Part shown: in pieces, positions 1-8,220 of the stretch | Numbering within the stretch: the stretch's first letter is position 1 | How the letters are laid out: every line of letters begins with the position of its first letter | The notes under the pieces: model-generated | Databases searched by the model: none | What the model was told of the DNA's origin: nothing | What the model saw: the letters and a program-made list of their open reading frames with translations, nothing else | Source of the DNA: a virus | Taxonomy: Duplodnaviria; Heunggongvirae; Uroviricota; Caudoviricetes | Virus record (IMG/VR): IMGVR_UViG_2778261515_000002 | Span: 1 to 8,220 of that record | DNA: 8,220 bases | Reading direction: 5' to 3' (one strand) | Program-made: the position numbers and the translations under genes

Positions 1-1
1 A

Positions 2-484
2 TCAGTCTCTCGCTTTTAAAAGCTCCGCCAGCGGATCAACATCATCCGGTCCGGCGGTATTTACTTTCGCCCGGCTTGCCGGTGACATACCAAATTCTGC
101 AAGCATCGCCCGGATCCGCTTCCAGGCATCCGCTTTCATCGCAGCAGCCGGGTGTGCCTTAATCAGCACATCACCGTTCTGCGTTTCCGTGCGGTAGGTA
201 TACCCCTCAACATCGAGTGTTTCGCAGTGATGCCGGTATTCGGTGTAGGCTTCCACCAGTAACTCGAGTGCACGCGCATCAAGCTGAGAAATGATCCCTT
301 CCGCATTCAGTTCTTCCGCCATTCGCCTGAACCAGTACTTCCCCTGCGACCCTAAATGTTGCGGAATTTTAGGGAGACATTTTTCATCCTTTTTAGCGGT
401 TTTTTTTGGGTCTTTAACGGGGCGCTTTGAGGGGTTGCCTCGTATCAAATGCAGGCGTGGCGGGGTTTTCAGGGGTCCTGACAT
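2..484 (-). CDS. Phage terminase small subunit (P27/HK97-type TerS)
   Basis: 160-aa ORF with ATG at 484-482 and TGA at 4-2. Basic N-terminus (KRPVKDPKKTAKK) and a KAHPAAAMK motif resemble P27-family small terminases. Sits directly downstream of an HNH endonuclease gene, as in HK97-like packaging modules. Family assigned from motifs and context, not from a search. Confidence 0.75.
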   Translation of the reverse strand: MSGPLKTPPRLHLIRGNPSKRPVKDPKKTAKKDEKCLPKIPQHLGSQGKYWFRRMAEELNAEGIISQLDARALELLVEAYTEYRHHCETLDVEGYTYRTETQNGDVLIKAHPAAAMKADAWKRIRAMLAEFGMSPASRAKVNTAGPDDVDPLAELLKARD

Positions 485-631
485 AATCGGTTTTACCTAT
501 CAATCATTTAATCACATTCCAAAAAAAAGTTTTCGAACCTGCGGCGATGCGAGGAAAGGTCAGGCGGCGGTACTGAGCAGCCTGGGTTGCAGAAATTTGA
601 CCCGCCCCTCCCCTGCAGGTGAGAACAATTA

Positions 632-982
632 TCAGTTGATACGTTCGCGCGCAGTTTTTGCTTTATGGCAGGGCCAGCACAGACTCTGCAGGTTACTGTC
701 TGCATTCGTGCCACCATGAGCTTTCGGAATGATGTGGTCCACAGTTCTGGCTTCAACGGCTCTCCCATCGCGCAGGCAGTTCTGACACAGATGATTATCA
801 CGCTTCAGTATGCGCGCACGTATGGCATCCCATTTCGAGCCATAGCCACGCTGGTGGCGGCTCAGTCCGCGTTGGTGCTGCACCCAGCCTTCACCCCGAT
901 GTTTATCGCAGTAGCCAGAGCTGTCTGTTGTTGTGCCTGCGCAGCCTCGCTTACGACATGCGCGGGGGATTTGTGGTGGCAT
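632..982 (-). CDS. HNH endonuclease (packaging-associated)
   Basis: 116 aa from ATG at 982-980, with AGGAG about 9 nt upstream (the track ORF starts at an upstream GTG at 1018). Contains CxxC pairs and the HNH core DHIIPKAHGG...N...CWPCHKAK. Stop TGA at 634-632. Confidence 0.8.
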   Translation of the reverse strand: MPPQIPRACRKRGCAGTTTDSSGYCDKHRGEGWVQHQRGLSRHQRGYGSKWDAIRARILKRDNHLCQNCLRDGRAVEARTVDHIIPKAHGGTNADSNLQSLCWPCHKAKTARERIN

Positions 983-1024
983 AGAATTTCGCTCCTCTAA
1001 AAAATATTCTGCTCTCACCGTCGG

Positions 1025-1207
1025 TCAGTTCTGCATACACTGTCGGACACTATCAACAATTTCGCAGACCTGAGAAGCTGTATCGAAAAGCTGGCGCGCC
1101 TTATCCAGGCTGACGCATCCCACCAATAAAAAAGGCACCAGTATCGCTACCAGTGCCCATTTCGCCGCCGTTCGCGGCATTCTATGTGTCCAGTGTTTTC
1201 TGCTCAT
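1025..1207 (-). CDS. Small lipoprotein, possible o-spanin-like lysis accessory protein
   Basis: 60 aa from ATG at 1207-1205 (AGGTG upstream; alternative ATG at 1180). N-terminal signal peptide with lipobox LLVG-C; short Cys-containing mature part. Lies immediately after the endolysin, where Rz1-type lipoproteins sit. No i-spanin partner seen. Confidence 0.45.
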   Translation of the reverse strand: MSRKHWTHRMPRTAAKWALVAILVPFLLVGCVSLDKARQLFDTASQVCEIVDSVRQCMQN

Positions 1208-1221
1208 AACACACCTGGTTA

Positions 1222-1602
1222 TCAGCGTTTCAACTGAAAGTGAGGCCCGTCTTTCAGTGTTTTCCAGTCCCCGCCCCATTCGATGGCAGTTCCCAGCTCT
1301 GCGGCAGCCTGCTTAAATGCCTGTGCGATTTTCTCGTACAGAGGCCAGTCCCATGACACCTGGCTGCCAACATAAGCCACAACATCCACCGCATCACCTG
1401 TAAGGTGGCGGCTGTTCATGGTCTGGCTTTTCCCTGCCGCTACCAGCTGTTTCTGGCGATACTTACTGCGCAGACCTTCCGTGATACCAAAATCAACCTC
1501 CGTCAGCTCCAGCGCACGGCGAACGACAGCAACCAGCTGTGGTTTGACGCCCTCCAGATTTTTTTCACTGCGACGGCTGAATCTGAATTTACCCGGCATC
1601 AT
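1222..1602 (-). CDS. Endolysin, peptidase M15 family (L-alanyl-D-glutamate peptidase type)
   Basis: Track ORF starts at GTG 1608; in-frame ATGs at 1602 and 1599 follow AGGTGA, and 1599 has the better spacing. Zn-peptidase motifs SRHLTGDAVD and DGPHFQ are typical of M15 endolysins. Stop TGA at 1224-1222. Confidence 0.8.
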   Translation of the reverse strand: MMPGKFRFSRRSEKNLEGVKPQLVAVVRRALELTEVDFGITEGLRSKYRQKQLVAAGKSQTMNSRHLTGDAVDVVAYVGSQVSWDWPLYEKIAQAFKQAAAELGTAIEWGGDWKTLKDGPHFQLKR

Positions 1603-1604
1603 AT

Positions 1605-1880
1605 TCACCTCAACAATGGAAAGATTTTTGTGACGTTCCCGCGTGCGCGTATCACCAGCACGCAGAACAGCAGGTTAAAAAACACTTCCAGCCAGCCCGT
1701 TGCTAACGGGCGACCACACAGATAGCTGAGGGGGGCAAAGGCATAAAGCAGCATCAGCAGCCAGGCCAGCCATGACATCAGCGGTTTGTGTCTGGAGTCA
1801 CGACGACGATAAAAAAAGAGCGTCAGCACGATAACCGTGCATAACGCCACATTCAGCAATCCGGGAAGGTTACTTAACAT
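1605..1880 (-). CDS. Small membrane protein (2-3 TMDs), holin-like or antiholin/lysis-timing candidate
   Basis: 91 aa from ATG at 1880-1878 with a strong GGAGGAGG SD 5 nt upstream. Hydrophobic segments LLNVALCTVIVLTLFFY, LMSWLAWLLMLLYAFAPLSYL and WLEVFFNLLFCVLVI, with a basic C-terminus. Its stop (1607-1605) abuts the endolysin start. Overlaps the upstream holin by 11 nt. Confidence 0.5.
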   Translation of the reverse strand: MLSNLPGLLNVALCTVIVLTLFFYRRRDSRHKPLMSWLAWLLMLLYAFAPLSYLCGRPLATGWLEVFFNLLFCVLVIRARGNVTKIFPLLR

Positions 1881-2262
1881 TGCCGCCTCCTCCACCCCGC
1901 AGGCGGGAGAACACACCGGACACCAGTGATGCAATATCCTGCTGGTGGATGAACGACAGAATCTTCACCGACACCACCGATACCAGCACCGCACACAGCG
2001 CATCTGCCGATGTACCGTCATACCCTGTTTTTGATGCAATCCAGGCTGACAGCACGCGCGCCCCCAGCACGCCGATAATGAACGACACAAGAAAATGCGC
2101 CACCACACGCCAGGCTGAAAGCGCCTGCGGCATCGTTGCCACAAATAACGCCCCGGCGAACGCACCAAACACAATCCCGAAATCCGTTCCGGTAAACAGC
2201 CCGAATACCGTCGCCCCGCCGAGCGCCGCAGCCGTGCCGGAACCGGACAAGGGTTCAGACAT
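1870..2262 (-). CDS. Phage holin, class I-like (three predicted TMDs)
   Basis: 130 aa from ATG at 2262-2260 with AGGAG about 9 nt upstream (track ORF extends to an upstream alternative start). Three hydrophobic helices and a charged C-terminal tail (SRLRGGGGGNVK). First gene of the lysis cassette. Confidence 0.55.
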   Translation of the reverse strand: MSEPLSGSGTAAALGGATVFGLFTGTDFGIVFGAFAGALFVATMPQALSAWRVVAHFLVSFIIGVLGARVLSAWIASKTGYDGTSADALCAVLVSVVSVKILSFIHQQDIASLVSGVFSRLRGGGGGNVK

Positions 2263-2276
2263 ACTTTTTTCTCCTG

Positions 2277-2303
2277 TAAATAAAAAAGGGCCACCAGCGG
2301 CCC
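2277..2303 (-). terminator. Intrinsic terminator immediately upstream of the holin gene
   Basis: On the minus strand the hairpin GGGCC-GCTGGT-GGCCC (2288-2303) is followed by TTTTTTATTT, ending about 15 nt before the holin SD. Confidence 0.5.
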
Positions 2304-2430
2304 GTAAAAAAACACCCGTCAAAGGCACCCGCAGATGCCTTTTGTGTGGCGTTACCTGATGTGATGTGCGCTGGAGGTAGCGCGGAGAAAATGAAATAAG
2401 ACTTACCGGAAATTAAGGTCAATCTGAGGA

Positions 2431-2459
2431 TTTAAACCATTTTTAAAGCTTAGTAATAT
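2431..2459 (+). promoter_or_regulatory. Candidate sigma70 promoter for a plus-strand small transcript
   Basis: TTTAAA (2431-2436), 17-nt spacer, TAATAT (2454-2459). Consensus match judged by eye only. Confidence 0.3.
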
Positions 2460-2465
2460 CAACTC

Positions 2466-2614
2466 GTCTCCGGAAGGAGACCGATACTTATTCTTCTTCA
2501 CGGACTTTGTCCCGCGGCGTTAATCCGACAGCCGCGCTTTTTTTGCGCCATATTCATCGCTGACTTACATGGCATTGCCACACGGACATTATCAGTGTCC
2601 GTGTTTTCTTTTTT
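2466..2614 (+). ncRNA. Candidate small RNA, about 150 nt
   Basis: Bounded by the candidate promoter and a strong plus-strand terminator. Begins with a GGAA tetraloop hairpin GTCTCC-GGAA-GGAGAC (2466-2481). No plus-strand ORF with an SD in between; the interval holds an internal hairpin plus T7 (about 2509-2543). Confidence 0.3.
2581..2614 (+). terminator. Intrinsic terminator (plus strand)
   Basis: Perfect 8-bp stem CACGGACA / TGTCCGTG with 7-nt loop (2581-2603), followed by TTTTCTTTTTT (2604-2614). Confidence 0.6.
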
Positions 2615-2626
2615 CGAATTAAGAAT

Positions 2627-2651
2627 AAAAAAAACCGCCAGATACGGCGGT
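2627..2651 (-). terminator. Intrinsic terminator (minus strand), convergent with the plus-strand terminator
   Basis: On the minus strand the hairpin ACCGCC-GTATCT-GGCGGT (2634-2651) is followed by eight U (plus-strand A-run 2627-2634). Likely ends the tRNA/methylase transcript. Confidence 0.6.
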
Positions 2652-3013
2652 TGGTCAATGCAAGGAATGAATTTTTTAATTGTAATAAAATCGAGGCGTC
2701 GGGTGCCTCCCGAAGTATTCCGTCCTGTATGAATACTGTGGTTTCCCGCTAAACCGACTCTTTTAACCACCCTCGCCCTGAGGAGCGCCCCGATAGTGTT
2801 ATTTACAACACCAGAATGATGCATCACCGACCCTGCCAGGAAATACAAAATCTCCACCAGCAATGCACCATTCTGCTGCCGTAAAAAAATCAGCACTGAG
2901 GCTAACCTGGCCTCAAATCATAGCCAGAGAACAGAATGCTTTTTCAAAACAACCTGCTCCCACGTAATAAAAATACGCCAGTGCTGCAATACAATAAGGC
3001 TTATTTCAAATGC

Positions 3014-3088
<75 letters not shown>

Positions 3089-3094
3089 ATATAG

Positions 3095-3167
3095 TGCCGA
3101 TTACCGGAATCGAACTGGCGACCCGGTGATTACAAGTCAGTTGCTTTGTCTGCTAAGTTAAATCGGC
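3095..3167 (-). tRNA. tRNA-like gene, tRNA-Thr(UGU)-like, non-canonical (possible pseudogene)
   Basis: Reverse complement is GCCGATTTAACTTAGCAGACAAAGCAACTGACTTGTAATCACCGGGTCGCCAGTTCGATTCCGGTAATCGGCA. Perfect 7-bp acceptor stem (GCCGATT/AATCGGC), T-loop TTCGATT, and anticodon loop CTTGTAA (anticodon TGT). But the D and anticodon stems have mismatches, there is an A-C mismatch in the T stem, and the 3' tail is CTA rather than CCA. Lies 6 nt from the tRNA-Gly. Confidence 0.4.
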
Positions 3168-3348
3168 AACGGTTCCTCGGAAAAAATAAAACGACCGATA
3201 TATGCATTATTTCCCTGTCATCTCCTCGGAACCGACTATCGATATTAATGAGGGCAAACACTATTTCAATAAACATAGTGTCAATATTAGTAAATATATG
3301 TATAAATTTCTATCACTCGTGATTGATTACAAATAATCACACACATAT

Positions 3349-4395
3349 TTAACTATTTTCTTTTATTTCGCTTACAGTCTGGTTAAATCTCTCTTCTTCC
3401 AGCTCCACACCTATTGCATGCCGTCCCAGCGATAATGCTGCTTTTATTGTTGATCTCGACCCCATAAAAAAATCAGCAACCAAATCTCCCGGATGGCTGC
3501 TGGCGGTAATTATCTGACGCAACATATCCGCCGGTTTCTCACAGGGATGTTTGCCGGGGTAATACTGCACAGGCTTGTGCGTCCAGACATCCGTATACGG
3601 AACGGCAGCCGATACGGAAAAATAACGCCGCAGAGATTTGTACTCATCCAGCAGGCTGGCATATTGCCGGTTCAGTTCACTGTATGTGCTGACCAGCTGG
3701 TGGTGTGGCTTTTCCAGTTCACCGCGCTGATGTTTTTCTGCTGCAACACGCGCAAACAACGCCTGTAATTTCAGATAATCGCCTTCGTTCGGCAACTGCC
3801 ACTGACTGGTACCAAACCAGTGCGAAGCCATGTTTTTCTTTCCGGTGGCTTCCGCTATCTGTTTTGCCGTTATCCCCAGTGATTCACGCGCATCACGAAA
3901 GTAAGAAATCAGCGGGGCCATGACGTGCTGTTTTAGTTCACGCCCCTTTGCCGCATAGCCGTCATTTTTGGGCAGGTATGGCCCCTGATAATGTTCTGCA
4001 AACAGAATGCGTTCTGTTGCCGGGAAATACGCCCGCAGGCTTTCCTTGTTGCATCCGTTCCAGCGCCCGGACGGCTTCGCCCAGATAATGTGGTTCAGCA
4101 CATTAAAGCGTTCACGCATCATGATTTCGATATCAGATGCCAGGCGATGACCACAGAACAGGTAGAGACTTCCGGCAGGCTTCAGTACCCGCCAGAACTG
4201 CGCCAGACATCGGTCCAGCCATTTCAGGTAATCATCGTCGCCCTTCCACTGGTTATCCCAGCCCTCGGGCTTCACTTTAAAGTATGGCGGGTCTGTGACT
4301 ATCAGATCGACAGAATTTTCCGGTAAGGTCTGGATAAATTCCAGGCAATCAGCGTTGATTAACTCACAACTGGATATTTTTACAGTATTAGTCAT
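3349..4395 (-). CDS. DNA methyltransferase, beta-class (N6-adenine/N4-cytosine family, DPPY motif), no restriction partner in window
   Basis: 348 aa from ATG at 4395-4393. Motif IV (LIVTDPPYF) lies near the N-terminus and the SAM-binding motif I-like segment (DFFMGSRSTIKAA) near the C-terminus; this circular permutation defines beta-class amino-methyltransferases. DPPY rather than SPPY favours N6-adenine. No restriction endonuclease gene is adjacent. Confidence 0.85.
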   Translation of the reverse strand: MTNTVKISSCELINADCLEFIQTLPENSVDLIVTDPPYFKVKPEGWDNQWKGDDDYLKWLDRCLAQFWRVLKPAGSLYLFCGHRLASDIEIMMRERFNVLNHIIWAKPSGRWNGCNKESLRAYFPATERILFAEHYQGPYLPKNDGYAAKGRELKQHVMAPLISYFRDARESLGITAKQIAEATGKKNMASHWFGTSQWQLPNEGDYLKLQALFARVAAEKHQRGELEKPHHQLVSTYSELNRQYASLLDEYKSLRRYFSVSAAVPYTDVWTHKPVQYYPGKHPCEKPADMLRQIITASSHPGDLVADFFMGSRSTIKAALSLGRHAIGVELEEERFNQTVSEIKENS

Positions 4396-4535
4396 AGATC
4401 AATAAGCACTTCTCTGATAGGCTCATACCGCTTTTGCGCAAAGCAGATGGGCCTGAGGTTTGCTTGTGACCCCAACGCATGAGCAGATGGCTGGCAGGTG
4501 CCGCTAACACCCACCAGCCGCCCATTACCACAAAT

Positions 4536-4559
4536 TAAAAAGCCTTCACTGCGGAAGGC
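4536..4559 (-). terminator. Intrinsic terminator after the small HTH gene
   Basis: On the minus strand the hairpin GCCTTC-CGCAGT-GAAGGC (4542-4559) overlaps the stop codon and is followed by TTTTTAATTT. Confidence 0.5.
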
Positions 4560-4743
4560 GTCTGTAACAACCGAACTGATAATCAGCCAGACCTGCCATA
4601 ACAAGCTGGGTCAGTATTAACTGGCAACGTTCGCGTGAAAGGTACGTATTCTGCGCAATTTCCCCGACGGTCGCCGGCTCGGTGACGCTTAATTCATTAA
4701 ACACCACTCTGGCGGTTTCGGTCATATCCTGCTGTTTTAGCAT
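4546..4743 (-). CDS. Small winged-helix DNA-binding protein, FaeA/PapI-like (putative regulator)
   Basis: 65 aa from ATG at 4743-4741 with AAGGGA 7 nt upstream (track ORF starts at an upstream TTG). The segment PATVGEIAQNTYLSRERCQLILTQLVMAGL has the helix-turn-helix pattern of FaeA/PapI-type regulators. Has its own terminator. Family assignment is by pattern recall only. Confidence 0.45.
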   Translation of the reverse strand: MLKQQDMTETARVVFNELSVTEPATVGEIAQNTYLSRERCQLILTQLVMAGLADYQFGCYRRLPQ

Positions 4744-5191
4744 GTCTTTTTCCCTTATTCCGGTTAACGTGACATACCAATAACTCTTGTCGAAAAAGCC
4801 AGCAAGCTGAAAGACCGGTATTCGCAACCACCAGCGCGTTTAACGTACTGCGCCGCTTTTCGGGCATAAAAAACCCCGTTTGGCGGCTGGTTTAAGCTGT
4901 GTGGCAAAGTGACCACTCTTAACATCATATTTAAATTTTTACGTACGTAAACCAGCACGAATTTACATTATAAAATACAAAAACAATAACTTTTCATTAC
5001 ATTTCAGAAGCGCATCTCTCATTACAAAAACATCGTCAATAATTACCAGTACGCATAAACGAGATCTTGATCACACTTTGAACCATTAAATAAACTCCAT
5101 ATCTTGAAATAGCCATACCGATTAGATGTATATTTAGGCCGCAGTGACAATATTTTTTAATAATAGTTCCGAAAAGGACTAAGGATTCACG

Positions 5192-6289
5192 ATGAAAAAA
5201 TTAACAGTGGCAATCTCTGCTGTAGCTGCGTCAGTATTAATGGCGATGTCTGCTCAAGCAGCAGAGATTTATAACAAAGACAGCAACAAACTGGATCTGT
5301 ACGGAAAAGTTAATGCCAAGCACTACTTCTCCTCTAACGATAAACACGATGGTGACAAAACTTATGCTCGTCTGGGCTTCAAAGGCGAAACCCAAATCAA
5401 TGATCAACTGACTGGTTTCGGTCAGTGGGAATATGAATTCAAAGGCAACCGTGCTGAATCTCAAGGTTCTTCCGGGGATAAAACTCGCCTTGCATTCGCT
5501 GGCCTGAAATTCGGTGACTACGGCTCCATCGATTATGGCCGTAACTACGGTGTAGCATACGACATCGGTGCGTGGACTGACGTTTTGCCAGAATTCGGTG
5601 GTGATACCTGGACTCAAACCGACGTATTCATGACTCAGCGTGCAACTGGTGTTGCAACTTACCGTAATAACGACTTCTTCGGTCTGGTTGATGGTCTGAA
5701 CTTTGCTGCTCAGTACCAAGGCAAAAACGATCGTAGCAAGCTCGATAACTATACCGAAGGTAACGGTGATGGCTTCGGTTTCTCTGCTACCTATGAATAC
5801 GAAGGATTCGGTATTGGTGCAACTTATGCGAAATCTGACCGTACCGACACTCAAGTTAATCTAGGGAAAGTTCTTCCTGGAGTATTTGCTTCCGGTAAAA
5901 ATGCAGAAGTTTGGGCCGCTGGTCTGAAATATGACGCTAACAACATTTACTTGGCCACTACCTATTCTGAAACCCAGAATATGACGGTATTTGCTGATCG
6001 CTTCGTCGCTAATAAAGCTCAGAACGTTGAGGCTGTTGCACAATATCAGTTCGATTTTGGGCTGCGTCCGTCCGTGGCTTACCTGCAATCTAAAGGTAAA
6101 GATCTCGGAGTATGGGGCGATCAAGACTTAGTTAAATATGTTGATGTAGGCGCAACCTATTACTTCAACAAAAATATGTCTACTTTCGTTGATTACAAAA
6201 TCAACCTGCTTGACAAAAATGATTTCACCAGAGGTCTTGGTATAAACACCGACGATATTGTTGCTGTCGGTATGGTTTACCAGTTCTAA
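5192..6289 (+). CDS. nmpC: Outer-membrane porin, OmpC/OmpF/PhoE family (prophage NmpC/Lc type)
   Basis: 365 aa from ATG 5192 with AAGGA SD 7 nt upstream; TAA at 6287-6289. Signal peptide [23 protein letters not shown] followed by [16 protein letters not shown], and a C-terminal ...VAVGMVYQF beta-barrel signature. Opposite strand to all phage genes, immediately downstream of Q as in DLP12 and PA-2. Codon usage looks host-optimised. Confidence 0.9.
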
Positions 6290-6310
6290 ATCTTTTTATT
6301 AAAAAAGATA

Positions 6311-6340
6311 TGTTGTGGGAGATATTTATCTCCCACAACA
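6311..6340 (-). terminator. 30-bp perfect palindrome, candidate tR'-type terminator downstream of Q
   Basis: TGTTGTGGGAGATA-TT-TATCTCCCACAACA is a perfect inverted repeat. On the minus strand it is followed by TATCTTTTTTAAT; on the plus strand it is not followed by a U-tract. Lies about 140 nt downstream of the Q stop codon. Confidence 0.45.
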
Positions 6341-6427
6341 TGTGGGTGACGCCCTCACGTCACTGCATTAAGAAAGACATTTTGTCTTTTCTTTTTAACC
6401 TTCTGTTATTTATTACTCTAAACTCTT

Positions 6428-6456
6428 GGGGGCGTTTTTGCGTCCCCTTTTTTATT
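6428..6456 (+). terminator. Intrinsic terminator of the porin gene (plus strand)
   Basis: Stem GGGGGCG / CGTCCCC with loop TTTTTG, followed by TTTTTTATT. Confidence 0.55.
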
Positions 6457-6478
6457 CAATTTTACCAGCAAACGTTAA

Positions 6479-6862
6479 TCAATAACATCTAACAACTTCA
6501 AGATCCATCTCGAGACGAACATCCAGTGCCATCAACATTCCGTCGACTATTCCTTCAGCCTTCTGAAGTTTTTTTCCTATATATCCATCAGAACAATGAT
6601 GCTTACGGGCCAGTGCCATAAACGTCATACCAGCCACATAATAATCTACCAGCAAATCATGCAAATCACTGTTGTTCTTTTTCAAACGAGCCATACACCC
6701 ACAAATAACCATTGCGTCATCATCACTACATTGCGGTCGCGATTTAACCTTTGAAGGAATAAGTCCCTTGAATCCGGCTGCAATCGATGACCAGGTGACA
6801 TCCTCATGATTATTTGCCACCCATGCCCCCCAACGCTCAAGAACCATCTGAATATCACGCAT
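6479..6862 (-). CDS. Late-gene antiterminator Q (small Q family, quuD/phage-82-like)
   Basis: 127 aa from ATG at 6862-6860 with AGGAGGTG SD upstream. Begins [14 protein letters not shown] and contains the Cys-rich segment [18 protein letters not shown]. Located before the porin as in DLP12 (quuD-nmpC). Confidence 0.8.
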
Positions 6863-7119
6863 CAGCGCAGCACCTCCTGCACCAGTTTTTCAAACTTTCC
6901 AACTCTGGTTTCCAGCTCTGCCACACAATCCACCAGCTCATCCACCGCTTTTTGTGCGCGGTGTTTCGCCTGCATCAGTTCCCTGAGCGCTGGCACCATA
7001 TCCCGACGAATGGCATCTTTTGTTACACCTGTTTTTTCCAGTTGTTCCGCCTGTCGCAACATTTCCTGTGCCTGTTTACGTAATTGTTCAGGGGTAAAAG
7101 GTGTTGTCTGGTTGTTCAA
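6862..7119 (-). CDS. Hypothetical small coiled-coil protein
   Basis: 85-aa ORF whose first codon is TTG (7119-7117), overlapping the helicase stop (TTGA); its stop overlaps the Q start (TGATG). The first in-frame ATG is at 7062 (66-aa alternative). Strongly helical, charged sequence; no recognised family. Confidence 0.4.
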
Positions 7120-8220
7120 AAGAAACGCTCCATCTTACTGCTGTCAGTTCGTTTGTTGCTGTATCTGCGCGGCTGGGGCTGCTGCATTGGGGTAGAAAGA
7201 ATCTGTGCGCTTTCCTGATCCACAGGCAGAAAATGTCCGTTATAAAAACGCCGGTAAATCGTTCCCAGAGAACCGTTACGTTGTTTCGTGATATTGATTT
7301 CTGCGATGCCCCTGGCCTGCGTATCCGGGTTGTACACTTCATCCCTGTAAAGCATCAGAATGATGTCTGCATCCGCCTCTATTTCTCCGGAATTTTTCAG
7401 GTCTGAGTTCATGGGGCGTTTATTGGGCCTGGACTCCACACCGCGGGAGAGCTGACTCAACGCAACCACCGGTAATCCGCCGGATTTTGCCAGGCCTTTA
7501 AGCCCCTTTGAGATTTCACCCACGGCAAGGTCATGACGCCCCGTGCTCCGGGTTTTTATCAGCCCGAGATAATCAACCACCACCAGCGCCGTTTCCGGAT
7601 GTTTAATCAGGTGGTGTTTCGTTGTTGCGTATATCTCGTCAATGGTCAGGTTCGCCTGGTCCACCATCCAGATATTGCGCCCGGTCATCCGCCCCACTCC
7701 TTGTGAGAAACGTGCCCAGTCTTCGTCTTCAAAGTGAGTGACAGATTTCAGGCGTGATACCGGCATTCCTCCAGCCGCAGATACCATGCGCTCACCAATC
7801 TGGATGTTCGCCATTTCCATTGTGAACAGAAGAACACCATGCCCCTGCTCAGTCACCTTGTCGATGATATCCAGCGCCAGTTCGGTTTTACCCATCGAAG
7901 GACGAGCCGCAATAAATACCAGGTCGCCGGGTTCCATACCGCCTGTTTTTGCGTCCAGTTCATCAATACCGGTCATCAGCGTCCTGGATTTCTCCAGCCC
8001 CTGATTCCGGCATTCAACACGTTCAACCACTTCCGGAAGCACATCATCAATATGTACCGGCTGAATAATACCCTTCCCCGTCGACAATGAGGCCATCATG
8101 TTCTGCGCATCCTTCAGAGCATCTTCAGCTGCTTCACAGGTATGCGCATCACGTAATTTCTGTAATGAACCGCCCCGGAAATCCTGGAGACTAAACTCCC
8201 TGAGAAAGAGGTAAACAGGA
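7116..8220 (-). CDS. DnaB-family replicative DNA helicase, 5'-partial (N-terminus beyond window end)
   Basis: The frame is open from the window edge (8219) to TGA at 7118-7116, about 367 codons in the window. DnaB C-terminal RecA-like domain with Walker A (IAARPSMGKTELA), the ...LMTGIDELDAKTGG... linker and ...ADADIILMLYRDEVY... The track ORF begins at an internal Met (8099). Confidence 0.85.
   Translation of the reverse strand, partial: PVYLFLREFSLQDFRGGSLQKLRDAHTCEAAEDALKDAQNMMASLSTGKGIIQPVHIDDVLPEVVERVECRNQGLEKSRTLMTGIDELDAKTGGMEPGDLVFIAARPSMGKTELALDIIDKVTEQGHGVLLFTMEMANIQIGERMVSAAGGMPVSRLKSVTHFEDEDWARFSQGVGRMTGRNIWMVDQANLTIDEIYATTKHHLIKHPETALVVVDYLGLIKTRSTGRHDLAVGEISKGLKGLAKSGGLPVVALSQLSRGVESRPNKRPMNSDLKNSGEIEADADIILMLYRDEVYNPDTQARGIAEINITKQRNGSLGTIYRRFYNGHFLPVDQESAQILSTPMQQPQPRRYSNKRTDSSKMERFF

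What the first reader, a model, noticed from the sequence alone, without database searches (positions are those of the whole stretch)
485..631. Putative cos / packaging recognition region between the HNH endonuclease and TerS
The 147-bp gap between the HNH stop (632) and the TerS start (484) holds GC-rich stretches (GCGGCGATGCGAGGAAAGGTCAGGCGGCGG, GACCCGCCCCTCCCCTGCAGGTGAG) and no ORF. In HK97-type phages an HNH protein adjacent to a P27-type TerS is required for cos cleavage, and cos lies exactly in this interval. If so, this is the physical genome end of the phage and shows the prophage retains a packaging-competent module.
Basis: partly seen in the sequence, partly recalled or inferred. Interest (0 to 1): 0.4.

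Follow-up and report, generated by a model that had tools for sequence, protein, structure and literature searches.

The report
Cohesive-end (cos) site of a prophage
The 147-base gap between the HNH nuclease gene and the small terminase gene is almost certainly the cos site, the place where this E. coli prophage's DNA is cut for packaging; it is a well-known kind of site found in about one in eight complete E. coli genomes, so it is ordinary.

Summary
The gap 485-631 lies between an HNH gene (632-982, -) and a P27-family small terminase gene (2-484, -), and both quoted GC-rich strings are at the stated places. The gap as a whole is not GC-rich (0.483, the same as the window).

The gap aligns without gaps to the cos regions of HK97, SfI and phiP27. 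In all four, the T of TCAAAT in a G-rich box lies exactly 41 nt before the cut. This puts the predicted 10-nt 3' overhang at window 560-569 (CGCCGCCTGA on the - strand).

Across 41 relatives from about 20 genera, the nick core (560-574) and a 29-bp block after the cut (521-549) are more conserved (0.89 pairwise identity) than terS codon position 2 (0.86). The spacer between box and core is not (0.46). The 521-549 block always occurs with one TerS class. The box and core are shared by three TerS classes, and mosaic joints fall exactly at the predicted cut.

Corrections: TerS is not detectably related to HK97 gp1. The prophage's helicase gene is split by an IS3 element, so packaging competence is not shown. 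No virion ends were seen. This is a new member of a known kind.

The parts
632..982 (-). HNH endonuclease gene (116 aa), the terminase-associated nuclease of HK97-like cos phages
   Evidence: Pfam HNH E=5e-16. It is 37% identical to HK97 gp74 over 70 aa, E=1e-11. The best solved relative is 5H0M, an HNH endonuclease. This region is about 81% identical at DNA level to phiP27 L34 plus its cos-proximal DNA.
620..634 (-). TGATAATTGTTCTCA, a palindrome-like element that overlaps the HNH stop codon; a candidate accessory cos element of unknown partner
   Evidence: The consensus tga.a.c.att.tcat is kept at 60% or more in the 42-sequence alignment. It is also present in HK97/mEp235-type right ends that have no HNH gene directly adjacent, but not in the Proteus-type right ends. 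Its function is inferred only.
595..613 (-). G-box GGGGAGGGGCGGGTCAAAT, the upstream cos element shared by phages with three different TerS classes
   Evidence: It is present in HK97, SfI, phiP27 and the window, with T of TCAAAT exactly 41 nt before the cut in each. Mean pairwise identity is 0.73 over 41 sequences. A role in termination or nuclease positioning (lambda cosQ-like) is inferred.
575..594 (-). Variable spacer of fixed length between the G-box and the nick core
   Evidence: Mean pairwise identity is 0.46, below terS codon position 3 (0.51). The length is invariant among HK97, SfI, phiP27 and the window.
560..574 (-). cos nick core AGTACCGCCGCCTGA. The predicted 10-nt 3' overhang is 560-569 (CGCCGCCTGA). 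The gene-strand nick falls between 560 and 559 and the other-strand nick between 570 and 569.
   Evidence: It aligns in register with the last 10 nt of the HK97 record (CGCCGCCAAA), the phiP27 annotated cos-site (CGCCCGCCCC) and the SfI end-sequenced gap (TGCCCGCCCC). Mean pairwise identity is 0.89. Mosaic joints fall exactly here.
550..559 (-). +1 to +10 of the predicted left genome end (CCTTTCCTCG)
   Evidence: Mean pairwise identity is 0.81 among class-A relatives.
521..549 (-). CATCGCCGCAGGTTCGAAAACTTTTTTTT (+11 to +39), the candidate TerS recognition site (cosB-like), made of a GC motif followed by an A/T tract
   Evidence: Mean pairwise identity is 0.89 across about 20 genera, higher than terS codon position 2 at 0.86. 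It is found with class-A TerS in 56 of 56 distinct viral loci. Class-B (P27/SfI) TerS has TTTTTAY..CGCGAAA at the same place instead. In HK97 the TerS site was mapped at +15 to +29 and is also a G:C pair next to an A-tract (PMC11331095). Binding by this TerS is inferred.
485..520 (-). Lineage-specific leader of terS with a weak Shine-Dalgarno (TAGGTA), containing an IHF-like consensus at 498-510 (+)
   Evidence: This stretch is shared by phi467, PhiR49_2 and 640R1. Most other class-A loci have a GGGGnnCCCC palindrome and AGGAG here. WATCARNNNNTTR occurs once in the window, at 498-510, where 0.67 matches per window are expected by chance.
2..484 (-). Small terminase gene (160 aa), P27 family (Terminase_4)
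   Evidence: Pfam PF05119 E=1.7e-25. PGAP names the gene 'phage terminase small subunit P27 family' in the 99.96% identical genome. It is 74% identical to mEp235 TerS and 23% to phiP27 TerS, and has no similarity to HK97 gp1.

Best explanation
The gap is the cos site of an HK97/phiP27-type cos-packaging lambdoid prophage, and it is built from modules.

Proposed mechanism, read in gene direction (- strand). On concatemeric phage DNA, the P27-family TerS binds the 29-bp block 11-39 bp after the cut (521-549). It recruits and positions the HK97-type TerL, whose gene starts just beyond window position 1. TerL, together with the HNH endonuclease (632-982), makes two nicks 10 bp apart in ACCGCCGCCTGA. 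This leaves 10-nt 3' overhangs (560-569). DNA is then packaged from the terS side around the whole genome. Packaging stops at the next cos, where TerS bound just beyond the nick site acts as a roadblock. The G-box, 41 nt before the cut (595-613), serves as the upstream, TerS-independent part of the signal.

Shown here: the sequence architecture, its register with mapped cos sites, its conservation, its association with the TerS class, and the gene families. Inferred from HK97 biochemistry and from SfI/phiP27 end mapping: TerS binding, the nick positions, the polarity of the overhang, and the role of the G-box.
For: The phiP27 record annotates a 10-nt cos-site between its HNH and TerS genes. 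The window is 81% identical to phiP27 from the HNH gene up to that point.

The HK97 record ends ...GACCGCCGCCAAA and starts GTTTGAATTT. HK97 has 10-nt 3' overhangs, a TerS site at +15 to +29, and gp74-stimulated cleavage (PMC9410871, PMC11331095). In SfI, run-off sequencing of virion DNA left a 10-nt gap TGCCCGCCCC, and its record ends there (PMC3636060). In HK97, SfI, phiP27 and the window, the distance from TCAAAT to the cut is exactly 41 nt. The motif occurs in 0 of 200 shuffles of the window.

Conservation over 41 sequences from about 20 genera: nick core 0.89, +11 to +39 block 0.89, G-box 0.73, spacer 0.46. For comparison, terS codon positions 1/2/3 give 0.82/0.86/0.51.

The downstream motif class matches the TerS class in 62 of 63 distinct loci with no cross pairs, while identical overhang sequences occur with both classes. 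L093 and L138 are identical for 75 nt upstream (one mismatch) and diverge exactly at the predicted cut.

The adjacent TerL in the 99.96% identical genome is 29% identical to HK97 gp2 over 455 aa (E=6e-41) and has the same Pfam domains. Portal, HK97-family protease and capsid genes follow it. No Rfam family, no terminator and no credible ORF is found in the gap.
Against: There is no direct evidence on virion DNA ends for this prophage or for any class-A (mEp235-like TerS) phage. None of about 200 viral contigs ended at the predicted cut.

The overhang sequence (CGCCGCCTGA) differs from every mapped one, so the exact nick positions rest on register alone. How the phiP27 cos was determined could not be checked because the paper is not held.

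The association between the downstream block and the TerS class could simply reflect physical linkage, since the two are about 40 bp apart.

TerS has no detectable sequence similarity to HK97 gp1. A single-sequence structure model was too poor to compare folds.

This copy carries one change from the cross-genus consensus (TTAGAAAAC to TTCGAAAAC) and lacks the palindrome and strong SD found in most relatives, although its whole lineage, including phage phi467, shares these features.
Confidence: 0.88

Rival explanations
1. The sequence is a cos site by descent, but this copy is inert. The prophage is defective, so the site is never cut and merely persists in the chromosome.
For: The DnaB-like helicase gene of the prophage is split by an IS3-family element, whose end lies at window 8166-8220. 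Both halves are flagged as pseudogenes in the 99.96% identical genome. The terS Shine-Dalgarno is weak (TAGGTA versus the family AGGAG).
Against: HNH, TerS, TerL, portal, protease, capsid and tail genes are all annotated intact. The cos core and the TerS block are the majority variant among related viral loci (22 distinct loci carry CGCCGCCTGA). The weak SD is shared by the whole lineage, including the Stx2f phage phi467. A cos site can also be used by a co-resident helper phage of the same terminase type.
Confidence: 0.3
2. The gap is only an expression leader for terS (promoter, RBS or RNA element), and the GC-rich strings are incidental.
For: There is one weak sigma-70-like match at 478-507, on the + strand opposite to the genes. 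The terS ribosome-binding site lies at the end of the gap.
Against: The promoter-like count equals the chance expectation (1 versus 0.5 +/- 0.7), and there is no terminator and no Rfam hit. The conserved blocks match DNA ends mapped in HK97 and SfI in exact register. The G-box and nick core are shared by phages whose terS genes are unrelated in sequence.
Confidence: 0.03
3. The phage packages by a headful (pac) mechanism, and the conserved blocks form a pac site without fixed ends.
For: P27-family TerS has no solved structure or biochemistry here. Small terminases of pac and cos phages look alike (PMC9410871).
Against: TerL is of the HK97 type. An HNH gene sits next to terS, which is the hallmark of HNH-dependent cos phages (PMC3592412, PMC9410871). 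SfI, which has a P27-family TerS and the same architecture, has fixed ends with a 10-nt gap (PMC3636060).
Confidence: 0.03

Closest known systems
phiP27 cos-site (AJ298298 / NC_003356, misc_feature 21806-21815, CGCCCGCCCC)
   Same: It lies in the same position between an HNH gene and a P27-family terS. The HNH gene, the G-box and the left half of the nick core are about 81% identical to the window, and the G-box-to-cut spacing is the same.
   Different: From the cut onward the two are unrelated: 27% identity to the ATG, and the TerS proteins are 23% identical. The overhang sequence differs (CGCCGCCTGA versus CGCCCGCCCC), and the downstream block belongs to the other class.
HK97 cos (10-nt 3' overhang; TerS gp1 site at +15 to +29; gp74 HNH-stimulated cleavage)
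   Same: It has a G-box (GGGGGGGGATCAAAT), the same 41-nt spacing, an almost identical core (GACCGCCGCCAAA versus TACCGCCGCCTGA), homologous TerL and HNH proteins, and a GC motif plus A/T tract downstream of the cut (PMC11331095, PMC9410871).
   Different: HK97 TerS shows no sequence similarity and has no Terminase_4 domain. Its downstream site has a different sequence (CTAACCCGATTTTTT). Its HNH gene lies about 320 bp from the end rather than directly adjacent.
Shigella phages SfI / SfV / SfIV cos (TGCCCGCCCC / AGCCCGCCCC)
   Same: HNH, cos and a P27-family terS lie in the same order. The G-box is identical to the window's, the spacing is the same, and the ends were mapped by run-off sequencing of virion DNA.
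   Different: TerS is of class B (P27/SfI-like), with TTTTTATACCCGCGAAAAA after the cut. The overhang is C-rich at its 3' end.
Phage lambda / phage 21 cos (cosQ-cosN-cosB)
   Same: The functional layout is the same: an upstream element and a nick site that are shared between phages, and a downstream TerS-binding part that changes together with the small terminase. The lambda/21 part of this comparison rests on established knowledge recalled from memory.
   Different: Lambda has a 12-nt 5' overhang, needs no HNH protein, has unrelated terminase proteins, and shows no sequence similarity.
Staphylococcal and Bacillus HNH-dependent cos phages (phi12/phiSLT, gamma, GVE2)
   Same: An HNH nicking endonuclease gene lies next to cos and the terminase genes (PMC3592412). 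The closest solved structure to the window's HNH protein is 5H0M.
   Different: The hosts are distant, and no DNA similarity was tested or expected.

Membership tests
HK97/phiP27-type cos site (HNH-dependent, 10-nt 3' cohesive ends) | Lies directly upstream of terS, at the end of the late lysis region, next to an HNH endonuclease gene | tested here: met
   The order is lysis genes, HNH 632-982, gap 485-631, terS 2-484, all on the - strand.
HK97/phiP27-type cos site (HNH-dependent, 10-nt 3' cohesive ends) | Sequence alignable in register with experimentally mapped cos sites (G-box, fixed spacer, ACCGCC core) | tested here: met
   The distance from TCAAAT to the cut is 41 nt in HK97, SfI, phiP27 and the window. 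The motif occurs in 0 of 200 shuffles.
HK97/phiP27-type cos site (HNH-dependent, 10-nt 3' cohesive ends) | HK97-type large terminase (TerL_ATPase plus TerL_nuclease) encoded next to terS | tested here: met
   The gene is outside the window but present in the 99.96% identical genome. It is 29% identical to HK97 gp2 over 455 aa, E=6e-41, with the same Pfam domains.
HK97/phiP27-type cos site (HNH-dependent, 10-nt 3' cohesive ends) | gp74-like HNH endonuclease | tested here: met
   Pfam HNH E=5e-16. It is 37% identical to gp74 over 70 aa, E=1e-11.
HK97/phiP27-type cos site (HNH-dependent, 10-nt 3' cohesive ends) | Virion DNA has fixed ends with a 10-nt 3' overhang at this site | not testable with these tools
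   No virion reads are available. No viral contig ended at the predicted cut.
HK97 gp1 small terminase family | TerS homologous to HK97 gp1 | tested here: not met
   BLASTP gives no alignment at E<=100. gp1 has no Terminase_4 hit. A fold comparison was inconclusive: the model had pLDDT 65 and found no PDB match.
P27-family small terminase (Pfam Terminase_4, PF05119) | Match to the family profile above the curated cut-off | tested here: met
   89.7 bits against a cut-off of 24.7. PGAP gives the same name. Within the family it belongs to the mEp235-like subclass (74% identity), not the phiP27/SfI subclass (23%).
TerS recognition site (cosB-like) at 521-549 | Conserved non-coding block downstream of the cut that changes with the TerS class | tested here: met
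   Identity is 0.89. Class A goes with motif a in 56 of 56 loci, and class B with motif b in 6 of 7. The caveat is that the two are physically linked.
TerS recognition site (cosB-like) at 521-549 | Specific binding by the cognate TerS | not testable with these tools
   This needs EMSA or footprinting. HK97 is the precedent (PMC11331095).

The most novel reading that the evidence does not exclude
The exact-nucleotide mosaic joints at the predicted cut would be footprints of module exchange at the terminase-made DNA ends. The same right end, overhang included, is joined to two unrelated left ends (TerS site plus terS), and the window itself is phiP27-like up to the cut and mEp235-like after it. 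Arms of different phages that share a compatible overhang would be joined by annealing of cohesive ends, or by recombination started at the cos break. The cos cut would then be the preferred swap point for small-terminase specificity modules in HK97-like phages of Enterobacterales.
Probability: 0.35. Interest if true: 0.45.

Novelty: new member of a known kind. Interest (0 to 1): 0.25.

Why it matters
The site fixes the predicted physical ends of a prophage type present in 702 of 5,426 complete E. coli genomes, a type that includes the Stx2f phage phi467. This helps genome annotation (where to linearise records), the design of induction and transduction assays, and the building of cos-based packaging vectors or detection of satellites that copy this cos. 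The split into shared parts (G-box and nick core) and a TerS-class-specific block gives a testable recognition site for a P27-family small terminase; by sequence search no solved structure of a relative was found, and I found no mapped DNA site for this TerS class. None of this changes current understanding of cos packaging.

Tried and rejected
(1) The phiP27 genome paper and the Kala et al. 2014 HNH paper could not be read because they are not held. How the phiP27 cos was mapped therefore rests on the GenBank feature alone.

(2) The closest phage records (vB_Eco... series) turned out to be prophages found in silico in clinical isolates (bioRxiv 10.1101/2022.06.29.498070). They give no evidence on particles or ends.

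(3) Record ends were checked for Fraca, Providencia PSTRCR_117lys, mEp235 and F1055. None starts at the predicted cut. Two show odd junctions near cos that look like assembly artefacts.

(4) Two IMG/VR scans found no contig ending at the cut.

(5) A single-sequence AlphaFold model of TerS (pLDDT 65) gave no significant PDB fold match. It could not test a structural relation to HK97 gp1.

(6) The sequence search of TerS against PDB found only chance-level hits.

(7) The Rfam scan, the terminator scan and the repeat search in the gap found nothing meaningful. Inverted repeats I1-I3 are short and imperfect.

(8) The IHF-like consensus at 498-510 is the only one in the window, but it is near chance level (0.67 expected per window) and is not conserved outside the lineage. 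It was not adopted as part of the model.

(9) The first attempt at a locus search with an alignment that included phiP27 TerS failed because that sequence is too divergent.

Full report
WHAT IS THERE

The window is part of a lambdoid E. coli prophage whose genes run on the - strand. In order they are:
- a DnaB-like helicase gene (7116-8168);
- a Q-like antiterminator (6479-6862);
- an OmpC-like porin on the + strand (5192-6289);
- a DNA methyltransferase (3349-4395);
- a tRNA-Gly (3014-3088);
- holins and an M15 endolysin (1222-1608);
- an HNH endonuclease (632-982);
- the 147-bp gap (485-631);
- a small terminase gene (2-484).

The window is 99.96% identical to a prophage of E. coli strain rl0044 (NZ_CP121356). 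In that genome the next genes are an HK97-type large terminase, portal, HK97-family prohead protease, major capsid and tail genes. All of them are annotated as intact.

OBSERVATION

The gap as a whole is not GC-rich (0.483 against 0.484 for the window), and its terS-proximal third is AT-rich. Composition by itself would not single this region out. There is no credible ORF, no Rfam family and no terminator in the gap, and the promoter-like count is at the chance level.

IDENTIFICATION BY HOMOLOGY

A search of phage records found phiP27, whose record carries a 10-nt 'cos-site' feature (CGCCCGCCCC) between its HNH gene (L34) and its small terminase gene (L35).

The HK97 record ends ...ATGACCGCCGCCAAA and begins GTTTGAATTT. 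HK97 virion DNA has 10-nt 3' overhangs. Its small terminase binds +15 to +29 after the cut, and cleavage is stimulated by the HNH protein gp74 (PMC9410871, PMC11331095).

For Shigella phage SfI, run-off sequencing of virion DNA left a 10-nt gap TGCCCGCCCC, and the record was made to end there (PMC3636060).

When the four sequences are lined up at the cut, no gap is needed. Each has a G-rich box ending in TCAAAT whose T lies exactly 41 nt before the cut, and each has an ACCGCC core.
- SfI: GGGGAGGGGCGGGTCAAAT-N20-GGACTGCCCGCCCC|GTCG
- HK97: GGGGGGGGGATCAAAT-N20-ATGACCGCCGCCAAA|GTTT
- phiP27: GGGGAGGGGCGGGTCAAAT-N20-GGGACCGCCCGCCCC|GTCA
- window (- strand): GGGGAGGGGCGGGTCAAAT-N20-AGTACCGCCGCCTGA|CCTT

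The predicted overhang is therefore window 560-569 (CGCCGCCTGA on the - strand). The gene-strand nick falls between 560 and 559. The combined motif occurs once in the window and in none of 200 shuffles.

CONSERVATION

Thirty-five prophage loci with the same TerS subclass were retrieved from about 20 genera of Enterobacterales, plus one genome labelled Pseudomonas. Together with five phage records they were aligned to the window, 41 sequences in all.

Mean pairwise identity by block:
- G-box 596-614: 0.73
- spacer 575-595: 0.46
- nick core 560-574: 0.89
- +1 to +10: 0.81
- +11 to +39 (521-549): 0.89
- remaining leader 485-520: 0.78

In the same sequences, terS codon positions 1, 2 and 3 give 0.82, 0.86 and 0.51. 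Two non-coding blocks are thus more conserved than the second codon position of the adjacent gene, while the spacer evolves like silent sites. This is the pattern expected for protein-recognised DNA separated by a spacer of fixed length.

MODULAR STRUCTURE

The window's TerS belongs to Pfam Terminase_4, the P27 family. It is 74% identical to mEp235 TerS but only 23% identical to phiP27 TerS. It shows no similarity to HK97 gp1, which also lacks a Terminase_4 hit.

At DNA level the window is 81% identical to phiP27 over the 420 nt before the cut, and 27% identical from the cut to the ATG. Against mEp235 it is 54% identical over those 420 nt and 71% identical after the cut. The window is thus a mosaic whose joint is at the cut.

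A scan of IMG/VR for the G-box/core motif gave 119 loci, of which about 20 were chance matches. Among distinct sequences:
- the block CCGCAGGTT[A/C]GAAAAC-T-tract always goes with class-A TerS (window/mEp235-like), 56 of 56;
- TTTTTAY..CGCGAAA goes with class-B TerS (P27/SfI-like), 6 of 7;
- there are no cross pairs, although the same overhang sequences (for example CGCCCCCTTA and CGCCGCCTTA) occur with both classes.

L093 and L138 are identical for 75 nt before the cut, apart from one mismatch, and become unrelated at the first base after it.

The upstream G-box and the core are therefore shared by phages with three TerS classes that are unrelated in sequence. They probably serve the conserved TerL/HNH nuclease. 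The block after the cut is specific to the TerS class, like the experimentally mapped HK97 site, which is also a G:C pair next to an A-tract (PMC11331095). The layout parallels lambda cosQ-cosN-cosB (from memory). One caveat applies: the block and terS lie only about 40 bp apart, so their association could come from linkage alone.

MECHANISM

TerS binds 521-549. TerL and the HNH protein nick 10 bp apart in ACCGCCGCCTGA. Packaging runs from terS through the whole genome and stops at the next cos, where bound TerS blocks the motor and the nick site sits in the nuclease.

Shown here: the architecture, the register with mapped sites, the conservation, the association with TerS class, and the gene families. 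Inferred: TerS binding, the nick positions, the polarity of the overhang, and the role of the G-box.

Right: cos is in this gap, the system is an HNH-dependent cos system with a short 3' overhang, and the site is the genome end.

Wrong or overstated:
- HK97 does not have a P27-type TerS by sequence, so the proposed refutation test (TerS must match gp1) would have wrongly rejected a correct call.
- The two GC-rich strings are different elements. One is the G-box. The other straddles the overhang and the start of the TerS block.
- Packaging competence is not shown. The prophage's helicase gene is split by an IS3-family element whose end (TGAACCGCCCCGG...) occupies window 8166-8220.

PREVALENCE AND NOVELTY

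The 147-bp gap is found in 702 of 5,426 complete E. coli genomes, mostly at 95-99% identity. It is also present in the Stx2f phage phi467 (PMC7366253). The placement of HNH genes next to cos and the terminase genes is well described (PMC3592412). This is a new member of a known kind. I found no published end mapping for the mEp235-like TerS subclass, so the overhang CGCCGCCTGA and the site 521-549 are predictions.

LIMITS

No virion DNA ends were available. No contig ended at the cut. The basis of the phiP27 annotation could not be read. The TerS fold could not be compared with gp1.

Noticed in passing
window 8166-8220 and 7116-8168: The last 55 bases of the window are the end of an IS3-family element (TGAACCGCCCCGG...). 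It interrupts the DnaB-like replicative helicase gene of the prophage. In the 99.96% identical genome both gene halves are flagged as pseudogenes, so the prophage is probably unable to replicate by itself.
   Followed up: partly
window 5192-6289 (+), 3014-3088 (-): An OmpC-like porin gene in the opposite orientation and a tRNA-Gly(tcc) lie between the Q antiterminator and the lysis genes. According to the literature, this is the slot where the related phages phi467 and phiP27 carry Shiga toxin genes. It looks like a moron cargo position.
   Followed up: no
L006 (Escherichia phage CharmingMan, PP925830) about 525-560: The cos nick core is inverted (GCGCCTTAGGCGGCGGTCCTTTGGCGC instead of GCGCCAAAGGACCGCCGCCTAA|CC). 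This is unique among more than 150 loci examined. One edge of the inverted piece coincides with the predicted 3' end. It may be a real inversion between 5-bp inverted repeats or an assembly artefact at the physical end.
   Followed up: partly
L014/L015 (phage Fraca, LR597645), L052 (phage Evi, LR597642), L012/L013 (Providencia phage PSTRCR_117lys, MW358929): Three phage records have odd junctions close to the predicted cos. In Fraca, the TerS-site block is duplicated around a fragment from inside TerL. In Evi, an inverted copy of the 5' part of terS is fused at the T-tract. In PSTRCR_117lys, about 42 bp around the cut are missing at the circularisation point. These are probably assembly artefacts caused by the physical ends.
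   Followed up: partly
L005, L007-L010, L016-L050, just upstream of the terS Shine-Dalgarno; absent at window 485-520: Most class-A loci have a GGGGnnCCCC palindrome whose flanks change in a compensating way (TTGGGG..CCCCAA, CCGGG..CCCGG) between the T-tract and the SD. The window's lineage lacks it. Instead it has a weaker SD and an IHF-like consensus at 498-510 (+).
   Followed up: partly
window 620-634 (-): The palindrome-like element TGATAATTGTTCTCA overlaps the HNH stop codon. It is also present in HK97- and mEp235-type right ends where no HNH gene is directly adjacent. It resembles a Fur-box-like TGATAAT..ATTATCA motif (resemblance recalled from memory). Its partner is unknown.
   Followed up: no
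L072, L079, L095, L134 (IMG/VR): These are natural hybrids with a phiP27-type right end (GGGACCGCCCGCC) and a window-type left end. Their overhangs (CGCCCGCCAA / CGCCCGCCTA) look like a blend of the two parental overhangs, which suggests that the exchange took place inside the 10-nt cohesive end.
   Followed up: partly

Follow-up and report, generated by a model that had tools for sequence, protein, structure and literature searches.

Of the steps of phage lysis, disruption of the outer membrane is the least well understood. No spanin could be identified in about 13% of the phages that infect Gram-negative hosts (PMC6139136). In the survey that gave this figure, Kongari et al. (2018) listed a lipoprotein of phage phiP27, in a 51-aa form, among the 'separated' o-spanins and assigned it a partner i-spanin. 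The phiP27 pair, with 62 residues, was the shortest of the 528 systems collected, and its lipoprotein formed a singleton family (PMC6139136). In a survey of Stx phages the Rz pham was found in 277 of 279; the two Stx2e phages of that survey make up cluster C and are alone in having a metallopeptidase endolysin (PMC8136144). The two phages without the Rz pham are probably these two Stx2e phages. In porcine STEC, replacement of a 130-aa putative holin gene (WP_032083190) abolished enrofloxacin-induced release of Stx2e, and expression of the holin restored it (PMC12571312), so that the holin governs release of the toxin.

The window, i.e. the whole stretch of 8,220 nt analyzed here, comes from a phiP27-type temperate-phage prophage of E. 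coli and carries its lysis module. The last gene of this module encodes a 60-aa lipoprotein that is 92% identical over 60 aa to the phiP27 homologue (tblastn). This type of cassette is common, with the lipoprotein gene found in 316 of 5,426 complete E. coli genomes, and it adjoins toxin genes (Stx2e, LT-II and pertussis-like toxins). An o-spanin entry for the phiP27 homologue already exists; the lipoprotein of the window is an orphan, and the published partner is probably spurious.

The lysis module and its borders

All four genes of the module lie on the minus strand, in the order holin, second holin-family protein, M15 endolysin and lipoprotein (Table 1). The same four genes had been read within 1025-2262 in the earlier note on this DNA.

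Table 1. Positions of genes and predicted RNA elements in and around the lysis module.
Feature	Position	Strand	Family and remarks
HNH endonuclease gene	632..982	(-)	PF01844 (E 5e-16); PGAP annotation of identical prophage
Prolipoprotein, 60 aa	1025..1207	(-)	MSRKHWTHRMPRTAAKWALVAILVPFLLVG before the lipidated C; lipobox LLVG-C; phrog_7528
Terminator-like RNA hairpin and U-tract	1123..1158	(-)	11-pair stem, GCGA loop; lipoprotein codons 17-28 (signal peptide)
M15 zinc peptidase endolysin, 125 aa	1222..1599	(-)	PF13539 Peptidase_M15_4; phrog_465, endolysin (E 1.6e-74)
Second membrane protein, 91 aa, 'putative 3TM holin'	1605..1880	(-)	PF05449 (E 6e-22); phrog_217, holin
Holin, 130 aa, Phage_holin_8 family	1870..2262	(-)	PF16931 (E 6e-23); phrog_198, holin
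GC-rich hairpin and T-run, terminator-like	2288..2303	(-)	ends about 16 nt ahead of holin start codon; late-gene sense strand

The holin scored 81.7 bits against PF16931 (curated cut-off 26.4), and a hydrophobic-segment scan gave three segments, corresponding to three predicted TMDs. The start of its gene matches the cloning primer of the porcine STEC study (PMC12571312). The 91-aa protein, also with three predicted TMDs, scored 77.9 bits against PF05449, Phage_holin_3_7 (cut-off 25.4), and the start of its gene overlaps the end of the holin gene by 11 nt (1870-1880). Both Pfam families and the hydrophobic segments agree with the earlier description of a 3-TMD holin overlapped by a small membrane protein gene. 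In relatives the PF05449 protein is always accompanied by PF16931, and it is probably a co-holin or antiholin.

The endolysin scored 48.4 bits against PF13539 (cut-off 25), which places it in the M15 family (VanY / L-Ala-D-Glu peptidase), and its translation contains the zinc-ligand motifs SRHLTGDAVD and GPHF (pattern SxHxxGxAxD ... H). The nearest solved structures are ChiX (5opz, E 1e-43) and the L-Ala-D-Glu peptidase of T5 (2mxz, E 4e-23); the L-Ala-D-Glu endopeptidase 8q2g was also matched in the PDB search. Together with the phrog_465 match, these results uphold the earlier assignment as an M15 peptidase endolysin. The enzyme is predicted to be cytoplasmic, its N-terminus being hydrophilic and, as judged by eye and not by a predictor, without an evident signal or SAR sequence.

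Downstream, the module is limited by the HNH gene, the first of the packaging module, which begins 42 nt past the lipoprotein stop codon. Upstream, the GC-rich hairpin ahead of the holin is presumably read through by Q-modified polymerase. The prophage has a full set of virion genes, and the window carries no toxin gene. The helicase gene of this prophage is interrupted by IS3, so the copy of the lysis cassette found here may not be in use.

A conserved lipoprotein gene and its embedded hairpin

The lipoprotein gene begins 14 nt past the endolysin stop codon and has its own Shine-Dalgarno sequence (AGGTG at 1216-1212, 4 nt ahead of the ATG). Two other starts were considered. An 84-aa form starting at 1279, inside the endolysin gene, was rejected because the 24 codons that it adds overlap the endolysin gene in its +1 frame and cannot be encoded by relatives that carry TA57 (57 aa, C-terminal TMD, phrog_4493/1115) upstream. 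A start at Met10, giving the 51-aa form, may be used in some relatives. For the window we prefer the 60-aa form, since Met10 is replaced by Ile, Val, Thr or Gln in many homologues and codons 1-9 are conserved as protein (dN/dS 0.19).

The long, basic n-region (MSRKHWTHRMPRTAAK) is followed by an h-region and the lipobox L-V-G-C, in which the Cys is Cys31 (nt 1117-1115). This bears out the 60-aa lipoprotein with lipobox LLVG-C that had been proposed. Since the +2 residue is Val and not Asp, sorting to the outer membrane is predicted; the protein thus has the SPII signal, the lipobox Cys and the lack of an inner-membrane retention residue at +2 expected of an o-spanin. Its mature part of 30 residues is proline-free and ends 29 residues past Cys31.

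Homologues form 160 protein clusters in Enterobacteriaceae. The family is nevertheless narrow: a HMMER search of 1.84 billion representative proteins gave 23 clusters at 50% identity, essentially all of them small proteins of the same kind. A scan of one-genome-per-species contigs seeded with the divergent subfamily gave no matches; the whole-family alignment was too variable to seed such a scan. The only strong PHROG match is phrog_7528, 'unknown function' (E 2e-38). No match was found in Pfam or NCBIfam, a PDB profile search gave only noise, and no published experimental test of this lipoprotein was found in the literature.

The mature part has a net charge of -1, and hydrophobic residues in the lipoprotein show heptad-like spacing. 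An AF2 model gave a single helix (12-59) with low confidence (pLDDT 65). The hydrophobic moment is only marginally over that of shuffled sequences (p 0.04), and homologues are not above shuffles. Cys31, Cys48 and Cys57 are invariant in 19 close homologues from Escherichia, Salmonella, Citrobacter, Cronobacter and Yersinia; when distant metagenomic members are added to the alignment, only the Cys31 and Cys48 columns stay invariant.

The lipoprotein, with a dN/dS of 0.26 over its whole length and 0.18 for the mature part (0.20 for the holin, a comparable value), is under purifying selection and is a real gene rather than a chance ORF. Part of its coding sequence may also act as RNA. The predicted hairpin within the signal-peptide codons has a folding energy of -19 kcal/mol (z -3.4). 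Synonymous sites were compared with those of two distant homologues, L103 and L101: 1 of 11 and 0 of 10, respectively, had changed in the hairpin, compared to 16 of 24 and 13 of 22 elsewhere (Fisher p about 0.002), and the changes seen in the hairpin lie in the loop or preserve pairing. The putative terminator-like hairpin is conserved. These frozen synonymous sites, and a signal peptide unusually invariant across genera, would fit an RNA hairpin or terminator as the main selected element with a peptide of minor importance. However, the mature part outside the hairpin combines its low dN/dS with a pS of 0.30, which shows selection on the protein itself; two cysteines are invariant in close homologues, and the frame is open in distant ones. 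We therefore consider selection mainly on the hairpin to be highly improbable.

The search for an inner-membrane partner

A six-frame scan of positions 500-2500 for hydrophobic segments and lipoboxes returned only the known genes and spurious frames without a signal sequence. When the whole 42-kb prophage was scanned in six frames from the integrase to the tail fibre (L006, 2300-44300), no type-II protein with an N-terminal TMD and a hydrophilic periplasmic domain was found, and no second lipoprotein candidate was found on the late-gene strand. The canonical Rz-like ORF in an alternative frame, which the earlier note had named as evidence against itself, was looked for in these scans and not found; its statement that there is no i-spanin-shaped ORF and no embedded Rz1 frame holds for the window and for the prophage. 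A tblastn search for the canonical spanin pair of phage P88 and for the i-spanin published for phiP27 found nothing similar. The PGAP annotation of the prophage lists no spanin, and none of the related loci examined has an Rz/Rz1 pair. Two-component spanins have a type-II inner-membrane subunit gene that is embedded, overlapping or adjacent, and a periplasmic length sufficient to bridge both membranes. Such a subunit was absent from the region and from the prophage, and the lipoprotein has 30 mature residues in total.

The scan of the whole prophage also returned three further lipobox matches, all on the opposite strand: an SPFH lipoprotein of the early region, a neighbouring 62-aa ORF, and a 47-aa GTG ORF antisense in the tape-measure gene.

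In the case of phiP27, the published i-spanin is a 64-aa ORF with a TTG start (NC_003356, 20348-20542). It lies within a 479-bp insertion present in 3 E. coli genomes, compared to the 316 with the lipoprotein gene. The ORF occurs in 2 of 80 related loci and is absent from the window. It belongs to no PHROG family, whereas a conserved 90-aa ORF on the opposite strand does, and it is not kept open where this 90-aa gene has diverged. Because it depends on a rare insertion and a TTG start, has no family, is antisense to a conserved gene and is not kept open, the published i-spanin is probably spurious, an annotation artefact, and it was rejected as a missed partner on the same evidence. A known o-spanin with an overlooked partner was the other finding that the earlier note had set against itself. 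Half of this came true, in that the o-spanin listing exists; the partner is probably not a real one.

The lipoprotein might instead bridge to an inner-membrane protein of the cassette that doubles as i-spanin, either the 91-aa PF05449 protein, the PF16931 holin or, in relatives, TA57. Short periplasmic segments are predicted for both holin-family proteins, the 91-aa protein would place a Cys in a periplasmic loop if its predicted topology is correct, and the lipoprotein offers two invariant periplasmic cysteines. In 35 of 80 related loci, TA57 ends just 4 nt ahead of the start of the lipoprotein gene; as an extra gene in about half of related cassettes, it could be a partner that the window has lost. 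However, the window has no TA57, nor do 29 of the 80 close loci, the Yersinia cassettes and the metagenomic cassettes L101-L103, and the basic N-terminal tail of TA57 predicts an N-in topology with almost nothing in the periplasm. The metagenomic cassettes L101 and L102 have a lambda-S-type holin (PF05106) and an M15 endolysin followed by the lipoprotein homologue, with no PF05449 gene in the stretch from holin to lipoprotein, and this weakens the earlier proposal that the lipoprotein and the 91-aa protein form a non-canonical spanin. Furthermore, thirty residues cannot reach the inner membrane across intact murein. Bridging of this kind appears improbable.

Function of the lipoprotein and comparison with known systems

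Among the 80 loci sharing the holin pair, 76 keep at least 650 nt downstream of the endolysin, and 71 of these have the lipoprotein, which stays with the lysis module in at least four named genera. It is kept with M15 or GH108 endolysins, with PF16931 and PF05449 or lambda-S-type PF05106 holins, and with siphovirus, sheath-bearing and Mu-F-type virion modules. It is also kept where morons (LT-II toxin genes, LPS heptose phosphatase) are inserted behind the endolysin. A few related cassettes, those of Raoultella (L098/L099) and of rearranged E. coli loci, do not carry it. In phage P88, a homologous M15 endolysin is followed by a canonical overlapped i-spanin/o-spanin pair in the slot of the lipoprotein.

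Small phage lipoproteins with exclusion or envelope roles are known, and the junction downstream of the endolysin is a moron hot spot, with LT-II toxin, LPS phosphatase and iss genes nearby. Having no homology to any spanin family, the lipoprotein could be an envelope-modifying or superinfection-exclusion protein comparable to Bor/Iss, Cor or T5 Llp, located at the moron-prone end of the module and not a lysis effector. However, no match to the Bor/Iss, Cor or Llp families was found in Pfam, NCBIfam or PHROG. The gene follows the endolysin gene with a 14-nt gap or, in Yersinia, overlaps the GH108 endolysin gene by 4 nt, and no sigma-70 promoter match lies between endolysin and lipoprotein. It co-varies with the lysis module and not with tail or receptor-binding modules, and the terminator-like hairpins upstream of the holin imply that it would be expressed only under Q antitermination. 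The Bor/Cor-like or exclusion function offered in the earlier note thus has no sequence support and fits poorly with endolysin coupling and lysis-module association; we regard it as unlikely.

A third role would be that of a periplasmic regulator of lysis timing, an antiholin or endolysin modulator, in phages that have no dedicated outer-membrane step. Periplasmic antiholins exist, e.g. T4 RI, lambda can do without its spanins in shaken culture when no divalent cations are added, and some relatives do without the lipoprotein gene. Against this, the gene is kept with holins of two unrelated types and endolysins of two unrelated folds, which speaks against a regulator with a single partner, and predicted outer-membrane sorting would place the lipoprotein away from the holin. 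There is little reason to expect such a regulator here.

Our preferred reading, about which we are evenly divided, is that the lipoprotein is the cassette's outer-membrane-step protein, o-spanin-like but without a cognate type-II i-spanin. The sequence (14-nt gap, own Shine-Dalgarno, no promoter match) shows that the lipoprotein gene is expressed together with the late lysis genes. Sec would then export the protein, lipidation and cleavage at Cys31 would follow, and Lol, given Val, Ala or Thr at +2, would deliver it to the inner leaflet of the outer membrane. There the 29 residues past the lipidated Cys may form an amphipathic helix that oligomerises, possibly via the two invariant cysteines. 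After holin firing and removal of the murein by the endolysin, the lipoprotein may destabilise or fuse the outer membrane, either by itself or together with a host protein or a holin. Position, endolysin coupling, co-travel with the lysis module, equivalence to the P88 spanin slot and the lack of another spanin candidate all suggest this role, and spanin specialists independently called the protein the phiP27 o-spanin. On the other side, the 30-residue mature part is far too short to span the periplasm, and with no inner-membrane partner the spanin fusion model cannot apply as it stands; related cassettes without the lipoprotein, the narrow family, the predicted helical, proline-free form, the net charge of -1 (a disruptin is cationic) and the IS3-hit prophage also count against it. 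Of the earlier reading, the lack of an Rz/Rz1 pair and the place of the lipoprotein as sole candidate for the outer-membrane step stand, and its two suggested functions are improbable.

More doubtful, though possible, is that the lipoprotein is a stand-alone, lipid-anchored helical peptide that disrupts the outer membrane after murein loss, neither a spanin (no partner) nor a disruptin (no cationic charge). If so, it would represent a third way of finishing Gram-negative lysis, and the 'shortest spanin pair' of the spanin catalogue would be a misannotation. A lipoprotein working alone would provide a new and very small module acting on the outer membrane, in a host with easy genetics, and the spanin database would need correcting. 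If it is not a lysis protein, phiP27-type phages join the truly spanin-less group.

Compared to the o-spanins (lambda Rz1, P2 LysC and the 'PhiP27 o-spanin' of SpaninDB), the lipoprotein has the same SPII signal and lipobox without Asp at +2, a very small mature domain with conserved periplasmic cysteines, and the position of last cassette gene directly behind the endolysin. It differs in having no cognate type-II i-spanin and a 30-residue mature part predicted to be helical and lacking proline; Rz1 is not known to be helical and proline-free in this way. The phiKT gp28 disruptin, a cationic amphipathic peptide that takes the place of spanins and has no secretion signal, is likewise a small helix-prone product that could act on the outer membrane where a spanin pair is lacking (10.1101/515445). 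Unlike gp28, the lipoprotein has a secretion and lipidation signal and a mature charge of -1, and no sequence similarity between the two was detected. The unimolecular spanin T1 gp11 is also a single gene at the cassette end with an N-terminal lipoprotein signal. In contrast to gp11, the lipoprotein has no hydrophobic segment after Cys31 and no C-terminal TMD; with only 29 residues past the Cys, it cannot be anchored in both membranes. Braun's lipoprotein Lpp is a small helical outer-membrane lipoprotein with similar heptad-like spacing. The window lipoprotein is half as long and has no C-terminal Lys for murein attachment, and hhalign gave a weak match (probability 55%) that is dominated by the signal peptide and covers it, the lipobox and the first 11 residues of the mature part. 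Homology to Lpp or to the P88 o-spanin was rejected, as only the signal and lipobox region aligns, without significance; Lpp is a lead only.

The type 10 secretion cassettes of Serratia (ChiWXYZ) and Yersinia carry a canonical spanin pair. The window differs from ChiWXYZ in lacking such a pair and a toxin gene and in lying in a prophage with full virion genes. Its endolysin is nonetheless nearest to ChiX, phiP27-type cassettes adjoin toxin genes, and the holin is needed for Stx2e release.

The lysis cassette and its surroundings

Over a 1,331-nt cassette query, the window shared 99.9% identity with an E. coli rl0044 prophage inserted next to ssrA; identity to the Stx2e phage phiP27 over that query was 93%. 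The earlier note had described a holin, an overlapping small membrane protein, an M15 endolysin and a lipoprotein, and this description proved correct throughout. The four genes lie on the minus strand, as do all late genes. The endolysin stop and the lipoprotein start are separated by 14 nt, an AGGTG Shine-Dalgarno sequence precedes the lipoprotein gene, and 42 nt beyond that gene the HNH/terminase packaging genes begin.

Features of the window and of related loci (L001, phiP27 locus, NC_003356; L002, prophage record extending past the right end of the window; other L numbers, related viral or prophage loci)
Feature	Record	Position	Strand	Remarks
Lipoprotein, 60 aa	window	1207-1025	minus	
Hairpin, lipoprotein codons 17-28	window	1158-1123	minus (sense)	11 pairs, then U-tract; -19 kcal/mol, z -3.4
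M15 zinc peptidase (endolysin), 125 aa	window	1599-1222	minus	hydrophilic N-terminus, export signal not evident
Second three-TMD holin-family protein	window	1880-1605	minus	PF05449; 11-nt overlap with holin gene
Holin	window	2262-1870	minus	PF16931
Terminator-like hairpin, T-run	window	2288-2303	minus	ends about 16 nt ahead of holin start codon
Terminator-like hairpin, T-run	window	2633-2652	minus	
Hypothetical protein, 132 aa	window	2498-2896		between tRNA-Gly(UCC) and holin
tRNA-Gly(UCC)	window	3014-3088	minus	
OmpC-like porin, 365 aa	window	5192-6289	plus	annotated ompC
Q antiterminator	window	6479-6862	minus	
Replicative helicase	window	7116-8099	minus	split region extends past right end, L002 13117-15331
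Lipoprotein gene	L001	2525-2713		RefSeq annotates other frame (L32)
Lipoprotein gene	L005	3001-3204		overlooked or mis-framed
Listed i-spanin	L001	2844-3038		NC_003356 20348-20542
Listed o-spanin	NC_003356	20706-20861		
TA57-type protein	L010	2126-2296		
TA57-type protein	L003	3188-3361		
TA57-type protein	L004	3188-3403		
Junction insertion	L091	4902-6039		
Junction insertion	L095	4876-5457		
Junction insertion	L005	4038-4613		
Junction insertion	L001	2714-3192		

Among solved structures, the endolysin is closest to Serratia ChiX (E 1e-43), with L-Ala-D-Glu endopeptidases, the T5 enzyme among them, also near relatives. ChiX serves as endopeptidase in the type 10 system through which Serratia secretes chitinase, and Stx2e release was reported in 2025 to be holin-dependent (PMC12571312). 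Together with the toxin genes that adjoin this type of cassette, these points hint that the lysis module serves toxin release besides phage egress. Stx2e or pertussis-like toxin genes lie upstream of the holins in relatives; in the window, tRNA-Gly(UCC) occupies the place of ileZ/argO and stx2e in phiP27.

The 132-aa ORF had no NCBIfam match and overlaps terminator-like hairpins, and may therefore be non-coding. The porin gene runs opposite to the late genes and is flanked by the genes for the Q antiterminator and a DNA methyltransferase; it is reminiscent of the Lc/NmpC porins known from lambdoid prophages. Just beyond the window, an IS3-family element splits the helicase gene, which probably leaves this copy of the prophage unable to replicate.

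Conservation of the lipoprotein gene

The cassette was compared across 80 IMG/VR loci in which the PF05449 protein is at least 98% identical. At least 650 nt downstream of the endolysin is retained in 76 of these (L072, a locus with a truncated M15 gene, included), and the lipoprotein gene was present in 71 of the 76; the other five are rearranged or truncated. [quoted passage not shown] A 90-aa antisense gene is inserted in six loci, and one has another insert.

The lipoprotein gene also persists when its neighbors change. It is kept where the endolysin is of the GH108 rather than the M15 type (with a 4-nt overlap between endolysin and lipoprotein genes in Yersinia), where LT-II toxin genes or a moron for an LPS phosphatase are inserted behind the endolysin, where a lambda-S-type holin (PF05106) substitutes for the PF16931/PF05449 pair, and across changes of virion module. 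Conversely, phage P88 has a canonical overlapped i-spanin/o-spanin pair in this slot, after a homologous M15 endolysin. This persistence and slot equivalence are more easily reconciled with a third, independent lysis function than with control of a single holin or endolysin, or with receptor-specific exclusion. The proposal in the earlier note that the 91-aa PF05449 protein partners the lipoprotein is weakened.

The junction between endolysin and lipoprotein genes is an insertion hot spot whose contents differ by prophage: LT-II enterotoxin A/B genes, an LPS core heptose(II)-phosphate phosphatase, or the phiP27 90-aa gene.

Homologues of the lipoprotein form 160 clusters, none with a functional name; those with named hosts come from Escherichia, Salmonella, Citrobacter, Cronobacter and Yersinia. 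The family is narrow: at 50% identity, an exhaustive profile search recovered no more than 23 clusters. For 38 unique alleles, dN/dS was 0.26, and 0.18 for the mature part (holin, 0.20; endolysin, 0.10). The lipoprotein gene is real, under selection and tied to the lysis module. Annotation often overlooks or mis-frames it, as in L001, L005 and the E. coli genome matches H39, H45, H48 and H49: several PGAP genomes lack a CDS at this position, and a start inside the endolysin gene, giving an 84-aa ORF, is chosen by many gene callers.

Cys31 of the lipobox, Cys48, Cys57, most of the signal peptide and an unusual n-region, M-x-R-K-H-W-T-H-R-x-P, are conserved among close homologues, the cysteines and most of the signal peptide being invariant. 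When distant members are aligned, Cys31 and Cys48 remain invariant and the third cysteine moves one position. The abnormal invariance of the signal peptide is accounted for by constraint on synonymous sites in the hairpin that its codons form. In two distant homologues, changes affected 1/11 and 0/10 degenerate codons of the hairpin as compared to 16/24 and 13/22 of those outside it (p ~0.002). Synonymous sites in the hairpin are nearly invariant even in homologues ~60% identical, and the few changes that occur fall in the loop or leave the pairing intact. This pattern suggests a putative terminator or RNA-stability element within the last lysis gene; a terminator here may be overridden by Q, and a role in translation is a further possibility. 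Two further strong terminator-like hairpins lie upstream of the holin on the late-gene strand, and such sites are enriched in 400-3000 (11 observed vs 3.4 +/- 1.9 in shuffles).

The spanin search and the published phiP27 pair

Six-frame scans were performed for hydrophobic segments and lipoboxes. Within 500-2500 they returned only the four known genes and frames without a signal sequence, leaving no Rz-like ORF in an alternative frame. Across the entire prophage, they found neither a type-II membrane protein bearing a hydrophilic domain in the periplasm nor, on the late-gene strand, another lipoprotein candidate; the only other annotated lipoprotein is an SPFH-domain protein of the early region. 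PGAP annotates no spanin in the prophage, and tblastn with the P88 pair matched nothing. These results support the claim that a canonical Rz/Rz1 spanin is absent.

The possibility that the lipoprotein is a known o-spanin with a missed partner was borne out only in so far as its phiP27 homologue is catalogued as an o-spanin. Kongari et al. 2018 (PMC6139136) placed phiP27 among "separated" two-component spanins, with an i-spanin of 64 aa (32 periplasmic residues) and an o-spanin of 51 aa (30 periplasmic residues), the shortest of 528 pairs and both singletons in the family tables. It is this o-spanin to which the lipoprotein of the window is homologous (92% identity over 60 aa, tblastn). The i-spanin is a TTG-start ORF in a 479-bp phiP27-specific insertion between the endolysin and lipoprotein genes. 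Of 5,426 complete E. coli genomes, 3 have that insertion, as compared to 316 with the lipoprotein gene, and the ORF is present in 2 of the 80 related contigs. The ORF has no PHROG match and lies opposite a conserved 90-aa ORF (phrog_36812); in loci whose 90-aa gene is diverged (~46% identity), the other strand retains no ORF resembling the i-spanin. We therefore rejected it as the real partner: the published i-spanin is probably an artefact and not a gene. The o-spanin listing thus rests on a partner that fails to hold up, and we conclude that the lipoprotein is an orphan.

In a survey of 279 Stx phages, the Rz pham was found in 277, and the two Stx2e phages (cluster C) carry a metallopeptidase endolysin and a classical holin (PMC8136144). 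As these genes set them apart, they are probably the two phages without Rz.

Possible action of the lipoprotein

From its signal peptide, lipobox and Val/Ala/Thr at +2, the lipoprotein is predicted to be exported by Sec, lipidated at Cys31 and transferred by Lol to the outer membrane. The mature part is 30 residues long, proline-free and helical in a low-confidence AF2 model, with hydrophobic residues at 3-4-3-4 spacing and Cys48 (mature residue 18) in line with them. This alignment would permit disulfide-linked oligomers; an intramolecular loop is equally possible, since Cys-Cys spacing differs by one residue in distant homologues. Action on the outer membrane would follow murein removal, by the lipoprotein alone or together with a partner other than a classical i-spanin. 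We give a role in the outer-membrane step an even chance; the remainder is shared by three alternatives, namely partnership with a holin, a role in the envelope or in exclusion, and regulation of timing.

The TA57-type protein, absent from the window, has 57-71 aa, a basic N-terminus and a C-terminal TMD; its commonest form stops 4 nt ahead of the lipoprotein gene. It could be an accessory lysis factor and is comparable in size to LambdaSo Lcc6.

Thirty mature residues are too short to span the periplasm, and the membrane-fusion model of spanins therefore does not apply unchanged. The lipoprotein had already been catalogued as an o-spanin; on the present reading it is o-spanin-like and has no i-spanin.

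Follow-up and report, generated by a model that had tools for sequence, protein, structure and literature searches.

Holin expression kills the cell, so prophages with constitutively transcribed cargo in the late operon must keep that transcription out of their lysis genes. How this might be achieved is the question raised by the locus described here. The window, meaning the whole stretch of 8,220 nucleotides that was analyzed, is assigned to a phiP27-like lambdoid prophage of E. coli. Over positions 2150-3100 (951 bases compared) it is 99.9% identical to prophages carried by E. coli from pigs (six genomes, of which five are named ETEC, e.g. ETEC1732). A phage record, PP818812.1 (Actinobacillus phage vB_Apl-pPE4), has 97% identity to the window over 205 bases spanning the region upstream of the holin and the holin start, and about 91% over the lysis region, with the same TerB-like and holin gene order. 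It is attributed to Actinobacillus pleuropneumoniae, a host attribution that may merit checking. The late genes of the window lie on the minus strand, in the following order.

8099..7116, minus strand: DnaB helicase
6862..6479, minus strand: Q-family antiterminator (PF06530, E 5.8e-54; RefSeq)
5192..6289, plus strand, opposite to the late genes: OmpC-like porin (Porin_1, E 5e-155)
4743..4546, minus strand: small TrmB-like ORF
4395..3349, minus strand: DNA methylase
3167..3095, minus strand: tRNA-like gene (Rfam, 45.9 bits; not called by ARAGORN)
3088..3014, minus strand: tRNA-Gly
1870..2262, minus strand: holin of 130 aa, first gene of the lysis cassette (Phage_holin_8 in Pfam; RefSeq)
after the holin at 2262..1870, minus strand: second holin
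1602..1225, minus strand: M15 endolysin (RefSeq coordinates)
3' of the endolysin, minus strand: HNH endonuclease, then small terminase

Relatives have tRNA-Arg or tRNA-Thr at the position of 3167..3095, and the tRNA-like sequence of the window may be a decayed tRNA. The approximately 750 nt between tRNA-Gly and the holin hold no credible protein gene. In the identical prophage RefSeq places a hypothetical protein (132-aa ORF) at 2498..2896 on the minus strand, overlapping RNA-like elements. This ORF has no Pfam match, is unannotated in an 89%-identical relative and is probably not a gene.

The first-pass annotation had proposed a GC-rich hairpin and U-tract on the coding strand at 2277-2303, ahead of the holin. 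Such an element was found at 2303..2278 on the minus strand, and the proposed interval covers both stem and U-tract. Its distance to the holin ribosome-binding site had been put at about 15 nt, which is roughly right: the stem ends 12 nt, and the U-tract 2 nt, before the Shine-Dalgarno sequence.

2303..2288, minus strand: hairpin B, GGGCCG CUGG UGGCCC (consensus scan, folding, strict scan, relatives)
2287..2278, minus strand: U-tract UUUUUUAUUU, directly 3' of the hairpin B stem (consensus scan, alignment)
2275..2271, minus strand: Shine-Dalgarno sequence AGGAG, then an A-rich spacer and the ATG at 2262..2260 (sequence, RefSeq, Pfam)

Read along the minus strand, the arrangement is UGUUUUUUUAC GGGCCG CUGG UGGCCC UUUUUUAUUU AC AGGAG AAAAAAGU AUG. 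The stem GGGCCG/UGGCCC consists of five G-C pairs and a closing G.U around the 4-nt loop CUGG; the consensus terminator scan likewise counted 6 pairs (5 G-C) and a 4-base loop, and folding in isolation gave -10.8 kcal/mol. The hairpin is thus short (about -10 kcal/mol), and it has no upstream A-tract. Past the stem, the plus strand reads GUAAAAAAA and contains no U-tract, and hairpin B is therefore one-directional, in the sense of the late strand. It is best read as an ordinary intrinsic (rho-independent) terminator of the kind that is read through with Q in lambdoid phages.

A strict scan accepted only perfect stems that contained 5 or more G-C pairs and were followed by 8 bases of which 6 or more were T. 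Four such sites were returned on the minus strand of the window, with stem ends at 6311, 2635, 2288 and 1134, along with two on the opposite strand. Dinucleotide-preserving shuffles (n = 200) averaged 0.045 strict sites per strand, with a maximum of 1. A chance origin of hairpin B with its U-tract is excluded.

The holin start at 2262 is the one annotated by RefSeq in the identical prophage. Moreover, the Pfam Phage_holin_8 alignment begins at residue 1 of the protein, and homology among relatives breaks just upstream of the ribosome-binding site, consistent with this start. A holin promoter 3' of the U-tract is ruled out, with only 2 nt left before the Shine-Dalgarno sequence. As there is no room for a promoter at this point, every holin mRNA starts upstream and crosses hairpins A (described below) and B. 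A holin from a prophage of this Stx2e configuration has been shown to be needed for the antibiotic-induced rise in extracellular Stx2e (PMC12571312).

The proximity of the stem to the Shine-Dalgarno sequence, 12 nt, also bears on a different function, in which the hairpin is not a terminator and acts on the read-through late mRNA as a 5' stabilizer or as a modulator of holin translation. Base pairs between the U6 tract and the A6 spacer surrounding the Shine-Dalgarno sequence do appear in the minimum-free-energy fold, and in lambda S an upstream structure controls start-codon choice. The U6-A6 pairing is weak, however, and the A-run varies in relatives from AAAAA to AAAAAAA, or is replaced by GGAAGU. 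In lambda-S-type phages the same hairpin is separated by about 55 nt from the start of another holin, and a stabilizer would have no need of a near-invariant U-tract. We regard such a role as very improbable.

Further conserved structures were located immediately upstream.

2339..2324, minus strand: hairpin A, GGCAUC UGCG GGUGCC then UUUGAC (paired cells 94.7%; stem -9.1 kcal/mol)
2304..2323, minus strand: conserved U-rich linker between A and B, UUUGACGGGUGUUUUUUUAC (relatives' alignment)
2383..2368, minus strand: third conserved hairpin, upstream of A and B

Hairpin A, 20 nt upstream of hairpin B, makes the two a tandem pair; it is predicted to be a weak terminator on the late strand, and on the plus strand it is followed by UUUUGUGUGG. 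An antisense RNA from the holin gene ending at hairpin A on the plus strand was considered and rejected, there being no promoter-like site in the GC-rich 5' region of the holin. We think it probable that hairpin B is a one-directional intrinsic terminator, the second of this tandem pair at the boundary between accessory and lysis regions, and that it keeps the lysis genes silent until Q-dependent read-through.

The same set of structures can be read in another way. Hairpin B might mainly be the terminator and Hfq-binding 3' module of a sense sRNA expressed in the lysogen, or of an sRNA derived from a 3'UTR, at about 2395..2278. Shielding of the holin would then be a by-product, as the StxS sRNA arises from tR' of Stx phages. 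The layout is that of an Hfq module, with two hairpins, the internal U-rich UGUUUUUUUAC, a GC-rich terminal hairpin and a 3' U6 tail. The third hairpin shows compensatory changes across relatives (GCGCU/AGCGC, GCGCC/GGCGC, GCGUC/GACGC), and a unit of about 115 nt behaves as a mobile block, unannotated, in 532 of 5426 E. coli genomes. In lambdoid prophages, Pas sRNA genes typically lie directly adjacent to the holin-lysozyme operon (preprint 10.64898/2026.05.13.724894), and EPEC RIL-seq data include an Hfq-bound fragment of the sense strand that derives from the holin-upstream region (PMC8550237 supplement).

Against an sRNA, no credible sigma-70 promoter was found upstream. The best match, TTGACC-17-TTATTT (2423..2395), has no A at the key position -11, and TTAACC takes the place of TTGACC in most relatives; the match was rejected as a strong promoter. 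Rfam was searched with the whole window and then with 2250-3000 at permissive thresholds, and gave nothing credible over the hairpins (2400..2278). The only match, to suhB/mmgR at 22.4 bits against a cut-off of 41, is weak and was taken as a chance resemblance between two-hairpin structures. Identity with PasA or PasC was rejected, since the published probe sequences of neither show similarity. Moreover, in 44 related loci what precedes the hairpins is just the stop codon of a pair of protein-coding genes. We consider it unlikely that sRNA formation is the main role of the hairpin.

The occurrence of the element among relatives was assessed with 90 holin starts of the Phage_holin_8-type family, taken from phage records, E. 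coli genomes and viral contigs. This set was anchored on the holin protein and not on the hairpin. Hairpin B was present in 77 of the 90 loci, within about 45 nt of the ATG. Homology of the relatives to the window breaks at about -44/-50, -90 or -120 from the holin ATG, or runs through. These breaks fall on either side of hairpins A and B, which places the hairpins at a mosaic joint. The unit upstream of them is the TerB-DUF3927 gene pair in the 44 loci mentioned above, its stop codon lying a few bases before hairpin A; in the others it is a noncoding spacer, as in the window, or the stx2e region of phiP27. What lies between tRNA-Gly and the holin varies by relative in the manner of morons: RNA spacer, TerB-DUF3927, stx2e or AB5 toxins.

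A scan of viral contigs for the exact hairpin yielded 119 loci, 117 of which had enough flank to be classified. A P27-type holin, including a few diverged homologs, followed in 81 of these, a lambda-S-type holin in 34 and neither in 2. The lambda-S-type holin behind the hairpin is unrelated to the P27-type and has a dual start. The hairpin module, here taken as about 130 nt, was found in the same 532 of 5426 complete E. coli genomes (about 10%), where it is unannotated and moves as a block.

Among 29 distinct relatives, 6 of the 10 alignment columns of the U-tract are invariant and the others nearly so. Stem cells were paired in 96-97% of cases, compared with 37-63% when the 3' partners were slid by 1-3 columns. 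No double compensatory changes were seen in hairpins A and B in this set, and covariation measures for the two did not rise above shuffles, because the nearly invariant columns barely vary. The stem changes observed are one-sided, namely C to U opposite G at two positions, the closing G.U to G-C and the outer G-C to G.U, and they preserve pairing on the late strand only. The loop of hairpin B varies freely (CUGG, ACAG, UUGG), and the variants of a few relatives weaken the stem. This pattern of conservation lends modest support to a terminator structure and is not proof of it.

Conservation at a mosaic joint could also arise if the hairpin pair were a junction or linker for the recombination of lambdoid modules, its terminator shape being a historical leftover with little present role. 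The homology breaks flanking hairpins A and B would be expected of such a linker, as would an identical hairpin common to phages with different holins and cargo; in SerU-LTIIb, a degenerate copy of the hairpin lies beside a truncated duplicate of the holin. A leftover is harder to reconcile with a loop that varies while pairing is kept, with changes compatible with pairing on the late strand only, and with unrelated sequences of the same shape at the same position before class II holins. We judge this reading improbable. It accounts only for the spread of the element and is compatible with termination; likewise, neither the sRNA nor an action on the late mRNA is mutually exclusive with it.

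Holin mRNA would have to be read through a terminator at this place. As the first-pass annotation had assumed, a Q-family antiterminator gene (PF06530, 6862..6479) lies upstream of hairpin B on the same strand. A putative late promoter unit and further terminators on the late strand were located as follows.

4951..4868, minus strand: putative late promoter unit (conservation and position), with -35 TTTACG at 4951..4946, -10 TAUGAU at 4929..4924, a conserved leader and a degenerate first terminator at 4890..4868
4559..4542, 2916..2896 and 2709..2693, minus strand: weaker terminator-like sites (consensus scan)
2652..2633, minus strand: strong terminator (strict scan)
1158..1133, minus strand: terminator with an 11-bp stem, -15.6 kcal/mol, just past the endolysin gene

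In the conserved block a -10-like TAT..T is followed by GTTAAGAGTGGTYACTTYGCCACACAGCTTAAACC and then by a hairpin with a U-run. It lies downstream of the PF06530 Q gene in all 15 loci, the window included, that have sufficient upstream flank. Its distance to the Q stop codon is 49-77 nt in four loci and greater where a gene has been inserted, a porin in the window and a GIY-YIG gene in phiP27. The block hairpin shows compensatory variation (CCCGC/GCGGG, CCCGU/ACGGG, CCGCC/GGCGG). We infer that the late promoter and its leader, together with the first terminator, make up this block; no site for Q binding was recognized in 4951..4868. The first terminator of the window is the weakest of 11 variants, at -2.9 kcal/mol compared with -5.0 to -12.1 kcal/mol, and its degeneracy suggests that late transcription may be leaky in the lysogen. 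In Stx phages the late promoter is constitutive (PMC7547250). If that holds here, the downstream terminators, hairpin B among them, would matter more in this prophage.

A late promoter directly 3' of Q, at 6479..6341, was rejected, as this stretch has no phiP27 homology and belongs to the porin insertion. The porin is inserted between Q and the putative late promoter and is followed by a plus-strand terminator at 6428..6447. A 14-bp hairpin at 6341..6310 has terminator form on the late strand only and would therefore stop transcription that reads through from Q from running antisense into the porin gene.

The terminators at 2303..2278 and 1158..1133 bracket the lysis cassette on both sides; the latter is overlapped by an unannotated 84-aa ORF at 1279..1025. 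In all, four strict late-strand terminators lie between Q and the terminase gene, an arrangement that would make sense only with processive antitermination. Q is known to permit read-through of terminators that block the lysis genes, and morons carry terminators of their own (PMC3202840, PMC8065619).

A promoter upstream of the hairpin had also been supposed, and a candidate was found. The consensus scan gave a promoter-like TTGAAA-16-TAATAT at 3269..3242 on the minus strand, preceding the tRNAs. The corresponding position in the 933W record is annotated with a promoter for the tRNAs and, downstream of these, with a terminator, and a primary transcription start driving the tRNAs has been mapped in a Sakai lysogen (PMC7547250). 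The proposal that hairpin B stops transcripts from the tRNA and methylase region holds insofar as a terminator-shaped element does stand on their strand. It does not hold for a sole barrier, since such transcripts would first meet 2916..2896, 2709..2693 and 2652..2633, and then hairpin A at 2339..2324. With three other late-strand terminators between the tRNAs and hairpin B, the latter may be redundant.

Between 2633 and 2303, consensus scanning and comparison with relatives revealed no convincing late-strand promoter. A match at 2617..2588 was rejected because its -10 falls within a plus-strand terminator loop and the spacing is not constant among relatives. Hairpin B is thus best seen, in the window, as the last of a series of terminators and, in relatives, as the proper 3' end of the TerB-DUF3927 unit. 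The first-pass interpretation as a whole is partly supported, being sound by analogy and by local logic. It is on the same grounds that we infer termination itself, its efficiency, its dependence on Q and the transcripts that would be stopped.

According to the terminator mechanism that we favor, the accessory region before the boundary would consist of tRNAs and small-RNA-like elements, with the TerB-DUF3927 pair in relatives. In the lysogen, ordinary polymerase arriving from upstream would be released at the U-tract, which ends 2 nt short of the ribosome-binding site of the holin. Its source might be the tRNA promoter, the late promoter with its apparently decayed first terminator, or transcription that leaks through the terminators upstream. 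The holin, the second holin and the endolysin would remain untranscribed. On induction, Q would load onto polymerase at the late promoter and render it terminator-resistant, and the Q-modified polymerase would then pass hairpin B and the remaining terminators on the late strand and go on to transcribe the lysis and structural genes.

Other RNA-like elements lie between the tRNAs and the holin. A candidate antisense sRNA of about 80 nt was located on the plus strand at 2466..2544, with a promoter-like TTTAAA-17-TAATAT at 2431..2459. Its parts are a hairpin at the 5' end, GUCUCC GGAA GGAGAC, a single-stranded core that is conserved among relatives, and a terminator, CGCGGC...GCCGCG followed by U7. 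Both stems show compensatory changes (U-A/C-G in 5 of 14 sequences, C-G/U-A in 6 of 14), and it has no Rfam match. A second plus-strand terminator is found at 2580..2604. On the minus strand, the sense element 2819..2623, which ends with the terminator 2652..2633, gave a full-length match to STnc100 that is sub-threshold (22.6 bits, cut-off 47) with E 0.011 in a local search; the CGGGAGGCACCCG core is held in common. EPEC PasD2 scores 41 bits on the same Rfam STnc100 model, and the element may be a distant member of the PasD/STnc100 group of prophage sRNAs.

The hairpin is missing from 13 of the 90 related holin loci, which indicates that it is dispensable for the phage. In each of the 13, an AB5 toxin operon is joined directly to the ribosome-binding site of the holin; it is pertussis-like in 11 and subtilase-like in 2, with four distinct junctions. 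Examples, in the coordinates of each locus, are as follows.

L025, 2456..3731: AB5 operon fused to the holin ribosome-binding site
L024, 1738..4000: AB5 operon, fused likewise
L066, 2595..4000: AB5 operon, fused likewise
L007, 1293..3017: AB5 operon, fused likewise

A simple scan of the 1.2 kb upstream found no terminator-like site in four representatives (L025, L024, L017 and L007), and in L066 a single weak match at -231, with 3 G-C pairs and a poor T-tail. This pattern fits what would be expected if the hairpins uncouple lysogen-expressed cargo from lysis, with toxins that rely on late transcription and lysis left coupled. The absence of the hairpin could also be a by-product of toxin-cassette insertion, and the independent events are few.

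A more far-reaching reading would join several of these observations. In it, 2383..2278 would be a sense sRNA of the lysogen, the hairpin pair would be the main block ahead of the holin, and the absence of the pair at AB5 fusions would mark a coupling switch. We put this forward tentatively and think the combination rather unlikely. If true, three prophage RNAs would be packed into the interval from the tRNAs to the holin: the one from 2383..2278, the PasD/STnc100-like RNA and the antisense sRNA. The role of main barrier would follow from the apparently decayed tR' of this prophage, and the loss of the hairpins at AB5-holin fusions would mark a switch between lysis-uncoupled and lysis-coupled cargo.

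The arrangement has close parallels in known systems. Lambda tR', which ends the 6S RNA, is likewise an intrinsic late-strand terminator placed after Q/pR' and before the holin gene, and it is overridden by Q-modified polymerase. A second lambda hairpin, GGCAGGAGG...CCUCCUGCC then GUUUUG, lies about 125 nt upstream of S, and the tandem late terminators of lambda were described in the 1980s. In contrast to lambda, where the sequence is unrelated, the terminator described here abuts the holin ribosome-binding site (2 nt) and stands kilobases from the putative late promoter, with cargo genes between.

The same order is seen in 933W and other Stx phages, namely Q, pR', terminators, tRNA promoter, tRNAs, terminator and late genes. 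The 933W annotation includes a 'possible rho-independent terminator upstream of the stx genes', after the tRNAs and promoter pT. Sequences, holin family and Q family differ, and in Stx phages the post-tRNA terminator precedes toxin genes rather than the holin. In 933W, EPEC prophage PP2 and an Stx2k phage, an unrelated hairpin with UUUUU stands about 40 nt before a class II holin.

A moron is an autonomous promoter-gene-terminator cassette in a prophage late region (PMC8065619). Like moron terminators, the hairpin pair closes off cargo units that replace one another in the interval from Q to the lysis genes. In contrast to morons, the unit that it ends in the window has RNA-like elements only, with no protein gene, and no promoter of its own was found. 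The terminators of StxS (from tR'), PasA, PasC and PasD are likewise GC-rich hairpins with poly-U in the same neighborhood, and they double as sRNA 3' ends and Hfq sites. For 2400..2278 no relationship to them by sequence or Rfam was found, and PasA and PasC are antisense to the late genes. The literature searched yielded no described terminator of this kind for phiP27-like phages. Hairpin B is an unannotated, new example of a familiar device, and the underlying principle is textbook.

The locus offers a clean and widely distributed example of how cargo such as tRNAs, sRNAs and morons may be insulated from lysis. The presence of the hairpin behind tRNA, sRNA and TerB cargo and its absence at AB5 fusions provide a testable rule for which cargo is coupled to lysis, and such a rule would bear on toxin release in pig and human E. 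coli pathogens.

Follow-up and report, generated by a model that had tools for sequence, protein, structure and literature searches.

The late region of the prophage and its plus-strand unit

The DNA analyzed here (IMGVR_UViG_2778261515_000002; 8,220 nucleotides, the whole of which we refer to as the window) matches, with 100% identity, a lambdoid prophage that pig strains of enterotoxigenic Escherichia coli carry in their chromosome (e.g., ETEC1732, NZ_CP122823). In that record, the unit described below lies around 1,241,774-1,241,979, on the minus strand. On its minus strand, the genes for the antiterminator Q, the methylase, and the tRNAs follow one another in this order and are separated by a gap from the two holin genes (Table 1). 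All phage genes had initially been assigned to this strand; the porin gene, which is read from the plus strand, contradicts that assignment. The gap measures 750 nt from the tRNAs to the first holin gene and is the site of the plus-strand candidate small RNA (sRNA) unit analyzed in this study. In Stx and LT-II phages, toxin 'morons' occupy the equivalent gap. Phage SerU-LTIIb was found among the records related to the window.

A terminator scan of the interval 2200-3400 found six terminator-like sites, compared to 1.1 +/- 1.0 in shuffled sequences, and three to four such sites are located within positions 2513-2652 when both strands are taken together. On the minus strand, the scan listed one terminator just upstream of the holin and another, strong and conserved one, that runs from 2652 to 2633 with a T-run extending to 2625.

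Table 1. Features of the prophage late region, ordered along the plus strand.
Feature	Position	Strand	Basis or remark
Two holins	1605-1880, 1870-2262	minus	
M15 endolysin		minus	
Terminator just upstream of holin	2303 to 2288	minus	scan
A/T-rich block upstream of the -35 region	2391-2430	plus	highly conserved in 67 distinct prophage variants
Sigma-70-type promoter: -35 TTTAAA (2431-2436), 17-nt spacer (2437-2453), -10 TAATAT (2454-2459)	2431-2459	plus	sequence
5'-terminal hairpin GUCUCC-GGAA-GGAGAC	2466-2481	plus	sequence, covariation
Single-stranded C/U-rich stretch CGAUACUUAUUCUUCUUCAC	2482-2501	plus	candidate seed and U-rich part of putative Hfq-binding module
Small hairpin GGAC-UUU-GUCC (4 bp), directly before T1	2502-2512	plus	sequence, covariation
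Terminator T1: stem CGCGGC/GCCGCG (2513-2536), loop of 10-12 nt, U7 (2538-2544)	2513-2544	plus	sequence, covariation
T2 module: spacer, small hairpin UGGC-AUU-GCCA (2570-2580), stem (2580-2604), U-tract (2605-2614)	2545-2614	plus	scan, alignment, covariation
Convergent partner, late-gene sense	2623-2819	minus	weak relative of STnc100/PasD; ends at terminator 2652 to 2625
Two tRNAs	3014-3088, 3095-3167	minus	
DNA methyltransferase	3349-4395	minus	
Porin gene	5192-6289	plus	
Antiterminator Q	6479-6862	minus	

The promoter matches the sigma-70 consensus at 8 of 12 positions; this is below the threshold of 9 of 12 that we used in the consensus scan, and the promoter is absent from the list of that scan. 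Across 67 distinct extended variants of the locus, a -35 block with the sequence TTTAAACC and a -10 element of the form TA(A/G)TAT are near-invariant at a spacing of 17 nt, while the sequence of the spacer varies. The versions of the unit found in Qin-like prophages (type 2), in E. albertii, and in the core genome each possess their own promoter-like pair of hexamers, again with a 17-nt spacing and at the right distance. The promoter proposed in the initial annotation (TTTAAA, 17 nt, TAATAT) is present where it had been placed, and both its hexamers and their spacing are conserved. The A/T-rich block preceding it can be aligned with that of a homologue in the yodB-serU region of E. coli K-12 and may serve as an UP element or as the binding site of a regulator. 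From the position of the -10 element, we infer that transcription starts at G2466, an invariant G that is placed 7 nt past this element and opens the first hairpin.

The tetraloop hairpin that had been noted at the beginning of the candidate transcript was found at its place; 97.9% of the cells in an alignment of 32 variants are paired in this element, and its stem is retained in all 28 sequence versions. It would stabilize the 5' end of the RNA. Within the C/U-rich stretch that follows, CUUAU and UUCUUCA are near-invariant in type 1 loci, and the other 5' types, like the K-12 copy, carry an entirely different sequence in place of this stretch. Compensatory changes affect three of the four pairs of the GGAC-UUU-GUCC hairpin in the joint alignment of T1 and T2 (G-C/U-A, A-U/G-C, and C-G/G-C), and a T-run follows T1 in every variant. 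On the transcribed strand, T1 and T2 both have the G+C-rich stem-loop and the ensuing U-tract that are expected of Rho-independent terminators. We take T1 to be the 3' end of a predicted RNA of about 78 nt, and accordingly refer to the segment from the promoter to T1 as the core unit.

The Hfq-binding module of sRNAs is reportedly composed of a U-rich stretch, a single or double hairpin, and a 3' poly-U tail (Ishikawa et al., 2012). At the sequence level, the same succession is present in the window as CUUAUUCUUCUUCA, the GGAC-UUU-GUCC hairpin, the terminator, and U7, and the combination of CUUAUUCUUCUUCA with the double hairpin and U7 can therefore be regarded as a putative Hfq-binding module. 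When compared to shuffled sequences, the plus strand folds with z = -3.0 (positions 2466-2544) and z = -4.8 (positions 2466-2616). The reverse strand folds well too (z = -3.95), so that folding energy alone cannot pick the strand.

The initial annotation had ended the candidate transcript at a strong terminator at 2581-2614. This terminator was listed by our scan and was borne out at 2580-2614, where the stem ACACGGACA/TGTCCGTGT is followed by TTTCTTTTTT at positions 2605-2614; the U-tract of the module thus reads UUUCUUUUUU. From the small hairpin through the stem to the U-tract, T2 variants can be aligned with T1 in the same register. Among the 3' modules of T1 and T2, 7 of 12 pairs are doubly changed and 95.8% of the cells are paired, compared to at most 46% in controls in which the pairing partners were slid; none of 500 shuffles reached the observed covariation score, a control that overstates significance because related sequences are not independent of each other. 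T2 was outside the main retrieval pattern, and the regular expression used for its extraction constrained the outer T2 stem, but not the small hairpin and not all of the inner stem. A covariance model of the family (R1) gave its best non-self match in the window on the right strand at positions 2548-2612 (15 bits, E = 0.066), and it detected the position equivalent to T2 in a related locus (L062), again on the right strand, with 18.7 bits (E = 0.007). T2 is therefore best read as a tandem duplicate of the 3' module that has diverged. Since we found no conserved promoter between T1 and T2 (candidate hexamers are not conserved between the variants A, A', and B), T2 would most simply either lengthen the transcript by read-through, to about 147 nt, or act as a back-up terminator. 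In those variants in which the U-tract of T1 is interrupted (CUACUUUUC), T2, with its perfect U-run, may be the main stop.

Conservation, covariation, and the constrained strand

The gap interval was found in 392 of 5426 complete E. coli genomes (about 7%), and it is thus kept among related prophages. With a search pattern taken from T1, we retrieved the unit from at least 119 IMG/VR viral contigs and also from E. ruysiae and E. albertii; E. coli 042 and APEC O1 are among the carriers of the type-1 version. The comparison covered about 130 related loci. When positions 2420-2625 were used as the query, similarity in many genomes ended at query position 125, just past the T7 of T1. Moreover, six locus types carry T1 directly followed by a minus-strand terminator and a tRNA, and possess no second plus-strand terminator. 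The lysis cassettes downstream of the unit are of at least two unrelated kinds ('putative holin'/M15 or GH108; essD/rrrD), and one genome has an insertion of TerB/DUF3927 genes that separates the unit from the holin. Hence, it behaves as a mobile module, and since homology ends right after T1 and some loci lack T2, this module is autonomous from its promoter to T1. For the same reason, the 'internal hairpin plus T7' of the initial annotation, while present at 2513-2544, is not internal but constitutes the conserved terminator of the autonomous unit.

In an alignment of 32 distinct type-1 sequences, 96.5% of the cells form standard pairs in the specified structure, compared to 42-54% when the pairing partners are slid. 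Both sides of the helix have changed in three type-1 pairs, one of them in the 5' hairpin (U-A in 16 sequences, C-G in 14) and two in T1 (C-G in 23 and U-A in 9; C-G in 9 and U-A in 8). Most stem positions of T1 were fixed by the retrieval pattern so that their invariance is uninformative; only the free positions count, and those covary. Again, none of 500 shuffles reached the observed covariation score, and the reservation made above for related sequences applies here as well. Taking all alignments together, compensatory changes were found in every helix. It is such comparisons, including the retention of the interval and of both hexamers, that make the case for more than chance.

Which of the two strands is constrained can be read from the type of the substitutions. 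U-G or G-U pairs are frequent: pair 8-22 of the 5' hairpin is U-G in 16 of 31 variants, and another pair is of this kind in 10 of 24. In an RNA made from the minus strand, these pairs would be A-C or C-A mismatches (A-C in the case of pair 8-22). T-runs, too, are specific to the plus strand, where they follow the hairpins. Since both features are confined to the plus strand, the constrained molecule is the plus-strand RNA.

We also assessed the coding capacity of the interval, in which no convincing open reading frame (ORF) had been noticed initially, an appraisal that still holds. The 'hypothetical protein' predicted by PGAP on the minus strand at 2498-2896 was rejected; it crosses three terminators, only about 8 of the 79 distinct loci examined keep its frame open over at least 100 codons, and it matched no Pfam or PHROG family. 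A 19-codon plus-strand ORF starting with ATG, which occurs in one variant group and is absent from the window, was rejected as well. The sole conserved ORF on the opposite strand encodes 32 amino acids (MKKNKYRSPSGDELILLSFKNGLNPQIDLNFR; positions 2501 to 2403, with GTG or ATG as the start codon), and one might argue that this protein, a small peptide of the late operon, is the conserved feature to which the RNA elements are secondary. About 50 of 67 distinct variants (about three quarters) have the frame open and unchanged in length, its start codon alternates between GTG and ATG, and synonymous differences account for 44% of the single-site codon differences. However, several independent lineages have lost it to frameshifts or truncation while retaining the promoter, the hairpin, and the terminator (L013, seven times; L019, six times; L003, L022, L037, L039, L055, L065, and L112). 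Its variable sites are distributed 15/11/15 over the three codon positions and thus display no third-position excess; it is not preceded by a Shine-Dalgarno sequence, has no Pfam or PHROG match, and does not exist in the type-2, E. albertii, and K-12 versions of the unit, which have the promoter and the 3' module in common. We therefore consider a conserved 32-codon gene very unlikely. Because the peptide is hydrophilic, it is no type I toxin either, and the frameshifts and the lack of a Shine-Dalgarno sequence likewise speak against a type I toxin-antitoxin system, in agreement with the initial failure to find a hydrophobic toxin opposite the RNA.

A relative of the unit in the core genome

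A match of 45 nt pointed to the zinT-serU region of strain E2348/69. The 166-nt segment concerned is present with at least 95% identity in 5418 of 5426 E. coli genomes, including that of K-12. In strain MG1655, the homologue is located on the plus strand of the yodB-serU interval at about 2,043,059-2,043,180, a region for which no RNA gene is annotated, and it was recognized by the family model R1 with 51.9 bits (E = 2e-12). Alignment of the K-12 and prophage copies revealed that the upstream block, both promoter hexamers, the small hairpin, and the terminator are homologous, whereas the transcribed 5' hairpin and the single-stranded region are unrelated. The two copies thus have in common the -35 and -10 elements at a spacing of 17 nt, the GGAC-UUU-GUCC hairpin, and the terminator, and they follow the same overall plan of 5' hairpin, single strand, double hairpin, and U-tract. 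The K-12 copy differs in being chromosomal, outside any prophage, and in possessing one terminator only.

Of the three condition lists in a Term-seq study of E. coli K-12, two contain an 'orphan' RNA 3' end at 2,043,181 on the plus strand, supported by about 1900-2200 reads (Adams et al., 2021; PMC7815308). The sequence flanking this end is that of the terminator of the K-12 homologue, and the end falls in its U-tract. This indicates that the 3' module of the family gives rise to a real RNA end in vivo, and that it does so on the predicted strand. None of the papers searched names a yodB-serU RNA, and the conserved 16-mer had no match in them; the ROSE supplement lists no entry near the predicted K-12 start, which would be at about 2,043,091-2,043,095.

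The K-12 copy also bears on the possibility that no functional RNA is made at the prophage locus, and that the interval is instead a two-way terminator block that insulates the tRNA region from the lysis genes, with the promoter-like hexamers being incidental. The packing of terminator-like sites on both strands between 2513 and 2652 would fit such a role, as would a promoter that agrees with the consensus at just 8 of 12 positions. Plus-strand terminators, however, need a plus-strand promoter, and the nearest one is that at 2431-2459. Furthermore, the hexamers, their spacing, and the 40-nt upstream block are conserved between the prophage and core copies while the transcribed middle part is replaced, the 5' hairpin covaries, and a discrete RNA 3' end that cannot be assigned to any annotated gene has been mapped to the K-12 copy. 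We consequently regard a mere terminator block as improbable, and return to the reading of the unit as a gene for an RNA.

Judged by these comparisons, loci with a conserved promoter and 3' module, and with an exchanged 5' hairpin and seed, appear to form a previously undescribed family of Escherichia that has one member in the core genome. We tentatively suggest, well aware that the odds are against so specific a proposal, that the window carries the prophage copy of this modular sRNA family, that the core yodB-serU gene, unannotated in K-12, is its ancestral or a parallel member, and that the phage RNA would be a seed-swapped mimic of the host sRNA. If so, phages would retain the host promoter, the upstream control block, and the protein-binding module at the 3' end, and swap the 5' hairpin and the seed. 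The same signal would then switch on both the phage and the host RNA, the two RNAs would compete for the chaperone, and the output of the host RNA would be redirected or counteracted. In this family, nature would provide a clean case of seeds being swapped between the sRNA genes of host and phage. Since the unannotated K-12 core transcript has the promoter and the 3' module in common with the prophage copies, the family should be easy to study in a standard laboratory strain.

Proposed function and relation to known prophage sRNAs

Taken together, these data lead us to propose, with a probability of roughly two in three, that the plus strand at 2431-2544 constitutes an independent sRNA gene that a lambdoid prophage carries as a 'moron' in its late region, and whose product would act in trans by base pairing; transcription of the prophage copy, dependence on Hfq, and action in trans are the inferred elements of this proposal. 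The plus-strand sRNA suspected in the initial annotation thereby gains support from the conservation of the promoter, from U-G covariation and T-runs that are restricted to the plus strand, and from the RNA 3' end of the K-12 homologue. In our model, the sigma-70 promoter would drive transcription from about G2466, the short hairpin would protect the 5' end of the RNA, and the exposed C/U-rich single strand would serve as the seed, with 2488-2500 as the candidate positions. The RNA would end in the small hairpin and the Rho-independent terminator with its U7 tail, which, along with the U-rich stretch upstream, would have the form of a classical Hfq-binding module. The lysogen would produce it independently of the Q antiterminator; by pairing in trans with RNAs of the host or the phage, it would serve as a regulator or else sponge up a host sRNA.

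We propose action in trans because AsxR/AgvB and PasA/PasC, which are encoded at the same site in other prophages, act in this way. Since the unit matches no Rfam family and is not similar to PasA, PasC, or PasD, its function is argued from position and architecture. By analogy to these RNAs, it probably represents a new family of trans-acting prophage sRNAs of the Hfq type. Nine tests for targets within the window yielded no significant result; the best candidate was the ribosome-binding site of holin 2 (-14.3 kcal/mol, 1st percentile of the background).

Given its position, the unit might instead act in cis, through pairing or transcriptional collision with the Q-antiterminated late transcript, and in this way dampen leaky expression of the lysis genes in the lysogen or time lysis. 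It is antisense to the late operon, with the tRNAs on one side and the holin on the other, and its RNA would find a perfect complement in the Q-antiterminated late transcript, in a segment that precedes the start of the holin by about 200-350 nt. The minus-strand terminators at 2652 to 2625 and at 2303 to 2288 flank the unit, so that late-strand traffic is tightly controlled without Q, and PasA of enteropathogenic E. coli (EPEC), encoded at the same site, forms RIL-seq chimeras with the overlapping region of an esterase gene. Yet, there is no late operon at two loci that also have the promoter and the 3' module, that of yodB-serU in the core genome and one in E. albertii. The unit is found upstream of unrelated lysis cassettes, and at a variable distance where TerB/DUF3927 genes are inserted; in addition, the late-strand sequence that it overlaps is an untranslated leader without a known signal. 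With no late operon opposite these two members, a cis effect cannot be the common function of the family, and we consider it an unlikely explanation of the unit as a whole, albeit a possible addition to the trans action that we favor.

Prophage sRNAs encoded at the moron site of the late region (AsxR, AgvB, and the Pas RNAs) are known to rewire host regulation in enterohemorrhagic E. coli (EHEC) and EPEC. The locus studied here adds a family that is unrelated to them in sequence and occurs in ETEC, ExPEC/APEC, and EAEC backgrounds, which have not yet been mined for such RNAs. In EHEC, lambdoid prophages carry convergent sRNA pairs at the moron site downstream of PR', in which the late-sense EcOnc27 is opposed by a short antisense anti-sRNA (AsxR, AgvB, or EcOnc03) whose 3' part is conserved and whose 5' part varies (Tree et al., 2014; PMC4104026). 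When we searched prophage Sp5 of strain Sakai with Rfam models as a positive control, STnc100 (208 bits) was found facing AsxR (88.1 bits). The window has a corresponding layout, in that the plus-strand unit ends at 2614 and the STnc100-like unit on the minus strand ends at about 2625.

This convergent partner scored 22.6 bits (E = 0.011) with the Rfam model of STnc100 (RF02076) and thus stayed below the gathering score of 47, whereas true members of STnc100 reached 129-208 bits in L062 and Sp5. It resembles STnc100/EcOnc27/PasD in being late-sense and about 200 nt in length, and in having a terminator that faces the antisense sRNA; it has a GGGAGGCACCCG hairpin and the general layout in common with EcOnc27/STnc100 of Sp5 and with PasD1. 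It differs from them in its terminator and in much of its 5' half. No similarity between the window and PasD1 or PasD2 was detected by BLAST. PasD has been reported to be related to STnc100, and its adjacency to the holin has been noted (Zhu, Shabalina and Storz, 2026 preprint).

With AsxR, AgvB, and EcOnc03 (RF02703, RF02702), the plus-strand RNA shares a location in the moron region downstream of Q/PR', the orientation antisense to the late transcript, convergence on a late-sense STnc100-type RNA (in the window, a weak STnc100-like element), its own promoter and Rho-independent terminator, and the combination of a conserved 3' part with a variable 5' part. AsxR and AgvB, however, are 51-60 nt in length and consist of a variable 5' end of 14-18 nt and a conserved 3' region of about 42 nt, whereas the RNA of the window is predicted to be about 78 nt long and to begin with a hairpin of 16 nt, followed by 20 nt of single strand. 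The Rfam models of AsxR and AgvB gave no plus-strand match at the gathering threshold, nor at E <= 10 in searches of 2250-3010 or of 2440-2625 (186 nt), and the Rfam searches at these three settings returned on the plus strand only chance-level matches to miRNA, riboswitch, and PGK models. Conversely, the family model R1 did not match AsxR. By eye only, CAUGGCAUUGCC and the terminator of the T2 unit resemble CAUGCAAUUGCC and the terminator of AsxR. We considered homology of T1 and T2 with AsxR/AgvB on account of this resemblance (CAUGNNAUUGCC and the terminator), and rejected it, as the MAFFT alignment was out of register and R1 misses AsxR.

In EPEC, PasA and PasC are antisense to late genes and encoded just upstream of the holin, PasA being present as a major form of 85 nt and a minor form of 236 nt, and PasD is late-sense (Pearl Mizrahi et al., 2021; PMC8550237, Table S6). 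PasA and PasC of EPEC E2348/69 (EcOnc51/52 in EHEC) resemble the unit of the window in their antisense orientation directly upstream of a holin-lysozyme cassette, in their length of about 80 nt, and in tandem related terminators for a short and a long form, a likeness that in the window is one of anatomy only. They differ in having a sialate esterase gene as neighbor, where the window unit is accompanied by tRNAs and the weak STnc100-like element, and Hfq dependence and targets are known for PasA and PasC. A blastn search (word size 7) of the window with PasA, the long form of PasA, and PasC gave chance matches only (E >= 0.8). By sequence, then, the plus-strand RNA is outside both the AsxR/AgvB and the PasA/C/D families: an sRNA at the moron site of a prophage is known as a kind, and what is new, on the sequence comparisons made here, is the family itself and its homologous, unannotated core transcript in K-12.

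Relatives of the small-RNA gene in the core genome and in other prophages

A homologue of the plus-strand small-RNA gene resides in the core genome of Escherichia coli, in the yodB-serU (zinT-serU) intergenic region; 5418 of the 5426 E. coli genomes carry it. The promoter and the 3' module, consisting of a small hairpin and a Rho-independent terminator, are common to both genes, while their middle parts differ. In the K-12 strain MG1655 this homologue carries no annotation; a published Term-seq data set places an 'orphan' RNA 3' end at 2,043,181 on the plus strand (Adams et al., 2021; PMC7815308). The loop of terminator T1 (positions 2520-2529 of the window) is large, with the sequence UUAAUCCGAC, and its counterpart in the K-12 copy reads UUAAUCUGAC; this sequence is kept between the prophage copies and the K-12 copy despite being unpaired.

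Further versions of the gene were found elsewhere. In one of them ('type 2'), carried by Qin-like prophages, the 3' module is that of the window, while the promoter, the 5' hairpin (CCUCCCGAAAGGGA) and the single-stranded part are all different; like the gene in the window, it lies antisense to tRNAs close by. A fourth version, located about 600 nt away from the SraC/RyeA-SdsR locus of Escherichia albertii, has a 5' part without a counterpart in E. coli. The covariance model of the family also matched weakly (14.9 bits, E = 0.071) an antisense stretch between ECs_5706 and ECs_1210 in the Stx2 prophage Sp5 of strain Sakai, downstream of the nanS-p/IS629 region. This match could be due to chance or could represent another antisense small-RNA-like element.

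Positions of the RNA elements and genes discussed, in the window unless a locus is named
Feature	Position	Strand	Remarks
Terminator-like hairpin GGGCCGCTGGTGGCCC followed by T6	2288-2303	-	precedes the ribosome binding site of the holin gene by about 25 nt
'Hypothetical protein' WP_064226585.1	2498-2896	-	RefSeq/PGAP call
Late-sense element	2623-2819	-	stops at a strong terminator (2652->2625) and converges on the plus-strand RNA
Second tRNA	3095-3167	-	Rfam, 45.9 bits; anticodon loop CTTGTAA, Thr
OmpC/NmpC-like porin gene	5192-6289	+	between Q and methylase genes, opposite to the late genes
Core-genome homologue, K-12	L134 4060-4181 (NC_000913.3, about 2,043,059-2,043,180)	+
Core-genome homologue, E2348/69	L008 1420-1546
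'Type 2' version	L054, L024, L059, L064, L076		IMG/VR contigs
sok	L054 6432-6607
DicF	L054 10958-11011
Fourth version	L012 3543-3641	-	E. albertii NBRC 107761; covariance model, 59 bits
Weak match, Sp5	L133 6587-6676	-

Minus-strand RNA elements and an overlapping protein call

The late-sense element scored 22.6 bits against the Rfam family STnc100, which is below threshold, and has the hairpin GGGAGGCACCCG in common with EcOnc27 and PasD1. It is probably a diverged small RNA of the STnc100/PasD type. Since we saw no clear promoter for it, the element may arise by processing of the transcript that carries the tRNAs. The second tRNA has mismatches in its anticodon and T stems, was not called by ARAGORN and lacks an annotation in the record of ETEC1732; relatives carry an annotated tRNA-Thr at the matching site. 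It may be a decaying tRNA.

The open reading frame of WP_064226585.1 spans three terminators and two RNA elements. This call is probably spurious because the reading frame is not kept among relatives and has no family match. A comparable 132-amino-acid call overlies PasD1 in E2348/69.

Lysis genes, mosaic junction and porin gene

Without antitermination by Q, upstream transcription should halt at the terminator-like hairpin preceding the holin gene, ahead of the lysis genes. In an O141:H4 strain (NZ_CP080223; L002 3053-3627), genes for a TerB-family and a DUF3927 protein are inserted between the small-RNA module and the holin gene, an arrangement that marks a mosaic junction near position ~2350 of the window. 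The stretch downstream of the porin gene (6290-6478) is where the DLP12 small RNA IpeX would be expected; in its position and its orientation opposite to the late genes, the porin gene resembles nmpC in DLP12.

Follow-up and report, generated by a model that had tools for sequence, protein, structure and literature searches.

The question raised by this locus is why some 750 nt of prophage DNA between a group of tRNA genes and the holin gene should harbour a cluster of terminator-like hairpins. The window (the whole stretch of 8,220 nt that was analysed) is that of a P27-like lambdoid prophage of porcine ETEC, the late genes of which locate on the minus strand in the order Q, ompC moron, methylase, tRNAs, the ~750 nt in question and holin. 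The Q gene (6862-6479; PF06530, 181.5 bits) lies upstream of the region on the same strand, and the gene for the Phage_holin_8 protein (2262-1870) starts with an ATG at 2262. The tRNA cargo (3014..3167), situated just upstream of the small RNA (sRNA) pair described below with respect to the late direction, comprises tRNA-Gly(UCC) (3088-3014, minus strand; called by ARAGORN, Rfam tRNA 65.6 bits) and a degenerate tRNA-like gene (3167-3095, minus strand; Rfam tRNA 45.9 bits, no ARAGORN call); both positions are annotated as tRNA-Thr/Arg plus tRNA-Gly in relatives.

At the centre of the region, two hairpins are predicted to be real intrinsic terminators. The plus-strand terminator, which the earlier note had placed at 2581-2614, has an 11-bp stem (2580-2604) followed by a T tract (2605-2614; tail TTTCTTTTTT) and folds with -15.1 kcal/mol (z -5.7), a value attained by 0 of 200 shuffles. 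Five of the 11 bp are G-C pairs, the tail reads UUUCUUUUUU, and no U tract follows the hairpin on the opposite strand. This hairpin is shared with 9 close variants, while in the majority variant its place is taken, with strand unchanged, by a sequence-unrelated hairpin (CACGAG..CUCGUG) followed by UCUUUUUUU (U7); in one sequence (L078), the hairpin contains a G.U pair that is workable on the plus strand only. A promoter-like match on the minus strand (2617-2588) falls into the loop of this terminator, is absent from the alternative variant and probably represents a chance match. The minus-strand terminator, proposed at 2627-2651, was likewise recovered, with an 8-bp stem AACCGCCG/UGGCGGUU at 2652-2633 and a U8 tract at 2632-2623 (-11.7 kcal/mol, z -4.1 versus shuffles); a stem ending at the U run is retained in 30 of 32 distinct homologues, with differing loops. 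Either strand folds both hairpins equally well and each has a U tract on a single strand only, therefore the two represent unidirectional terminators standing face to face, their U tracts 8 nt apart. Both facing terminators sit far downstream of Q, and the PR'-proximal terminator of the phage is more likely the hairpin at 6341-6310.

Overall, six terminator-like sites are present in 2264-3013, compared to 0.9±1.1 in shuffles, in agreement with the high terminator density that had been claimed. Three further sites had been missed, namely one on the plus strand (2513-2544) and two on the minus strand (2342-2306 and 2303-2282).

The additional plus-strand site (T1; stem 2513-2536, U7, i.e. T7 in DNA, at 2538-2544) is the first, and the hairpin 2580-2614 (T2) the second, of two tandem terminators of a plus-strand unit. 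This sRNA candidate (2466-2544; ~79 nt, or ~149 nt if its 3' end is at 2614) consists of a 5' hairpin (2466-2481), a conserved single-stranded stretch (CUUAUUCUUCUUCAYGGACUUUGUCC) and T1; it contains no AUG and has the U tract on the plus strand only. The promoter assigned to it (2431-2459, plus strand) has a -35 element TTTAAA (2431-2436), a 17-nt spacer and a -10 element TAATAT (2454-2459). It agrees with the consensus at 8 of 12 positions, which is under the threshold of the promoter scan, and -12T, -11A, -8A and -7T are invariant in 31 sequences (69-95% identity), including a distant group with TAAAAT. In alignments A2/A5 (31 sequences, 22 distinct), paired cells amount to 95.4%, and 23 double-change cells stand against 10.4 in shuffles (0/500), the covarying pairs being located in the 5' hairpin and in T1.

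Scanning of 2250-3020 yielded no Rfam family matching the plus-strand sRNA at E<=10, and the models of AsxR/AgvB and Esr41 (RF02703, RF02702, RF02676) gave no match at this cutoff either; in control loci, the same scans recovered AsxR (88.1 bits) and Esr41-like loci (28-32 bits). The locally built model R2 detected none of the PasA, PasC, AsxR and Esr41-like genes (best score 13.8 bits, at an Esr41-like locus), and a full-text literature search with the core sequences of both RNAs of the region retrieved no matching paper. At least 112 of 5,426 complete E. coli genomes carry the plus-strand sRNA, which is annotated in none of them and appears to be undescribed so far. According to RNAduplex, complementarity was not above that of shuffles, neither between the two convergent RNAs nor when the plus-strand seed was compared with the regions around the starts of holin, methylase, Q and ompC.

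On the minus strand, a third terminator had been proposed at 2693-2713, and this assignment fails. The 5-bp GAGGC/GCCUC hairpin exists (2709-2693; -8.3 kcal/mol, z -1.2), but 23 of 200 shuffles fold as well, covariation beyond shuffles is absent among 32 homologues, and a C-G pair is broken in 12 of the 32. Its 3' arm CGCCUC (2698-2693) pairs elsewhere, namely with GGGGCG (2791-2786), and does so with CG<->UA covariation (CG in 18 sequences, UA in 13). By prediction, the supposed terminator is an internal helix region within the core of an STnc100-like RNA and not a terminator.

This structured core (2689..2816, minus strand) is framed by the closing stem 2791-2786/2698-2693, which surrounds four hairpins including CGGG-AGGCA-CCCG. 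In alignment A1 (32 variants), 98.1% of the cells are paired, and among these related sequences, which represent few independent events, 41 double-change cells were counted versus 16 in shuffles (0/500); eight pairs are changed on both sides, a number reached by 4 of 500 shuffles (shuffled mean 4.7). The fold contains G.U pairs that exist on the minus strand only, and the substitution pattern of the core tracks RNA pairing rather than codons. Between core and terminator extends an A/U-rich single-stranded stretch GAUUUUAUUACAAUUAAAAAAUUCAUUCCUUGCAUUGACC (2653..2692, minus strand), which is unpaired in the consensus fold and likely forms a putative Hfq-binding and seed region. The terminator at 2623..2652 closes this STnc100-like sRNA.

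The proposed relation to STnc100 derives from a match to Rfam STnc100 (RF02076) across the full model length, which at 22.6 bits falls far below the gathering score of 47 bits (E 0.12 for the whole window, 0.011 for 771 nt). The reverse search, i.e. local model R1 against the bona fide STnc100 of E. coli O157 Sakai Sp5, yielded a full-length alignment at the low score of 19.6 bits, with rough E-values of 5e-5 (1-kb search) and 0.004 (85-kb search). Both RNAs share motif CGGGAGGCACCCG and appear similar in architecture, in that a closing stem encloses several hairpins and is followed by an A/U-rich tail and the terminator, and their closing stems (AUGGUG/CACCAU in STnc100, GGGGCG/CGCCUC here) differ in a compensatory manner; in contrast, the putative seed regions differ. 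Synteny is likewise shared: the gene lies on the late strand of a lambdoid prophage, after tRNAs or a moron, and convergent with an antisense sRNA. In Stx2 phages, the STnc100 gene lies 75 nt 3' of stx2 (PMC12370729), and STnc100 also occurs in Salmonella prophages. Judged from sequence, the minus-strand RNA probably represents a distant relative of STnc100 with a predicted length of ~170-200 nt that would be ended by the terminator at 2652-2623.

Convergent pairs of Hfq-bound sRNAs are known from the moron site 3' of PR' in the lambdoid prophages of E. coli O157 Sakai (Tree et al. 2014, PMC4104026). The type example is found downstream of stx2B in Sakai Sp5, where the tRNAs and stx2 are succeeded by STnc100 (207.7 bits) and a convergent AsxR gene ends 2 nt away from the end of STnc100. 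The present region has the same position, 3' of Q/PR' and the tRNAs and 5' of the lysis genes, and, at the level of sequence, the same arrangement of two non-coding units on opposite strands with facing terminators and an STnc100-like partner on the late strand. Differences from Sp5 concern the gap between the terminators (8 nt between the U tracts), the interval from tRNAs to sRNA pair, which here lacks any coding moron such as a toxin gene, an antisense partner that is neither AsxR nor AgvB and ends in two tandem terminators, and the P27-like background with a Phage_holin_8 holin.

Pas sRNAs, of which PasD is related to STnc100, are located between Q and holin (bioRxiv 10.64898/2026.05.13.724894; Zhu, Shabalina and Storz 2026). 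PasD1 and PasD2 of EPEC E2348/69 are Hfq-bound RNAs of ~170 nt at this position (Pearl Mizrahi 2021, PMC8550237; Zhu, Shabalina and Storz 2026) and are themselves sub-threshold relatives of Rfam STnc100 (37.7 and 41.4 bits, respectively). In prophage PP4 of E2348/69, PasD1 is followed by a convergent antisense Esr41-like gene and then by holin; unlike in the present phage, the upstream neighbour of PasD1 is a DUF3927 gene and not a tRNA group. No similarity was detected by blastn between the 750-nt region and the Pas loci of E2348/69 (including the PasD relatives L003-L005), model R1 did not detect PasD1 or PasD2 (~5 bits, E ~2), and the PasD seed UGUGAG is absent from 2692-2653. By eye, the A/U-rich stretch 2653..2692 resembles the pre-terminator stretch UCAUUUUCCUUGUGAG of PasD. 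PasB is encoded in the tail-gene region and is irrelevant for this comparison. The plus-strand sRNA resembles PasA/PasC, Esr41 and AsxR/AgvB in being antisense to the late operon in the same slot just upstream of the lysis genes and in its build, with a promoter of its own, a short body and an intrinsic terminator that faces the sRNA of the late strand, but it lacks detected sequence or structure similarity to them and has a distinct CU-rich stretch.

Taken at the level of the whole locus, the facing terminators are probably the 3' ends of two convergent sRNA genes in the moron-insertion zone, located between tRNA cargo and holin, a layout that is already described for Shiga-toxin phages. The late-strand RNA would fold into the closing stem, the four hairpins and the A/U-rich tail and have its 3' end at the 2652-2623 terminator. 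The promoter at 2431-2459 would drive synthesis of the ~79-nt plus-strand RNA up to the first terminator, with 2580-2614 serving as tandem backup. With PasD, AsxR and other Hfq-dependent sRNAs taken as a model, hairpin and U tail would form in each case both the 3' end of the RNA and its Hfq-binding site; Hfq dependence and expression are predicted for both RNAs. Because the terminators are unidirectional and 8 nt apart, no antisense RNA would run into the other gene. In the lysogen, the minus-strand terminators together with the 2342-2282 pair would stop transcripts from the constitutive tRNA and sRNA promoters short of the lysis genes, whereas none of these terminators would halt the Q-modified RNA polymerase once the prophage is induced; such an insulation of the lysis genes in lysogens that is overridden by Q is plausible. 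Lambda tR', further late-operon terminators that yield to Q antitermination and StxS (Sy et al. 2020, PMC7547250) are comparable in that the Q-dependent late transcript meets intrinsic terminators, which would prevent read-through in the lysogenic state, be ignored after induction and give rise to short RNAs as products or by-products; unlike there, each terminator here would belong to a small gene of its own.

The DNA between the tRNAs and the RNA core bears on a different origin of the minus-strand RNA. Downstream of tRNA-Gly, the transcript would have a structured 3' trailer (2883..2984, minus strand), in which an 8-bp stem of CAGCACUG (2982-2975) with CAGUGCUG (2897-2890) is followed by A and U7 (2889-2883). 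This closing stem is conserved, long-range and adjoins the U7 (RNAalifold, 25 homologues), and a U6-U8 tract is present in all rows; the trailer is a possible candidate for the terminator of the tRNA operon. The weaker terminator suggested near 2898-2914 lies within it: a hairpin is present (2916-2896), but it is weak alone (z -1.4), with the U7 tract located 6 nt off. Next follows a very conserved, imperfect hairpin of ~28 bp with many G.U pairs (2800..2887, minus strand), which stops at a recombination breakpoint. In alignment A4, columns 145-228 are paired accordingly by RNAalifold, with one-sided changes only (G.U to A-U), and this hairpin may be a processing site. It surfaced via chance-level matches to miRNA-precursor families of Rfam; the miRNA, mmgR, STnc240 and other sub-threshold Rfam matches reflect generic hairpins or terminators only.

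In view of these elements, the minus-strand structure could belong, as a cis-acting or processed element, to a longer transcript, i.e. to a 3' trailer of the tRNA operon or to a Q-dependent late mRNA leader, for example as an RNase III/E processing platform from which a 3'-derived RNA is released or by which holin expression is tuned. Consistent with this, no convincing sigma-70 promoter for the minus-strand RNA was found between the tRNAs and the RNA core, the 28-bp hairpin immediately upstream is a typical RNase III substrate, the weak U7 site further upstream may let tRNA-operon transcripts continue, and PasA is reportedly cut from a longer transcript. On the other hand, the strong conserved U8 terminator at 2623 sets a discrete 3' end as in PasD and STnc100, PasD has a mapped 5' end, and the core is exchanged as a cassette apart from the tRNA module (breakpoint ~2800). 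This origin is considered unlikely compared with an independent sRNA gene. It would alter the origin of the RNA, not the identity of the terminator.

The modular build of the region, which the earlier note had inferred as independent modules stacked between tRNA/methylase cargo and lysis genes, is supported by comparison with relatives, the modules being bounded by terminators and exchangeable independently of each other. Homology breaks at module edges (~2803/2796, 2693, 2627-2616, 2550/2544, 2362 and 2354), and some relatives have additional cassettes or a TerB/DUF3927 moron placed exactly at the terminators. Besides true relatives, many unrelated chance matches came up when viral contigs were scanned with 14-mers. 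Towards holin, the region ends in two minus-strand terminator-like hairpins, the first at 2342-2321 with U7 at 2312-2306, the second (GGGCCGCUGGUGGCCC) at 2303-2288 with U6 at 2287-2282, just upstream of the holin ribosome-binding site. This pair (2342-2282) is present in nearly all loci of the holin family whatever the upstream content and likely represents the last barrier before the holin ATG.

Dense terminators at module borders, foreign cassettes between terminators in relatives and a conserved terminator pair directly before holin are also what would be expected if the hairpins served to insulate neighbouring units (tRNA/methylase, lysis genes), as proposed earlier, and did nothing else, the RNAs ending at them being functionless. 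Such a role alone would not require a conserved body of 130-170 nt upstream, however, and what precedes each terminator is conserved in the form of a structured, covarying RNA; the plus-strand unit owns a conserved promoter, and Hfq-bound sRNAs have been detected experimentally from the corresponding position of Sakai and E2348/69. A pure insulator is considered improbable, and the notion of free-standing insulators in empty DNA was not borne out, the terminators being assigned as 3' ends to the two convergent sRNA genes. Any insulation of the lysis genes is more plausibly provided by the conserved 2342-2282 pair directly before holin, which is absent from the earlier note.

That the region codes for a 132-aa RefSeq protein (WP_064226585.1, 2896..2498), with the hairpins being incidental, is highly improbable: the ORF is uninterrupted, GTG-initiated and annotated in this phage, and a 132-aa ORF is annotated at the PasD1 locus of E2348/69 too (but there not on the strand of the late genes), whereas it has no Pfam match, includes the strong U8 terminator, shows substitutions fitting RNA pairing and not codons, and is broken by frameshifts (1-2-nt indels) and 2-7 in-frame stops each in all 24 distinct homologues. 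The ORF is spurious, and the description of the region as non-coding holds despite the RefSeq CDS.

With respect to function, it is tentatively proposed that the plus-strand RNA, with its invariant -10 element, covarying 5' hairpin, CU-rich stretch CUUAUUCUUCUUCA and two tandem terminators, belongs to an undescribed prophage sRNA family that fills the "anti-sRNA" slot of AsxR/AgvB, PasA/C and Esr41 and acts in trans on host RNAs, either as sponge or as Shine-Dalgarno-targeting repressor; together with its divergent STnc100-type partner, it might constitute a new allele of an exchangeable convergent-sRNA cassette.

No new mechanism is revealed by this locus. Its practical yield consists of a flagged spurious RefSeq protein and of two covariance models with exact coordinates for unannotated sRNAs. 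What appeared to be a bare terminator cluster in "empty" prophage DNA is probably a pair of small-RNA genes, and the pair of terminators preceding holin is likely a safeguard against leaky lysis. The convergent-pair cassette of EHEC Shiga-toxin phages and EPEC prophages would thereby extend to P27-like prophages of porcine ETEC, APEC O1 and E. coli W, in which its versions are divergent and partly undescribed.

The window is a P27-like lambdoid phage by its annotated neighbourhood and Pfam matches, and matches a prophage of porcine ETEC strains (e.g., NZ_CP122823) at 100 % identity. Its late genes lie on the minus strand throughout. Annotation and Pfam place there, together with the Q antiterminator (6862-6479; PF06530, 181.5 bits), a DNA methyltransferase (4395-3349), a holin of the Phage_holin_8 type (2262-1870) and, beyond it, a second holin, endolysin, HNH and terminase genes; an ompC-like porin moron (5192-6289, plus strand), comparable to the porin genes nmpC (K-12 prophage DLP12) and lc (phage PA-2), separates Q from the methylase. 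A candidate tR' follows Q at 6310-6341, in the form of a hairpin with a perfect 14-bp palindrome and a minus-strand U tract; a plus-strand terminator is also found there, at 6428-6447. Upstream of the holin, tRNA-Gly (3088-3014, minus strand; ARAGORN and Rfam) is adjoined by a degenerate tRNA-like gene (3167-3095, minus strand; Rfam, 45.9 bits). In the latter, both the anticodon stem and the T stem contain mismatches; it is neither called by ARAGORN nor annotated in RefSeq, and is replaced in relatives by an intact tRNA-Thr or tRNA-Arg. The gap of ~750 nt from tRNA-Gly to the holin harbours the four terminators claimed in the earlier note.

RefSeq predicts a hypothetical CDS across this gap (WP_064226585.1; 132 aa, GTG start, 2896..2498, minus strand). 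The ORF has no Pfam match, contains a strong terminator, and is broken by 1-2-nt indels and 2-7 in-frame stops in 24 of 24 distinct homologues spanning it. On this comparison the call is almost certainly spurious, and the gap is rightly described as non-coding. At the PasD1 locus of EPEC E2348/69, annotation also shows an ORF of the same length, running opposite to the late genes.

A consensus scan of both strands placed two facing hairpins among the best terminators of the window, one on the plus strand (stem 2580-2604, tail TTTCTTTTTT) and one on the minus strand (stem 2652-2633, U8), both folding far better than shuffled sequences (z = -5.7 and -4.1, respectively). As near-palindromes, either could fold on both strands; since each is followed by a U tract on a single strand, the two are unidirectional terminators in facing orientation, 8 nt separating the U tracts. 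Overall, six terminator-like sites were counted in 2264-3013 vs 0.9 ± 1.1 expected, a density that is not due to chance. The main pair and the clustering claimed earlier are thus real, the pair being also conserved in relatives, whereas the third (2709-2693) and fourth (2916-2896) hairpins fold no better than shuffles (z = -1.2 and -1.4). The best explanation, which we regard as probable, is a pair of convergent sRNA genes, of a kind already known, composed of a divergent STnc100-like RNA and an apparently undescribed antisense partner.

On the minus strand, Rfam STnc100 (RF02076) matches 2819..2623 over its full length at a sub-threshold 22.6 bits (gathering score, 47), and the motif CGGGAGGCACCCG is common to both RNAs. 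The window copy was aligned with 31 further distinct variants (32 sequences, 68-98 % identity), and an independent RNAalifold run on this alignment yielded a multi-branched fold, in which a closing stem (GGGGCG 2791-2786 with CGCCUC 2698-2693) surrounds four hairpins. Paired cells amount to 98.1 % and double-change cells to 41 vs 16 ± 4 in shuffles (0 of 500); slid controls were far below these counts. One closing-stem pair is C-G in 18 and U-A in 13 sequences, another G-C in 28 and A-U in 3, and many pairs alternate G.U with G-C or A-U, which works on the minus strand only. The third hairpin (GAGGC/GCCUC) shares the 3' arm of this stem, shows no covariation beyond shuffles in the same alignment and, in 12 of the 32 sequences, lacks its C-G pair. 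The claimed terminator at 2709-2693 is therefore none: it corresponds to the closing stem's 3' half, an internal helix of the RNA. An unpaired A/U-rich stretch connects the core to the terminator at 2652-2623, which persists, with differing loop sequences, in 30 of the 32 variants; in the other two, a new cassette that brings its own terminator lies just downstream.

Because mapped PasD2 fragments begin ~30 nt inside the Rfam match, the 5' end would by analogy lie near 2793, giving an RNA of ~171 nt. A search for a convincing promoter of this RNA found none. Between the U7 of the tRNA trailer and the core, a highly conserved imperfect hairpin (2887-2800, minus strand; ~28 bp, G.U-rich and hence minus-strand-specific) ends at a recombination breakpoint; its place directly upstream hints at processing, and it may be an RNase III site. 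The tRNA 3' trailer itself (2883-2984, minus strand) adopts a branched fold closed by the long-range stem CAGCACUG/CAGUGCUG directly before U7. Of the weak fourth terminator claimed earlier, the local hairpin is at shuffle level, but the U7 beside the long-range stem is a possible stop signal. A -10-like TATGAT occurs inside the trailer at 2922-2917 (TATAAT in related loci L173 and L012); speculatively, transcripts begun there would lack the 5' arm of the trailer stem and might fail to terminate.

On the plus strand, segment 2362-2552 forms a module of its own, shared by 30 further distinct variants, the alignment of which revealed a conserved promoter (-35 TTTAAA 2431-2436, 17-nt spacer, -10 TAATAT 2454-2459) with -12T, -11A, -8A and -7T invariant, the 69 %-identical group included. 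It is followed by a 5' hairpin (2466-2481), which shows C-G to U-A covariation, then by an unpaired stretch that is strongly conserved (CUUAUUCUUCUUCAYGGACUUUGUCC) and by a first terminator (stem 2513-2536, U7 2538-2544) with two covarying pairs; the predicted transcript contains no AUG. Lying 36 nt beyond the first, the terminator at 2580-2614 is therefore a second one, in tandem, for the same unit. The commonest alternative variant has a first terminator with a poor U tract (CUACUUUUC); its second slot, unchanged in place and strand, is occupied by a hairpin that differs in sequence (CACGAGUAUUCCUGGAUGCUCGUG + UCUUUUUUU). Replacement of sequence with structure and position kept argues for function. 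No Rfam match was obtained at E ≤ 10, a covariance model of the RNA detected nothing significant at PasA, PasC, AsxR and Esr41-like loci, and a full-text literature search with its core sequence retrieved no paper. The plus-strand RNA is apparently undescribed so far.

Convergent sRNA pairs bound by Hfq have been reported from lambdoid prophages of O157 Sakai, where they occupy the moron insertion site 3' of PR' (Tree et al. 2014, PMC4104026). A location of STnc100 75 nt downstream of stx2 is likewise on record (PMC12370729), and Pas sRNAs of EPEC E2348/69 lie between Q and holin (PMC8550237; Zhu, Shabalina and Storz preprint, bioRxiv 10.64898/2026.05.13.724894). Our Rfam scan of Sakai Sp5 showed tRNAs and stx2AB followed by STnc100 (207.7 bits) on the late strand and a converging AsxR (88.1 bits), their ends 2 nt apart; as proposed for the window, a late-strand sRNA after tRNAs is met by an antisense sRNA. 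In E2348/69, PasD1 and PasD2 are sub-threshold STnc100 relatives (37.7 and 41.4 bits), an Esr41-like gene converges after PasD1, and transcription of PasA and PasC runs antisense to the late genes. The architecture of the window is therefore the same as in these two layouts. To which family the minus-strand RNA belongs is less clear: in searches with a covariance model of its core, intermediates score 45-53 bits and bona fide Sakai STnc100 scores 19.6 bits across its full length (E = 5e-5 in 1 kb, 0.004 in 85 kb), but PasD is not detected (~5 bits). The RNA is called STnc100-like rather than a member. In another prophage contig (L155:10958-11203), an STnc100-type RNA occurs in a different context, with a DicF match (55.5 bits) and an STnc100 match (38.2 bits) adjoining directly on one strand.

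Related loci, gathered via the holin protein and via a 14-mer from the region, share modular homology with the window, breaking at ~2803/2796, 2693, 2627-2616, 2550/2544, 2362 and 2354, i.e. at or beside terminators and at the edges of the two units. The moron stacking proposed earlier finds support in relatives. Seven (L053:1000-1540, and the same place in L073, L095, L110, L122, L159 and L176) carry a ~330-nt cassette exactly between the convergent terminators, comprising two more late-direction terminators and a tRNA 3'-half-like piece (GGGGTTCGAGTCCCC...), with the stem of the sRNA's own terminator decayed in L053 and L073; others have a TerB/DUF3927 moron after the sRNA terminator. At L009:2235-2375 (also L006 and L008), a short ~100-nt body replaces the branched core, while the upstream long hairpin and the identical AACCGCC...GGCGGTT-U8 terminator are kept, and another late-direction terminator (GGCTCGCTACGGCGGGCC-U5) comes after the latter. 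Escherichia phage SerU-LTIIb (KU052038; LT-IIb toxin phage, L002:2270-4950) has the tRNA/STnc100-like sRNA/holin block twice in tandem, one copy with a truncated holin2. By megablast against 5,426 complete E. coli genomes, 219 have the minus-strand RNA and 112 the plus-strand RNA, among them APEC O1 (both RNAs) and E. coli W (minus-strand RNA); the annotation under the matches is "none" or "hypothetical protein", and only two phage records hold the pair.

RNAduplex detected no complementarity exceeding shuffles, either between the two convergent RNAs or between the plus-strand seed and the start regions of the holin, methylase, Q and ompC genes, and no targets are proposed. Each terminator would form the 3' end of its own sRNA, with an Hfq-binding U tail by analogy, and would keep convergent polymerase out of the partner gene. 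From the tRNAs to the holin, late-strand transcription could meet up to four stop signals: the candidate U7 closed by the long-range stem (2889-2883), the sRNA terminator (2652-2623), a hairpin with U7 (2342-2306) and a terminator immediately before the holin ribosome-binding site (2303-2282). The last two, absent from the earlier note, recur at nearly every locus of this holin family, irrespective of upstream content. Insulation of the lysis genes, as suggested there, is a reasonable reading; for the sRNA terminators it would be secondary to forming 3' ends, with the pre-holin pair as dedicated elements. Polymerase modified by lambda Q at PR' reads through such terminators; on this model, the lysis genes would stay off in the lysogen and be switched on by induction.

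Follow-up and report, generated by a model that had tools for sequence, protein, structure and literature searches.

Two motifs in a prophage spacer belong to two back-to-back promoters, a predicted CRP-activated porin promoter and the predicted late promoter pR′

In a prophage of Escherichia coli, the spacer between a porin gene and a small gene on the opposite strand holds a perfect 14-bp palindrome, TTTACGTACGTAAA (4938–4951), and two GATC sites (5063–5066 and 5069–5072, both within GAGATCTTGATCAC), raising the question of what each motif does and whether the two act together. The window is the whole stretch of DNA analysed here, 8,220 nucleotides in length. A sequence-only reading had taken the motifs as candidate operator or methylation-sensitive sites of a divergent promoter pair, with the porin on the plus strand and a FaeA-like gene on the minus strand. 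We re-found both motifs where it had placed them, the second GATC ending 120 nt before the porin ATG (5192), and its description of the region as AT-rich was borne out by a GC content of 37.7% in the intergenic region (4744–5191) compared with 48.4% window-wide; H-NS silencing of this spacer is plausible on composition. We found that the two motifs belong to two independent back-to-back promoters in the 450-bp spacer. The proposed divergent arrangement is therefore retained, but the minus-strand member is the predicted late promoter pR′, which would serve the whole late operon and is not the small gene's own; likewise, both motifs are plausible protein sites, but of separate promoters and not of one system. 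We consider it likely, on the comparisons described below, that the locus combines a CRP-activated porin promoter with a pR′ in which the palindrome is the probable Q-binding element.

The window is part of a phiP27-like lambdoid prophage whose hosts are porcine and bovine E. coli, and positions 4300–5400 are 100% identical in five pig isolates, four of them named ETEC. The minus strand is the direction of phage late transcription. Read in that direction, replication genes are followed by the Q antiterminator, the porin on the opposite strand, the 65-amino-acid gene, a DNA methyltransferase gene (3349–4395) and then tRNA, holins, endolysin and terminase. The porin gene is accessory and antisense to late transcription. 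The three genes that frame the question are these:

5192–6289, plus strand: porin of the Lc/NmpC type, 365 amino acids (Pfam Porin_1, E=5e-155)
6479–6862, minus strand: Q antiterminator, 127 amino acids, a QuuD-like short member of the Q21 family (PF06530, E=5.8e-54)
4546–4743, minus strand: annotated gene for a 65-amino-acid winged-helix-like protein, homologue of phiP27 L23; first gene after the terminator tR′

The DNA around the spacer is a mosaic. phiP27 and Stx2 phages such as ASU11 are homologous to the window over 3367–4940 and again from 6705, within Q, and homology to the lc/nmpC porin cassette of PA-2, 434, mEp332 and ev243 covers 5101–6464, with 88% DNA identity to lc/nmpC of PA-2, 434 and mEp332. 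The palindrome sits at the exact edge of the phage-backbone homology, and the GATC pair falls in a short segment that BLAST gave to neither block. Relative to phiP27, positions 4941–6704 form a replacement block made up of the palindrome, the porin and the C-terminal two-thirds of Q, with one junction in the conserved N-terminal part of Q and the other in a conserved transcribed block; from these junction positions, the DNA-binding half of Q and the promoter element were swapped as one. The roughly 105 bp from the palindrome to the CRP site (4952–5056) are without counterpart in PA-2/DLP12-type phages or phiP27, and this sequence is present in just 14 of 5426 complete E. coli genomes and one IMG/VR contig (L013). 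Between the converging porin and Q genes, just 3′ of the porin stop, there is a 32-bp inverted repeat, TGTTGTGGGAGATA...TATCTCCCACAACA (6310–6341), which is probably a bidirectional terminator. An Rfam scan gave two tRNA matches, none of them inside the intergenic region. The second of these is a tRNA-like sequence at 3095–3167 on the minus strand (45.9 bits) that adjoins tRNA-Gly(UCC) at 3014–3088; it may be a decayed tRNA, since neither ARAGORN nor the RefSeq annotation calls it. Its position corresponds to the tRNA cluster ahead of stx in phiP27 and Stx2 phages; the window is without a toxin gene.

As bare patterns, neither motif is remarkable. GATCnnGATC arises in 8% of first-order Markov simulations of the window, and perfect palindromes of at least 14 bp occur in 41% of such simulations, at a mean of 0.56 per window. 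The significance of both motifs comes from their context. GATC as such is twofold rarer than expected in the window (16 sites versus 32), and the nearest sites to the pair lie at 4397 and 5294.

For the GATC pair, the context is that of a predicted binding site for CRP; GATCnnGATC is part of the CRP consensus. The elements of the porin promoter that we predict are as follows:

5057–5078, plus strand: predicted CRP-binding site AAACGAGATCTTGATCACACTT of the porin promoter (consensus match and homology)
5060–5075, plus strand: core of the predicted CRP site, centred between 5067 and 5068 and spanning both GATCs
5104–5109, plus strand: predicted −35-like hexamer TTGAAA (alignment)
5129–5134, plus strand: predicted −10 hexamer TATATT (alignment to Salmonella ompD), at a spacer of 19 bp
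5141–5191, plus strand: predicted 5′ untranslated region of 51 nt, including the conserved GCAGTGACA block (homology)

Counted by eye, 18 of the 22 bases of AAACGAGATCTTGATCACACTT agree with the CRP consensus, AAATGTGATCTAGATCACATTT. Searching for the 16-bp core TGTGATCTAGATCACA with up to three mismatches returned a single match in the window, at 5060–5075, compared with 0.03 expected. The right half-site, TCACA, is complete (5/5), and the left one, CGAGA, is weak (3/5). The site has been annotated before in a relative: the PA-2 record J02580 places a CRP site (misc_binding, 1363–1383) upstream of lc, and its sequence, AGAGATCTACTTCACA, aligns with ours column for column. In the window and in PA-2 alike, the site lies 52.5 bp upstream of a conserved GATTAG block. 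GAGATCT...TCACA is invariant across 29 distinct lc/nmpC/yedS upstream regions, and similarity between window-type and PA-2-type upstream regions starts exactly at the CRP site. E. coli K-12 nmpC, in the DLP12 prophage, has an orthologous site at the aligned position. Outside prophages, GATCnnGATCACA, with both GATCs, is kept upstream of ompD-type porins at nine chromosomal loci of Salmonella, Citrobacter and Enterobacter, and the window core GATCTTGATCACAC equals the S. arizonae ompD-type site over 14 bases. Consistent with these alignments, genomic SELEX recovered nmpC, which is listed among the targets of CRP (PMC3105977), and ompD is activated by CRP (PMC5137417). Judged by this conservation, the paired GATCs are the inner bases of the two half-sites of a predicted cAMP–CRP activator site, of an ordinary and known type.

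The promoter that this site would serve can be placed by comparison with the same relatives. ATCTTGAAATA, which covers the −35-like TTGAAA, is invariant in all lc/nmpC/yedS upstream regions, and TTGAAA aligns with the TTGAAC of ompD-type promoters. The 5′ untranslated region of Salmonella ompD is 69 nt long (PMC3333887); we infer a porin start near G5141, which aligns with the ompD +1 G placed by that length, the position being transferred from the Salmonella alignment across indels. The centre of the CRP site would then lie at about −73.5, and at −81.5 in S. arizonae with the published 69-nt untranslated region. Two alternative porin promoters were rejected: TATCTT at 5100–5105 would put CRP at −44.5, which is not a functional position, and AATAGC would put it at −52.5, also not functional, and lacks the final T. 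CRP at class I promoters is centred near −61.5, −72.5, −82.5 or −92.5. The two positions deduced above would both be close to class I ones, that in the window missing the canonical −72.5 by 1 bp; a spacer of 19 bp is unusual. A cAMP–CRP dimer on 5057–5078 would activate this lc/nmpC/ompD-type promoter with class I geometry, and the outcome in the lysogen would be catabolite control of the porin.

The palindrome falls into a different promoter, which reads the other way:

4951–4946, minus strand: −35-like hexamer TTTACG of the predicted pR′, overlapping the palindrome
4938–4951, minus strand: dyad element TTTACGTACGTAAA, at about −34 to −21 of pR′ and overlapping TTTACG
4924–4929, minus strand: predicted −10 hexamer TATGAT, at a spacing of 16 bp from TTTACG
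A4917, minus strand: predicted start of pR′ (promoter match)
4891–4923, minus strand: conserved block GTTAAGAGTGGTCACTTTGCCACACAGCTTAAA, spanning the start and shared with relatives
4868–4890, minus strand: predicted intrinsic terminator of the tR′ type, an imperfect hairpin CCAGCCGCCAAACGGGG followed by TTTTTT (homology and RNA folds)

TTTACG-16-TATGAT is the sole sigma-70-type match in 4700–5250, and TTTACG agrees with the −35 consensus at four of six positions. The minus strand reads TTTACGTACGTAAAAATTTAAATATGAT-GTTAAGAGTGGTCACTTTGCCACACAGCTTAAA, then a hairpin and a T-run. Block GTTAAGAGTGGTCACTTTGCCACACAGCTTAAA is common to the window, PA-2, mEp332, ev243, phiP27, ASU11 and 119 IMG/VR stretches, and 2471 of 5426 complete E. 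coli genomes carry it; in PA-2, mEp332, ev243 and K-12 DLP12 it precedes the holin, with the palindrome at an identical offset. TAnnnT occupies the −10 position in all but one distinct upstream variant, across four clades of Q. The hairpin and U-tract lie about 27–50 nt downstream of the pR′ start and are clear in the relatives. A simple terminator scan of 4700–5250 called none, because the hairpin in the window is imperfect, and tR′ was assigned by alignment to the phiP27 and ASU11 hairpins together with folding. The initial transcribed region yielded no convincing −10-like sigma-dependent pause element; the sole candidate, (T/C)ACTT(T/C) at about +7 to +12 of the block, is a weak match and its assignment tentative. 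Holins and endolysin lie downstream of pR′–tR′. In ASU11, which is free of an insert, the Q stop codon is 38 bp upstream of the conserved block, and the pR′ region is thus the DNA immediately downstream of Q. The late promoter would yield a transcript of about 50 nt ending at tR′ unless Q loads onto RNA polymerase, and the porin gene would have been inserted between Q and Q's own promoter. Sequence comparison directly gives identities, positions, conservation and the co-variation of palindrome and Q; from it we infer the binding of CRP and of Q, class I geometry and the starts of both promoters.

Several further observations concern this transcript. The tR′ hairpin of the window is degraded relative to the 9-bp stems of phiP27 and ASU11 (−14.3 versus −24 and −22 kcal/mol in total), and such a weak terminator may permit Q-independent leak into the 65-amino-acid gene, the methyltransferase and the tRNA. 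Folding also predicts a small hairpin, GUGGU-N6-GCCAC, near the 5′ end of the pR′ RNA (about +2 to +17; 4900–4916, minus strand) in each of four phages, with one variable stem position, at which G-C becomes G-U. The 1986 PA-2 record annotates a second CRP site, ctgtgtgacgaagtaaccact (J02580 1067–1087), which corresponds to 4896–4918 in the window and lies within the pR′ transcribed block; the window has TGTGG where that annotation has TGTGA, and the late promoter accounts for the conservation at 4896–4918 better than CRP does. A DLP12 lysis-promoter fragment has been described as −121 to +650 (PMC7918800). By primer arithmetic, its +1 falls opposite the nmpC 5′ untranslated region, at about 5137 on the window's minus strand and not at pR′, and it neither confirms nor contradicts the predicted pR′ start. 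If real, a minus-strand start near 5137 would point away from the porin, and transcription from it would cross the CRP site and pR′.

To see how the palindrome behaves among related loci, we drew on the 119 IMG/VR stretches with an exact match to the conserved transcribed block and on fetched phages, a sample that carries a sampling bias. The palindrome is kept at a fixed register in at least 70 related loci, and relative to the −10 hexamer this register is the same in all loci. It is short, its centre always falls about 27.5 bp before the predicted start, and its sequence differs by clade of Q:

Clade A: TTTAC..GTAAA arms; TTTACGTACGTAAA, with variants TTTACGATCGTAAA and TTTACAATCGTAAA
Clade B: GCGGTCCGC
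Clade C: GCGTACGC
Clade D: GGAATTCC (phiP27)

Q was found at 98 loci, and at every one of them the palindrome was of the type belonging to its Q clade (A, 57; B, 20; C, 20; D, 1), with clade D effectively a single phage, as a search for more gave phiP27 copies only. The pairing holds at distances of 27 bp to 2.9 kb between Q and promoter and for all 21 unrelated families of insert, and within clades the palindrome core is invariant while its flanks drift. The Q proteins themselves have a near-invariant N terminus and diverge in the C-terminal helix-turn-helix. The window's Q, which has the same orientation as pR′ and lies upstream of it, is 87% identical to Q of mEp332 and ev243 and matches the Q21 structures 6P18 and 6JNX (E=1.9e-9). 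Q21 contacts DNA through S93, K94, H95, A124, T125, R127 and R128 (PMC6606751), and the residues that align with these contacts are TFM/GYGK in clade A, SKR/K(A/L)RI in B, SLR/GTRK in C and SAR/TQLK in D. In clade A, a change of the palindrome centre from GTAC to GATC or AATC coincides with changes at the start of the Q recognition helix. We also asked whether the palindrome could form an RNA hairpin; its predicted fold was not significant (z = −1.2), and the cores of the other clades are too short for stems. Because of the clade pairing, its survival of inserts and the accompanying changes in Q residues, we read the palindrome as probably the Q-binding element of pR′. The co-variation of Q and palindrome could partly reflect linkage by descent, and we found no insert family common to two Q clades, the kind of case that would prove reshuffling.

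A broader proposal, which we hold tentatively and would as readily see fail as succeed, is that short QuuD-like Qs (about 115–130 amino acids) load at dyads centred near −27.5 and not at direct repeats. There would be at least four natural orthogonal pairs, with TTTACGTACGTAAA, GCGGTCCGC, GCGTACGC and GGAATTCC as the elements; specificity would come from a few residues of the C-terminal helix-turn-helix, with the RNA polymerase-contacting N-terminal part and the leader constant. The point that appears to be new is a clade-specific dyad where a Q-binding element is expected.

Insertions are concentrated between the Q stop and the pR′ palindrome, a hot spot with 21 unrelated families of 0.5–2.9 kb (4952–6478 in the window; related loci L008–L126). 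In 19 of the 21 families, the longest open reading frame is antisense to late transcription. Among them are the porin, a GIY-YIG nuclease (phiP27), a lipoprotein-like gene and several large proteins without a known function, which may be defence genes. All insertions lie upstream of the palindrome, and none separates it from the −10 hexamer.

Other explanations of the palindrome have to be weighed against a role in Q binding. It might be just the −35 region of pR′, with a symmetry that has no function and a match to Q clades that stems from descent or linkage. Such a view accommodates the four-of-six hexamer at 16-bp spacing, the frequency at which palindromes of this length are expected by chance and the closeness of Q and pR′ in insert-free phages, where they are just 27–38 bp apart. 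We nevertheless regard it as unlikely: four different cores occur at one register and all are dyad-symmetric, clades B and C are unlike TTGACA at the −35 position and yet keep their cores invariant amid drifting flanks, and the pairing outlasts 21 unrelated insertions. Alternatively, the palindrome could be an operator or target for a neighbour, either the 65-amino-acid protein, the phage methyltransferase or a porin regulator. Small helix-turn-helix controllers commonly bind palindromes, the candidates are close by, and all variant cores look like restriction-type palindromes, TACGTA resembling a restriction–modification site. However, the block of the 65-amino-acid gene and methyltransferase is 92% identical in DNA to phiP27, which carries GGAATTCC instead, and DLP12, PA-2 and mEp332 have the palindrome but neither gene; the 65-amino-acid gene also adjoins different palindromes in phiP27 and ASU11. 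Since the phiP27 palindrome differs and DLP12-type phages lack the small gene, the palindrome is not the operator of these genes. As for a porin regulator, the palindrome lies 241 bp from the porin ATG here and about 370 bp from it in PA-2, whereas its distance to the pR′ −10 is fixed, and clade A phages with non-porin inserts keep the TTTAC..GTAAA arms, observations on which we also rejected the palindrome as part of the porin cassette. A neighbour's operator is thus highly improbable.

The GATC pair, in turn, could be a Dam-sensitive switch, in a strong form through Pap-like phase variation with Lrp and PapI and in a weak form through competition between CRP and Dam that would make porin expression heterogeneous. 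In a Pap-type switch, two GATCs lie about 100 bp apart within Lrp sites. Those in the window are 2 bp apart. The strong form also calls for a regulator, and the sequence-only reading had named the minus-strand gene FaeA-like; that identification was not supported, as its 65-amino-acid product has no FaeA/PapI Pfam match at E values up to 10, giving only sub-threshold winged-helix-type matches (TrmB, at E=0.0026 and below the gathering score, MarR and winged-helix families), and a PDB search returned nothing meaningful. Moreover, phiP27 and ASU11 carry the small gene but no porin, and DLP12-type phages a porin but no small gene. In favour of a Dam-sensitive switch, CRP consensus sites contain GATC, both GATCs are kept in ompD-type promoters, and CRP occupancy leads to undermethylation, with Dam-dependent ON/OFF subpopulations at some CRP-controlled loci (PMC5155068, PMC7708049). 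Against the weak form, most lc/nmpC copies have only one GATC (AGAGATCTACTTCACA), so the pair is not required. Taken as a whole, a Dam-sensitive switch seems to us quite improbable. By analogy with loci at which CRP occupancy occludes Dam at GATCs inside CRP sites (PMC7708049, PMC5155068), a secondary link to methylation is possible, and the GATC pair as part of a CRP activator site remains the reading that we prefer.

Both elements also occur in DLP12 of E. coli K-12, and the finding is largely ordinary. It tells apart two regulatory modules that overlie each other in DNA usually left without annotation, and gives coordinates for the porin promoter, the CRP site, the late promoter and its terminator in a type of prophage that about half of complete E. 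coli genomes carry. It suggests that an inserted accessory porin retains host-type catabolite control, and that Q and pR′ must be co-inherited even when at least 1.5 kb apart. Should the palindrome prove to be the Q-binding element, the four clade pairs would illustrate the evolution of Q specificity, supply orthogonal antitermination switches ready for use and represent a second binding architecture in the Q21 family.

Compared with known porin promoters, the window copy of the CRP site is nearer to consensus than those of lc/nmpC, with three rather than four mismatches in the 16-bp core, a difference that creates the second GATC. The window shares GAGATCT...TCACA and the downstream promoter block with PA-2 lc, whereas the sequence upstream of the site (4952–5056) is unrelated, and in ompD-type promoters the CRP site is about 8–9 bp further from the −35 element. 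The likeness to the Pap/Fae switches lies in GATCs in a regulatory region adjoining a small winged-helix-like gene; unlike them, the locus has a 2-bp GATC spacing, a CRP consensus in place of Lrp sites, no FaeA/PapI match and no fimbrial operon. The closest model for the late promoter is phage 21 (OL657228), whose Q21 is the one relative that has been characterised; there the order is −35, a Q-binding element at −27 to −12, −10, start, pause element and a terminator within 50 nt. The window resembles phage 21 in its PF06530 Q, in a predicted constitutive promoter whose terminator follows within about 50 nt of the start, and in the late lysis genes downstream, and the position of the dyad, in the −35/spacer region, resembles that of the lambda and phage 21 Q-binding elements. 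The architecture differs: phage 21 uses a direct repeat, ATTGAGCA and AATGAGCA, spanning −27 to −12, the window would use a dyad at about −34 to −21, and a phage 21-like direct repeat with an 8-bp period was not found between the window's −35 and −10. Q21 has 162 amino acids and a long minor-groove loop, which is deleted in the 127-amino-acid Q of the window; with a different element and a missing loop, binding geometry relative to the paused polymerase would therefore differ from that of Q21. A further contrast with phage 21 is that, in the window, Q and pR′ are split by a 1.5-kb antisense porin gene.

Follow-up and report, generated by a model that had tools for sequence, protein, structure and literature searches.

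An intact NmpC/Lc-type porin gene with an ipeX-like 3' region, located between Q and a predicted late promoter in a phiP27-like prophage of porcine ETEC Escherichia coli

Described relatives of the locus

The NmpC/Lc family of prophage porins is already known with respect to gene family, position and function from work of 1985-2006. Among the described genes closest to the one analysed here is lc (protein 2) of phage PA-2 (J02580), from a porcine E. coli isolate. Its product has the same length as the porin of the window (365 aa), the same 23-residue signal peptide, and 94.8% sequence identity, equal to 19 amino-acid differences. The window is the whole stretch of viral DNA that was analysed, 8,220 nucleotides (IMGVR_UViG_2778261515_000002:1-8220). 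In PA-2, as in the window, the porin gene is convergent with the adjacent antiterminator gene Q, the upstream region (with an annotated CRP site in PA-2), the 3' untranslated region (UTR) and the terminator are homologous, and the block that contains the late promoter pR' lies on the far side of the porin gene. The two phages differ in their backbones, which are lambda-like in PA-2 and phiP27-like in the window (HK97-type head genes, P27-family terS, methylase, tRNA), and from the CRP site to pR' they share no related sequence. The residues at which the window porin differs from Lc and NmpC cluster at 51-56, 95-99, 149-154, 183-184, 224-230, 270-279 and 347-352, positions that are expected, from general porin topology, to be surface loops.

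The same gene order, Q - ipeX/terminator - porin - pR' block - lysis genes, is found in DLP12 (qsr') of E. coli K-12, in which QuuD is 89% identical to the Q protein of the window and NmpC is 97.1% identical over the 346 codons that precede the IS5 insertion. K-12 nmpC is interrupted at this point, whereas the reading frame of the window is intact. Directly after pR', K-12 has the lysis genes, whereas in the window an L23-like ORF, the methylase and the tRNA come first. Castillo-Keller et al. (J Bacteriol 2006) reportedly placed ipeX between the nmpC stop codon and the terminator, and PA-2 lysogens are said to lower OmpC through ipeX. The ipeX of DLP12 is described as a 167-nt RNA that is part of the porin transcript and represses ompC and ompF (PMC12197685, PMC5069750).

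A more distant relative is nmpC of the P1-like phage P7, with 81% identity at the protein level. It shares with the window the conserved -35 element, the CRP site, and the ipeX-like hairpins with the terminator, but its context is different, as it lies between odaA and ssb, without Q and without pR'. Since all of these elements are kept in P7 despite the unrelated context, promoter, porin gene and UTR must travel as one cassette. The pR'/StxS module of 933W and Sakai Sp5 is related to the window in another part: the -35, the spacer, the -10 and the first ~60 transcribed nucleotides are homologous, with the common pattern TTTACG-16-TAT(G/C)AT, then (T/A)TAAGAGTGGT..., and Q belongs to the same family (81% identity). 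The promoter of 933W overlaps the end of Q, whereas in the window a porin cassette of 1.5 kb lies between them. The 3' part of the 258-nt RNA of Sakai/933W, which yields the 74-nt StxS, is not conserved in the window.

The window is 100% identical, over the 2.1 kb tested, to a chromosomal prophage of porcine ETEC E. coli (e.g. ETEC4085, NZ_CP122634), and by this match is a phiP27-like prophage of such strains. It shares the gene order of the Stx2e phage phiP27, except that stx is missing, and the two backbones are ~93% identical outside Q; the prophage is a toxin-less relative of the Stx2e phage. The minus-strand genes are, in order, the helicase, an 85-aa ORF and Q; the L23-like ORF and the DNA methylase; tRNA-Gly; two holins and an M15 endolysin; HNH and the P27-family terS. 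The ORF at 5192-6289 is the sole plus-strand gene, with all phage neighbours on the opposite strand. In phiP27, stx2e A and B follow the tRNAs, at a place (2400-3350) where the window has nothing but low-GC non-coding DNA and a hypothetical ORF of 132 aa (2498-2896). A second tRNA-like sequence (3095-3167, minus strand) adjoins tRNA-Gly and reaches 45.9 bits in Rfam (gathering score 29), although it is called neither by ARAGORN nor in the RefSeq annotation and has mismatches in the anticodon stem. It may be a decayed tRNA, at the place where phiP27 and 933W carry ileZ and argO.

Table 1. Features of the porin cassette and its surroundings, in window coordinates
Feature	Position	Strand	Basis or remark
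tRNA-Gly	3014-3088	-	beside second tRNA-like sequence
Methylase	3349-4395	-	phage neighbour
Terminator-like hairpin accompanying L23-like ORF	4559-4542	-	predicted
L23-like ORF, 65 aa, first gene after pR'	4546-4743	-	late-transcription direction
Late promoter pR' and early-transcribed block	4951-4866	-	homology to 933W/Sakai pR'
pR' -35, TTTACG	4951-4946	-	alignment with 933W
pR' -10, TATGAT, 16 nt after -35	4929-4924	-	alignment with 933W
pR' start, inferred	near 4917	-	~7 nt after -10
pR' block T-run	4873-4868	-	part of pR' block
CRP-like site cGAGA-N6-TCACA, upstream of porin promoter	5060-5075		aligns with CRP site of PA-2 record J02580, 1363-1383
Putative porin promoter: -35 TTGAAA 5104-5109, -10 TATATT 5129-5134, 19-nt spacer	5104-5134	+	inferred
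Ribosome-binding site AAGGA, 6 nt before ATG	5181-5185	+	read from sequence; AAGG invariant in 7 homologous upstream regions
Porin gene, NmpC/Lc type, 365 aa	5192-6289	+	ATG 5192, TAA 6287-6289
Porin signal peptide, 23 residues (MKK...AQA then AEIYNKD)	5192-5260	+	matches sig_peptide annotated for lc, GenBank J02580
Porin 3' UTR, ipeX-region homologue, 164 nt	6290-6453	+	conserved covarying structure
Hairpin 1	6308-6343	+	RNAalifold, seven variants
Candidate terminator for early transcription leaving Q: hairpin 1 on minus strand, then ATCTTTTTT	6341-6300	-	-25.8 kcal/mol, z -6.3
Hairpin 2	6346-6363	+	RNAalifold, seven variants
Hairpin 3	6370-6393	+	RNAalifold, seven variants
Conserved single-stranded stretch AACCTTCTGTTATTTATTAC	6397-6416	+	RNAalifold, seven variants
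Predicted intrinsic terminator of porin/ipeX transcript: GGGGGCGT-TTTT-GCGTCCCC then T6	6428-6453	+	-15.3 kcal/mol, z -4.6
Antiterminator Q, 127 aa, convergent with porin	6479-6862	-	PF06530 E 6e-54
Helicase	7116-8099	-	phage neighbour

The porin gene and its flanking elements

The reading favoured here, with a probability of roughly 0.8, is that a self-contained NmpC/Lc moron with its own transcription was inserted between Q and pR', lies outside the Q-dependent unit, and swaps the porins of the host. The reading frame is intact from start to stop codon. Porin_1 (PF00267, Pfam) covers residues 29-365 with the whole profile (1-337 of 337, E 5e-155), and solved chains of OmpC, OmpK36 and OmpF match with E values from 1e-138 to 1e-109, those of OmpC and OmpK36 at ~1e-138. 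The eyelet motif PEFGG of loop L3 is found at P133-G137 and is invariant in the 10 porins compared; the protein ends in VYQF, i.e. with a terminal Phe. By its 62-67% identity to solved porins it would form a trimeric 16-stranded beta-barrel with a channel. A 205-aa antisense ORF (5237-5854) and other ORFs that overlap the porin gene were taken as shadow ORFs of a strongly supported gene.

The preliminary description had reported an intact OmpC-family porin gene of the NmpC/Lc type on the strand opposite to the phage genes, with a K-12 homologue inactivated by an insertion, and in these respects it was accurate: the identity to Lc and NmpC is 95-97%, and it is IS5 that splits the K-12 gene. Its statement that the codons are host-optimised holds relative to the neighbours but not relative to chromosomal ompC. 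The codon adaptation index (CAI, with weights after the Sharp and Li table) of the porin gene is 0.515, which is more than 5 sd above the 18 other prophage genes (mean 0.28, sd 0.045, maximum 0.38), but well under that of K-12 ompC (0.82). Together with the AT-rich flanks (31% and 35% GC), this difference in CAI argues for the autonomy of the cassette. The same description had also given the porin gene a terminator of its own facing Q, and this was confirmed as a predicted element with an 8-bp GC stem (6428-6447) followed by T6 (6448-6453). On the reverse strand the same region forms a weak hairpin (-9 kcal/mol, z -0.7) without a U-run.

Upstream of the gene, the -35 element (CTTGAAA) is invariant across 7 diverged alleles, that of phage P7 included, and so are the A-rich -10 region, the GCAGTGAC leader motif and the ribosome-binding site. 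The -10 hexamer itself is a predicted element; the consensus promoter scan gave no call at 5104-5134, for which the 19-nt spacer is too long. In the P7 and UMNF18 alleles the columns of the CRP site show a perfect TGTGA-N6-TCACA, while the left half is weak in the window (3/5).

The region downstream of the stop codon, which the preliminary description missed, is the part of the cassette that acts most directly on host porins. By homology it is an ipeX element, and it would be expected to be active in the window's strain. It is conserved in DLP12, PA-2, ev243, E. albertii and other phiP27-like prophages, and also after nmpC of P7, in an unrelated context. Compensatory changes occur in 11 of the 35 predicted UTR pairs, and 94.7% of the UTR cells are paired, as compared with 44-56% when the partners are slid; none of 500 shuffles reached the observed value. 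Rfam contains no ipeX or StxS model and gave just weak sub-threshold matches in the UTR region. When one genome per species was scanned for the ipeX stretch, only 6 loci came up, from E. coli, E. albertii and two MAGs, and for one locus the homology did not extend beyond the motif; the ipeX-type element is essentially confined to Escherichia. The prophage sRNA svsR (PMC12247714) was considered as a possible relative; it sits at the 3' end of cI and was rejected as unrelated.

The stop codons of the porin gene (6289) and of Q (6479) are convergent on opposite strands, as they are in DLP12, 434B and ev243, and a tail-to-tail overlap of the early Q transcript with that of the porin is predicted over the whole ipeX region, about 6300-6453. 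Read on the minus strand, hairpin 1 has a perfect 14-bp stem in the window allele (6341-6310) and could halt early transcription from Q just ahead of the porin gene. Because other alleles contain G-U pairs in this hairpin and the P7 allele lacks the T-run, hairpin 1 is taken to be conserved mainly for the plus-strand RNA.

An intact porin gene does not guarantee expression, since a title cited by PMC3333887 terms nmpC quiescent in E. coli B. The gene of the window might likewise be an intact yet quiescent passenger, for example one repressed by H-NS on its AT-rich flanks, with the lysogen unaffected under ordinary conditions, and the weak left CRP half-site of the window allele would agree with such silence. 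Homologues in other prophages are expressed, however: the NmpC gene of prophage Perceval in LF82 is 10-fold over the prophage background (PMC9928086), and in CFT073 a strong induction at 37 C, as RNA and as protein, is described for two nmpC genes (PMC12890032). Selection is implied by the conservation, across diverged alleles, of reading frame, promoter elements, CRP site and 3' UTR structure alike, and the high CAI relative to the neighbours also speaks against a passenger. A quiescent gene is therefore considered unlikely; expression of the cassette in the window's strain, from the predicted promoter and with the help of CRP, remains the preferred reading.

Predicted late promoter and direction of late transcription

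The Q protein of the window is a distant relative of Q21 and is 48% identical to that of phiP27. The pR' block has the pattern TTTACG, 16 nt, TATGAT, then GTTAAGAGTGGTCACTTTGCCACACAGC... and a T-run, and it is common to the window, to phiP27 (between L22 and L23) and to 434B/DLP12 (between the 5' side of nmpC and the holin gene). It aligns with pR', qut and the terminator annotated in 933W, which in that phage overlap the end of Q; at the block the sequences of Sakai Sp5 and 933W are identical, and the block is present in 84 phage records. In AF125520 the pR' of 933W is annotated as 'putative', and its tie to experiment runs solely through the geometry of a 258-nt RNA. The pR' transcript in Sakai was determined as 258 nt by dRNA-seq and Term-seq (PMC7547250). 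The distance from a start ~7 nt past the -10 to the end of the second annotated terminator in 933W/Sakai is ~258 nt, and this fit supports the promoter position. The pR' sequence string, when searched in full-text literature, returned just unrelated papers.

According to the preliminary description, Q-dependent late transcription must run antisense through the porin gene; in a model built on this, late transcription on induction would pass through the gene and silence it by transcriptional interference. The layout at first sight permits this, as the opposite-strand porin gene is indeed flanked by Q and the lysis genes, and pR' comes directly after Q in lambda, 933W and most textbook lambdoid phages. 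The 190 nt after Q in the window, however, contain no pR'-like sequence and are taken up by the porin terminator and the ipeX-type UTR. No promoter-like site was found by the consensus scan on the minus strand from 6479 to 5192, nor a second copy of pR' by pattern search. The only homologue of the 933W/Sakai pR' is the single copy found by the same pattern at 4951-4912, past the 5' end of the porin gene, and the block is likewise located beyond the porin gene in DLP12, 434B, PA-2, mEp332, ev207 and 1W. Since pR' lies beyond the porin gene and points away from it, the gene would not be traversed by Q-dependent transcription, which is predicted to start near 4917 and to proceed toward lower coordinates. 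The antisense arrangement is thus very improbable. The statement that the porin gene is situated between Q and the late genes is correct with regard to the lysis genes, but the gene lies upstream of pR' (4951-4924, minus strand) and is not part of the late transcription unit.

Several further properties of the pR' region were observed. The proximal hairpin is degenerate in the window allele (CCAGCCGCCAAACGGGG, as compared with CCCGCC..GGCGGG in phiP27). Of the 258-nt StxS precursor, the 5' part is homologous to the short RNA that pR' should give, and the 74-nt functional 3' part is not. Constitutive transcripts from pR' may continue into the L23-like ORF, with the hairpin at 4559-4542 as their end. 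The 1986 record of PA-2 has a second upstream 'CRP site' (1067-1087, corresponding to about 4897-4917 of the window) that falls within the early-transcribed region of pR'; its sequence, GAGTGGTTACTTCGTCACACAGC, contains an imperfect inverted repeat, GTGG..CCAC, and may be a Q-loading or pause element and not a CRP site. The same pR' block adjoins both types of Q, that of the window and that of phiP27 (48% identical to each other), so that either the two types share promoter specificity or the determinants reside in the few bases that differ.

Family placement, the Q-pR' junction and biological meaning

In addition to the identities to Lc and NmpC given above, the porin is 90% identical to that of phage ev243 and 61.9-66.9% identical to OmpC, OmpN, PhoE and OmpF of K-12, with 65.5% to OmpC alone. 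By the contrast between 95-97% identity to Lc/NmpC and only 62-67% to OmpC/OmpF/PhoE/OmpN, the porin belongs with the prophage porins NmpC/Lc and not with chromosomal OmpC. Its RefSeq product name is nevertheless "porin OmpC", a label that reflects the NCBIfam model NF007841 (OmpC), which is a subfamily model and no equivalog and is matched with 531 bits (cut-off 484). That chromosomal ompC gave rise to the gene by displacement or duplication, as this name and a score above the cut-off would have it, is hardly credible in view of 66% identity to K-12 OmpC versus 95-97% to Lc and NmpC and of a prophage site beside Q with an ipeX UTR, not the ftp-ompC-micF locus, micF being absent as a neighbour. 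Porins of the NmpC/Lc kind are encoded in 42 phage records, and the stretch of Q and porin was found at a coverage of at least 80% in 2352 of 5426 complete E. coli genomes (~43%). The porin of the Salmonella phage SPF_0923 record (ON032529), which also appeared as a match, is 99.7% identical to K-12 OmpN and is flanked by homologues of ydbK, uspF and sitA, which suggests the presence of chromosomal DNA in this record.

The distance from Q to the pR' block varies among phages, and so does the content of the gap. Q and block overlap in 933W and are 58 nt apart in Stx2_95, with nothing between them in either phage. A DnaD_N/HTH ORF is located between them in 7888 and 75/02 (about 0.8 kb), L22 in phiP27 (about 1.3 kb), and a porin gene in the window (about 1.5 kb, from the Q stop at 6479 to the -35 at 4951) and in mEp332, ev207 and 1W (about 1.66 kb). 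DLP12 and PA-2 have their porin genes in the same place. Reverse-strand ORFs of unknown function, without a family match, occupy the gap in Stx2a_1447 (about 1.6 kb) and Stx1_14744 (about 2.2 kb). L22 of phiP27 (7319-8548; the slot corresponds to 4960-6478 of the window) has a T5orf172/MUG113 domain and matches PD-Lambda-1 in PADLOC with E 2e-89. Because the block abuts Q in some phages and is separated from it by unrelated cargo in others, the junction between Q and pR' can be regarded as an insertion slot. Its cargo may comprise a porin with ipeX, as in the window, DLP12 and PA-2, or a defence gene of the PD-Lambda-1 type, as in phiP27; in some Stx1 and Stx2 phages it would be reverse-strand ORFs that are uncharacterised. 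Because Q is only 48% identical to that of phiP27 while the backbones are ~93% identical, Q and porin look like a module that was exchanged into a phiP27-like phage, and the conserved pR' block is a likely crossover point for this exchange. A wider proposal, that the gap is a recurrent slot for lysogeny-expressed exclusion or defence cargo and that induction neutralises ipeX or the porin mRNA by antisense pairing, coupling the porin swap to the lysis-lysogeny state, is regarded as rather doubtful.

For the self-contained cassette, the following course of events is proposed. The cassette would consist of its own CRP-assisted sigma-70 promoter, a ribosome-binding site, a signal peptide, a structured ipeX-type 3' UTR and an intrinsic terminator. 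In the lysogen the porin gene would be transcribed independently of the repressed phage operons and yield a general-diffusion porin, while the RNA of the 3' UTR would lower OmpC and OmpF of the host, so that the porin set of the outer membrane would be swapped. Such a swap would change permeability and take away OmpC or OmpF as phage receptors. Upon induction, Q would load onto RNA polymerase at pR', and the modified polymerase would move away from the porin gene and transcribe the L23-like ORF, followed by methylase, tRNA and the genes for lysis and packaging. The sole possible antisense transcription would be early transcription past the end of Q, which would meet the strong hairpin and T-run at the 3' end of the porin gene.

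Prophage porins of the NmpC/Lc family should accordingly not be read as OmpC, nor assumed to lie inside the late operon. Because the cassette sits insulated between Q and pR', expression of the porin should not disturb late transcription, nor late transcription the porin. In porcine ETEC, a prophage that carries an intact NmpC/Lc porin and its ipeX tail may alter antibiotic permeability and the availability of phage receptors, an effect that is known as such, and the Q-porin module is carried by roughly two of five complete E. coli genomes.

Follow-up and report, generated by a model that had tools for sequence, protein, structure and literature searches.

What occupies the place of the nin region in a lambdoid prophage whose replication genes run almost directly into the antiterminator gene Q? 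Plaque formation by lambda does not require any of the nin region, which lies between O/P and Q, and blocks introduced into that region have polar effects on Q (PMC10695390). The first-pass annotation of the DNA analyzed here (a stretch of 8,220 nt from the virus record IMGVR_UViG_2778261515_000002, hereafter the window) described a DnaB-type helicase gene, a small ORF read from TTG, and Q, joined by stop/start overlaps, and regarded the nin region as reduced to one small gene. The gene identities, both overlaps, and the TTG start were confirmed by the sequence and by Pfam matches (Table 1). Our analysis indicates that the junction is probably where the early-right (replication) operon ends in a phiP27-like lambdoid Escherichia coli prophage, with a single gene for an 85-aa hairpin protein, putatively coupled to Q, in place of the nin interval.

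Organization of the helicase-Q junction

Direct reading of the sequence placed the helicase gene, the 85-codon ORF, and Q on the minus strand. The helicase frame is open from its stop codon TGA (7118-7116) to the end of the window, and this stop overlaps the TTG of the small ORF (7119-7117). The TGA of the small ORF (6864-6862) shares one base with the ATG of Q (6862-6860). A stop/start overlap together with a ribosome-binding site inside the upstream gene, the layout of translational coupling, is present at both junctions and is conserved at both. The GGAG upstream of the TTG was kept in all five aligned relatives, and TTGA, GGAG, and TGATG were unchanged in an alignment of relatives with a small ORF ~25% diverged. 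The overlaps are real, but they are no more than such an operon usually shows; in the intact relative L014, 4-nt stop/start overlaps occur at four of the six early-operon junctions. The classic description of lambda ninR as a chain of genes with overlapping stops and starts is reportedly that of Kroger and Hobom in 1982.

Table 1. Features at and around the helicase-Q junction (positions are those of the window)
Feature	Position	Strand	Evidence
Candidate terminator: 14-bp-stem hairpin with T-run, ~140 nt downstream of Q	6310..6341	-	Terminator scan and sequence
Q late-gene antiterminator, QuuD/PF06530 type, 127 aa	6479..6862	-	Pfam Phage_antitermQ, E 5.8e-54; phrog_79, E 4.9e-52
TGATG: small-ORF stop sharing one base with Q start	6860..6864	-	Direct sequence reading; alignment
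85-codon gene (WP_001695599.1), helical-hairpin protein, uncharacterized family phrog_2565	6862..7119	-	phrog_2565, E 4.9e-32
AGGAGG, Shine-Dalgarno-like motif for Q, in small-ORF 3' end, 10 nt before ATG	6873..6878	-	Sequence
TTGA: start of 85-codon ORF overlapping helicase stop	7116..7119	-	Direct sequence reading; invariant in alignment of relatives
C-terminal ~350 codons of phage DnaB-type replicative helicase, pseudogene fragment	7116..8165	-	Pfam DnaB_C, E 8.8e-74; phrog_19, E 1.8e-96
GGAG, Shine-Dalgarno-like motif in helicase 3' end, 8 nt before TTG	7128..7131	-	Sequence
Left end (inverted repeat and leader) of IS3-family IS, IS629/IS1203-like, 1310 bp	8166..8220	+	Alignment; rl0044 annotation

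The interval from the helicase to Q holds only this one ORF, of 258 nt. In the window sequence, there was no nin-type gene between the two and no lambda-type nin block (NinB/Orf, NinG/Rap, RusA, Roi/NinH, and others), and searches of Pfam, PHROG, and NCBIfam returned no match of the small ORF to nin families. The lambda nin region (ren, ninA-ninI, and tR2-tR4) is likewise situated at the end of the early-right unit, after the replication genes and before Q, but comprises about ten genes, whereas the window has one that shows no sequence relation to any nin gene. The lambda interval also contains several terminators, through which Q expression comes to depend on N, whereas an intrinsic-terminator scan of the coding strand from the replication genes to Q found nothing convincing here. 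As a description, the earlier statement that a single small ORF stands where lambda has its nin region holds.

Reality and start codon of the 85-codon ORF

An in-frame TAA lies six codons upstream of the TTG, and from this TAA to codon 10 there is no ATG, GTG, CTG, or ATT/ATC/ATA codon, so TTG is the sole available start; the first ATG after it is codon 20. Reading of the frame thus upheld the claim that TTG is the only upstream start. The first T of the TTG is also the third base of the conserved terminal Phe codon of the helicase, and an ATG is therefore unavailable without changing that residue. In other words, TTG is imposed by the overlap with the helicase end. Homologues from Hafnia and Klebsiella start with GTG or ATG at the homologous position, where the junction reads GTGA in Hafnia phage yong2 and ATGA in a Klebsiella spallanzanii prophage.

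TTG is rare as a start codon, and the phiP27 record gives an 80-aa product beginning at an ATG at codon 6. Moreover, a helix-rich, GAA/CAG-rich sequence readily yields long ORFs, and the antisense frame is open too. The ORF might accordingly be spurious, or its true product might begin at the codon-20 ATG (66 aa), with the TTG an annotation artefact. Against this, dN/dS of the small ORF was 0.18-0.20 at a dS of ~1.3 in comparison with relatives ~25% diverged, and the differences fell mostly at third positions of its frame (27, 12, and 38 at the first, second, and third codon positions). Purifying selection was also clear in codons 10-19, upstream of the first ATG (pS 0.87, pN 0.11). Conservation in the family starts at residue 9-10 (P10), well before the codon-20 ATG, and few parts of the family, long forms included, are as well conserved as the motif (T/S)PExLRKQA (residues 9-17). 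The codon-6 ATG is missing in the window and in PhiR49_2/AST217, and 85 aa is the called length in nearly all of the 120 homologue clusters listed. With the ATG or GTG of the Klebsiella and Hafnia homologues added, a spurious or internally initiated ORF is very unlikely. Judged from its substitution pattern, the 85-codon ORF is a real gene under purifying selection; the possibility raised in the first-pass annotation, that it is unconserved and spurious, is contradicted by this selection and by its homologues across relatives. Two plus-strand antisense ORFs (6806-7195 and 6814-7083) were rejected because substitutions pile up at the third positions of the minus-strand frame.

The small ORF lies in the -1 frame relative to the helicase, and the overlap TTCTTTTGA is T-rich and invariant in the alignment, as might be expected if the ORF were made as a C-terminal extension of the helicase by a programmed -1 frameshift. 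However, the helicase frame contains no slippery heptamer of the X XXY YYZ type on reading of the sequence, and in yong2 and the Klebsiella prophage the domain is free-standing behind non-helicase genes, with its own GTG or ATG. In addition, a GGAG at the right distance suits independent initiation. The probability of such a frameshift is close to negligible, and this reading was rejected together with that of an internal ATG.

The compact junction in related phages and prophages

phiP27 is described as an infectious Stx2e phage. In its genome (NC_003356/AJ298298), L19 (helicase), L20 (hypothetical), and L21 (Q) correspond to the three genes here and keep their order, with 96% nucleotide identity to positions 6820-8162 of the window. 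As in the window, the junctions are TTGA and TGATG and there are no nin genes, and the window has the phiP27-type order of DnaC-like loader, DnaB-type helicase, ~85-aa ORF, and PF06530-type Q. Unlike the window, phiP27 has an in-frame ATG at codon 6, from which L20 is annotated (80 aa), and an intact helicase. The place taken by the porin gene downstream of Q in the window is filled in phiP27 by a GIY-YIG nuclease gene, and stx2e stands in place of the unknown 132-aa ORF. The SfI paper includes phiP27 in homology comparisons only and has nothing on this junction.

The compact junction was found not only in phiP27 but also in seven Stx1a phages, with 92% identity over the junction and the same annotated gene order. 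Among 5,426 complete E. coli genomes, the helicase-ORF pair was present in 347 and was contiguous with Q in 159 of these 347; the small gene occurs in about 6% of the complete genomes. Genomes with one extra gene, encoding a DUF968 protein, between the small ORF and Q were about as many as those with the compact junction. The latter arrangement is that of the PhiR49_2/Stx2a-phage/AST217 type, which shares with the window the helicase-ORF pair, its TTGA overlap, and the Q family, and has a small ORF with 66-69% protein identity to that of the window. A 990-nt DUF968 gene (YdfU, HNH-like) stands between the small ORF and Q in this type, and Q is not overlapped but follows DUF968 after a 17-nt gap, with a GGAG of its own. 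Coupling to Q is therefore not a required regulatory device.

The quuD-nmpC region of DLP12 in E. coli K-12 resembles the window in a Q of ~85% DNA identity and in a convergent OmpC/NmpC-type porin gene directly downstream of Q. The match to MG1655 spans the Q part only, showing that the helicase gene and the 85-aa ORF are not upstream of quuD in DLP12, where nin-type genes such as rusA are located instead.

A compact junction could also have arisen by a recent nin-region deletion in the decay of this defective prophage. The copy is decayed elsewhere, through an IS in its helicase gene. In relatives with the extra DUF968 gene, the cassette is bounded by TGATG on both sides, and a microhomology-mediated deletion could therefore yield exactly this junction. 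However, the identical junction is found in phiP27, in Stx1a-converting phages, and in the 159 complete E. coli genomes, and small ORFs of the compact and DUF968 types differ at ~25% of bases with a dS of ~1.3. This divergence indicates that the two architectures are old lineages and do not reflect a recent local event. Furthermore, no nin-gene remnant is present, and at most one gene (DUF968), rather than a multi-kb nin block, differs between them. We consider a recent deletion improbable.

These results indicate that, contrary to the implication of the first-pass annotation, the junction is neither unusual nor a reduction in this element. That annotation had proposed a synteny comparison for a nin-region deletion and had allowed that the layout might prove to be the norm among related phages, which is what the comparison revealed. 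The finding is ordinary and of little significance; the compact junction is the usual layout of phiP27-like E. coli prophages. In a common lambdoid lineage of E. coli, which includes Stx1a-, Stx2a-, and Stx2e-converting phages, an interval of one or two genes replaces the nin region. Q lies directly behind the replication genes in this lineage, with no terminator detected between them.

Interruption of the helicase gene

The DnaB_C match covers profile positions 2-247 of 255, indicating that the C-terminal RecA-like ATPase domain is present. The intact helicase has 463 aa, and intact genes are found in L014 and phiP27. Because the fragment in the window is truncated, its score against TIGR03600 (phage_DnaB) was 257 bits, below the cut-off of 498.65. 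An IS3-family element of 1310 bp, flanked by a GTAA target duplication, interrupts the gene after about codon 114, and the final base of the window is the first of the ATG of the IS transposase. E. coli rl0044 matches the window at 100% identity, and its PGAP annotation has an IS3 family transposase here together with a helicase pseudogene in two pieces; the N-terminal DnaB domain is not contiguous with the ATPase domain, the IS lies between them, and both pieces are called pseudogenes. The prophage of strain 504838 lacks the IS and is otherwise identical across the junction compared; its alignment with the window breaks off exactly at 8165/8166.

Owing to the IS, the intact replication module of the phiP27-type junction is lacking in this copy, and the prophage is probably replication-defective. 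The insertion would abolish phage replication, and a polar effect on the small gene and Q would be expected. An annotation as replication-defective on the basis of the IS bears on whether the cargo of the prophage (porin and methylase) can still be mobilized.

Structure and family of the 85-aa protein

In an AF2 model of the 85-aa protein (pLDDT 85), helices at residues 10-29 and 34-84 formed a helical hairpin. The coiled-coil character proposed earlier was borne out by this prediction, in the form of a coiled-coil-like hairpin. Scans of Pfam, NCBIfam, and PADLOC returned no match, and GA_3, BLOC1_2, RacA, PDC-M40C, and ZorA were set aside as sub-threshold coiled-coil noise. When the PDB was searched by sequence, the only hits were GCN4 peptides and de novo designed helical proteins, whether the query was the single sequence or a profile. 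In a Foldseek search of the hairpin against PDB and BFVD, no hit was below E 0.1, and generic hairpins such as the mycobacterial RNA polymerase beta' insertion were not taken as homology.

The match to phrog_2565 aligned residues 2-84 with profile positions 121-203 of 204, and short forms from Hafnia, Klebsiella-like, and metagenomic sources also matched this family. An exhaustive phmmer search returned only 33 clusters, among which P0132, a 608-aa acidic-repeat protein, was regarded as a compositional match. A search for related loci in species-representative genomes, with a narrow alignment, gave loci of E. coli, Shigella, and Klebsiella only. The 85-aa protein also aligned with the C-terminal domain of the long forms of phrog_2539 (hhalign probability 99.1%, E 7e-19). 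In these proteins (~200-250 aa; e.g., the 237-aa gp10 of Shigella phage 75/02 Stx), homology with the 85-aa protein covers the C-terminal ~75 residues at 35-38% identity, and the motifs PExLRKQAE and D-E-x-(I/V)-D are common to both. The long forms additionally have an N-terminal winged-helix-like domain, often with a CxxC...CxxC zinc ribbon, which is absent from the 85-aa protein. The AF2 model of this domain (pLDDT 84) was winged-helix-like, and Foldseek related it to BlaI, PadR/LmrR, RTP, and Rpc34 with probabilities of 0.9-0.99 but E values of only 0.05-0.2; E values for this domain were weak overall (0.05-0.5). Some of the long forms carry a precomputed PF27269 annotation. Their genes lie on the pL side of the immunity region, far from the replication genes and Q. 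The 85-aa protein is a conserved helical-hairpin domain common to the C-terminus of winged-helix early proteins of Stx phages.

Since it is a free-standing copy of the C-terminal tail of winged-helix proteins, the 85-aa protein by analogy most likely acts through protein-protein association, with itself or with a partner via the long helix, rather than through catalysis or DNA binding. One form of such association would be that of a decoy, in which the hairpin, as a copy of the oligomerization or partner-binding tail, forms mixed oligomers with the winged-helix early regulators of Stx and lambdoid phages (phrog_2539) or competes for their partners. Mixed oligomers are not especially likely given the 35-38% identity of short and long forms, and we regard a decoy role as scarcely probable. 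If it were true, the gene would encode a small factor of cross-phage interference or timing located just before Q.

The small gene adjoins and overlaps both of its neighbors here, and the helicase-ORF pair is kept in the 347 E. coli genomes, observations that would suit a partner protein dedicated either to Q, as a modulator of late antitermination, or to the DnaB-type helicase. However, in relatives a DUF968 gene, Dam, or RusA stands between the small ORF and Q, and Q can belong to another family, PF06323. The small gene is always at the distal end of the replication module, and the last gene of that module varies among a DnaB helicase, a Phg_2220_C-type initiator, and a small hypothetical gene; in modules ending in the initiator, the homologue has no adjacent DnaB helicase. 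The domain is also found in early proteins that Stx phages encode on the pL side, well away from Q and the helicase gene alike. A dedicated partner of either kind therefore seems unlikely; the position of the small gene at the end of the replication module does not depend on which genes adjoin it, and the gene is thus tied neither to Q nor to the helicase. The suggestion in the first-pass annotation of a Q-associated protein was unsupported. Its alternative of a replication-associated factor stood with respect to position at the module end but not beyond, as the last gene of the module varies.

Expression of the junction and the region downstream of Q

From the overlaps and the motifs preceding them, we infer translational coupling and use of the TTG. 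Early-right transcription would pass through the genes for the initiator, the DnaC-like loader, and the helicase and continue into the small gene and Q, meeting no intrinsic terminator on the way. Ribosomes ending on the helicase gene would restart at the overlapping TTG, helped by the GGAG 8 nt upstream, and those ending on the small gene would restart at the overlapping ATG of Q. Synthesis of Q would then follow translation of the replication genes.

The Phage_antitermQ match to Q is full length (positions 1-118 of 118). No promoter in 6479-6342 met the criteria of the scan. The hairpin downstream of Q, which scored as strong and terminator-like, is a candidate late-operon terminator (tR'-like) and, as such, the putative target of Q. 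The same hairpin also lies behind the convergent porin gene.

Organization of the helicase-Q junction

The genes for the DnaB-type helicase, the 85-codon small ORF, and the Q antiterminator were all read on the minus strand, and the gene order, the TTGA and TGATG overlaps, and the TTG start described in the first-pass annotation were right in every particular. In the small-ORF frame, a TAA codon is located six codons 5' of the TTG, and ATG does not occur until codon 20; no canonical or near-cognate start besides TTG was found ahead of codon 10. The first base of the TTG is the third base of the conserved terminal Phe codon of the helicase (TTT TGA). The TTG start is forced because of this overlap, as an ATG there would alter the Phe.

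Features of the window and their coordinates
Feature	Position in window	Strand	Details
DnaB-type helicase	frame enters at high-coordinate end; TGA 7118-7116	-	Pfam DnaB_C E 8.8e-74; phrog_19 E 1.8e-96
IS3-family element (IS629/IS1203-like)	8166-8220; continues in locus L002, 10867-12176		in helicase gene after about codon 114
GGAG Shine-Dalgarno-like site	7131-7128	-	8 nt before small-ORF TTG
TTGA	7119-7116	-	helicase stop and small-ORF start overlapped; sequence
Small ORF, 85 codons	TTG 7119-7117 to TGA 6864-6862	-	sequence
AGGAGG Shine-Dalgarno-like site	6878-6873	-	10 nt before Q ATG
TGATG	A of small-ORF TGA common to Q ATG (6862-6860)	-	sequence
Q antiterminator, 127 aa	ATG 6862-6860	-	Pfam Phage_antitermQ PF06530 E 5.8e-54, full length
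G+C-rich hairpin with T-run	6428-6447	+	between 6310-6341 hairpin and Q
Hairpin, 14-bp stem, T-run	6341-6310	-	140 nt past Q, also behind convergent porin gene
OmpC/NmpC-type porin gene, full length	5192-6289	+	Pfam Porin_1 E 5e-155
Rfam tRNA model match	3095-3167	-	45.9 bits, E 1.7e-7; directly 5' of tRNA-Gly(tcc) 3014-3088
132-codon ORF, GTG start	2498-2896	-	PGAP: hypothetical protein
Late region, phiP27-like	1222-2328, 632-1018, 2-484	-	4-nt overlaps here too

The small ORF is a gene

The small ORF was compared among the window, phiP27, a Stx1a phage, PhiR49_2, and strain AST217. TTGA, GGAG, and TGATG were invariant in the alignment, although about a quarter of the ORF bases in PhiR49_2 and AST217 differed from the window. 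The dN/dS ratio was 0.18-0.20 at a dS of ~1.3 (Nei-Gojobori), with 27, 12, and 38 differences at codon positions 1, 2, and 3, respectively. For codons 10-19, which precede the first ATG, pS was 0.87 compared with a pN of 0.11. The homologue in a Klebsiella spallanzanii prophage (70% identical) starts at the equivalent position with ATG, in an ATGA overlap, and that of Hafnia phage yong2 (identity of 55% when the proteins are aligned and 60% by tblastn) has a GTG start and a GTGA overlap. Conservation in the protein family starts from Pro10 and includes the motif (T/S)PExLRKQA. These sequence comparisons indicate that the small ORF is genuine, with TTG as its predicted translation start.

The compact junction is the norm in this lineage

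The first-pass annotation implied that the absence of a nin region is unusual; however, the same junction is common to phiP27 (helicase, L19; hypothetical, L20; Q, L21; 96% identity) and seven Stx1a-converting phages. The helicase-small ORF pair was found in 347 of 5,426 complete E. coli genomes, 159 of which have Q contiguous or nearly so behind it. Most of the remaining pair-bearing genomes carry a ~78%-identical type, and in the examples examined (PhiR49_2, AST217, and Stx2a phages), one DUF968/YdfU HNH-like gene lies between the small ORF and Q. There, a separate GGAG serves Q and 17 nt separate it from the preceding gene; therefore, small ORF-Q coupling is not conserved. The DUF968 cassette has TGATG at either end (PhiR49_2 locus L003, 4045-4105 and 3040-3060) and could have been gained or lost exactly at the gene boundary. 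A 14-codon mini-ORF begins at the first of these TGATGs in PhiR49_2. The compact and DUF968 types are old, as their dS indicates; therefore, the compact junction is no recent local deletion. A junction without a nin region is not unusual for this lineage and has been in annotated records since phiP27. The first-pass annotation had itself listed a compact junction shared by related phages as grounds for refutation, and its interpretation is only partly borne out.

The neighbors of the small gene were then considered in other elements. In E. coli prophages of the window type, it follows a DnaB-type helicase and precedes Q (PF06530), in some with DUF968 first. It is flanked by an HTH_36 + Phg_2220_C initiator and Dam in the K. 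spallanzanii prophage. PerC and a small hypothetical gene precede it in yong2, where Dam, RusA, DUF968, and then a PF06323-type Q follow. In a Shigella/E. coli locus, an IS-truncated copy lies between the IS and RusA, which is followed by a PF06323-type Q. The small gene is thus the first gene behind the replication module, whatever the module or Q family. The earlier proposal of a Q-associated or replication-associated factor was not supported beyond gene position, as both neighbors vary across genera; the gene is in effect a nin-position accessory gene and is unlikely to be a dedicated partner of either neighbor. A second small-gene copy, residues 40-85 only, was observed in Shigella flexneri SFBU1023 and E. 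coli ECMA0423 (loci L012/L013, 4001-4138); it adjoins an IS (rve integrase), with RusA and a PF06323-type Q behind it, and marks another IS-mediated break at the junction.

The 85-aa protein is predicted to form a helical hairpin

Pfam, NCBIfam, and PADLOC scans gave no match for the 85-aa protein in curated families. It was assigned to phrog_2565 (E 4.9e-32), with the match confined to profile positions 121-203 of 204, and matched phrog_2539 more weakly. Homologues formed 33 clusters at E ≤ 0.001 among 1.84 billion cluster representatives, either as free-standing proteins of 80-93 aa or as the C-terminal domain of 170-265-aa proteins. Small-gene loci in species-representative genomes were recovered from E. 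coli, Shigella, and Klebsiella only. Profile-profile comparison showed the short and long forms to be homologous (probability 99.1%, E 7e-19).

AlphaFold2 gave a hairpin in which helix 10-29 is joined by a turn to a helix of 51 residues (34-84; pLDDT 85), in line with the coiled-coil character noted in the first-pass annotation. The best-conserved residues, D60, D64, and A67, are predicted to fall on the C-terminal, protruding half of the long helix. One of the long forms is gp10 of Shigella phage 75/02 Stx, whose gene maps to the pL side of the immunity region. Modeling (pLDDT 84) gave the long forms a winged helix at the N-terminus, in many cases a CxxC...CxxC zinc ribbon, and a long C-terminal helix. 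Foldseek placed their N-terminal domain near the BlaI, PadR/LmrR, RTP, and Rpc34 winged helices, with high probabilities and weak E values (0.05-0.2). Several of these families dimerize via a C-terminal helix. The hairpin itself gave generic helical matches only against Foldseek and PDB. From these models, we infer that the 85-aa protein would be a protein-protein association module, neither an enzyme nor a DNA binder. The domain that it shares with the C-termini of winged-helix Stx-phage early proteins is a mildly new point. Some phrog_2539 long forms from metagenomic contigs (P0195 and P0213) carry an N-terminal AlpA-type HTH fusion (PF05930), and some have a precomputed assignment to Pfam family PF27269.

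An insertion sequence disrupts the helicase

The window matched the E. coli rl0044 chromosome at 100% identity; the PGAP annotation there splits the helicase into two pseudogene pieces, with an IS3-family transposase between them. In strain 504838, the helicase is uninterrupted; the junction matches window positions 6300-8165 at 100% identity, and the alignment breaks at 8165/8166. The element, 1310 bp in length, begins with TGAACCGCCCC and has a GTAA target duplication on both flanks. Of the 463 helicase codons, the window contains only the C-terminal ~350, and the final 55 bases of the window are the IS end. Only two complete genomes, rl0044 and ETEC1738, both pig-derived, have this insertion. 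It would be expected to abolish replication and to lower small-gene and Q expression. This disruption is the other of the two mildly new points.

Proposed transcription of the region

A terminator scan of the coding strand found no convincing intrinsic terminator from the replication genes to Q. Because of this, the early-right transcript would run straight into Q, as it does in lambda phages with nin deletions, and these phages plate normally. The strong hairpin at 6310-6341 is a candidate tR'-like, bidirectional terminator; no promoter in the Q-to-hairpin interval satisfied the scan thresholds. In the early operon of an intact relative (locus L014), 4-nt overlaps occur at four of six junctions; overlapping stop/start chains are the norm in this operon. 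Lambda ninR is classically described as such a chain.

Other features of the window

The porin gene is located between Q and the late genes and runs antisense to the late operon, in the quuD-nmpC arrangement of DLP12; a GIY-YIG nuclease gene is found there in phiP27. The porin gene is likely lysogenic-conversion cargo. The tRNA model match, called by neither ARAGORN nor PGAP, could represent a phage tRNA that is degenerate or atypical; in phiP27, tRNA-Ile and tRNA-Arg are found here. The 132-codon ORF, without a Pfam match, is located between the tRNA genes and the holins, where phiP27 carries stxA2e/stxB2e, and is putative cargo at the Shiga-toxin locus. The late region encodes two holins (Phage_holin_8 and Phage_holin_3_7), an M15 peptidase endolysin, a small Rz-position ORF, an HNH endonuclease, and a P27-family small terminase.
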